Origin: a virus
Lineage: Duplodnaviria > Caudoviricetes
Length of the DNA stretch: 33,567 bases
Direction: 5' to 3' (one strand)
IMG/VR virus record: IMGVR_UViG_3300016484_001207
Coordinates: 1 to 33,567 of that record
The translations under genes and the position numbers were made by a program. Below, piece after piece: positions 1 to 33,567 of the stretch (the first letter of the stretch is position 1; each line of letters begins with the position of its first letter). The notes beneath the pieces were generated by a model, which was given only the letters and a program-made list of their open reading frames with translations, made no database searches and was not told the DNA's origin.

Positions 1-7
1 AATATTT

Positions 8-685
8 ATGAAATACATACCAATAATTTTTAGCACACCAATGGTGCAGGCAGAACAGGAAGATAGAAAAACAGAAACCCGCCGCACCAAAGGGCTGGAT
101 GCAGTAAATGAAAATCCTGATGATTGGGAGTTTACAGGTTTTGTATTTAATGGAAAAGCAGATTTATGCGCCCAATTCAAAAACATAAACAACCCATCAC
201 AGCAGCAAACAATAAAATGCCCATACGGCAAAACCGCCGCTGTGCTTTGGGTAAGGGAAAGCTTCCAACAGGTAACTGATTTTTCAAAAGGACCTAAAAA
301 TGTAACTTTTCCATTTATGTATAAGGCTGATGGGTTTGAGCCTTATAGAAGCAAATGGAAGCCCTCCATCCACATGCCCAAACCCGCCTGCCGCATCTTT
401 TTACAAATACAAGACATACAAGTGCAACGCCTGCAGGATATAACAGAACAGGATGCAAGAAACGAAGGCGCATTGATTGTAAAATATGAAGAAATAGAAA
501 ATACTACTTATGGGTATAGTCATATTTATCAAAATGAAATTGAAGCAAGAAGCACATGGATATATGCAAAAGACAGCTTTAAGGAGATAATAAATAAAAT
601 AAACGGCCCCACCAGCTGGGATGCCAACCCGTGGGTATGGGTAATAAAATTTAAACGAATACCAAAACCTGAAAACTTCTGCTAA
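8..685 (+). CDS. ASCH/PUA-like phage protein
   Basis: Motifs PIIFSTPMV..RKTETRR, CPYG...LWVRE, WKPSIHMP, RLQDITEQDA..EG, NPWVWVI typical of this conserved phage family. Confidence 0.7.
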   Translation: MKYIPIIFSTPMVQAEQEDRKTETRRTKGLDAVNENPDDWEFTGFVFNGKADLCAQFKNINNPSQQQTIKCPYGKTAAVLWVRESFQQVTDFSKGPKNVTFPFMYKADGFEPYRSKWKPSIHMPKPACRIFLQIQDIQVQRLQDITEQDARNEGALIVKYEEIENTTYGYSHIYQNEIEARSTWIYAKDSFKEIINKINGPTSWDANPWVWVIKFKRIPKPENFC

Positions 686-2211
686 TGGAGCAAACAAAAT
701 ACGATAAAGAAAAAAGGTTTAGCCGAAAAAAACAGAATGAAGTTGACACTTTGGTTTACGGTAAAGTGCCACCACAGGCAAAAGAGCTGGAAAGTGCTGT
801 GCTGGGTGCTATTATGCTGGAACGCCATGCATTTGAACTGGTTGCTGAAATTTTAAAGCCTGAAAGTTTTTATGTTGATGCTCATCAGCAAATATTCAGG
901 GCCATGAAAAAACTTTCTGCTGATAACAAGCCTATTGATGAACTGACCGTTGCACAACAGTTAATGGCAAGTGGTGAAATTGAAACTGCAGGTGGAGTGT
1001 ATTACCTGATGCAGTTGACAAAAAATGTGGTAAGCTCAGCCAACATTGTACCACACAGCCATTTTATAAGGGAAAAGTTTTTGCGCCGGGAATTAATACG
1101 GCTGAGTGGCAACACACTGAATGATGCCTATAATGATGAGGTACCACTAAAATCATTACTGAATGAGTTTGAAATGGAGTTTACCAACATCAGCATGGAT
1201 GGCACAAGCGATAATGCTGTAATGATTGATCAGGCTGTGGTGGAATCTATCCGGCGAATGGAAGAGCTGAAAGCACAGGATCAGGAAATAACGGGAGTAC
1301 CCAGCGGCTTTTATGAGATTGATAAAATTACCCACGGCTTTCAGGATACGGATTTAATCATACTGGCAGCAAGGCCTTCAGTAGGTAAAACAGCTTTGGC
1401 CCTTAACCTGGCAAGGAACGCTGCCATCAATAAAATTAAAGAGGTACCAGTCGCTTTCTTTTCTCTTGAAATGAGTACAGGGCAATTAACAAACAGGATG
1501 ATTTCTGCTGAAAGCGGTATATGGCTGGAAAAAATAAGCAATGGCCGTTTTGAAGAAGATGAGATGAAAACCATTTACAAAAAAGGTGTGGAATCATTAA
1601 GCAAGGCAAAAATAATTATTGATGATACGCCGGCGCTTGATATTCATTCCTTAAAAACACGTTGCCGTAAACATAAAAGGCAGCATAAGATTGGTTTAAT
1701 AATTATTGACTACCTGCAGCTGATGAGTGGTGATACAAATGACAGCAGAAACAGGGAAAGAGAGATAAGCCAGATTAGCCGTGGACTGAAACAGCTGGCA
1801 AAGGAATTAAAAATACCTGTTATTGCGCTAAGCCAGTTAAGTCGTGAAACTGAAAAAAGGAAAGGTGAGGCTAAAACACCACAACTAAGTGACATTAGGG
1901 AAAGTGGTGCCATTGAACAGGATGCTGACATGGTAATGTTTTTGTACCGGCCTGAATACTACCAAATATCTGCCAATGAAATGGGAGAGAGCACAGCCGG
2001 TGAAACACATGTAACCATTGCCAAACACCGTAACGGTAAACTGGCTGTTGGCCATAATGCTATAAAGCTGCGTGCCCTGCTGCACATTCAAAAGTTTGTA
2101 CCATGGAAAGATAGTGACAGCCCTGCAGCAGCACCCAGCGAATTAGGACCGGGTGCATGGAAGCCGGTAAGTGAAATTAATAACCAAAAAGGCGATGGAT
2201 TGTCATTTTAA
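685..2211 (+). CDS. dnaB: Replicative DNA helicase DnaB
   Basis: PPQAKELE.AVLG N-terminus, Walker A AARPSVGKT, FFSLEM, IIIDYLQL, LSQLSR, SDIRESGAIEQDAD, AKHRNG. Confidence 0.97.
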   Translation: MEQTKYDKEKRFSRKKQNEVDTLVYGKVPPQAKELESAVLGAIMLERHAFELVAEILKPESFYVDAHQQIFRAMKKLSADNKPIDELTVAQQLMASGEIETAGGVYYLMQLTKNVVSSANIVPHSHFIREKFLRRELIRLSGNTLNDAYNDEVPLKSLLNEFEMEFTNISMDGTSDNAVMIDQAVVESIRRMEELKAQDQEITGVPSGFYEIDKITHGFQDTDLIILAARPSVGKTALALNLARNAAINKIKEVPVAFFSLEMSTGQLTNRMISAESGIWLEKISNGRFEEDEMKTIYKKGVESLSKAKIIIDDTPALDIHSLKTRCRKHKRQHKIGLIIIDYLQLMSGDTNDSRNREREISQISRGLKQLAKELKIPVIALSQLSRETEKRKGEAKTPQLSDIRESGAIEQDADMVMFLYRPEYYQISANEMGESTAGETHVTIAKHRNGKLAVGHNAIKLRALLHIQKFVPWKDSDSPAAAPSELGPGAWKPVSEINNQKGDGLSF

Positions 2212-2220
2212 AAATAAACT

Positions 2221-2622
2221 ATGGAATTTACTAAACTAGTTAAACCATTGCGCTGGTGGGTTTTGGTTAAGGGTGGCTCCAAGTTGGGAGAATACAAAAC
2301 CGTGTATTACCGTACCAATATGACCTTCCAGTTTTTTCAAAAATGGCGTTGGTATTTTGAGTACAGGCAGGCACTATATAAAATTAAAAACCCAAGGCAT
2401 AGCACAGATATAACGTGGGGTAGTTATGAAAGTAAAACCGCACAAGAAGAAGTAAAGGAGAAACTAAAAAATGCCATTACCGGCGCAAAAGCACAAATAA
2501 CAAAGTGGGAAAATCTTATACAGCAGGCTAAGAAAACATGGTGCGAATTATTCCCAATAGAAGATGATGCCAATTATCAAAAAGCCATACAAAAAATTGA
2601 AGCAGCAAAATGTAAACTGTAA
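2221..2622 (+). CDS. Hypothetical protein (basic, coiled-coil C-terminus)
   Basis: 133-aa ORF in operon context with A-rich leader. Confidence 0.7.
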   Translation: MEFTKLVKPLRWWVLVKGGSKLGEYKTVYYRTNMTFQFFQKWRWYFEYRQALYKIKNPRHSTDITWGSYESKTAQEEVKEKLKNAITGAKAQITKWENLIQQAKKTWCELFPIEDDANYQKAIQKIEAAKCKL

Positions 2623-2660
2623 ACTGCAAAATTTAATTAAAGAACAACAAATTTTAGAAA

Positions 2661-3095
2661 GTGAATTACAAATACATAATAGGAATTGATTGCGGGGTTG
2701 TAACCGGGCTTGCATTATGGTTATGTGGTAACAGAAAGCTGGAAGTTGTTGAATCATGCAGCATTATTGAGGCTATGAATTTTATTACAGGCTTTGTAAC
2801 CAGTGGTAAAGAAGAAGTGCTGGTACGTGTGGAAGATGCCCGTTTACGCACATGGATACCACAGGGCAAAAATGAAAAAGAAGAGCGTGGCAGGCGTGAG
2901 GGTGCAGGCTCTGTTAAAAGAGATGCCAAAATATGGGAAGAATTTTTGACTTACCACAACATACCCTTTGAAATGGTGGCACCCAAAAACAACAAAACAA
3001 AAACCACCGCCGAATATTTTGCCAAAATTACCGGCTGGAAAGAAAAAACAAATGAACATGCCCGTGATGCAGCCATGCTGGTTTACGGGTTTTAA
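2661..3095 (+). CDS. RuvC/RNase H-fold nuclease (Holliday junction resolvase-like)
   Basis: IIGIDCG..TGLA start, VRVED, C-terminal EHARDAAML; GTG start. Confidence 0.7.
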   Translation: MNYKYIIGIDCGVVTGLALWLCGNRKLEVVESCSIIEAMNFITGFVTSGKEEVLVRVEDARLRTWIPQGKNEKEERGRREGAGSVKRDAKIWEEFLTYHNIPFEMVAPKNNKTKTTAEYFAKITGWKEKTNEHARDAAMLVYGF

Positions 3096-3105
3096 AGCCA
3101 ATAGT

Positions 3106-3420
3106 ATGAACAATAAAGACAAACCACAGTTTGCAAAAAACATCATCTTTTTAAGGAACCAGCTAAAACTTACACAGGAAGAAGCCAGCCGGCTGGCAGA
3201 TGTGCCCATTGGCACATGGGCCAGTTATGAGGAAGGCAGGGCTGCACCCAGGCTTATTAATTTACCAAAGGTATTAACGGTGCTGCAGTTTACTGATGTG
3301 GATGCATTGGTAAATAAAGACCTTGCCAATTTGGAAATGGAAAAAACTGCAGGCCCCGATTTGAACCGGATAAAACTGCTGCTATTTGAATTGAATAAAC
3401 ATTTTGGAATAAAGAAATGA
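3106..3420 (+). CDS. XRE-family helix-turn-helix regulator
   Basis: FAKNIIFLRNQLKLTQEEAS...TWASYEEGRAAP; start moved from 2968 to the ATG at 3106 to avoid overlap with the upstream gene. Confidence 0.85.
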   Translation: MNNKDKPQFAKNIIFLRNQLKLTQEEASRLADVPIGTWASYEEGRAAPRLINLPKVLTVLQFTDVDALVNKDLANLEMEKTAGPDLNRIKLLLFELNKHFGIKK

Positions 3421-5597
3421 AAAAGACAATGGAAAATCAACCACAATTTTTAATAGTAGATCTGTTTTGCGGCGCCGGCGGCACCACCACAGGCTTTGCC
3501 ATGGCAAACAATGGCATAGCCAAAGTAATAGCCTGTGTAAACCACGATGCAAAAGCAATAGAAAGCCACTGGAAAAACCACCCTGAAGTAAAGCATTTTG
3601 AAGAAGACATAAGAACGCTGGATTTAACAGAGCTGATTGAAGTAGTAAAGTTTCAGCGCTCACTATACCCACAAGCAAAACTAATACTGTGGGCCAGTTT
3701 AGAGTGTACAAATTTCAGCAAAGCAAAAGGCGGCCAGCCACGGGATGCAGACAGCCGTACACTGGCAGAACATTTAGAGCGCTACATTTTAGCCATTAAC
3801 CCCGATTATATACAAATTGAAAATGTAGTGGAATTTATGAGCTGGGGGCCTTTAATATCAAAGGTTACCAAAACAGATGAAGGTTTTGATTGCTGTAAAG
3901 TTTTTTACACTGAAATGTATGAATACGTTTTAGATGCTGACGGAGATTATGTAATGGAAGAAATCTATGAAAATGGTGTTTATTTAGGAAATGAAATGAA
4001 ACAACAAAAGTCTGGTGAAATAAAAGTTAGTTTTATTGGTACTCCTGAAAATAAAAAAAATGGGCAGGATTTTGTAAGGTGGAAAAATAAGGTGTGCAGT
4101 CATGGCTATCGTGACGAATGGAAAGAATTAAACAGCGCCAACTTTGGAGCATACACCAGCCGCAACCGTCTGTTTGGAGTATTTGCAAAGCCCGGTTTGC
4201 CAATAGCCTGGCCACAGCCAACACATGCAAAAAATCCATCCAAATTTTCAATGTACGGCGATTTACAAAAATGGAAAGCAGTAAAAGAAGTGCTGGATTT
4301 TACTGATGAAGGCGAAAGTATTTTCAACCGCAAAAAACCGCTTAGCGATAAAACACTCGAACGCATTTATGCCGGTTTAGAAAAATATGTGGCCAAAGGA
4401 GATAAAAGTTTCATCAGCAAATATTACAGCGGCCGGCCTGCAGGTAAAGTAACCAGTGTTAACCAACCAGGCGGCACCATAACAACTGCAGCAACACAGG
4501 CACTGGTAAATGCCAGCTTTATAATGCAGCGAAATTCAGGTAATCCTGAAAGTAAAATTGTAAATGTAGATGGCCCTGCACGTACATTAACAAGCACAGG
4601 CGGCAATCAGGATTTGGTGCAGGCTGAGTTTTTAATGCAAACCTATGCCGGTAATTCTTTAAAGGCAACTAATGAGCCTGCAAATACAATTACTACAAGG
4701 TTTCACCCTCACTTAGTGCAGCCAGTTTGTTTATTAAAATACGATAGTACCGATAAAACAGGTAAGCATTACCCGCCATCGGTAGATGCACCATGCCCCG
4801 TAATAATTGCACAGGGCAGGTTGGGTATTATCAATGCTCAGTTTATACAGCATTACTATGGCAATGGTTTTACCACCGATACAAATGAGCCATGCCCAAC
4901 ACTAACAACAAAAGAAAGATGTGCATTAGTGCAGCCAGAGTTTCTGGTAAATTTTAATCATAGTAGTAAAAGTAATGACATAAATGAGCCTTCGCCAACA
5001 CTTTTAACCAGAGATAAATTAGCAATTGCAAAGCCAGAGTTTTTAAGCAATCAAAACCAAAGCATAAACGATCCTGCCGGCACTGTAATGCCTAATGATA
5101 AACACAGGTTGGTGGAAGCGGTGCCATTTATCATGCCAACCAATTATGATAACACGCCAAAATCTGTTGATGATCCAGCGCCAACATTACAGGCAAGCCG
5201 CCGGCATCATTACATAATCAATCCATCACACGGCGGGCACAGCACTGCAATTGATGCCCCATGCCCGGTTGTAATTGCCCGGCAAGATAAAGCGCCATTA
5301 TATCTGGTAAATGTTGAAAACGGCGCAGCTGCAATACCACTGTATGAAGATGAGCCGGAAGTAATGCACCGCATAAAAATGTTTATGGCCGTGTTTGGTT
5401 TGGTTGATATAAAAATGCGTATGCTCAGGGTTTTAGAGCTGTTGAAAATACAAGGCTTCCCGGCTGATTATGTACTGTGTGGCAACCAGAGCGATCAAAA
5501 AAAGTTTATCGGTAACAGTGTAGTACCACAAGTTGTAAAAGCTTGGATTGAAGCAATGGGAGAAAAATTAATTAGTGAATTTAAAAATGCTGCGTAA
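3417..5597 (+). CDS. C5 cytosine DNA methyltransferase with repeat-expanded variable region
   Basis: Motif I DLFCGAGG, motif IV variant WASLECTNFS, motif VI IENV, SRNRLF, ELLKIQGFP, IGNSV; start may be 3429. Confidence 0.93.
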   Translation: MKKTMENQPQFLIVDLFCGAGGTTTGFAMANNGIAKVIACVNHDAKAIESHWKNHPEVKHFEEDIRTLDLTELIEVVKFQRSLYPQAKLILWASLECTNFSKAKGGQPRDADSRTLAEHLERYILAINPDYIQIENVVEFMSWGPLISKVTKTDEGFDCCKVFYTEMYEYVLDADGDYVMEEIYENGVYLGNEMKQQKSGEIKVSFIGTPENKKNGQDFVRWKNKVCSHGYRDEWKELNSANFGAYTSRNRLFGVFAKPGLPIAWPQPTHAKNPSKFSMYGDLQKWKAVKEVLDFTDEGESIFNRKKPLSDKTLERIYAGLEKYVAKGDKSFISKYYSGRPAGKVTSVNQPGGTITTAATQALVNASFIMQRNSGNPESKIVNVDGPARTLTSTGGNQDLVQAEFLMQTYAGNSLKATNEPANTITTRFHPHLVQPVCLLKYDSTDKTGKHYPPSVDAPCPVIIAQGRLGIINAQFIQHYYGNGFTTDTNEPCPTLTTKERCALVQPEFLVNFNHSSKSNDINEPSPTLLTRDKLAIAKPEFLSNQNQSINDPAGTVMPNDKHRLVEAVPFIMPTNYDNTPKSVDDPAPTLQASRRHHYIINPSHGGHSTAIDAPCPVVIARQDKAPLYLVNVENGAAAIPLYEDEPEVMHRIKMFMAVFGLVDIKMRMLRVLELLKIQGFPADYVLCGNQSDQKKFIGNSVVPQVVKAWIEAMGEKLISEFKNAA

Positions 5598-5727
5598 AAC
5601 GGATTTGGGCTTTGCGATGTGGTGGCATTCAAGGCTCGTCAGTTCAAATAACCACCAAAGCTGATTAGATGTACACAGCTTAATTTTTGTACGTCAGCCA
5701 CCATATAGCAAAACCCCTGTTATATGC
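5592..5727 (+). repeat. attC-like hairpin site 1
   Basis: GCGTAAAAC (5592-5600) ... arms 5607-5626/5697-5716 (17/20 complementary) ... GTTATATGC (5719-5727); overlaps the MTase stop codon. Confidence 0.75.
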
Positions 5728-5758
5728 TGTGCTTTTTTAGGGGTAAAAATTATTCAAA

Positions 5759-6244
5759 ATGGATAGAAACACATACAGAGGTCGTGGATTTGTCAGAGTA
5801 CAAAGATTTCCTGAACGCTACGAAAAAACAGCTTTTGTTTATGGTGATTTTCATAAAGATTATGATGGTAGTTTATATCACTACATCACTAAACTACCTG
5901 ATATGGAAAATGAGTTTCAAACAAGTTTTTACAATGTTGAAAGCAATACAGTTACTCAATGTACTGGATTGAAAGATAAAAATGGAACGCCAATTTTTGA
6001 AGGCGATATAATTAAGTACACAGCACACGAAAAATATTTACTACCTACATTTTTTGCAACCGTTGTATTTGAGGAAGATTACGCCTATTTCGGTTACAAA
6101 AGAGCCGACCAAAATAATTATGGATATGCTACGCCATTTTCCGACCACGATGAATTAAAAACGGACTTTTTAAATTTTGTCGAAGTTGTCGGCAATATTT
6201 GGGATAATCAAATTTCGGAACTGGTCGCACAGCATAGCATATAA
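5759..6244 (+). CDS. YopX-family protein (cassette 1)
   Basis: QCTGLKDKNGTPIFEGDII and EVVGNIWDN motifs. Confidence 0.9.
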   Translation: MDRNTYRGRGFVRVQRFPERYEKTAFVYGDFHKDYDGSLYHYITKLPDMENEFQTSFYNVESNTVTQCTGLKDKNGTPIFEGDIIKYTAHEKYLLPTFFATVVFEEDYAYFGYKRADQNNYGYATPFSDHDELKTDFLNFVEVVGNIWDNQISELVAQHSI

Positions 6245-6370
6245 CGTTGAAGCATTGGCGATGTTGCCGATTTTAAAAACAAATGTTCAATTAACCACAA
6301 AAGCTAAATATATGCAATCAGTTGAAAATATGCAGTCCAGCGGCAATATTGCCAATGCAGTGTTGCCTGC
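6237..6370 (+). repeat. attC-like hairpin site 2
   Basis: GCATATAAC (6237-6245) ... arms 6252-6269/6341-6358 (16/18) ... GTTGCCTGC (6362-6370); loop 6285-6314 is 25/30 identical to site 1 loop 5642-5671. Confidence 0.8.
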
Positions 6371-6968
6371 TGTGGCATGGTTAGAGTGCTGCTCCTGCGG
6401 CAATCAAATTGAGGAAGATTATTACAGGGAGAAGGACAATGAGATTTACTGCGATAATTGCTACGAAGAACAATTTCAATTTCATTGCCCTATCTGCGAA
6501 GAATACCACGACAAAACAGGAACACCCGAAAAAACATTCTTCTACCTGCATGAGCAACACGGCAATTTGAAACCTGGCTATTACCGTGTAAAAGACTTTC
6601 CTGTTTTCATTTCCGATATGTTCAGTGCATGGATTTGCGAAGGTGCTGTGGAGTTGGCAAGTAAAAACGTTTGCTATAAGTACGAGGGAAAACTTAAAGC
6701 AACTGAATTTATTTGCGAAGATTGTTTTAATGAAAAAGGACTAAGCCAATGGCGTGTAGAAAGACATATCCATTATGCTATGAACAAAGCATACAAGCCA
6801 CGCAAGTACAAGAACTACAAAAGAGTGATTGTAACGGTGTCACCTGAATACTTTGAAATTATGGGCGGTAAAATCCGCTTCAAAAATGTCAGTCTAAAGA
6901 AGGATGAAAGCAAAAAAGTACAGCAGTTGTCTGTCCAATTTGAATTAGAGGAAAGCTCAAAGCCATAG
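6312..6968 (+). CDS. Multi-CxxC zinc-finger-like protein (cassette 2)
   Basis: CCSC, CDNC, CPIC, CEDC motifs; start uncertain (ATG 6312 or 6330 inside site 2; the track's 6177 start overlaps yopX). Confidence 0.75.
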   Translation: MQSVENMQSSGNIANAVLPAVAWLECCSCGNQIEEDYYREKDNEIYCDNCYEEQFQFHCPICEEYHDKTGTPEKTFFYLHEQHGNLKPGYYRVKDFPVFISDMFSAWICEGAVELASKNVCYKYEGKLKATEFICEDCFNEKGLSQWRVERHIHYAMNKAYKPRKYKNYKRVIVTVSPEYFEIMGGKIRFKNVSLKKDESKKVQQLSVQFELEESSKP

Positions 6969-7130
6969 CAGGCAACGCCCAGAAATTGCCGATGTGCGCC
7001 ACGAACCGGATGGAATCCGGGGTAAAGTGGTAAACATCGGTTGAGGCAGACGGCGCATATTGGCAATTTGATGTAGGCCGCCGTACGGCTTTTGTGGATG
7101 GCCTGCCGAATTTTCTGGGCGTAGGAACGC
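6968..7130 (+). repeat. attC-like hairpin site 3 (extended form)
   Basis: GCAGGCAAC (6968-6976); arms 6983-7000/7052-7069 (16/18); GTAGGCCGC at 7073; extra outer stem 6975-6985/7112-7122 followed by GTAGGAACGC. Confidence 0.75.
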
Positions 7131-7352
7131 CATAAGTAAGGACGGGAAATGAGGAACGAATTGAAGTCGTTACGGCTTTCACTCTAAGGGGTCAGGTGCC
7201 TGAAAGGGATATACTGTAGATAAGGTTCACACCACTGACTGCCGCAGTGGGATCTGGGGCGATGCCCACCGAGACGCAGGGAACAGGTCGGGCCATTAGA
7301 CAGCTAAGTGAACCCTCGCTGACCTCTTAGAGTGAAAGTATGGCGGTCCTAC
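7121..7352 (+). ncRNA. Putative structured non-coding RNA/cassette of unknown family
   Basis: Closing stem 7121-7134/7339-7352 (13/14), 21-bp stem 7175-7195/7319-7339 (two G-U), inner stems GGTTCAC/GTGAACC and CCACTG/CAGTGG; GC-richer than its flanks; no credible ORF. Confidence 0.6.
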
Positions 7353-7510
7353 GGGCTCCGGATTGCCGAAGTTCGCTGCGCTTTTAAGTGTAACGAAAAA
7401 GCAAGCAGTGAACGAGGCAAAGGTTTCTGCGAATTTTGGCAATCCGATGCTGGACGCTGCCCTGGTTGCCAAAGAGAGCAGTTACCTTTTTCCGGAGCCC
7501 GCTGGAACGC
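7345..7510 (+). repeat. attC-like hairpin site 4 (extended form)
   Basis: GGTCCTAC (7345-7352); arms 7360-7376/7429-7445 (15/17); GCTGGACGC at 7449; outer stem 7352-7362/7491-7501 followed by GCTGGAACGC. Confidence 0.7.
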
Positions 7511-7624
7511 AAAGAAAGCTATAGGAGTGAAGAATGAACGGACAGATTTCGTCCCTTAACCGATTCTTTTTTTCTTTTTAAAGCTGCGGAGCATTGTTTT
7601 ATAAAAACAAATAACAATAAAAAA

Positions 7625-8272
7625 ATGGAAAATTTATTTACAGAAAATTGTATCAGAACTTACTCTGGCATTTACTTCAATGTTTTTGACCCAAAGCCTG
7701 AAATGGTTAACATAAATGATATTGCCCACGCATTATCTATGCAGCCAAGATTTGGAGGGCATCTACCTGAATTTTATTCAGTAGCACAGCACAGTATTCA
7801 TGTGTGTGATAAATTATCTGATGGCAACGAAATATACGGGTTGTTGCATGATGCATCCGAAGCTTATTTAATAGATATGCCAAGACCTGTAAAAAAAGGG
7901 CTTACGAATTATAAAGAAATTGAGGAAAAGATTATGAAGGTAATATCTGATGCCTTTGGCTTGGTTTATAATAAGTTTCTTTTTCAAAGTCTCAAAAATG
8001 CAGATAATGAAATGTTGCAAATAGAGTGGGATTCGTTGATGATTGGTAAAAACAATACTCTGAATTGTCTGAATCAATTTGAAGCGAAGTTATATTTTCT
8101 CAACAGATACGATTTTTTAACCGGGAACGATAAAATACAATCTGAACCAGCGGCCGCCCCTGCCATCAACGTGGAAAAGAAGGAGGGAAAGGAGGTTTGC
8201 CAACATGATTGGGATAATACAAAAGCTGGTAATTATTGTAAAGTTTGTGATAAGTATTTTGATGATGAATGA
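7625..8272 (+). CDS. HD-domain phosphohydrolase (YfbR/YfdR-like 5'-deoxynucleotidase)
   Basis: DIAHALS..PRFGGH..EFYSVAQHS, LLHDASEAY..DMPRPVK; extra C-terminal CQH...CKVC tail. Confidence 0.88.
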   Translation: MENLFTENCIRTYSGIYFNVFDPKPEMVNINDIAHALSMQPRFGGHLPEFYSVAQHSIHVCDKLSDGNEIYGLLHDASEAYLIDMPRPVKKGLTNYKEIEEKIMKVISDAFGLVYNKFLFQSLKNADNEMLQIEWDSLMIGKNNTLNCLNQFEAKLYFLNRYDFLTGNDKIQSEPAAAPAINVEKKEGKEVCQHDWDNTKAGNYCKVCDKYFDDE

Positions 8273-8303
8273 TTGGCAAACCGATTGGCTGCATCGCTAC
8301 ATA

Positions 8304-8576
8304 TTATTTGATTATCTCTGCATCCACCGCCTTTATAATATCCTCCAGCAGTTGCCGGTTTACTTTTCCTCTGTCAACCATATCAAAATTGGCGGTTACA
8401 ACCTGCCAGGCATTTTGTTTGCGGAATTTATATTTTACCAGCAGTAGTACTTTTTGCCCGGCTGTTACTTTTATGCGGTACACATGCTTTGTTTCTGCTA
8501 CCACTTCCACCTTTGCATGGTACTGTACCGGATCGTACATTTTGCGAAAATAGATTGTAAATTCTTTGGGTAACAT
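8304..8576 (-). CDS. Hypothetical protein, antisense moron-like gene
   Basis: 90-aa ORF filling the gap between + strand genes, with a promoter box directly upstream. Confidence 0.7.
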   Translation of the reverse strand: MLPKEFTIYFRKMYDPVQYHAKVEVVAETKHVYRIKVTAGQKVLLLVKYKFRKQNAWQVVTANFDMVDRGKVNRQLLEDIIKAVDAEIIK

Positions 8577-8583
8577 ACCGCTG

Positions 8584-8591
8584 CAAAATTA
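8584..8591 (-). promoter_or_regulatory. Bacteroidota -7 promoter box TAATTTTG
   Basis: Exact TAnnTTTG match 7 nt upstream of the ATG at 8576. Confidence 0.6.
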
Positions 8592-8725
8592 GCCTGTTAT
8601 GCAATATCTAAAATAGTTAGCACAACTGCACCTAAGCCACTGGATAATGTTGCCATTTGCAGGGCATTCAGAACGCTCACACCGCAAATAATACTAAACT
8701 TGTTGACATTATTTAAAACTAAATA

Positions 8726-9190
8726 ATGTCGCAAGTTCAAGGGTACACAAATCGCACTTTTAAAGCATTGGGAAGAATCCTTTTGCACAAGTATCCTGCA
8801 ATTGCAGAAGAGCTGATTCCTTTTTGCCAGGCTGAAGGTGAAACAGACATGGATTTGCTGCCCGGCTACTTTAAGCGCTTTTGCGAAATAAAGCAAATAA
8901 ACCCGCTGGAACACATTGGCGAATTACGCAGCGACCGGGAAAAGATGAACAACCGCATGTTATTTGTTGCCTGTATGCTCCACATCTACAATCAGCACAT
9001 CTTTCATACCAATGGCTCCACTCCATTCTTCCGCCGTGGTTTTGTTAAGCACTTATCGGAATGCCAAAGCATAAGCCCTACTAACATAAGCCTGATGATT
9101 CGCAAAGTAATGGTGCATGAACGTGTTTATGATGATTTTAAAAAAGAGATACAGTCAATTGTTAATCAGCTAAAACAAACTGTAAACTAA
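8726..9190 (+). CDS. Hypothetical protein (first gene of the late operon)
   Basis: 154-aa ORF coupled by TAATG to the next gene. Confidence 0.75.
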   Translation: MSQVQGYTNRTFKALGRILLHKYPAIAEELIPFCQAEGETDMDLLPGYFKRFCEIKQINPLEHIGELRSDREKMNNRMLFVACMLHIYNQHIFHTNGSTPFFRRGFVKHLSECQSISPTNISLMIRKVMVHERVYDDFKKEIQSIVNQLKQTVN

Positions 9191-9759
9191 TGGCCACTTT
9201 AAAAAAAGGAAACATTAAAGAGCTGCACTTTGATGATGAAAACATTAACAAGGGCAATGAATATGGCATGATGCTGTTGGGCAAGTCCATTACTGAAACA
9301 GGTATGGGCCGCTCCCTTATTGCAGATAAGAACAATGTACTGATTGGTGGTAACAAAACACTGGAAGCTGCTGTGGCTGTTGGTATTGATAAAGTAACTG
9401 TGGTGGAAACGGACGGCAAAGAAATTATTGTGGTAAAGCGTACCGATTTGGACATAAACAGTCCAATGGGAATAAAAGCTAAAATACTGGATAACACAGT
9501 AAGCCACCTCAACTATGTGGAAGATACTGCAGTTGTTTACACGCTATGCCAGCAGGCGGATATTGTGAACACCAACGCTTATGGCCTTAAAAGTTTGGGT
9601 GATGATGATGGCAAGGAAGTGAACTTTAAAGCCAGCGATAAAGGAACTATTAAAATTGAATTTCCAAATAAAGGCTTTCTTCCGGCGGCTGAAAAGGACC
9701 TGACTGAGTTTCTTGCAAAGAACTATCCGGGAGCCATTGTAAAAGTGAAAGGTAAATGA
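9190..9759 (+). CDS. ParB/Srx-like N-terminal domain protein
   Basis: DDENINKG...SITETGMGRSLIADKNNVLIGGNKTLEAA; typical position upstream of terS. Confidence 0.65.
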   Translation: MATLKKGNIKELHFDDENINKGNEYGMMLLGKSITETGMGRSLIADKNNVLIGGNKTLEAAVAVGIDKVTVVETDGKEIIVVKRTDLDINSPMGIKAKILDNTVSHLNYVEDTAVVYTLCQQADIVNTNAYGLKSLGDDDGKEVNFKASDKGTIKIEFPNKGFLPAAEKDLTEFLAKNYPGAIVKVKGK

Positions 9760-10298
9760 CAAAGGGAAGCACAAATGCAAGGTTAGAGAAGTTTATACGC
9801 CTCATGGTTCCAGTAACTGAGGTGGCGGATATGATTGCCGTGTATAAGGAGTGTTTTCCAAACTGCAAAAAGGATTCATCTGCCAGGGTAGGCGCTTACG
9901 CACTATTACAAAAGCCTGACGTTGTGGCTGCTATAGATGCACTGAAGCGGGAGAATGAGGAAATGCTAAAAAAGGCAAAGCAAAAGGAGATTGAAAGGCT
10001 TGCAAAAGAGCAGGTTGTGAGTGAGTTGCAACTGGATGCGGTATTGAGCCAAATAGCCATGGGAACTTATAAGCGGAAGAAAGTGGTAACAGCTTTTAAT
10101 AAAACATCTGGCACCTTTCACCGGGCAGATGTGGAAGAGACACCGGATGAGACTGCCATGATAGCTGCTGCAAATACGCTGTATAAGCGCAAAGGCTCAT
10201 TTGCTCCCACACAGATACAGCATGAAGCCGGTGACGGATTTATTGAGATGCTGAAGGCTCTATCATCAAAACGCAAAGAAGAGGAAACGCATGTTTGA
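9756..10298 (+). CDS. Terminase small subunit
   Basis: AVYKECFP...SARVGAYALLQKPDV.AAI HTH-like pattern followed by a coiled coil; lies upstream of terL. Confidence 0.75.
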   Translation: MTKGSTNARLEKFIRLMVPVTEVADMIAVYKECFPNCKKDSSARVGAYALLQKPDVVAAIDALKRENEEMLKKAKQKEIERLAKEQVVSELQLDAVLSQIAMGTYKRKKVVTAFNKTSGTFHRADVEETPDETAMIAAANTLYKRKGSFAPTQIQHEAGDGFIEMLKALSSKRKEEETHV

Positions 10299-10350
10299 AT
10301 TCAAAAAGCTGCTGAGCATGTATTTTTTTAAACATAAAAATTAATAAAAA

Positions 10351-10689
10351 ATGAGTAAATTTTTTTCAATTGATGAATTGCATGAACTTATTGGTAAGTA
10401 TTTAGAACAAGAAATTACCATTGGCAAATTAACAGAATTACTAAACCTAAAAGCAGTTAACGCAGTTCCCGGAACTCTAACAGGAATAATTATTAAGCAT
10501 ATTCCTGCTGGTGAAATATATGGTGGTGTTGCAGTAGAAACTGCTGTTGGAAATTTTGCCGTTTCTAAAAAAGACCAATTATTAGCCCGTGCTAATATTG
10601 GTGCAAAAGTTATAGTTTCTGTTATGGAAGATTTTTATAAAACTGTTGAGATTAGAGATTATCCTGATGGATATTCACCAACGCCATAA
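10351..10689 (+). CDS. Hypothetical protein inserted between terS and terL
   Basis: 112-aa AT-rich ORF with its own A-rich leader. Confidence 0.7.
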   Translation: MSKFFSIDELHELIGKYLEQEITIGKLTELLNLKAVNAVPGTLTGIIIKHIPAGEIYGGVAVETAVGNFAVSKKDQLLARANIGAKVIVSVMEDFYKTVEIRDYPDGYSPTP

Positions 10690-10761
10690 TTTTCGCTTAG
10701 TTCTTCGCAAGTGGCGGAGGCTAAAAAGAAAAAAAGCGCTTACAATTAAAAATTACTGAAT

Positions 10762-12369
10762 TTGTTTAAACCGGAACATATAGAACTGTTTGACGGCTGG
10801 GTGAATGACCCCGACGGGTGGAATAAGTTTGCCCGGGATTACCTGCGTGTTAATTTGGATTCACAGCAGGATGAAGCGCTGTATGCCATACGCCACAATC
10901 CAAAGGTTACCATAGCATCTGGTACCAGCCGGGGTAAAGATTACCTGATGGCCTGTGCTGCCACCTGCTTTATGTACCTCACTCCATACTTTGATGACAG
11001 CGGCAAGCTGGCCGGCAATACAAAGGTGATACTTACCGGCCCAACAGACAGGCAGGTTAAAAAGATTATGATGCCTGAGATTTCCAGAATATTCAAAGGC
11101 TCTATTTATTTGCCCGGCTACCTTACAGACAGCGGTATAAAAACGCCGTTTGATGAATGGTATCTCTTAGGCTTTAAGGCTGATGATAAAAACGTGGAAG
11201 CATGGACCGGTTACCACGCTGCTAATATCTTTTTTGGCGTAACGGAAGCATCTGGTATGAAGCAGGAAGTGTTTAACTCCATTACCGGTAACCTGCAGGG
11301 CAACAGCCGTTTGGTAATGGTATTTAACCCCAACGTAAACCACGGCTATGCAGCAGCATCATTTAAGGACCCGACTTTTTTAAAAATCCGCCTCAATTCG
11401 CTGGATGCTCCCAATGTAAAGGCAAAGAAAACAATACACCCAGGCCAGGTGGATTACCAATGGATAAAAGACAGGTTGGTGGAGTGGTGTGTTGTTATCC
11501 GCAAAGAAGAATATCTGGCTGAAGAGGGTGATTTTGAGTTTGAGGGTAAATGGTACCGCCCAAATGATTTATTCAGGGCAAAGATATTGGGGTTATTTCC
11601 AAAAGTATCTGAAGGTGTATTGATACCACCTGAATGGATAGAACTGGCAAACAGGCGCTGGGAGCTGCAGCAGGAGCAAGGCTGGAAGATTAGCAATCCG
11701 CTGCGTTTAGGTGCTGATGTGGCTGGTATGGGCAGAGACGATTCTGTTTTTTGCCCACGTTACGGTGATTATGTTGACAGGCTGACTAAAAAGAACGGCG
11801 GCGGGCAAGCCATCCACATGGAGGTATCGGGCATTATAGTGGATTACCTTAAAAAAGATACGGACAGTTTTATTGGTAAGTATGCACAGGCTTTTATTGA
11901 TACCATTGGCGAAGGTGCAGGCGTGTACAGCAGGTTGGTAGAGCTTTCAACCGAAATGGATGGCAACAAAAAGGTGCAGCATGCCTGGTTAAAGGATAAG
12001 GTACACAGTTGCAAGTTTAGTGAGGCTGCTATGGATGCAGGTGACAATCCATTAAAAGACAGCACCGGCCAATATGAGTTTTTAAATATGAGGGCTTACC
12101 TGTTTTGGGCTGTAAGAGACTGGCTGGACCCGTCAAAAGGGAGCAAAGCCATGCTGCCAAAAGATGATGAGTTGGCGCAGGAACTTTCAGAGACACAGTG
12201 GAAGTTTAGGAGTGATGGCCGCATACAGATAGAACCAAAGGAGGACATAAAAAAGCGGATAAAACGCAGCCCTGATAAAGCGGATGCCCTTGCAAACACA
12301 TTCTGGCCGGTACCTGATATTACAATCACCAAAGTAAAAAAGAAAAATGTTGCACAATTCTTCAGATAA
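10762..12369 (+). CDS. terL: Terminase large subunit
   Basis: Walker A-like SGTSRGKD, VTEASG, FNPN coupling motif, nuclease LGADVAGMGRD, IDTIGEG, SPDKADAL; TTG start. Confidence 0.93.
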   Translation: MFKPEHIELFDGWVNDPDGWNKFARDYLRVNLDSQQDEALYAIRHNPKVTIASGTSRGKDYLMACAATCFMYLTPYFDDSGKLAGNTKVILTGPTDRQVKKIMMPEISRIFKGSIYLPGYLTDSGIKTPFDEWYLLGFKADDKNVEAWTGYHAANIFFGVTEASGMKQEVFNSITGNLQGNSRLVMVFNPNVNHGYAAASFKDPTFLKIRLNSLDAPNVKAKKTIHPGQVDYQWIKDRLVEWCVVIRKEEYLAEEGDFEFEGKWYRPNDLFRAKILGLFPKVSEGVLIPPEWIELANRRWELQQEQGWKISNPLRLGADVAGMGRDDSVFCPRYGDYVDRLTKKNGGGQAIHMEVSGIIVDYLKKDTDSFIGKYAQAFIDTIGEGAGVYSRLVELSTEMDGNKKVQHAWLKDKVHSCKFSEAAMDAGDNPLKDSTGQYEFLNMRAYLFWAVRDWLDPSKGSKAMLPKDDELAQELSETQWKFRSDGRIQIEPKEDIKKRIKRSPDKADALANTFWPVPDITITKVKKKNVAQFFR

Positions 12370-12387
12370 CAATTTAAAAAACATACA

Positions 12388-13779
12388 ATGGAAATTAACG
12401 AAATAATTGCCCTTTCAGCTGACTTTATTAAGCTGCGTGAAAAGGTTATATCCACCAAAACAAACACTGAAAATATTGCCAATTACTTGAAGCAATATGA
12501 CCCTTATTGCCATGTAATTACAGATAAGTCTAAGCGACCTGATAAGGTAGTTACAACAGGTGAAGGTGCAGAGCAAAAGACAAAGGTTGTAAGCATTTCC
12601 CGCCTTCCCATACCCATGCAAAAGCAGATTGTGCAGTTTGCCGCCGCCTTCCTTTGCGGAAACCCAATTGAACTGATTGCCCTTCCAAAAGATGACACTG
12701 AAAAGGATATGATGGAAGTGGTTAAAAAATCCTGGATGAAAAACAAACTGGATTATGACAGTAAGAAGCTGGTGAAGATAATGATGAGTGAAACGGAAGT
12801 GGCAGAGCTGTGGTACCGTGAAGAGGCTGATACTGATTATTGGGCAAACACACCCAATGAGGGCAGGCCACACCGATTGCGTATGAAAGTGCTGGCTAAT
12901 TCTTTGGGTGATACTTTGTATCCGGTGTTTAATGCTGCCGGCGACATGGTTGCCTTTGCCAGAGCATACACACTTTTATTTGATGGCAAGAAAGAAGAGC
13001 ACTTTGATGTGTACACTGATAAAACAACATGGCTTGCAAAGAGTGTTAACGGGCAATGGGAAGTGGTATCTGAAGCCAACATATTTGGCAAAATACCTGT
13101 TATCTATTACAACCAGCCAAAGCCTGAATGGAACGATGTGCAGGCACTGATTGAGCGCTGGGAAGAGGCCATCAGTAACCACGCTGATACGAACGGATAT
13201 TTCTCTTCACCGATGGTTAAAGTATCGGGAGAGATTAAAGGTTTTGCCACTAAAGGTGAAACAGGGCAGGTTTTGGAATTGGCTAATGGCGCCACAGCAG
13301 ATTATATGAGCTGGGACCAGTCGCCTAAATCATTAGAACTGGAATTTAAAAACCTTCGCTCTATCATTTACGATATGACCTGCACACCTGACATCTCTAT
13401 TGAAAACATGAAAGGGCTGGGTACCTTTTCCGGCATTGCGTTAAAGATGCTGTTTCTTTCTGCACACCTGAAGGCCGCTGATAAGGAGGAAACATTTGGT
13501 AAGTCTATCCAGCGCCGCATCAACTTTATTATAAATGCCATGGGCTTATTCAACGTGGCAAAGTTGGGTAAAGCAACGGCCATCGACATTACACCAAAGT
13601 TTGTGTATTACATGCCACAGAATGAGGAAGAGATAATTAACCTGCTGGTTGCTGCAACAGGTGGTAAAGCTGTAATGACACAGGCCACAGCTGTTAAGCA
13701 TAACCCTTTGGTAAATGATAAAGAGGCTGAAATTGAAGAGCTGAAAAAAGAAGATACAATTGATGTATTAACTCCTTAA
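12388..13779 (+). CDS. Portal protein, SPP1 gp6-like
   Basis: FLCGNP, NIFGKIPVIYY, TPDIS, SGIALK, FGKSIQRR motifs; follows terL. Confidence 0.92.
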   Translation: MEINEIIALSADFIKLREKVISTKTNTENIANYLKQYDPYCHVITDKSKRPDKVVTTGEGAEQKTKVVSISRLPIPMQKQIVQFAAAFLCGNPIELIALPKDDTEKDMMEVVKKSWMKNKLDYDSKKLVKIMMSETEVAELWYREEADTDYWANTPNEGRPHRLRMKVLANSLGDTLYPVFNAAGDMVAFARAYTLLFDGKKEEHFDVYTDKTTWLAKSVNGQWEVVSEANIFGKIPVIYYNQPKPEWNDVQALIERWEEAISNHADTNGYFSSPMVKVSGEIKGFATKGETGQVLELANGATADYMSWDQSPKSLELEFKNLRSIIYDMTCTPDISIENMKGLGTFSGIALKMLFLSAHLKAADKEETFGKSIQRRINFIINAMGLFNVAKLGKATAIDITPKFVYYMPQNEEEIINLLVAATGGKAVMTQATAVKHNPLVNDKEAEIEELKKEDTIDVLTP

Positions 13780-13789
13780 AACTATAATT

Positions 13790-14077
13790 ATGCATGCAGT
13801 AAAACCAGAGCTTCCAGCTCCCGAAATTGAAGAAAGCCAACCCATTGCGCCACAAAGCCACATACACAAGGCCATGGCATTATTAAAAAAAGAATTTGAA
13901 GCCATTGCCAAACTGCTGGAAGTGTATGAGTATGCAGATGATGACCGCTTTACATCGGTGCATGAATATGCTTTTGCACTGAAGGCAAAGCAGGCGCAAA
14001 TGAGTAACCAACGTGTTGCCCGTAAAACGGTTGAATATTTCAAACTCAAATTAAAACCAACTGATGAAAGCAATTAA
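13790..14077 (+). CDS. Hypothetical protein
   Basis: 95-aa ORF in the operon. Confidence 0.6.
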   Translation: MHAVKPELPAPEIEESQPIAPQSHIHKAMALLKKEFEAIAKLLEVYEYADDDRFTSVHEYAFALKAKQAQMSNQRVARKTVEYFKLKLKPTDESN

Positions 14078-14372
14078 TTTTAAAGGCTGCAATTTAACCT
14101 TAGCAGAAAACCAGCCGCAATATCAACCCTTACCTGTTTGTTACCAGGGAGGCGGTGAAGCTGCCATGACAAGCTGCATGAAGCTGACTTTAAAAGAACG
14201 CATCAAGCTGCTTTTTACTGGCAAGTTGTTTATAACCCAGCTCACATTCAACACAGGCTTTCATCCACAACGAATTGAGCTGGATTGGGAGGAACCCACA
14301 TGCATCAACTGTGGCCATGGTATGGGCCAGCATCGTAAACCAAATTTCTTTTGTCCGCCTAAATTGAATTAA
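14064..14372 (+). CDS. Conserved small phage protein with C-terminal Cys/His cluster
   Basis: F...N...AENQPQYQPLP...SC.KLT.KERIK.LFTG pattern; CINCGHGMGQH..C tail. Confidence 0.65.
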   Translation: MKAINFKGCNLTLAENQPQYQPLPVCYQGGGEAAMTSCMKLTLKERIKLLFTGKLFITQLTFNTGFHPQRIELDWEEPTCINCGHGMGQHRKPNFFCPPKLN

Positions 14373-16115
14373 TTGCCGCCGATTAATCCATACGACCTGC
14401 AGCAGCTAAAAAACCAGGCTGTAATAAATAAACGAATCCTGAAAATATATCAGGATTCAATTGCTTCATTAACTCCAACGCTCAGCACTATCACTTACAA
14501 TGGCAAGCCTTTCCGGTTGTCCGATTATCCAAAACTAAAACAGCGTGTTGATGCCCTTGCAAAAAAACTGCAGGGCGACATTTATTCTGCAACCGTCAAC
14601 GGCATAAAAGACAGCTGGAAACTATCTAACAAAAAGAATGATGTGCTGGTTGATAAGCGCCTTGCAGGGCGCAAGCCAAAGCCTGCTGTAAGAAAGGTTT
14701 TGTATGATGCCAATGCACCGGCGCTGGATAAGTTTATTAATCGTAAAGAAAACGGCTTAAACCTGAGCGACCGTGTTTGGAATTTAACAGAGCCATTTAA
14801 AAAAGAGCTGGAACAGGGTTTGGGCATTGGCATTGGTAAGGGAAGGCCTGCAAAAGAAATGGCTAAAGATTTAAAGCAATACCTTAATGAGCCCGACAGA
14901 TTATACCGCCGTGTACGTGGTGAAGATGGCAAGCTCCATTTATCTGCTGAAGCCCGTAATTACCACCCAGGGCAGGGCGTGTATCGCAGTAGTTATAAAA
15001 ATGCATTGCGGCTTACCAGAACTGAAAACAACGGCGCTTACCGCACCGCTGATTTTGAACGCTGGCAACAGTTGCCATTTATCACCGGCATTCATATCAA
15101 ACTATCCAATGCACATCCGGTATATGACATTTGTGACCGCATGGTTGGTTTATATCCAAAAGACTTTAAGTTTTTTGGCTGGCATCCGCAATGCCTTTGT
15201 TATGCCACGCCTGAACAAATGAGTGATGAAGAATATAACAGGCTGGAAGATCAGATATTAAACGGACAGCCGATAACAGTTTCCGGTGCCAACGTGGTGC
15301 AGCATCCGCCGGCTGAGTTTGGCAATTACATTAAGGAAAACAAGGCCATGCTGGACCGTATGAAAAACAAACCCTATTGGATGCGTGACAATCCTGATTA
15401 TGTGCAATCTGCTGTTAAAGCAGTTGATAAGCCGCTGCCGGTTGCCGGTGCACAACGCATCAGCACACAGTTTACTAAAATTTCACCCGCTGTAAAACCA
15501 TATGCAACCCATGCACTGCAGTCAATTGATGCGGTACATGGTGATGGCATACTGGATGATATCCCTTTTGTAAAATCCAGATCAACAAAATACAATGGTG
15601 CATTTACATCCGATACACTTGGCCGGGCAAAAGAAATATCATTAACCAATTTAGGTATTAGCAATGCCCCTGAAATAACCATGGCACATGAAATGGGCCA
15701 CTACCTGGACTTGTATGCCGTTGGCAAAAAAGGAAGCTGGAATTCCTTACAAAAAGATTCACCTATTGCAAAAGTGGTATCAGTTGCACGGGAATCTAAA
15801 GCAATGAAGAATATTGAAGCCCTTGTAAACAATGGCTATGTTGAAGTAAATGGTAAAAAGATTTGGCACAGCGGAAAAATTAAAAAGCATCTTAACTACC
15901 TTAACAATCCCAAAGAAGTTTGGGCCCGTGCTTATGCACAGTTTATTGCAGAAAAAAGCGGTTCGCAAAAAATGATTGAAGGTTTAGAAACTACTATTGC
16001 CAGAGACAGGAAGCGCAAATTTTGGGCTTATCAATGGGAGACGGAAGATTTTGCGGATATAAGTGCAGCTATAGAAAAGATGATGATTGATGAAGGCTGG
16101 ATTGTTAGTCAATAA
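14373..16115 (+). CDS. Minor head morphogenesis protein (MuF/gp7-like) with C-terminal zincin-like domain
   Basis: ALRLTRTE, ICD, GWHPQCLC MuF motifs; HEMGH at 15687-15701 and downstream EVWARAYAQ; TTG start. Confidence 0.82.
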   Translation: MPPINPYDLQQLKNQAVINKRILKIYQDSIASLTPTLSTITYNGKPFRLSDYPKLKQRVDALAKKLQGDIYSATVNGIKDSWKLSNKKNDVLVDKRLAGRKPKPAVRKVLYDANAPALDKFINRKENGLNLSDRVWNLTEPFKKELEQGLGIGIGKGRPAKEMAKDLKQYLNEPDRLYRRVRGEDGKLHLSAEARNYHPGQGVYRSSYKNALRLTRTENNGAYRTADFERWQQLPFITGIHIKLSNAHPVYDICDRMVGLYPKDFKFFGWHPQCLCYATPEQMSDEEYNRLEDQILNGQPITVSGANVVQHPPAEFGNYIKENKAMLDRMKNKPYWMRDNPDYVQSAVKAVDKPLPVAGAQRISTQFTKISPAVKPYATHALQSIDAVHGDGILDDIPFVKSRSTKYNGAFTSDTLGRAKEISLTNLGISNAPEITMAHEMGHYLDLYAVGKKGSWNSLQKDSPIAKVVSVARESKAMKNIEALVNNGYVEVNGKKIWHSGKIKKHLNYLNNPKEVWARAYAQFIAEKSGSQKMIEGLETTIARDRKRKFWAYQWETEDFADISAAIEKMMIDEGWIVSQ

Positions 16116-16284
16116 TTACATACTCATCTTCATTTTCTGCAATGGTAATTATTGTTTCAGTTTCTTCAGGCAGCAGGTTCAGCATTTCAGTCATGTAAAA
16201 ATATTCCTCAGCATCTGTGAGCGGTTCGCTGTTTTCCAGCTTTTGTATGATGAGCTTTTTAAGCTGCTGTTGTTCGTTTGTCAT
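16105..16284 (-). CDS. Small acidic protein, 59 aa (not in the ORF track)
   Basis: MTNEQQQLKKLIIQKLENSEPLTDAEEYFYMTEMLNLLPEETETIITIAENEDEYVIID*; ATGA overlap with the upstream antisense ORF. Confidence 0.65.
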   Translation of the reverse strand: MTNEQQQLKKLIIQKLENSEPLTDAEEYFYMTEMLNLLPEETETIITIAENEDEYVIID

Positions 16285-16469
16285 GATAGGTTTAATCTTC
16301 TTTTTATACTACTGAATAAACCCTCAAAAGCATTTACAAATTTATAAATTGCAAAACTAAATGTGTTTCTCAGTCTATTCAACTCATCATTAGAAAGTTC
16401 TTCAAAAGCAGGCATTCCGTCAATGTGAATCCTGCTATAATAAAATTCTTTAAGCATTAAATTTTCCAT
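16281..16469 (-). CDS. Hypothetical protein, 62 aa
   Basis: Middle gene of the antisense cluster; TAATTTTA box (16474-16481) 4 nt before the ATG. Confidence 0.6.
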   Translation of the reverse strand: MENLMLKEFYYSRIHIDGMPAFEELSNDELNRLRNTFSFAIYKFVNAFEGLFSSIKRRLNLS

Positions 16470-16507
16470 ACTGTAAAATTAAAAAGTTTTCCAGCCAATT
16501 CATAGCC

Positions 16508-16885
16508 CTATCTTGGCCGCTCCTCCCTCATCTTTTTCAACTTCACCATAAAATCAAGTGCATCATCCTGTTGTATCCGCTTCATTAATTTGTGCAGCCA
16601 GCTGTTTAACAAAACAGTTTCAAACATTGGGTTGTAATCTTTGTATGCCCTTCTTATTTCATACTGCGTTTCATTAATGATGTACTCCCACCGGCTAAAT
16701 GGTACCTGATCTGATTCTTCAATGATTTTATCAGAAAGTTTTGTTGCATCCGGCTCACTGTAAAAGATTCTAAGCCTCAAAAACAGGCTCTTTACCATTT
16801 GCGATGCATTCACTTCATCTTTAAAAATAAGCAAACATCCAGCCAGCGGATCATCCATAATGCTATTTACGCCAATACCTTCCAT
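16508..16885 (-). CDS. Hypothetical protein, 125 aa
   Basis: First gene of the antisense cluster; no competing + strand ORF. Confidence 0.65.
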   Translation of the reverse strand: MEGIGVNSIMDDPLAGCLLIFKDEVNASQMVKSLFLRLRIFYSEPDATKLSDKIIEESDQVPFSRWEYIINETQYEIRRAYKDYNPMFETVLLNSWLHKLMKRIQQDDALDFMVKLKKMREERPR

Positions 16886-16983
16886 GCAGCAATATATAAA
16901 CTTATAAGCAATATTTAAAACACACGTTTTACGGCGCTGTTTGCCCTAACTACTTTCACACTCAATAAAAAGCTCTTACACTT

Positions 16984-17625
16984 ATGTTACGTGAAAAAAT
17001 CCTGGCACAACTGATTGCAAAGCATTCAGGGGTGTCAAAAAAAGCGCTGGGACTTATAGCCGATAAACTGGCAAAAAAAGTAACAGACGAAAGCGGGATC
17101 GATGAAGCAATTACCACATTCGATAACGCAGTTGGAATCAAAGAATTTGCAGACGACTTACAACGGGAAGGTGACAGCAGGGTTGGTGAAGCTAAAAAGG
17201 AATGGGAAAAGAAAACCCCTCCTAAGCCGCCAAAAACTGATGAACCAGGTGAAGAACCAAATCCAAAAGATGATACACCCGCATGGGCTAAAACATTGCT
17301 GGATAAAGTTGACAGACTTGAACGTGAAAAAGCCGTTGGTACAAATGCCAGCAAAGCAGAAGCGGCGCTGAAAGATGTACCAAAATCATTTTGGAAGGGT
17401 AGAACAATACCTGAAAAAGAAGAGGAACTGCAGGCATTTATTGATTCAGTAAACACGGATTTTTCAGCATTCAAACAGGAACAGATTGATGCCGGTCTTA
17501 TGCAGGCCACTCCACCAACAGGCGGAAATGGCGGCGGCGGAAATGGCGGCAATGATAAAGCCATTGAAGCTGATATTAAAGCGTGGGCAGAAAAGGGTAA
17601 GCCAGCTGTAACCGAAAAAAAGTAA
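16984..17625 (+). CDS. Capsid scaffolding protein
   Basis: LQREGDSRV, Pro/Lys/Glu linker, PAWAK, Gly-rich tail; lies before the capsid genes. Confidence 0.75.
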   Translation: MLREKILAQLIAKHSGVSKKALGLIADKLAKKVTDESGIDEAITTFDNAVGIKEFADDLQREGDSRVGEAKKEWEKKTPPKPPKTDEPGEEPNPKDDTPAWAKTLLDKVDRLEREKAVGTNASKAEAALKDVPKSFWKGRTIPEKEEELQAFIDSVNTDFSAFKQEQIDAGLMQATPPTGGNGGGGNGGNDKAIEADIKAWAEKGKPAVTEKK

Positions 17626-17648
17626 TAACACTTTAAATTTTTAACACC

Positions 17649-18239
17649 ATGGGATTACAACCTGTTAAGACAACCGTAAACGGCGGCGTACCAGTTTTTC
17701 AATCAAGACTGGAGAATGCAATGGGCGGTTTTGTGCTGGATGACAGCACACTTACAGCGGGTAACACCGTAAAAGCCGGCCATCCGCTGGGTTACGATGA
17801 AACTACCCGCAAAGCCAAGGTGGTTAAGCTGGCGAAGGTGTATGAAAATGCAACCAACTCAGCTACCACCATAAAAGTTTATAAAGGCCACCACTTTAAA
17901 GTGGGTGACTACATTGCAAAAACAGTGGGCAGTGCTGCATATGCAGTAACAGCTATTGATACCAGCAATGCGGCCTATGATTCATTTACCGTGGGAACAA
18001 CATTAGGTGTGGTTTTAACAGCCGATACCGATGTGTTGTTTCAATCATCTGCCACCGGTGCTTCAGCAGCCGCTTACAGCGTAACTGCAAAAGGCCTGTT
18101 GTATGAAGATACTGAAGTGGGCAGCAACGTGAGCTTATCCGTTGTTATCCGTGGCACGGTTTACGAACGCAGGGCACCTGCAGTTACTGCAGTGGTTAAA
18201 ACAGCCTTGCCTCACATCATTTATTCACAATCTTATTAA
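17649..18239 (+). CDS. Head decoration protein
   Basis: GGFVLD...GHPL...KA.VVK and GLLYED...GTVYERR pattern; lies immediately before the MCP. Confidence 0.65.
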   Translation: MGLQPVKTTVNGGVPVFQSRLENAMGGFVLDDSTLTAGNTVKAGHPLGYDETTRKAKVVKLAKVYENATNSATTIKVYKGHHFKVGDYIAKTVGSAAYAVTAIDTSNAAYDSFTVGTTLGVVLTADTDVLFQSSATGASAAAYSVTAKGLLYEDTEVGSNVSLSVVIRGTVYERRAPAVTAVVKTALPHIIYSQSY

Positions 18240-18266
18240 ATCAGGGAGGCCTAATAAGGAAAAATT

Positions 18267-19358
18267 ATGAGCAAATTAATTTCAGTTTTCGGTACCTACG
18301 CCACCAAATTACAGATGGTAATAGATACCAGTCTGGATAAATTCGCACCAACCTGGTTTCAAAAATACTTTGGTTGGGGAGTTATCCAAACCACGCTGAC
18401 TTATACCAGCGTTATCGGTAAAAGCCGCATTGAAGCAGCCGCTTCTGTGGTTGACCGTGATTCACCTGCTCCACTGCGCAGCAGGGCTGCTTTAGACAAG
18501 CTCAGCGGCGATATTCCCGCTATCAGCGAGAAGTTCAAAATGAGCTCAAACGATTATTACGACTTCATGGCATTGCAGGCAATTACCGGTGTTGATGACG
18601 CTACTAAGCGCCAACAGCTGCTGGATCTGTTGTTTGATGATGTTAAGAAGTGTGGTGATTCTCCATTAAAGCGTATCGACATTATGTGCTTACAGGCATT
18701 AAGCACTGGTAAAATCACTTTGGATGCTACCACAAACCCTGATGGTTTGATATTAAGCGATATTGATCTGTTAATGCCATCAGGCAATAAAGTGAATGCC
18801 AACGTTGCGTGGGCAACTGCTGCCAGTGCCAAACCGCTTACAGTGGATATTCCAACCATTGTAAATGCAGCACAGGACCGTGGCATTAAGTTTTCTAAAA
18901 TGCTGATGAGCCGTGCAAAATGGCTGGAATTCCAGCAGATTGCTGAAGTAAAGAGCTTGCTCTCCAACTTCCTGGGCTTTAAACAAGCCGGCAACATGCT
19001 GGTTACGCTGGATAACGTAAACAACCTGCTTTCTGCCAACATGTTCCCCATTATTGAAATAGTGGATGAAGCAATTGGCGTGGAAAAAGATGGTGTAATT
19101 ACAACCATCCGTCCATGGGCAGATGCTAACGTATCATTCGTTCCTGCAGGCCAGTTAGGTACTATCAAAAACACCATTACCATAGAGCAGATGAAGCCCG
19201 TTGATAAAGTAAGCTACGGCGTTTATCAGCGTGTATCTATCAGCAAATGGAGTGAGAATGATCCGTTTGGCGAATGGACTAAAGGTGAATTGAACGCATT
19301 CCCGGCATTGGAGGCTATCGACAGTATTTATCTGTTGAGTACCACCCTTGCATTCTAA
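18267..19358 (+). CDS. Major capsid protein (lambda gpE-like)
   Basis: 363 aa; AASVVDRDSPAPLR, GDIPAI, QALSTGKI, NAFP motifs; position. Confidence 0.85.
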   Translation: MSKLISVFGTYATKLQMVIDTSLDKFAPTWFQKYFGWGVIQTTLTYTSVIGKSRIEAAASVVDRDSPAPLRSRAALDKLSGDIPAISEKFKMSSNDYYDFMALQAITGVDDATKRQQLLDLLFDDVKKCGDSPLKRIDIMCLQALSTGKITLDATTNPDGLILSDIDLLMPSGNKVNANVAWATAASAKPLTVDIPTIVNAAQDRGIKFSKMLMSRAKWLEFQQIAEVKSLLSNFLGFKQAGNMLVTLDNVNNLLSANMFPIIEIVDEAIGVEKDGVITTIRPWADANVSFVPAGQLGTIKNTITIEQMKPVDKVSYGVYQRVSISKWSENDPFGEWTKGELNAFPALEAIDSIYLLSTTLAF

Positions 19359-19372
19359 AAGTTCTTTGTACC

Positions 19373-19687
19373 ATGACCAATAAACAAGCTCTCATAGCAG
19401 TCCTGCGAATAAATGTGCCCGATGACACACTGGAAAAAGCATTGCTTGACCATGATGTTGACGGTGCTGCAAACTACACAAAGGACAATGCAACAAACAT
19501 CGACCTGTGTGCAATAGATGTATTTGCAGGACTGCTGGCCGAGCCTGATGTTACTGAAGGAGGCTACTCTGTTAAGTACGACAGGAAGGCGGTACAGGAG
19601 CGCCTTGTTTTATTGGCCAAAAAGCATAACGTAACCGAAATTTTAAATCAATACAAGCCATCTGTTAAGTGCAGGCCGGTATGGTAA
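19373..19687 (+). CDS. Head-tail adaptor
   Basis: MTNKQAL..., DVTEGGYSVKYDR; follows the MCP. Confidence 0.7.
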   Translation: MTNKQALIAVLRINVPDDTLEKALLDHDVDGAANYTKDNATNIDLCAIDVFAGLLAEPDVTEGGYSVKYDRKAVQERLVLLAKKHNVTEILNQYKPSVKCRPVW

Positions 19688-19995
19688 AACAATACCCTCA
19701 TACAATAACGATAACCACACAAAGCGGTTCATCTAAAGTAAACGGGAGCTGGCAGGCAGGTACAGAAACTACAGTTGATAAAAGTTGCCGGTACGAACCT
19801 AATAAAGGAAACGGTTTAATTACCGCTGCCGATGGTACACAGATTAATTATGACGGAATCGTTTATATGCCGTTGCCACAAACATACCTGCAACCAGGTA
19901 CAGCAGTGGAAGTAAAAAACGGCGCAACAGTTCTTTTAAATGGCACAGTAAAGCAGTGCAGTGTGGGTCAACAAAATGCAAGGTTATGGCTGTAA
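19681..19995 (+). CDS. Head closure (stopper) protein
   Basis: Beta-rich, CRYEPN motif; ATG at 19681 preferred over 19669. Confidence 0.65.
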   Translation: MVKQYPHTITITTQSGSSKVNGSWQAGTETTVDKSCRYEPNKGNGLITAADGTQINYDGIVYMPLPQTYLQPGTAVEVKNGATVLLNGTVKQCSVGQQNARLWL

Positions 19996-20435
19996 GTCTT
20001 ATACCCAAATTCAACCGGAATGATATAGCAAAAATGCTGGCTGAAAAATACACCGTTATTGATCAGGCGCTTTTATTGCGAATACTGCGGGTTGGTGAAG
20101 CCTTTGTAAAACAGGCAAGGGATACAGCAAACTTTAAAGACAGAACCGGCAATTTAAGAAGCTCCATTGGTTACATCATATTAAAAGACGGCAAAGACAT
20201 TTACGAAAATTTCAAAAGCCGTGCAGGTGGTAAAGATGGAGTTGAAAAAGCAAGGGAGGTGGCAGCAGCGCTTAAAATTAAATATCCAAAAGGATATGTG
20301 CTGATAGCAGTTGCCGGAATGGATTATGCTGCAGCAGTGGAAAGCCTGGGTTATGATGTAATAACCAGCAGCGCTGCTGATGCCGCTACCAATTTAAAAC
20401 AATCTCTTTCAGAACTGGCTAAAAAGCTAAAATGA
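19986..20435 (+). CDS. Neck/tail completion protein (HK97 gp10-like)
   Basis: FKDRTGNLRSSIGY, VAGMDYAAAVES.GYDV; ATG at 19986 preferred. Confidence 0.75.
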   Translation: MAVSLIPKFNRNDIAKMLAEKYTVIDQALLLRILRVGEAFVKQARDTANFKDRTGNLRSSIGYIILKDGKDIYENFKSRAGGKDGVEKAREVAAALKIKYPKGYVLIAVAGMDYAAAVESLGYDVITSSAADAATNLKQSLSELAKKLK

Positions 20436-20839
20436 CCACCACACTTGCAATAATTGATACACTGTTTACAAAGCTGGATTCAAGCACATTGAAAACAGCC
20501 ATTACCGGCAGCATTTGCAAGCAAAAGCGTGACGGTAACAGTAAAAAAGAAGATGTGGTTATTAATTGCCTTCCGGTAAACAACACACAGCTTCAAACAG
20601 CCATTGCCAATGTAAACATTTATGTGCCCGATTTACAAGTGGCAGTAAATGGCATGCAGGACCTTCAGCCCGATATTACCAGGCTGGAAGAGCTGGCAAA
20701 CATGGCAGTTGAAATATTGGATGATAACTGGACAGCATCACTCAATTACAATGTGCAGCAACAGGTTTTATTTGATGACCCGGATTCAAAAAGTCATTAC
20801 ATAAATATCAGAATTGAATTTTTTATTGAAAATCTTTAA
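20432..20839 (+). CDS. Tail terminator protein
   Basis: KKEDVVIN, ANVNIYVPD, HYINIRIEF; position before the tail tube. Confidence 0.65.
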   Translation: MTTTLAIIDTLFTKLDSSTLKTAITGSICKQKRDGNSKKEDVVINCLPVNNTQLQTAIANVNIYVPDLQVAVNGMQDLQPDITRLEELANMAVEILDDNWTASLNYNVQQQVLFDDPDSKSHYINIRIEFFIENL

Positions 20840-20851
20840 ATAACAATCATC

Positions 20852-21634
20852 ATGGCAAAAAAAGTATTTGGCCTTGCCTCTTTAAAAACAGCCGATGTTG
20901 CCGTTGATGGCGGCATGGGCACCAAACTGCAAACAGTAGGTGAAACCGTAAGTGGTACCGCTGTAATGACGCAGGAAGATAATACCACAACAGAATTCGC
21001 CATTGAAGAAAGCGACAGCCCTGTTGAAAGCATTGTAAGTGCTGCCGGTAAAATAACATTTTCGTGGAGCTCTTATAAAATTGATTACCGCAATTTGTAC
21101 AGGCTGTTTGGCGGTACTGGTAACATGCCGCTGCCTGCAGGTGCTGTATTAACGCTGGGTACATTAACAGCCGGCTCTGGTTATACCGCTGCAGGCTTTT
21201 ATGAAGATGTGCCGCTTTCTGTTAATACCGGCTCTGGCTCAGGTGCAAGGGCTAACATTACCGTTGCAGGCGGTGTAATTACAGCTGTTGAAATAACTGC
21301 ACCCGGTACCGGTTATGCTGGTACGCAGGAACTAACAGCAGCCAACACACTTTTAGGAGGCGCTGGTACTGGCTGGAAAGTAGTTATAAGCACTGTGCAA
21401 TCAACTGCTGCGCTGGAAAAATGGGAAGCCCCTGATTCATTCCCTGATATTGAGCAATCAATACAGATTACCGATAAAAAAGGTAATGTGGTTATTATAC
21501 CACGGGCAAAAATCAGCAGCAAGCTGGGTTTATCATTTGCAAAAGATAAATTAGGACAATTGGATATGGTGGCAACCGTATTGCAGCCTACAAAATCAGG
21601 CGAAAAACGGATGACCATAACCTTTGCCAACTAA
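20852..21634 (+). CDS. Major tail tube protein with inserted Gly/Thr-rich domain
   Basis: DGGMG, EESDSP, LFGGT, WEAP, IPRAKI motifs flank an insertion of about 95 aa. Confidence 0.8.
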   Translation: MAKKVFGLASLKTADVAVDGGMGTKLQTVGETVSGTAVMTQEDNTTTEFAIEESDSPVESIVSAAGKITFSWSSYKIDYRNLYRLFGGTGNMPLPAGAVLTLGTLTAGSGYTAAGFYEDVPLSVNTGSGSGARANITVAGGVITAVEITAPGTGYAGTQELTAANTLLGGAGTGWKVVISTVQSTAALEKWEAPDSFPDIEQSIQITDKKGNVVIIPRAKISSKLGLSFAKDKLGQLDMVATVLQPTKSGEKRMTITFAN

Positions 21635-21660
21635 GCACAAACCATTTTATTAAAATAAGC

Positions 21661-21689
21661 AAATGGCTATGGGATAACCATAGCCATTT
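21661..21689 (+). terminator. Perfect 12-bp stem-loop after the tail tube gene (terminator/stabiliser)
   Basis: AAATGGCTATGG-GATAA-CCATAGCCATTT; short U tail, so probably leaky. Confidence 0.6.
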
Positions 21690-21699
21690 ATATTAAAAC

Positions 21700-22215
21700 A
21701 TGACTGAAGAAAAACAAATACTGCAACAGGTAAGCGATGCAACACTGCAAAAGCCGGTAACCATAACGGTGGATATTCAGCCCGTAAACAGGTACCATGC
21801 TTTATTGCAAAAGTGGGGCATACTGCCAAAAACAAAATCATTTCAGTTAAAGCCGGCTGTGTTGGGTACGCTCATAAAAATATCCGGTGTACTGGTATCA
21901 ATTGACTTTGTTATACCCGATGGTAAAGATGAACATGGCAATTTGCTAAAGGCTAATTACGATGCCATTATAAAACATGGTAAATCCATGGCCACAGTGG
22001 TGGCTTTGGCAATAGAAAACTGTAATAAAGAAGCAAGTCCACGCCTTGTAAAATTCATCATACGCAATTTTACCACACAGGAAATGTTTGGTGTGCTGTC
22101 GTTGGTGATAAATAAAATGGACCTGCAAAATTTTATGAGTTCTATCATCTCAATAAAAGGCATGAATGTACTGGAGACGAAAAAGAATGTGAGTGCAGCA
22201 AGTGCAGAAAGCTAA
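21700..22215 (+). CDS. Tail assembly chaperone (gpG-like)
   Basis: Lies between the tail tube and tape measure genes. Confidence 0.75.
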   Translation: MTEEKQILQQVSDATLQKPVTITVDIQPVNRYHALLQKWGILPKTKSFQLKPAVLGTLIKISGVLVSIDFVIPDGKDEHGNLLKANYDAIIKHGKSMATVVALAIENCNKEASPRLVKFIIRNFTTQEMFGVLSLVINKMDLQNFMSSIISIKGMNVLETKKNVSAASAES

Positions 22216-22439
22216 GAGGTGAGCCAGATAGCACGGGAGATAATAGCCCGTGGCACCTGATAGGCAGTGTAATTAAATACTTCAGGTTTACTTATGAGTA
22301 TGTGTTATGGGGAATAAGTTTTACAAACCTGAATATGCTGCTGGCAACCATACCGGTTTATGAAAGCAAAAAATCCGGTGCAAATAAAAAGGATGATACT
22401 GAAGTGGTAGATTCAATTGCTGACATCTTTAAAGAATAA
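22179..22439 (+). CDS. Frameshifted chaperone extension (gpGT-like), -1 frame
   Basis: Open -1 frame ...GDNSPWHLIGSVIKYFRFTYEYVLWGISFTNLNMLLATIP...* ending 3 nt before the tape measure ATG; candidate slip site G-AAA-AAG at 22179-22185. Confidence 0.65.
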   Translation, partial: EKECECSKCRKLRGEPDSTGDNSPWHLIGSVIKYFRFTYEYVLWGISFTNLNMLLATIPVYESKKSGANKKDDTEVVDSIADIFKE

Positions 22440-22442
22440 CAA

Positions 22443-25400
22443 ATGGCTGTAAACGTAAACGGCGGGCCGCTTGAATTTAGTGCAATAATAACGGCTGCAC
22501 AGTTCAATGCCGCCATATCACAAATAGAAAAACAACTGCAGGGCCTTACCACCACAGCCCAAAAAGAAGCCAATGCAATTGAGAATATAACACGTAAGGC
22601 TGCCACTGCCATTGCGGCTTATGCATCATTTACCACTGCATCTAACTTTGTGCAGGATATTGTAAGGGTACGGGGCGAATTTCAGCAGCTGGAAGTGGCA
22701 TTTAGCACTATGCTGGGCAGCAAACAAAAAGCAGATAAGCTGCTGGCTGAAGTTACCAACTTTGCTGCCACCACTCCATTTGAACTGCAGGAAGTTGCCA
22801 GCGCCACAAAACAATTATTAGCCTTTGGCATTTCTGCTGATGATATTATACCAACGCTTCGCCAATTAGGTGATGTATCTGCCGGTATTGGCCAGCCTGT
22901 TGGTGAAATTGCCTACCTGTTTGGCACCATTAAAACACAGGGCAAGGCAATGACTGTTGATATCAGGCAGTTTGCCCAGCGTGGTATTCCCATTTATGAA
23001 GAGCTGGCAAAAGTTTTAAAGGTTGACCAGACGGAACTGAATAAATTTATTGAAGCCGGCAAGGTTGGTTTTCCTGAAATACAGCAGGTATTTAAAAACC
23101 TTACTGCTGAAGGCAGCAAGTTTGGCGGATTGATGGAGGCCCAAAGTAAAACACTCACAGGGCAAATAAGCAACTTAAAAGATGCATGGAACCAAATGCT
23201 GAATACCATTGGTAAAGGGCAGGAAGGTTTATTTGCAGATGCCATTTCCGGTGCCACTTATCTGGTAAAGAATTTTGAAAGTGTACTGGATATATTGAAG
23301 GTGTTAATTATCACCTATGGCAGTTACCGGGCGGCGCTTATTGCAACAGCTGCAGTGCAGGCCATAGCCACCAATGCCGCCAAAGGTTACACTATAGCCC
23401 AAACGCTGCAATACCAGGTAATGCTTATCAGCGAAAAAGCCATGAAGCTGTTAAACCGTACCATGCTGGCAAATCCGTTTGTGGCGGTGGCAACAGCAGT
23501 TACTGCAATAGTGGCGGCGCTTGTTATTTTCAATCGCAGTGCCAGTGAGGCAAAAGACAAAGCTACTTTACTAGCTGAAGCCAGCGAAAAAGTAGGCGAC
23601 CGCATGGCTGAAACAGAAGCTAAAATACGTCCTTATGTAGAAGCGCTTAAAAATGCAAACCTGTCTGAGCAGCAGCGGCTGGAAATTTACAATAAGCTGA
23701 AAGAAATTGACCCTAAAATAGTGGAAGGGTTAAATGCAAAAACGCTGAGTTATGAAAGGTTAGCTGCTAATGTAAATTTGTATTTAGGTGCGTTGAGAAA
23801 GCAGATTGCTTTGGAGAGTAATAAAGAGGCGCTCACTTTAAGCATAAAGAATGAACAGCGTATTCAGAAAGAGATTGCAAACACAGAGAAATCCTTAAAA
23901 GAAGCAAATGACAGGCTTTCAAAATTGAGTGCTTTAGATAAATTTCAGGGTAATTCTTTAGATTTTGCTTCTGTTGATAACTTAAGTGATAAGTTGAAAA
24001 ACTTACGTGAAGATTTAGTAAATCAGGAAAACACAACAAAAAGTTTAGGCGAAACACAGGTAAAAACTGAAGGCGAAACACAAAAAGCCAAAGCCCGTAC
24101 CCTTGCTGTAATTGAAGAAGAGATTAAAGCACTGAAAGAACAGCAACAGGCCAACAGTACCAATGCAAAACTGTATAACGAATATCAGCAAAAAATAAAT
24201 GCGCTGGAAGCTGAAAAGAAACGGATCACCGGCGCTTCCAAAGCAGAGGCAAAAGCTGCACAGGCAGAGGAAAATAAAACCAATTCTTTTTTAGAAAAAA
24301 GAAAGGAGCTGTTACGTGATATTGATGACCTTAAACGTGGTGCCAAACAAAGCGGCCTTATAAAAGAGCAAACCGAACTGGATAAAATAAATGAAAAGTA
24401 CGATGCCCTTATATTGAACATTACCGATTACAACAAAAAGGTAGAGGCCTTCAACAAAAAAAATCCAAGGGCCAACGTGCAAAAAGTAGGGCAGGCAGAT
24501 ATTGTTGAACTAAACAATGCCCGTACCCGTGAGCTTAGCAATACCACACTAAAACAGCAGGCAGATGATTATAAAAAGTACCTGGAAAACCAGCGGGAGG
24601 TATTTATAAAATTTGAAGATGCTAAAAAAGATGTGGGCATTACAAAAGCAAAGGAAATGTTTGCAGCCCAAACCGGCAATTATGAAGATTTTCTGCAGCT
24701 GTTAAATGACCAGGCCGCAAAGCTGCTGCCTAAAATTACCTTGGGTATTGCCAATATTGGAGAGGTGCAAAAGTTCAAATCTATTGTTGACCAGCTACAG
24801 CAGTATAACAAAGATAAAACTGCACAGGCGCTGGAAGATGAGAAGAAAAAGTTTATTGAACTGCTGCAGGCCACCGTTACTTACAATGATGATAAAATTG
24901 CCATCAATAAAAAGTATGATGAGTTAGAAGCCACCCTGAAAAAAAACAGCAGCCTTGCAGAGTTTGAGGAGCGCCAAAAAATACTGCAAACATCAAGAGA
25001 AGAAGAATTGCAGCAGCTGGAAAATGCCATGATAAGGCAAAGCGCTGTGTACAAAAAACTCAATCAGGATATTATTGGCTTTACCCGTGAAAGAATTAAG
25101 CAGGAAATAAAACTGCTTAAAGAAAAACTGAAAGCTGATGCCACCCTAACCCCTGAAGTAAAGCAGGCAATACAGGGAACTATTGACAGGTACCAAAGTC
25201 TGTTAAATGAAACCAATGAGCTGGCAAAAGATTTTAATAAAGTAGCAGCCGGCTTAAACACCACAAGCGGTGCATTTTCATCATTGGCAGATGCTATTGC
25301 ACCCTTAAACAGCGGCCTTGCAGAAACATTGCAGCAGCTTTCAGATATTGCTGCCACAGGCTCACAGGCAGCAGCATCCATTGCCTCCTTTGCTGCAGGT

Positions 25401-26528
25401 GATATTGCAGGCGGCATTACCAGTGCCATAAATGCAATCTCCAGCATTATATCTGGCTTTGCAAAAGCCAAACAAAGTAAAATTGATGCACAGCAGCAGG
25501 TAGCAAACTTTCAGCAGCAAATTTACCAGGGTGAGTTACAGTATCAGGAACTAATAAGGCAACGCATAAGAGAGGAAGTAAAGGCAGGCAAATTAAAAAT
25601 TGATGGCCTTAATGCCGAAAAGAAACTGCTGCAGGAACAAAAAGATATTGTACTTAAAAACTACAACGAAATATTTGCAAAGCTGCAAACAGATAGTTTC
25701 ATAAGCGGCCAAACCACTAAGAAAAAAAGAGGCAGCCTGTTAACCGGGTTGGTTGGCTTTTTTTCCGGTACCAGAACAACCGTGCAAAACGAACTGTCAT
25801 CTTTAGCAGGCAAATCATTTGAAGATATTGAAAAGCTGTTTAACACCGGCCAGTTAACAGACAGTGCCAAAAAGCTGTTTGAGCAACTGCAAAAAATAAA
25901 ACAGGAAGGTGTTGATATCGACCGCCTGCTGCAGGAAAATGCAGAGCAGTCTAAACAACTGTTTACCGGTACCACTGCCGACAGTATAACAGACAGTATT
26001 GCTGATGGTTTTAAAAACGGCCTTCGCACTGCATCCGACTTTGCAGGTACTTTTGAAGAGTTTATGCGTGGGGCCATCATCAACAGCTTTAAGTTTAAAT
26101 ATTTAGAGCCTGCCTTTAAAGATTTTTACGAACAATTTGCCACAGCAAGCGAAAGTGATGGCCAGCTTACCAACGCCGAAATAAACCAGCTGAGGGAAGC
26201 ATTTAAAAACATACTCAGCAATGCAGACAGTCAGTTTCAGCAACTGCAGCAAATTGCAGGGCTAAACATAAATGCAACGGGTGGCGGCGGCAATAATTTA
26301 ACAGGTGCCATAAAAGGCATAACAGAACAGCAGGCAGAGCTGCTGGCTGCACAATTTGGCGGGTTAAGAATAACAGCTATTGAAGCATTAGCGGTAAGCC
26401 GTGGGCAACTGAGCGCTTTAAACTTAATTCAAACACATACCGCTGCCACAAGCGAAAGAATATTGCGTATGCTCAGCAAGTTTGATGCATACGAAACCGG
26501 ATTACAAAAACTGCATGTAAAAATTTAA
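22443..26528 (+). CDS. Tail tape measure protein
   Basis: 1361 aa, helical; FAATTPF, QLLAFG, QFAQRGIPI, GQISNLKDAW tape-measure domain. Confidence 0.95.
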   Translation: MAVNVNGGPLEFSAIITAAQFNAAISQIEKQLQGLTTTAQKEANAIENITRKAATAIAAYASFTTASNFVQDIVRVRGEFQQLEVAFSTMLGSKQKADKLLAEVTNFAATTPFELQEVASATKQLLAFGISADDIIPTLRQLGDVSAGIGQPVGEIAYLFGTIKTQGKAMTVDIRQFAQRGIPIYEELAKVLKVDQTELNKFIEAGKVGFPEIQQVFKNLTAEGSKFGGLMEAQSKTLTGQISNLKDAWNQMLNTIGKGQEGLFADAISGATYLVKNFESVLDILKVLIITYGSYRAALIATAAVQAIATNAAKGYTIAQTLQYQVMLISEKAMKLLNRTMLANPFVAVATAVTAIVAALVIFNRSASEAKDKATLLAEASEKVGDRMAETEAKIRPYVEALKNANLSEQQRLEIYNKLKEIDPKIVEGLNAKTLSYERLAANVNLYLGALRKQIALESNKEALTLSIKNEQRIQKEIANTEKSLKEANDRLSKLSALDKFQGNSLDFASVDNLSDKLKNLREDLVNQENTTKSLGETQVKTEGETQKAKARTLAVIEEEIKALKEQQQANSTNAKLYNEYQQKINALEAEKKRITGASKAEAKAAQAEENKTNSFLEKRKELLRDIDDLKRGAKQSGLIKEQTELDKINEKYDALILNITDYNKKVEAFNKKNPRANVQKVGQADIVELNNARTRELSNTTLKQQADDYKKYLENQREVFIKFEDAKKDVGITKAKEMFAAQTGNYEDFLQLLNDQAAKLLPKITLGIANIGEVQKFKSIVDQLQQYNKDKTAQALEDEKKKFIELLQATVTYNDDKIAINKKYDELEATLKKNSSLAEFEERQKILQTSREEELQQLENAMIRQSAVYKKLNQDIIGFTRERIKQEIKLLKEKLKADATLTPEVKQAIQGTIDRYQSLLNETNELAKDFNKVAAGLNTTSGAFSSLADAIAPLNSGLAETLQQLSDIAATGSQAAASIASFAAGDIAGGITSAINAISSIISGFAKAKQSKIDAQQQVANFQQQIYQGELQYQELIRQRIREEVKAGKLKIDGLNAEKKLLQEQKDIVLKNYNEIFAKLQTDSFISGQTTKKKRGSLLTGLVGFFSGTRTTVQNELSSLAGKSFEDIEKLFNTGQLTDSAKKLFEQLQKIKQEGVDIDRLLQENAEQSKQLFTGTTADSITDSIADGFKNGLRTASDFAGTFEEFMRGAIINSFKFKYLEPAFKDFYEQFATASESDGQLTNAEINQLREAFKNILSNADSQFQQLQQIAGLNINATGGGGNNLTGAIKGITEQQAELLAAQFGGLRITAIEALAVSRGQLSALNLIQTHTAATSERILRMLSKFDAYETGLQKLHVKI

Positions 26529-26531
26529 GCT

Positions 26532-27023
26532 ATGGTTAATTTATCAGGCAAATGGTATATTGATGGCATTGACATATTCACCGCCTTTGGTTTATTTATT
26601 GAAGAGGGCAGCACAGATTTTTTAAAATTCCCTCCAAAAAAAGATGCTATTGAGCATGACTGGATGGATGCCAATGGCCGGGATATAGATTTAAGCCGTG
26701 TGTTTTTCGACCAGCGGGAGGGCACCCTTAACATGGCCATTATTGCAACCGATATGGATGATTTTTTTACAAAGCAGCAAAGTTTTATTGCCACCATGAT
26801 ACAGCCGGGCACACGCCGCTTTACGGTAACAGCACATGGCCAAAGAGATTATTTTATTTATTACAAAGAATGCAATAATTACAAAGCTGAAAAAGCGCTT
26901 ACAGGCCAGCAAACAGGCTTATTTGCTTACCGATTTTCAATGGTAGTGGTAGAGCCTGAGCCACAGATTGATGCCAGCCAGGTATTTATTGTTGACCATG
27001 ATGATAATTATTTAATAGCATAG
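26532..27023 (+). CDS. Distal tail protein (Dit-like)
   Basis: IDGIDI..AFG, KFPPKK..IEHDW.D.NG; follows the TMP. Confidence 0.7.
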   Translation: MVNLSGKWYIDGIDIFTAFGLFIEEGSTDFLKFPPKKDAIEHDWMDANGRDIDLSRVFFDQREGTLNMAIIATDMDDFFTKQQSFIATMIQPGTRRFTVTAHGQRDYFIYYKECNNYKAEKALTGQQTGLFAYRFSMVVVEPEPQIDASQVFIVDHDDNYLIA

Positions 27024-27024
27024 C

Positions 27025-28917
27025 ATGAACACTGTTGACATAAAAAGAATTAACAGCAGCGGCGTAATTGAATTTATTGCCACCATAAAGCCAGACAAAA
27101 GCAGCGCTCAGGTAAAAAAAGTAATGGGAGAAAACCTGCTAAACATCAGCTTTGAAGATAGCCGGTACATCTCCTTTAAAATAAATGATTACTGTCAGGT
27201 GTTTGGAGAAACCTACACACTAAGCCAGTTACCTGTGGTTACAAAGCAAAGCCAGTTTTTGTATAAATACAGCCTGGTTATGTATGCTGAATACTATGAC
27301 CTGAGCAAAGCGCAATACCTTTTTTTAGGCAGCGATAATACAAAACGGGAAAGCGAATTTTCTTTAAGAGGTACCGCAAATGATTTTATGGACCTCATTA
27401 TTTCAAACGCTGCCAGAATTGGTACCGGATGGACAAAAGGCGAAGTGCTGCCCACAGGTTATAAAGACATCACCTTTAACAAAGAAAACTGTTATGATGC
27501 ACTGGTACGCATTGCAGAAGCCTTTAACACTGAGTTTTCTTTCAATGGCAAAATCATTCACCTTATAAAAAAAGTGCAGGATGTTGGCCATACGTATAAG
27601 CACGGCCGCAACCGTGGTTTGTACGAAATAACAAGGCAAACCTATAACAACAGCAACGTGGTTACCCGCCTGTATGCCTATGGCAGCGAAAAGAATTTGC
27701 CACCTGCTTATATCACATTGGGAAAAAGGCTGCGTTTTCCCGGTGGCTACAATCCCTGTTTAATATCCAATTTAACCTGTTTGCTTACTGATAATGGAGA
27801 TGGCACACAAACATTTGATTTTACATGGAATGCACCACTAAGCCCCGGCGTAACAGATGTAAGTATTGAATACCGCCTAACAGGTACCAACGATCCATGG
27901 CAGTTTCAGTTGGGTGTACCAGCAACGCCACGGTCCTTAACAGTGCCCAACGGCAATTACGAATTTAGATTTAGAACCTATGGCAGCAGCTGCTGGGTAT
28001 TTACACCCGGTTATGGCATACCAACAGAGGTGGTGGTAATTACCACTACCATTGCAAGCCCTGTATTAGTGTATGTGCCCCTGCCTTATGTTGAAAGAAA
28101 TGTGGCAGTGTATGGCGTAATTGAAGCCACAGAAATATTTGAAGATATTTATCCCAACAGAACAGGAACGGTATCGGCGGTTAACCTTACTGATGTATAT
28201 GAATTTACTGATGCGGCCATGCCCTTTGATGTAAACTCATACCTGCTGCCGGGCCTTACACCTAAAATAACTTTTAATACCGGGCAGCTGGCAGGTTATA
28301 CTTTTGATGTGCAGAGTTACGATAACACATTTAAGCGCTTCAAAATTTTAAAAAATGCAGATGAAAGGTTGCTAGATATTCCCAGCAGTTCATTAAAACC
28401 AGCCATTGGAGATGAATATGTGATTACAGATATTGAAATGCCAACCAGTTACGTTACCGATGCTGAAACAAGGCTGAAAAATGCAGCCATAGCAAGGCTG
28501 GCAGAACTTTCAGAGCCACAGTTATCTTACACTGTTGTATTAGACCCCGCCTTTATAAAAAGAACAGGCAGAAACATCCGCATTGGAGATTTGGTTTGGA
28601 TAGTGGATACAGAGCTGGAAGTGCAAAAGAAAATACGTGTAACATCCACCACAAGAAATATTGTTGAAGAATATCAGTACACGGTGGAGTTATCAGATCT
28701 TGTTTCACCCGGAACAATACAAAGAATCATTGCTTCCACAGAAAATAACGACCGCAATCTGCAGCAGATTGGCAGCCAGCTAAACAACAACAGCATTCTT
28801 AACAATAATGTAATTGGCACTTTAACCTTTACACAAATGCCAACTACTTCCACCATGACAGGATTTGATAGCGTGGTAATTGAGCAGGCAACCGGCAAAC
28901 TGCATAAGAAGGTTTAA
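27025..28917 (+). CDS. Tail tip/baseplate hub protein (Tal-like) with fibronectin type III insertion
   Basis: VMGEN, VVTRLYAYGSEKNLP, FEDIYP.RTGTV, FNTGQLAGY motifs; FN3-like FTWNAP...IEYR...YEFRFR. Confidence 0.75.
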   Translation: MNTVDIKRINSSGVIEFIATIKPDKSSAQVKKVMGENLLNISFEDSRYISFKINDYCQVFGETYTLSQLPVVTKQSQFLYKYSLVMYAEYYDLSKAQYLFLGSDNTKRESEFSLRGTANDFMDLIISNAARIGTGWTKGEVLPTGYKDITFNKENCYDALVRIAEAFNTEFSFNGKIIHLIKKVQDVGHTYKHGRNRGLYEITRQTYNNSNVVTRLYAYGSEKNLPPAYITLGKRLRFPGGYNPCLISNLTCLLTDNGDGTQTFDFTWNAPLSPGVTDVSIEYRLTGTNDPWQFQLGVPATPRSLTVPNGNYEFRFRTYGSSCWVFTPGYGIPTEVVVITTTIASPVLVYVPLPYVERNVAVYGVIEATEIFEDIYPNRTGTVSAVNLTDVYEFTDAAMPFDVNSYLLPGLTPKITFNTGQLAGYTFDVQSYDNTFKRFKILKNADERLLDIPSSSLKPAIGDEYVITDIEMPTSYVTDAETRLKNAAIARLAELSEPQLSYTVVLDPAFIKRTGRNIRIGDLVWIVDTELEVQKKIRVTSTTRNIVEEYQYTVELSDLVSPGTIQRIIASTENNDRNLQQIGSQLNNNSILNNNVIGTLTFTQMPTTSTMTGFDSVVIEQATGKLHKKV

Positions 28918-28980
28918 ACTAATTGCCTTTCTTTAAAAGAAATAACTATATGCCGCTGCAATCATTTTTAGTATTGCAGC

Positions 28981-30303
28981 ATGGCGTTGGTACCAACAGT
29001 TAAAATACCGGAGCTGCAACCACTAACGGTTGGTTTAGACCTCGATAATGCGGATAAGTTACCTATTCATATTTTTTCTGAAAACAAAACAAAACGGGTA
29101 TCACTGCAGCAGCTCTCACAATTTATTGTAAGCGGTGGCGGCTCATCCATTCCGCCGGCTGTTTGGGGTGCAGAGGTTATTTACACCGTAAATGCATTAG
29201 CAGCCGGTACCGATACTGCATCCATCGCATCACTTGCAGGAAAATCCTTTACGCTGGAACGCATGGGAGTTCCCATGATTCCACTATTACCCGATTTAAG
29301 TAATGCAGCTGTTGCCGATTTTGAAGTATTGGTGGCAGGCGGCTTTAAACTTACCAGCAATCAGCCGCCATTGGTATTGGATGAAAGATTTAAACTGCAG
29401 GTTTTTTCACTCATCAGCACCACGCCTGGCAATACCACCACGCCTTTTATTAAAGGTAAAAGAGTAATTGCCAACACTGCAGCACTCGACCCTGTAAACG
29501 ATGCCAATAAAATCATACAGTTCCGTGGCACCAATACTTACATTACCTGCACCATACCCGACCTTATTGATATACCAGAAAATACAGTTTTCTTTTTAGA
29601 TGCATCCATTAACCAAAATAAACCGGTAACTGTTACCACCACAGGCGGCCAGTATTTCTATTTCAATAATCAAAGCAAAACAACCATATACATCATGCCC
29701 GGCGAAGTATGCTGGATATTTCGTGATGCTGATGGATTTTATTTTTTAAATGACTTCGCAAAAAATTATTTGAACATAGGCAACCCGTTATCAGCTTTTA
29801 AAAAAGGCCTCAATCAATTAGTGTTCAATGGCGCAGAAGTGCTTCGCTCAGACTATCCACGCCTGTTTGAAGCATGCCAGGCTTTTTCAGGCAGCTATAT
29901 TACAAAAACGCTTTGGCAAACAGCATCAGCAACCGTTGGTGGCGTGGAAGTATTAAAGCCTTACCGTGGCTGTTTTTATGATGGAGATGGCAGTACCACA
30001 TTTGGCCTGCCTGATATGATGAATACTTTTTTACGTGGCTTGCTTGCTGAAACAGGTACCGATGCTGAAAGGCTGTTGAATAAAGCAGGCGGCTTTCAAA
30101 GAAACAGTTTTGAAGAGCATAATCATAGGGTTGACACAACGGGCAATCAATCCGGTGTTGACCCTGGCCGTGCAATACAGCGCAGCAATACAAATGGAGA
30201 TGGATACAGCAACGGATCGGGAGGAAATGATTATATAGAAACAGTGGGTGGTATAGAAACAAGGCCTGATAATATTGGTGTGCTGTGGATTTGTAACACA
30301 TAA
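28981..30303 (+). CDS. Tail fibre protein with tail-collar domain
   Basis: NGAEVLRSDYPRLF, GDGSTTFGLPD..NTFLRG, HNH, ETRPDNI. Confidence 0.8.
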   Translation: MALVPTVKIPELQPLTVGLDLDNADKLPIHIFSENKTKRVSLQQLSQFIVSGGGSSIPPAVWGAEVIYTVNALAAGTDTASIASLAGKSFTLERMGVPMIPLLPDLSNAAVADFEVLVAGGFKLTSNQPPLVLDERFKLQVFSLISTTPGNTTTPFIKGKRVIANTAALDPVNDANKIIQFRGTNTYITCTIPDLIDIPENTVFFLDASINQNKPVTVTTTGGQYFYFNNQSKTTIYIMPGEVCWIFRDADGFYFLNDFAKNYLNIGNPLSAFKKGLNQLVFNGAEVLRSDYPRLFEACQAFSGSYITKTLWQTASATVGGVEVLKPYRGCFYDGDGSTTFGLPDMMNTFLRGLLAETGTDAERLLNKAGGFQRNSFEEHNHRVDTTGNQSGVDPGRAIQRSNTNGDGYSNGSGGNDYIETVGGIETRPDNIGVLWICNT

Positions 30304-30312
30304 ATTATTTGT

Positions 30313-32772
30313 ATGAAAAAAATAGTTTTATTTCTTTTAACAATATTGTTTTGCGGTGCCCTGTTTGCACAGCCTGGCAACTGGCAGGCCCGTGGCACAA
30401 GAGATAAGTATGAGGGTATAGCCGCAAAAAAAGTTTTACTAATACCCACCGGATGCGGTGCACCTTCAGCGCTTTTATCAAAAGACAGTTTGGAAAAGCA
30501 AGGTGCTTTATTTGCAGATACCTGCAATAACAGGCTGTATTTTTTCAACAGTAAAACACTGGTTTGGGATAGTGTGCATGTTGGTGTGGCTGCAGCAGGC
30601 AGTGGCGGCGGTTCTGGCAACTTCAATGCAGGCTCATACTACAGAATTTTAAACCCCGGCACACAGGCTATGAAAACAATACAGCCAGCCTTTGGCGTTA
30701 GTATTGATAGCGCCACTGATTACTTAACCTTTGAAGCAGATACTGCTGCACTAAGCACAAAAGCCAATGTCCAAAAATTACACGAAATTTTAGATGCCAA
30801 AAAACTTGAAACCGCTGACAGTGGCCTTGTAAAAACAGGTGTAACGATTACCCCTGATGACCGGATGGCGACAGTTGCCCAAATAGGAAACTACACAGGC
30901 AAGTCAAGACTATTAACGGTTGAAGATACTTTAAGAGGCGGTATGTTTATAAGATACACCGGTACGGATGCAGTTGATAACGGAATGATTTTTAGCGATG
31001 CGTTGGGAAGAAAGTGGTTAAGGAAAAATATAGATGGCAGGATTAACGTAGCGTGGTATGGTGCAAAGTCAGATAATGCAATTGATTGTTCGCCATTATT
31101 TGAGGCTGCAAGGGATTACTATTATAAGCATCCTAATACCTGTCAGGAGTTTATTATTCCTTTTAGCGCAAATGCAGCAGCAAATAACCGTTACATTTTT
31201 ACAAGGGAGCTGAAATTTACGCAGCCGATAAATATTGTGGGCACGGGCATAAATAAACCGTTGCTTTATTTTCCCGGAAACATGAGGGGCGTATTTTTTC
31301 AGCAGTTTGACCTTGACTTTTTCTCTACAGTAAAAAACATAAGAGTTGAACAAGGCTGGTTACCTGCTGCTGAAAGAGACAGCACAAGAGCGGCAATAAC
31401 TGTTAGATGCCGTATGGATATGTACTACACAGATGTGCTTTTTTCCACAGGGCCATGCTTAGAAGTTGCCGCAGTAAGTGGCGGCGACAGTACAACCAAT
31501 CCTTTAGTTGGGCAGGCTTCTTTTGCCATGTTTACACATTGCTTTTTTGGCGAGGGATTGTTTGGCGTTAAAATAGAAGGTAACGAAGCTAACAGTATGA
31601 CATTTCTAAACTGTGAATTTCGTTCAAATAGGAGATGGGGAGTATATGATAATGGATTTTTAAGCAGCCGGTTTATCAATTGCGGCTATCAAGGAAATAG
31701 TAATAGTTCGATAGCAGGCGCAAAAACAACTGTTCTTTATGGAGGAAAGTACTATGCTGCAACAGCATTGCATGACGATGGCACAGGCATAGGTAAAAGG
31801 CCTGATTTATACCCTGCTTATTGGATAGAAACCGGCCCCCGTGCTTGGACAGCATGGGACACAACGGCGCACTATTGGAGTGGAGGAAGCTATTATATAA
31901 AAGATGCTAATGGTGCAGGTGGACAAATTTTCCCTTATGTTGAAAGTGACGATGGCCCGTATGAAATAAACCCTAAAAGTTTAAGTATTGGCGGCGTTGA
32001 TGGCGTTGGCGTTGGCACAGGTAAAAGAATTGCAGCAACAGTTGATGGCATTGCATTAATAGGCAGTGTTTATTTGCCAGAAACAAACAACGCAAACACA
32101 ATTAACAGTTTTAGAGTAAATGTAAACTCTCCCGATTATACTACAGTTGCACATTTTAAAAACAAAAATGGCACTCCTTATAGTTTAGCTGTGGAAGGGT
32201 ATAATACAATTGCAGCACAACGGTTTAAAAACAGCGGAGGCGTACATGGTGAATTTGACTATATAGGTACAGATTTTCAATGGTATTCAGGTGCAACTTT
32301 AGCTGCAACGTTAAACACAACAAGCCTTGTTCCCGGCGCAAACAACACCTCCGATTTAGGTTCTACAGGCACAAGGTGGAAAGACGTTTACGCCGCCACA
32401 TACACCGGCAGCGGTGCAGGGCTTACATCAATTCCGCAATCAGCAGTAACGGGCTTACCAGCCGATTTGCTTTCTATATTTAAAAAGTCGGCTACTTACA
32501 GCGTGGTGGCAACAGATGCAAATATTACCGCTGCACCGGGCACGGTGTATCACTTGCCAGCAGCCACGATAAGTGCTAATAGAACGATAAATGTATCTGC
32601 CATATCAACAGAAAACGATTATATCGAAATTTTAAACAATGAAGCTGGCTTTACATGGAGTTTTACCGGAGCAACTGTTTACTTTGTTGACAGAACAACA
32701 ACCGTAACAAATCTGGTAACTGATGCTCACTATAAAATCCGATTAATAAACGGCAAATTAATTATACTATAA
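30313..32772 (+). CDS. Tailspike-like beta-helix (pectate lyase-like) protein with signal peptide
   Basis: INVAWYGAKSD..DCS..FEAA beta-helix start; DLGSTGTRWKDVYA fibre motif; N-terminal MKKIVLFLLTILFCGALFA/Q. Confidence 0.7.
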   Translation: MKKIVLFLLTILFCGALFAQPGNWQARGTRDKYEGIAAKKVLLIPTGCGAPSALLSKDSLEKQGALFADTCNNRLYFFNSKTLVWDSVHVGVAAAGSGGGSGNFNAGSYYRILNPGTQAMKTIQPAFGVSIDSATDYLTFEADTAALSTKANVQKLHEILDAKKLETADSGLVKTGVTITPDDRMATVAQIGNYTGKSRLLTVEDTLRGGMFIRYTGTDAVDNGMIFSDALGRKWLRKNIDGRINVAWYGAKSDNAIDCSPLFEAARDYYYKHPNTCQEFIIPFSANAAANNRYIFTRELKFTQPINIVGTGINKPLLYFPGNMRGVFFQQFDLDFFSTVKNIRVEQGWLPAAERDSTRAAITVRCRMDMYYTDVLFSTGPCLEVAAVSGGDSTTNPLVGQASFAMFTHCFFGEGLFGVKIEGNEANSMTFLNCEFRSNRRWGVYDNGFLSSRFINCGYQGNSNSSIAGAKTTVLYGGKYYAATALHDDGTGIGKRPDLYPAYWIETGPRAWTAWDTTAHYWSGGSYYIKDANGAGGQIFPYVESDDGPYEINPKSLSIGGVDGVGVGTGKRIAATVDGIALIGSVYLPETNNANTINSFRVNVNSPDYTTVAHFKNKNGTPYSLAVEGYNTIAAQRFKNSGGVHGEFDYIGTDFQWYSGATLAATLNTTSLVPGANNTSDLGSTGTRWKDVYAATYTGSGAGLTSIPQSAVTGLPADLLSIFKKSATYSVVATDANITAAPGTVYHLPAATISANRTINVSAISTENDYIEILNNEAGFTWSFTGATVYFVDRTTTVTNLVTDAHYKIRLINGKLIIL

Positions 32773-33567
32773 TGAAAAGATTATTGTTTATACTTTTTCT
32801 GTTTGCTTTTAAATCTTATTCGCAAATAACCATACAACAGCAGCAGGGAGGCAACACACAGCTAAATGCTTTACTTCCCTCTCAAACAGGCAACAACGGA
32901 AAAGTGCTGCAAACAAACGGCAGTGCAGTATCATGGCAAACGGTTGCAGGCGGTGGCGGTATCAGTTATCCATACACTATAAATAAATATTTGAACGGGT
33001 ACGGCAACTTCGCTACTTTAAACACCGATAGTTTAACGGAGGGCAGTAATTTATTTCACACCAACACAAGGGCAAGGGCTGCACTTTCTTTTACTGCTGG
33101 CAGCGGAGCTTACAACAGCAGCACAGGGGTTTTTACAATACCTACTAACACAGGGCATTTAACAACGGTAACAGATAAAAACTTTGTTACCGATGCACAG
33201 TTAACAGTTATCGGTAATACCAGCGGTACAAACACGGGAGACCAAACAAGCGTAACCGGCAACGCAGGTACTGCCACAGCCTTGCAAACAGCACGTACAA
33301 TCAACGGTACTTCATTCGATGGCACGGCTAATATTAATATTACTGAAAATGAAAACTCCGTAAAATTCTTTACCGATTTTATTACAGCCGGTACAAGTGC
33401 TTCGCCTCCGTTTGTATTTACAGCAGTTAGTACCGGCACAAGTGCTACAAATAACGCAAACTTAAACGGCAACCGTCCGGGAGTGCAAAGGTTAACATCT
33501 TCCACCACTGCAAACGGTGGCTATCGAATACTCACAGACGTTACAACAATACGTATAAAAGGCGGCG
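32772..33567 (+). CDS. Tail fibre-like protein with signal peptide (partial, runs off the window; not in the ORF track)
   Basis: MKRLLFILFLFAFKSYS/Q...; LPSQTGNNGKVLQTNG, TDSLTEGSNLFHTNTRARAA, GNAGTATALQTARTINGTSFDGTANI. Confidence 0.75.
   Translation, partial: MKRLLFILFLFAFKSYSQITIQQQQGGNTQLNALLPSQTGNNGKVLQTNGSAVSWQTVAGGGGISYPYTINKYLNGYGNFATLNTDSLTEGSNLFHTNTRARAALSFTAGSGAYNSSTGVFTIPTNTGHLTTVTDKNFVTDAQLTVIGNTSGTNTGDQTSVTGNAGTATALQTARTINGTSFDGTANINITENENSVKFFTDFITAGTSASPPFVFTAVSTGTSATNNANLNGNRPGVQRLTSSTTANGGYRILTDVTTIRIKGG

Follow-up and report, generated by a model that had tools for sequence, protein, structure and literature searches.

Comparison of the phage DNA analysed here (the window, 33,567 nucleotides, probably a partial genome) with related phages and independent metagenome contigs, where the same segments are found amid other neighbours, indicates that two hairpin sites in it bound two mobile gene cassettes. 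We regard integron-like recombination as the best, and a likely, explanation of this mobility: the coding strand would fold and be cut by a short tyrosine recombinase, similar to XerA and IntI, at the left AAC core of each site. The initial annotation had proposed a phage-borne cassette capture or shuffling system, atypical with respect to attC and with its recombinase absent from the window, and our results support this proposal. Indeed, the best tblastn match in the window to an integrase of the family has an E value of 2.0, Pfam (23 ORFs) and PHROGs (11 window ORFs), both run on a subset of the ORFs, reveal no recombinase, and no attI-like site was found in the window.

Four related hairpins had been described as sharing one architecture. 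Their existence and places are borne out (left-core C at 5600, 6245, 6976 and 7352; right-core G at 5719, 6362, 7073 and 7449), their equivalence is not: sites 1 (5595–5722) and 2 (6242–6365) are typical, sites 3 and 4 altered. A covariance model built from 47 family sites of other viral contigs, among them L002:501-626, related to site 1 at 72%, gives 67, 64, 15 and 24 bits for sites 1 to 4, respectively; Rfam holds no family for them. As announced, the distance from the core C to the C of the CGA(T/A)GT motif is 15, 14, 14 and 15 nt, the right-core G follows the end of AT(A/T)T by 13 nt in all four sites, and the stops of the genes upstream of sites 1–3 (5595, 6242 and 6966) fall within or just ahead of the left cores. 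The z-scores of the top-strand DNA fold against 100 dinucleotide shuffles are −3.1, −1.5, −3.5 and −3.9, the fold of site 2 being matched by 8 of its 100 shuffles. The statement that no extrahelical bases are evident holds for single flipped-out bases. Beside the left core, however, 4–5 nt facing 1 nt are constantly unpaired, and a G.T pair is conserved.

Cassette 1 (5600–6244, all sites and cassettes of the array lying on the + strand) consists of its hairpin and a YopX-family gene (5759–6244; Pfam YopX), cassette 2 (6245–6975) of its hairpin and a cysteine-rich gene with CxxC motifs (6312–6968), the likely start codon of which (6312 or 6330) falls within site 2. The product of the latter has a weak Pfam match to LIM domains, under the cut-off, and the search for relatives of this protein yielded a single 20-residue match owed to the shared hairpin. 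The two ends of each cassette, and of a putative third unit described below, are complementary at 13 of 14 positions, versus 8, 9, 7 and 5 of 14 within a site; the chance of 10 out of 11 free bases pairing is about 4e-5 per pair. In other viral loci the mean end complementarity is 0.74 for 79 neighbouring pairs, compared with 0.32 within 119 sites. Complementary ends in the circular form, together with mobility at the core, are thus shared with integrons.

The homology of three related loci (L001, L002 and L004) with the window begins at 5598, and two of them (L001, L002) share cassette 1, from 5598 to 6245/6247, amid other neighbours. At the same site, one metagenome run (X15) shows a loose end before 5598 and a record of another (X2) begins at 5598, from which we infer that the crossover of site 1 lies between 5599 and 5600. 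For cassette 2, the match to contigs of runs X3 and X5 covers precisely 6242–6977, and these contigs diverge from the window on both sides of it. What is shared extends from one left AAC core to the next and is flanked by other neighbours, so each hairpin stands at the head of its gene and exchange takes place mainly at the left core. The classical layout implied at first, in which the site closes the upstream gene, is not supported: here the hairpin moves with the downstream gene. The right core is exchanged as well. In one locus (L204), and in runs X3 and X7 with loose ends behind 6364, the body of site 2 is 98% identical and the cargo differs from the right core onward. Among 44 site pairs with bodies at least 85% alike, which are not mutually independent and come from a set of loci including repeats of one contig, 13 differ upstream only, none downstream only, 30 on both sides and 1 on neither. 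Cargo swaps had been expected exactly at the right G|TT junction; as main exchange point this was rejected on the basis of the homology breaks and of the site-pair comparison, the right core never being exchanged alone with the upstream neighbour kept (0/44). No excision joint, circle or recombination event was seen in the contigs compared, where the joints involve other cargo or other loops rather than clean excision.

Upstream of the array, a C5 DNA methyltransferase gene (3417–5597, +; Pfam DNA_methylase) ends with a stop codon that reaches into the left flank of site 1. Searching with up to 2 mismatches revealed no partner end upstream of this gene for its 3' flank, and the sole covariance-model match there is 3275–3384 (10.5 bits, E 3.2); the gene is taken here as the upstream neighbour of the array.

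The remaining sites are built differently. Unit 3 (6973–7170) and unit 4 (7350–7555) each comprise the altered hairpin and a 3' extension. Site 3 has a GTA core, its right flank is repeated at 7121 and folding gives an outer helix of 6975–6985 with 7112–7122; site 4 has TAC and GCT cores, a right flank repeated at 7501 and an outer helix of 7352–7362 with 7491–7501. On alignment, both units have the same extra helices formed by differing sequences and a common purine-rich 3' motif. Between the left cores lies a putative gene-less cassette 3 (6976–7351), proposed from its end complementarity and putatively mobile, the end of which pairs at 13 of 14 positions with 7121–7134 and more poorly with 7073–7086. 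Apart from one at 7332, no + strand ORF of at least 60 residues starts inside it. It also contains a 21-bp inverted repeat (7175–7339; arms 7175–7195 and 7319–7339, with two G.T pairs) round a 123-nt folded core, with an imperfect 5-nt direct repeat outside, which may represent a MITE-like element or an RNA domain. For site 4 the partner search found no matching cassette end downstream.

The 3' extensions are predicted to refold the hairpins of sites 3 and 4. This property is not special to them, as the same folding comparison gives values below 0.5 for the DNA of 9 out of 40 canonical sites, and as RNA site 2 loses its hairpin too (0.08) while site 3 retains it (0.76). We favour the view that sites 3 and 4 are old, site-derived elements that no longer serve as ordinary crossover sites; the array would then have grown by insertion of cassettes 1 and 2 in front of them. 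A serious if less probable alternative for these two sites is that the 600-nt stretch does not consist of decayed sites: two cassette sites would instead have given rise to a structured RNA with a function, such as that of a transcription switch. It is consistent with the RNA fold z-score of −9.3 for 6960–7570 (−4.2 and −5.8 for the units), with the extra helices and the 3' motif common to both units, and with a GC content of 53% versus 34–45% in the surrounding genes and sites. On the other hand, two copies are too few for covariation, nested inverted repeats arising from insertions fold well too, and the Rfam search of 6960–7570 returned just chance matches (E 1.3 and 8.7) and none of the known structured RNAs considered (GOLLD, ROOL, riboswitch, ribozyme); a search for tRNA genes found none. 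Relatives of units 3 and 4 were sought, in searches too narrow for absence to be read from them, as exact 20-mers in viral contigs, as a three-motif pattern in metagenomes, with BLAST and nhmmer against 206 and 80 loci, and in phage isolates, each with no match; 401 genomes of one Bacteroidota order gave 2 short matches at chance level. A two-motif pattern had 2 matches in viral contigs, both within coding sequence and judged to be chance. About 7017–7521 is uncovered in seven metagenome runs other than the likely source run, which carries no evidential weight.

In related phages the arrays are followed immediately by an attI-like site and by a gene for a 267-residue XerA/IntI-like tyrosine recombinase devoid of the IntI insertion. 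Among the best 80 of 132 viral matches to the recombinase, 204 sites are located upstream on the same strand, versus 5, 11 and 0 for the three remaining arrangements, and 42 of the 47 loci having 3 kb upstream contain a site within that distance. The attI-like motif, which we consider a candidate primary site, is present in 51 of 73 viral loci, mostly about 57 nt ahead of the recombinase start, and its upstream side matches the start of the last cassette in 23 of 37. In bacterial loci (best 80 of 558 matches, from a scan covering 6 of 64 parts) it occurs, reversed, in 20 of 66 versus 1 of 64 controls. Judged from this position of the enzyme in relatives, the associated enzyme is a tyrosine recombinase and not one of the HUH or RT enzymes also suggested initially, and its activity on the sites may be presumed. 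In the window, about the same place is occupied by a gene for an HD-type nucleotide phosphatase (7625–8272, +; PHROG 318), for which no related locus was found in the viral and metagenome contigs searched.

The three linked recombinases examined score 140–149 bits with TIGR02249 (cut-off 265). Alignment of the linked enzyme with VchIntIA (2a3v) is split into residues 5–177 and 260–307, 34 query residues spanning 82 of IntI, so that an IntI integrase with I2 insertion is not what accompanies these arrays. The AlphaFold model is mediocre (pLDDT 68, below 50 at the C-terminus) and confirms the fold class, no more. A tree of 124 dereplicated recombinases out of 151 places all 52 viral sequences and one further locus (L122) on one split with a support of 0.96; this tree is unrooted, leaves out IntI and Xer and is subject to a bias from the phage query, and it carries no claim of origin.

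In 47 aligned family sites, the commonest spacing class chosen for ungapped pairing, 18 of the 19 base pairs of the arms show covariation (score 0.68 versus 0.15 shuffled). Here the arms pair in register; in place of the extrahelical bases of the recombined strand in integrons, there is a 5-against-1 bulge, a G.T at one pair (40/47) and a mismatch at another (25/47). As in integrons, sites 1–2 and the family have AAC and GTT cores and a fold whose pairing is conserved, the cores of sites 3–4 being altered. Of the two strands, the one with the AAC bulge has the better fold in 90% of the 150 viral sites and in 82% of the 90 bacterial ones, pairing counts and orientation being partly built in because the site finder requires pairing and asymmetry; IntI likewise cuts at AAC on the folded strand, according to the accessible text of PMC4792948. 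The hairpin precedes its gene in 115 of 128 viral cassettes, none of which has the classical polarity, and the first ATG is inside the hairpin in 43 of these 115. Family sites were also found in all five Bacteroidota genomes searched, 72 in one of them. On Bacteroidota chromosomes the same sites stand beside related recombinases with the genes in the opposite, classical polarity (gene then site in 30 of 34 cassettes).

Each cassette comprises a hairpin, a gene and a short end complementary to the bases past the hairpin. According to the integron-like reaction favoured here, a cassette once excised would close as a single-stranded circle, in which the two ends would lengthen the hairpin stem across the cut point, with a predicted gain of 4–10 kcal/mol, and its re-insertion would target either another hairpin or the attI-like site. 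The 4–5-nt bulge and the G.T or mismatch pairs may stand in for flipped-out bases as strand signal, and the cassette genes would be expressed from the phage early operon, many with their start inside the hairpin. Having no enzyme beside its array, the window phage may borrow one from the host chromosome or from a co-resident phage, or encode it in DNA outside the window. It weighs against this explanation that the window contains neither recombinase nor attI-like site, and that the linked enzyme lacks the I2 helix. This helix is held necessary to stop a lethal second strand exchange, as stated in the accessible part of PMC7790495.

It is conceivable, though rather unlikely, that the recombinase acts in the Xer way, with two strand exchanges on double-stranded or cruciform DNA, the hairpin being a by-product of inverted binding sites or serving RNA: the I2 insertion is missing and archaeal XerA provides the closest profile and solved structures. 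However, pairing is conserved in arms whose sequences are free to change, and the flanks regain their complementarity in the circular form only, both of which fit a folded substrate rather than sequence reading; in addition, one strand folds better. Still less probable are hairpins that merely recur as expression modules (ribosome site, RNA processing, termination) between genes swapped by homologous recombination without a dedicated enzyme. The ATGs within hairpins and the 30 of 44 near-identical bodies differing on both sides would suit them, but the breakpoints lie at the element edge, few bases from the core and not inside, and cassette-specific complementary ends and a fixed attI-like site before the recombinase gene are left unexplained; moreover, none of the four hairpins has a terminator-like site, which also disposes of terminators as raised in the initial annotation. 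An ordinary CALIN of attC sites served by a classical host IntI is the least plausible reading: cores, hairpins of about 120 nt and cassette-end complementarity are integron-like and phage CALINs are published (PMC9892861, section 3.4), but the linked enzyme without insertion reaches 145 bits against the TIGR02249 cut-off of 265, integration by IntI1 is given as not verified in the accessible text of PMC9892861 for P12002L_attC1, the sole whole family site assayed there, and IntegronFinder 2.0 lists one complete integron for the Bacteroidetes (PMC9024848, accessible text).

With integrons, above all the sedentary chromosomal ones, the phage system shares the array of single-gene cassettes, folded sites of free sequence and kept structure, complementary cassette ends, and one recombinase gene next to the primary site and pointing as intI does relative to the sites. 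It differs in the short enzyme, in the bulge and G.T/mismatch pairs, in genes that follow their hairpin on the strand that folds, often starting within it, and in end complementarity spanning 10–15 bases. The phage CALINs of Qi et al. 2023 (PMC9892861) likewise are integrase-less phage-borne sites with methyltransferase cargo; in the accessible text they are handled as ordinary attC, two in P12002L versus 10 candidates by our finder, and family, polarity, attI-like site and recombinase are not reported. In our reading, P12002L_attC1 would be a short family member before a methyltransferase gene, and the 'divergent' attC2 the other end of that cassette. As in the Treponema inverted-integrase integrons (PMC4889954, accessible text), the recombinase gene of the Bacteroidota chromosomal arrays points into the array; those carry a recognised IntI, whereas the phage form has the enzyme after the array and flipped genes. 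XerA/XerCD and Xer-exploiting elements such as the CTX phage (PMC7790495, same part) offer a compact tyrosine recombinase without I2 and a precedent for a folded single-stranded substrate, but there host enzymes act at dif, in place of many sequence-diverse sites in arrays. The literature searched, mostly outside subscription journals, contained no description of the system, nor did the accessible portions of PMC8618304, 10.1101/2024.07.02.601686, PMC13700133 and PMC8352920.

Integron integrases are thought to have gained folded single-stranded substrates via the I2 helix. An I2-less enzyme accompanied by cassette arrays makes this account directly testable and may represent an earlier or parallel solution. 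The system is common in a phylum, the Bacteroidota, where integron surveys find next to nothing, and it would explain mechanistically how the early regions of these phages become mosaic. The origin of cassettes is touched upon as well, since the same hairpin is found fused, precisely at its right core, to different genes. More speculatively, and on balance doubtfully, Bacteroidota phages would run their own integrons with an I2-less enzyme on folded single-stranded DNA, with host-like site chemistry and a mirror polarity that keeps two cassette pools apart; right-core re-joining and a supplied start codon would show how cassettes are made, and two sites of the window would form a tandem structured RNA switch. 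The cultured phages Leef_1 and Ingeline_1 show the array layout and P12002L carries family sites too, which makes the system open to experiment.

The spacings between the core bases and the conserved arm motifs that the initial annotation had claimed are borne out in all four hairpin sites (sites 1 and 2 at 5595–5722 and 6242–6365, sites 3 and 4 near 6973 and 7350). With a covariance model trained on 47 sites from other viral contigs, sites 1 and 2 obtain high scores (67 and 64 bits) and sites 4 and 3 low ones (24 and 15 bits); the remaining nine matches in the window have E-values of at least 0.23, and Rfam yielded no family matching the sites. Pairing occupies 93% of the cells of the 47-site alignment vs. 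63% after shuffling, the former figure being partly built in since the aligned sites were selected for pairing, and 18 of 19 arm pairs are altered on both sides. One arm pair is G.T in 40 of the 47 sites, another is unpaired in 25, and the bulge adjoining the left core places five unpaired bases opposite one. Of the two strands, the one carrying AAC ahead of this bulge gives the better fold in 90% of the 150 viral sites and in 82% of the 90 bacterial ones; in phages it is the coding strand.

Comparison with related stretches and metagenome runs delimits cassette 1 (5600–6244, YopX-family gene) and cassette 2 (6245–6975, CxxC gene), both on the plus strand. Two related stretches (L001 and L002) share the window DNA from 5598 to 6245–6247, a segment bounded by the left cores of sites 1 and 2; in L004 the homology begins at 5598 and is cut off by the contig end, and in L003 it begins inside the gene and stops at 6245. 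In two other runs, contigs match the window over exactly 6242–6977 and continue into sequence unlike it, and in four runs position 6977 is followed by different hairpin bodies. When sites whose bodies are at least 85% alike are compared in pairs (44 pairs, not independent of each other), 13 pairs differ upstream only, none downstream only, 30 on both sides and one on neither. Given these shared borders and this tally, the cassette is, at the level of sequence, a hairpin followed by a gene and a short complementary end, and in the relatives the hairpin is seen to travel with its downstream gene. The sequence that follows the right core of one site is complementary to the sequence that precedes the left core of the next: in cassettes 1 and 2, 13 of 14 bases match, as compared with 8 and 9 between the flanks of a single site; in other viral loci (36 stretches from a degenerate-pattern search) the mean complementarity beyond the core is 0.74 for 79 neighbouring pairs vs. 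0.32 within 119 sites. Since the classical integron integrase IntI cuts the folded strand at AAC (PMC4792948), we infer that the exact cut would separate the C of the core from the A before it. Cassettes 1 and 2 are almost certainly real and mobile.

The left core of site 1 (5595–5600) reads TAAC, with two additional A residues, and no upstream partner matches its flank; it would be either the remnant of a degraded cassette end or, at the stop of the methyltransferase gene (3417–5597, plus strand), a non-canonical target of the kind termed 'attG'. At L001:4487 and L003:439, cassette 1 abuts sequence devoid of hairpin or recombinase, as a terminal cassette would at a bare target; L001 runs on from there into genes judged by eye to be ParB-like and queuosine-pathway-like. 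Runs X15 and X4 contain other cargo between the terminal sequences of cassette 1 (window 5736–5744 to 6223–6228), and therefore the end sequences are reused.

The hairpin can evidently also be joined to new cargo at the right core, because 30 of the pairs differ on both sides, L204 combines a site 2 body 98% identical with a different gene from the right core onward, and two runs show loose ends behind 6364. In 43 of 115 viral cassettes the longest frame has its first ATG within the hairpin, and 22 of these 43 have no second in-frame ATG up to 75 nt past the core; a stop codon is located in the core or up to 20 nt ahead of it in 92 of the 115. Joining at the right core would provide a route to new cassettes, in which the recombinase is a candidate for a role.

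A tyrosine recombinase motif is present in six of 40 early loci (five contigs), directly after the arrays. These recombinases of 266–267 residues keep the catalytic motifs, score best to XerA, remain below every NCBIfam cut-off, including that of the integron integrase, and lack the IntI insertion, which is described as docking extrahelical bases and blocking the second exchange (PMC7790495). When positions are tallied relative to the enzyme gene, 204 sites are upstream on the same strand at the best 80 of 132 viral loci, vs. 5, 11 and 0 elsewhere. The best 80 of 558 bacterial loci, which come mostly from Bacteroidota, have 97 sites downstream on the other strand, vs. 2, 3 and 2. In 51 of 73 loci of the phage enzyme, a conserved motif is preceded by an AAC some 57 nt ahead of the start; the sequence before that AAC matches the start of the last cassette in 23 of 37, as would be expected of a primary insertion site. 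With the bacterial enzyme, a related motif, reversed, follows the gene in 20 of 66 loci vs. 1 of 64 controls. Viral cassettes run hairpin-then-gene in 115 of 128 cases and opposite in none, and bacterial ones have the classical polarity in 30 of 34, L121–L123 having been excluded as phage-like. In each of five bacterial genomes picked from recombinase loci, the model detects between 2 and 72 sites, and in the cultured phages Leef_1 and Ingeline_1 a 32–33% related enzyme ends an early-gene run with family sites. An integron-like single-strand mechanism driven by the short recombinase is, in our judgement, quite likely. In L018 (6294–7274), a DNA methyltransferase with two long overlapping frames is the last cassette ahead of the recombinase, and in L183 (5790–5867) a Flavo-1 RNA match lies upstream of a chromosomal family recombinase and not on a site.

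The system would work like an integron, whereas the family departs from integrons in the tests of IntI, extrahelical bases and polarity. For Bacteroidetes, the account of IntegronFinder 2.0 mentions one complete integron (PMC9024848). Phage CALINs were reported by Qi et al., whose P12002L_attC1, a form of the present family ahead of a methyltransferase gene, is given there as the sole one of six tested sites without verified IntI1 integration; their attC2 did recombine (PMC9892861), and is located at the other end of that methyltransferase cassette. P12002L_attC1 belongs to a minimal class with a 40–41-nt body; sites of this class with a shared short loop occur at L002:1154–1195 and in L010 and L032. 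No description of the system was found in the searched literature, most subscription journals lying outside it.

Sites 3 and 4 each carry a 3' extension of about 100 nt (units 6973–7170 and 7350–7555), in which the right flank is repeated, at 7121 and 7501, directly behind a stretch fully complementary to the left spacer, which creates a bulge-free outer helix; each arm has a second partner. The end ahead of site 4 pairs 13 of 14 with 7121 and not with 7073. When the sites are folded as DNA together with 60 nt of extension, the prediction for the long hairpin is 0.19 in site 3 and 0.00 in site 4, vs. 0.85 in site 1 and 0.66 in site 2, although 9 of 40 canonical sites likewise fall below 0.5. 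The region 6976–7560 has few genes and a GC content of 53%, and its folding is far stronger than that of shuffled versions; as RNA, site 2 is predicted to refold and site 3 mostly not. We read sites 3 and 4 as old site-derived elements, no longer ordinary crossover sites; a functional RNA is a real, if less likely, alternative. Narrow searches of viral contigs, metagenomes, phage isolates and 401 genomes of one Bacteroidota order gave no relative of the two units. Between them lies a MITE-like 21-bp inverted repeat (7175–7339) with an imperfect 5-nt direct repeat outside, of which no copy was found in the viral contigs or the 401 genomes.

The window is a phage contig with DnaB, resolvase, methyltransferase, terminase, portal, capsid and tail genes, and the named relatives of its capsid protein (57–58% identity) come from Bacteroidota. 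It is probably a partial genome, because its capsid protein is also recorded on a contig of 53,826 bases; neither a recombinase of the array-linked type nor the primary site was found in the window. Small genes on the minus strand run against the late-region flow at 8304–8576 and 16105–16885, those scanned giving no family. As the closest terminase relatives (L207 and L214, 72%) lack the methyltransferase, the array and the HD phosphatase gene (7625–8272, plus strand), this block is, by such comparison, accessory. In L272 the final 37 residues of a recombinase directly precede a homolog of the window gene at 8726, a weak hint that a recombinase may occupy the position held here by the HD gene. 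The methyltransferase gene contains internal repeats of about 99 nt at 4500–5300 (4878–4943 vs. 4977–5042, 71% alike), likely to be repeated target-recognition units.

What the first reader, a model, noticed from the sequence alone, without database searches (positions are those of the whole stretch)
6968..7556. Sites 3 and 4 are an extended two-state variant with duplicated right cores
Seen: both sites add a ~50-nt module. The right core occurs twice (GTAGGCCGC 7073 / GTAGGAACGC 7121; GCTGGACGC 7449 / GCTGGAACGC 7501). The second copy is preceded by a perfect complement of the bases after the left core (11-bp stems 6975-6985/7112-7122 and 7352-7362/7491-7501). Each loop also holds a competitor for the left arm: ACATCGG 7034-7040 versus CCGATGT 6989-6995, and GCAGTGAAC 7405-7413 versus GTTCGCTGC 7371-7379. 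Both loops contain GAGGCA, and both sites are followed by TGA(G/A)GAA(C/T)GAA and a small hairpin. Inference: mutually exclusive folds, or two alternative crossover points, acting as a switch.
Basis: partly seen in the sequence, partly recalled or inferred. Interest (0 to 1): 0.7.

Follow-up and report, generated by a model that had tools for sequence, protein, structure and literature searches.

The report
Self-locking DNA hairpin recombination sites
In this bacteriophage's array of swappable gene cassettes, two of the DNA hairpin junctions carry a conserved extra module that is predicted to refold the junction away from its usual shape, which would make it a built-in lock deciding when a cassette can move.

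Summary
Sites 3 and 4 belong to a rare subfamily of attC-like junctions in Bacteroidota phage cassette arrays. I found four more copies in other phage, prophage or metagenome contigs, giving four lineages at 60-77% identity; one copy was found out of sample. All six copies have two right cores 48-52 nt apart and a 10-11-bp perfect zipper to the spacer. None of 22 ordinary sites has that zipper. The canonical stem and its loop competitor both show compensatory changes, and both right cores track the far end of the cassette to their right. Natural junctions fall at the left core, so the right cores look like alternative pairing partners, not alternative crossovers. Folding models say the zipper fold dominates once the whole site is single-stranded; the ordinary attC-like fold (core 1) prevails only before the zipper is exposed. 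This points to a lock with a time or strand window rather than a balanced toggle. GAGGCA is not conserved, and the TGA..GAA motif is a DNA-type GNA hairpin cap. No recombinase or activity was shown, and which fold is active is untested.

The parts
6962..6976 (+). Right end of cassette 2, ending in the left core AAC (6974-6976); the junction where neighbours are exchanged
   Evidence: Complementary to the cassette 2 start at 6362. Other samples carry the same cassette followed by different sites after 6977; L386 carries site 3 behind a different cassette.
6975..6985 (+). Site 3 spacer, 5' strand of the zipper
   Evidence: 11-bp perfect pairing with 7112-7122
6983..7002 (+). Site 3 left arm; pairs with either the right arm or the loop competitor
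7006..7020 (+). Site 3 apical hairpin with GGA triloop
   Evidence: GCA loop in L386
7027..7043 (+). Site 3 loop competitor of the left arm
7052..7069 (+). Site 3 right arm (canonical stem)
7073..7085 (+). Site 3 right core 1, in the register of ordinary sites (9 and 6 nt spacers)
   Evidence: pairs with far end 7339-7352 with one bulge and one G-T
7086..7120 (+). Site 3 added module, ending in the 3' strand of the zipper (7112-7120)
7121..7134 (+). Site 3 right core 2 = left end of cassette 3
   Evidence: 13 of 14 pairs with 7339-7352
7136..7173 (+). Side hairpin capped by T-GA-G-GAA-C-GA-A (7150-7160), a GNA triloop with inferred tandem G.A pairs
   Evidence: closing pair G-C, A-T or C-G across copies
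7176..7338 (+). Cassette 3 inner stem (7176-7195/7319-7338) around a 123-nt non-coding cargo
   Evidence: I5; whole cassette z -6.7 as DNA; cargo alone z 0.11 as RNA
7339..7352 (+). Far end of cassette 3, ending in TAC = left core of site 4
   Evidence: the same end in L489 is joined to an ordinary site
7352..7445 (+). Site 4 zipper 5' strand (7352-7362), left arm (7363-7379), apical hairpin with GTA loop (7380-7402), competitor (7405-7420), right arm (7429-7445)
7449..7510 (+). Site 4 core 1 (7449), module, zipper 3' strand (7491-7501), core 2 (7501); both cores read GCT
7528..7538 (+). Site 4 downstream GNA cap T-GA-A-GAA-T-GA-A
7625..8272 (+). Gene behind site 4, PHROG deoxyribonucleoside 5'-monophosphate phosphatase; no matching far cassette end found
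   Evidence: (no match within 3 substitutions anywhere in the window)
5598..6976 (+). Context: ordinary sites 1 and 2 with cassette 1 (YopX) and cassette 2

Best explanation
Sites 3 and 4 are members of a conserved subfamily of attC-like cassette junctions in Bacteroidota phages, and their added module likely acts as a built-in lock on a single-stranded-DNA recombination hairpin. Shown: each site travels with the cassette on its right; neighbours change at the left core (xAC); both right cores are complementary to that cassette's far end; the left arm has two conserved partners; the spacer has a perfect zipper next to core 2. Predicted by folding: with core 1 the site takes the geometry of ordinary sites (open spacer, intact arm stem); with core 2 the spacer is zipped shut and, in most copies, both arms are captured by local hairpins; the zipped state wins once the last ~10 nt of the module are single-stranded. 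Inferred: the core-1 fold is the recombinase substrate. It would exist briefly while the gene-sense strand is exposed 5' to 3' (replication, phage DNA entry) or if a recombinase captures it, whereas the opposite strand would meet the lock first. The result would be cassettes that move rarely and through one strand. The recombinase is unidentified and is probably supplied in trans.
For: Six copies in five contigs, four lineages at 60-77% identity, in hosts as different as the window's phage and a Mu-like prophage. Zipper in 6 of 6 against 0 of 22 ordinary sites. Canonical stem: 5 of 18 pairs change on both sides, 96.7% of cells paired. Competitor helix: 4 of 15 pairs, 82.7% paired, with the same two left-arm columns changing in both helices. 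L489, not used to build the model, keeps every helix with new substitutions. One G-to-T change in the far end between site 3 and L489 is matched in both cores. Spacers to core 1 are 9/6, 10/7, 10/6 and 9/7 nt, against 9/6 in ordinary site 2 (sequence). With the cassette's own end attached, the canonical fold has probability 0.80-0.94 until the zipper appears, then 7e-6 to 4e-12 (4 of 4 copies with a known far end). GNA caps fall on the gene-sense strand only: 2 of 3 in the window and 2 of 2 in about 37 kb around L489 lie in these units; d(GNA) loops are unusually stable in DNA (PMC3201870, passages). In integrons, non-canonical attC folds go with lower recombination (PMC6393395 passages; PMC8946536 passages).
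Against: No activity data, and no recombinase in the window. Only four lineages, and the structures were drawn from these sequences, so the 0 of 500 shuffle results are not probabilities. The module's energy gain is not significant in 3 of 5 copies tested. L489 is predicted to keep the canonical arm stem under the zipper (0.81-0.87), so arm capture is not universal. With the native foreign left flank, the strict canonical fold reaches only 0.009-0.13 even when the strand is cut after core 1. The prefix calculation is an equilibrium on truncated strands, not kinetics, and ignores SSB and recombinase binding. The elements have evidently moved between phages, so any lock is leaky. The left-core-only rule rests on a few natural comparisons.
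Confidence: 0.5

Rival explanations
1. The zipped core-2 fold is itself a substrate: it builds a continuous duplex (core arm, paired spacer, arm stem) on a forked hairpin, as the CTX phage attP does on its single-stranded genome. The two folds would then serve two reactions, such as integration of the excised circle and excision.
For: The zipper dominates in all copies (0.77-1.00). The hybrid fold with an intact arm stem is the main state in L489 and 0.07-0.13 in site 3 and L386. Core 2 tracks the far end more tightly than core 1 (L320 gained a pair in core 2 only). The cassette ends form 26-35-bp stems that would continue the duplex in a circle. CTX forked hairpin: PMC3089051, one passage.
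Against: None of 22 ordinary sites has a zipped spacer. The hybrid fold is negligible in site 4 (3e-8) and L210 (3e-5). No dif-type arms were tested.
Confidence: 0.25
2. The pattern is a by-product: an old internal duplication whose complementarities are kept by template-switch repair of hairpins, with no regulatory role.
For: Inverted repeats can homogenise by such repair (recalled, not tested). The module's energy gain is not significant in three copies. The family is rare: 1 of 151 genomes in the genus searched, 0 strong matches in four other model searches of 151 genomes each.
Against: Order and spacing of all parts are kept at 60-77% identity. The helix at the base of the module has four unrelated sequences (GGCAG/CTGCC, AGGAA/TTCCT, GTAAACC/GGTTTAC, AAGGT/ACCTT). 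G-T pairs persist, which repair would tend to remove.
Confidence: 0.12
3. It is an RNA switch in the transcript (attenuator or riboswitch-like) that controls the downstream gene.
For: The folds are also stable as RNA and lie on the gene-sense strand.
Against: No Rfam match. No terminator-like site on the sense strand. The caps are GNA triloops of DNA type. The cores track a sequence 230-630 nt away at the cassette's far end. Cassette 3 has no gene.
Confidence: 0.07
4. The two right cores are alternative crossover points, so recombination keeps or drops the module.
For: Both cores resemble a crossover core and both pair with the same partner.
Against: All six copies keep both cores, and related copies stay alike beyond core 2. 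No cassette starting at core 1 was seen. My patterns and models did not require core 2, but a site that had lost the module would score lower.
Confidence: 0.06

Closest known systems
Integron attC sites (IntI substrates; R'/R'' and L'/L'' boxes, unpaired central spacer)
   Same: Cassette with its own hairpin junction, exchange at one xAC/GTx core, cassette ends complementary, arm stem separated from the core pair by an open spacer. Read on the minus strand, the layout is cassette then own site, with genes inverted.
   Different: The non-cut core is duplicated, a zipper closes the spacer, and a competitor sits in the loop. Cores vary (GTT, GTA, GCT). Cassette ends pair over 14-15 bp in the window, up to 26-35 bp in this subfamily. 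No IntI was found.
Straight versus kinked conformers of attCaadA7 (PMC6393395)
   Same: One site, two folds; the non-canonical one is linked to lower recombination and to strand choice.
   Different: There the two folds differ by under 1 kJ/mol and arise from three spacer bases. Here a dedicated ~50-nt module with its own conserved helices shifts the predicted balance by several kcal/mol.
CTX phage attP(+) forked hairpin (XerCD; PMC3089051)
   Same: A recombination duplex built by folding one strand, with a branched top.
   Different: CTX has two inverted dif-like sites and one known fold. Here there are two candidate partners for one core, inside a cassette array.
REP/BIME repeats of RAYT transposases (recalled)
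   Same: GTAG followed by a hairpin at site 3; the same GA-N-GNA-N-GA cap occurs in repeats at L487/L488.
   Different: GTAG is not conserved (GTTAG, GCTGG), and no such transposase was found in the window.

Membership tests
Integron attC | Invariant AAC/GTT core triplets | tested here: not met
   Site 3 has AAC but GTA; site 4 has TAC and GCT; L210/L320 have AAC/GTT. TAC/GTA also bounds an ordinary cassette in L210.
Integron attC | Arm stem separated from the core pair by an unpaired spacer | tested here: met
   Met for the core-1 fold only; the zipper fold abolishes it.
Integron attC | Extrahelical bases in the arm stem | tested here: inconclusive
   One bulged base in L210, two in L489, none in sites 3 and 4.
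Integron attC | Cassettes exchanged precisely at the core | tested here: met
   Contigs from 4 of the 7 non-source runs laid (X2, X3, X5, X6) leave the window right after 6977 with loose ends listed; site 3 and L386 become alike at the AAC.
Integron | IntI integrase in cis | tested here: not met
   PF00589 absent from the window, G007 and G008; the one in G006 scores 48.7 bits on TIGR02249 against a cut-off of 265; none within the L489 region. The records are incomplete (window 55%).
Integron attC | Recombination as folded single strand with strand preference | not testable with these tools
   Inferred from strand-biased GNA caps and junction position.
CTX-type attP (IMEX) | XerC and XerD arms of dif type | not tested
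   No host dif was identified.
REP/BIME | Conserved GTAG/GGAG guide and a RAYT transposase | tested here: not met
Known structured RNA | Rfam match | tested here: not met
   0 at gathering score in the window; two chance snoRNA hits at E 0.45 and 1.5, both outside the sites.

The most novel reading that the evidence does not exclude
A natural single-stranded-DNA switch: a recombination site that reads the direction and timing of strand exposure, is active only in a short window and then locks itself. It is carried on a reusable cassette chassis (site, side hairpin, long end stems) loaded with different cargo: a methylase-like gene in L489, small unknown genes in L210 and L320, 123 non-coding bases here. 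That chassis would offer a testable route to how gene cassettes are built.
Probability: 0.27. Interest if true: 0.85.

Novelty: new variant of a known kind. Interest (0 to 1): 0.62.

Why it matters
Folding of attC hairpins sets how often cassettes move, but known alternative folds are small accidental conformers. A dedicated, covarying module that pairs off the site's own spacer and arms would be riboswitch-like logic in DNA, and it can be tested with oligonucleotides and a simple recombination assay. The same chassis with different cargo also bears on the open question of how cassettes arise, and on an integron-like system in Bacteroidota phages whose enzyme is not established.

Tried and rejected
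No match by blastn in phages or plasmids. Patterns on viral contigs: 0 hits; 122 loci from a scan that stopped at 41 of 64 parts, all chance on inspection; 2 chance hits; 1 real of 45; 1 of 45, the same contig again. Metagenome pattern: 1 real of 97. Protein-led searches with the phosphatase and with ORF 8726-9190 found no relatives. Genome searches: cap pattern 0 of 401; model R1 1 weak ordinary site in 151; model R2 nine weak matches in 8 of 151 genomes, seven ordinary sites and two other repeats, 0 of 151 at phylum level, four weak matches in 151 that I did not read, only the known copy among 151 relatives; arm pattern 2 of 401, the known copy and one coding chance hit. BLAST by handle missed even the known homologues, so BLAST blanks mean little. 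None of the 7 non-source runs laid covers 7055-7522; contigs cannot show absence. Rejected: GAGGCA as a conserved motif; group II intron (no Rfam match); target-site duplication as the cause of the 14-nt repeat around the G006 array, because G007 has another end at the same flank. In one search the script picked a wrong core 1 for L210/L320; those values come. Site 4 is one column out of register in parts of alignment A4, which lowers the counts.

Full report
Context. The window is a 33.6-kb tailed-phage contig (portal, major capsid, tape measure, terminase). Its methylase has close relatives in Chitinophagaceae and other Bacteroidota. After the methylase lies an array of hairpin junctions and cassettes whose two ends are complementary over 14-15 bases. 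The array is mobile in nature. Contigs of other metagenomes carry cassettes 1 and 2 with other neighbours, and leave the window right after the AAC cores at 6245 and 6976 or at the GTT at 6362 (three unrelated runs laid). Four more runs were laid on 6900-7700; two of them leave at 6977 into an ordinary site.

Observation. The region is 53% G+C against 37% on either side. Rfam has no match.

Homologues. A profile search of 160 methylase-linked loci found one extended site, in L210 (E 6e-10). Patterns then gave L320, 98% identical to L210 but ahead of a different cassette (1 of 45 loci), and L386, 93% identical to site 3 (1 of 97 loci). A covariance model of these five sequences found L489 in 1 of 151 genomes of the genus of G001 (E 1.5e-33), inside a Mu-like prophage. 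The six copies form four lineages at 60-77% identity. The family is rare in what was searched; the blanks are listed under Tried and rejected.

Anatomy. Each copy reads: left core xAC, spacer, left arm (TTGCCG...), apical hairpin, competitor, right arm, core 1, module, zipper, core 2, then a side hairpin. Core 1 and core 2 are 48-52 nt apart. The zipper is a perfect complement of core C plus spacer over 10-11 nt in 6 of 6 copies, against 0-7 nt in 22 of 22 ordinary sites that I picked by hand from the same loci. The spacers around core 1 reproduce those of ordinary sites (9/6 in site 3 and in site 2).

Covariation. On five sequences, the canonical arm stem has 5 of 18 pairs changed on both sides and the competitor helix 4 of 15; two left-arm columns change together with both partners. 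None of 500 shuffles reached either total, but the rows are related and the structures came from them, so this is not a probability. L489 is the cleaner test: its left arm reads TACGCC, its right arm GGCGTA and its competitor CGGTGTAC, and the helix at the base of the module is a fourth sequence, GTAAACC/GGTTTAC. The downstream cap closes with G-C, A-T or C-G around a GNA loop. Such caps occur only on the gene-sense strand and cluster in these units. GNA triloops are described as very stable in DNA (PMC3201870, passages), which favours single-stranded DNA over RNA; the tandem sheared G.A pairs are my inference. GAGGCA is not conserved in place.

What the two right cores are. In the 4 copies with a known far cassette end, both cores are complementary to it. 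A single substitution in that end between site 3 and L489 is mirrored in both cores. Related copies diverge immediately left of the AAC and stay alike for about 25-65 nt past core 2; L320's contig begins exactly at the AAC. Read on the minus strand, this is the integron layout of a cassette followed by its own site, with the gene inverted: the left core is the exchanged one and the right cores are its pairing partners. G006 and G007 end their arrays at the same fixed flank after different cassette ends, as a docking site would. Site 4 has GCT in both cores and no matching far end in the window, so its cassette is probably truncated.

Folding. With DNA parameters, the zipper forms in 0.77-1.00 of the ensemble on both strands of all six copies. 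It excludes core 1 as partner but not the arm stem, so three states exist: canonical (core 1), locked (zipper plus two local hairpins) and hybrid (zipper plus arm stem). The hybrid is 0.81-0.87 in L489, 0.12 in site 3, 0.07 in L386 and negligible in site 4 and L210. With the cassette's own end placed at the left, as in an excised circle, the canonical fold is 0.80-0.94 on plus-strand prefixes from about 10 to 50 nt past core 1, and falls to 7e-6 or less once the zipper is present (4 of 4). With the native foreign flank the strict canonical fold stays weak even when the strand is cut after core 1 (0.009-0.13 in the four complete copies; at most 0.07 on L489 prefixes), although the arm stem forms (0.73-0.98). 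Shuffling the module lowered stability clearly in 2 of 5 copies only. These are equilibrium calculations without proteins.

Mechanism. I favour a lock (0.5). The core-1 fold copies ordinary geometry and is conserved, so it is likely the substrate. The zipper fold removes the open spacer and usually the arm stem, and it is what remains after full exposure. The gene-sense strand would pass through the open state when unwound 5' to 3', while the other strand would meet the module first; this step is inferred from sequence order and was not simulated. In integrons, alternative folds are linked to lower recombination and to strand choice (PMC6393395, passages), and folding depends on replication and DNA entry (PMC8946536, passages). 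The main rival (0.25) is that the zipped form is a second substrate, like the forked hairpin of CTX phage (PMC3089051, one passage). A neutral duplication, an RNA switch and alternative crossovers are less likely.

Membership. It works like an attC site but is not filed as one: the core triplets vary and no IntI was found. The window is an incomplete record, and its methylase is on record in a 53.8-kb contig, so a recombinase may lie outside it.

Novelty. Eight answered literature searches on these sites (seen as listings) showed no description of a duplicated-core, self-zipping attC-like site. The library lacks most subscription papers, and I read no supplements, which could hold such a motif. 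From PMC8618304 I saw passages only. Earlier AI notes of this scan describe Bacteroidota arrays with Xer-like enzymes and none matched this sequence or design; they are leads, not support. Verdict: a real, conserved new variant of a known kind of site, mechanism untested, interest 0.62.

Noticed in passing
window 7121-7352; L489 1660-2291; L386 1697-1988; L210; L320: The same cassette chassis (core 2, GNA-capped side hairpin, 12-20-bp inner stem, far end) holds different cargo: 123 non-coding bases here, a methylase-like gene in L489, small unknown genes in L210 and L320.
   Followed up: partly
window 7196-7318: G+C-rich non-coding cargo with an internal GGTTCAC/GTGAACC stem; no Rfam match, no significant fold alone (z 0.11), no homologue in 160 loci searched.
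   Followed up: partly
window 7449-8272: Site 4 has GCT in both cores, and the phosphatase gene behind it has no matching far end, so the array seems to end in a truncated cassette.
   Followed up: partly
L473 about 10640-10670 (minus); L475 about 2003-2040: Two related phages end their arrays at the same fixed flank right after an AAC, with different cassette ends before it: a candidate docking site downstream of the genes.
   Followed up: no
L473 about 13145-13158 and 10669-10682 (minus): The G006 array is bracketed by a 14-nt direct repeat of a cassette far end; the first copy holds the stop codon of the upstream reading frame.
   Followed up: no
window 7565-7592; L210; L320; L489: A T-rich tract followed by a GC(T/C)(G/A)CGGAG motif precedes the gene in both ordinary and extended cassettes.
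   Followed up: no
L487, L488: Host repeats unrelated to these arrays carry the same GAGTGA-N-GNA-N-GAACG cap, so it may be a general single-stranded-DNA building block.
   Followed up: no
window 5719-6976: Cassettes 1 (YopX) and 2 occur at 90-99% identity in several sludge metagenomes with other neighbours.
   Followed up: partly
window 14373-16115: Head morphogenesis protein of 580 aa whose first 350 residues also match a PHROG family labelled ADP-ribosyl transferase; the C-terminal part was not examined.
   Followed up: no
L489 1780-2160: The methylase-like cargo appears to be out of frame near its start (real or assembly error).
   Followed up: no
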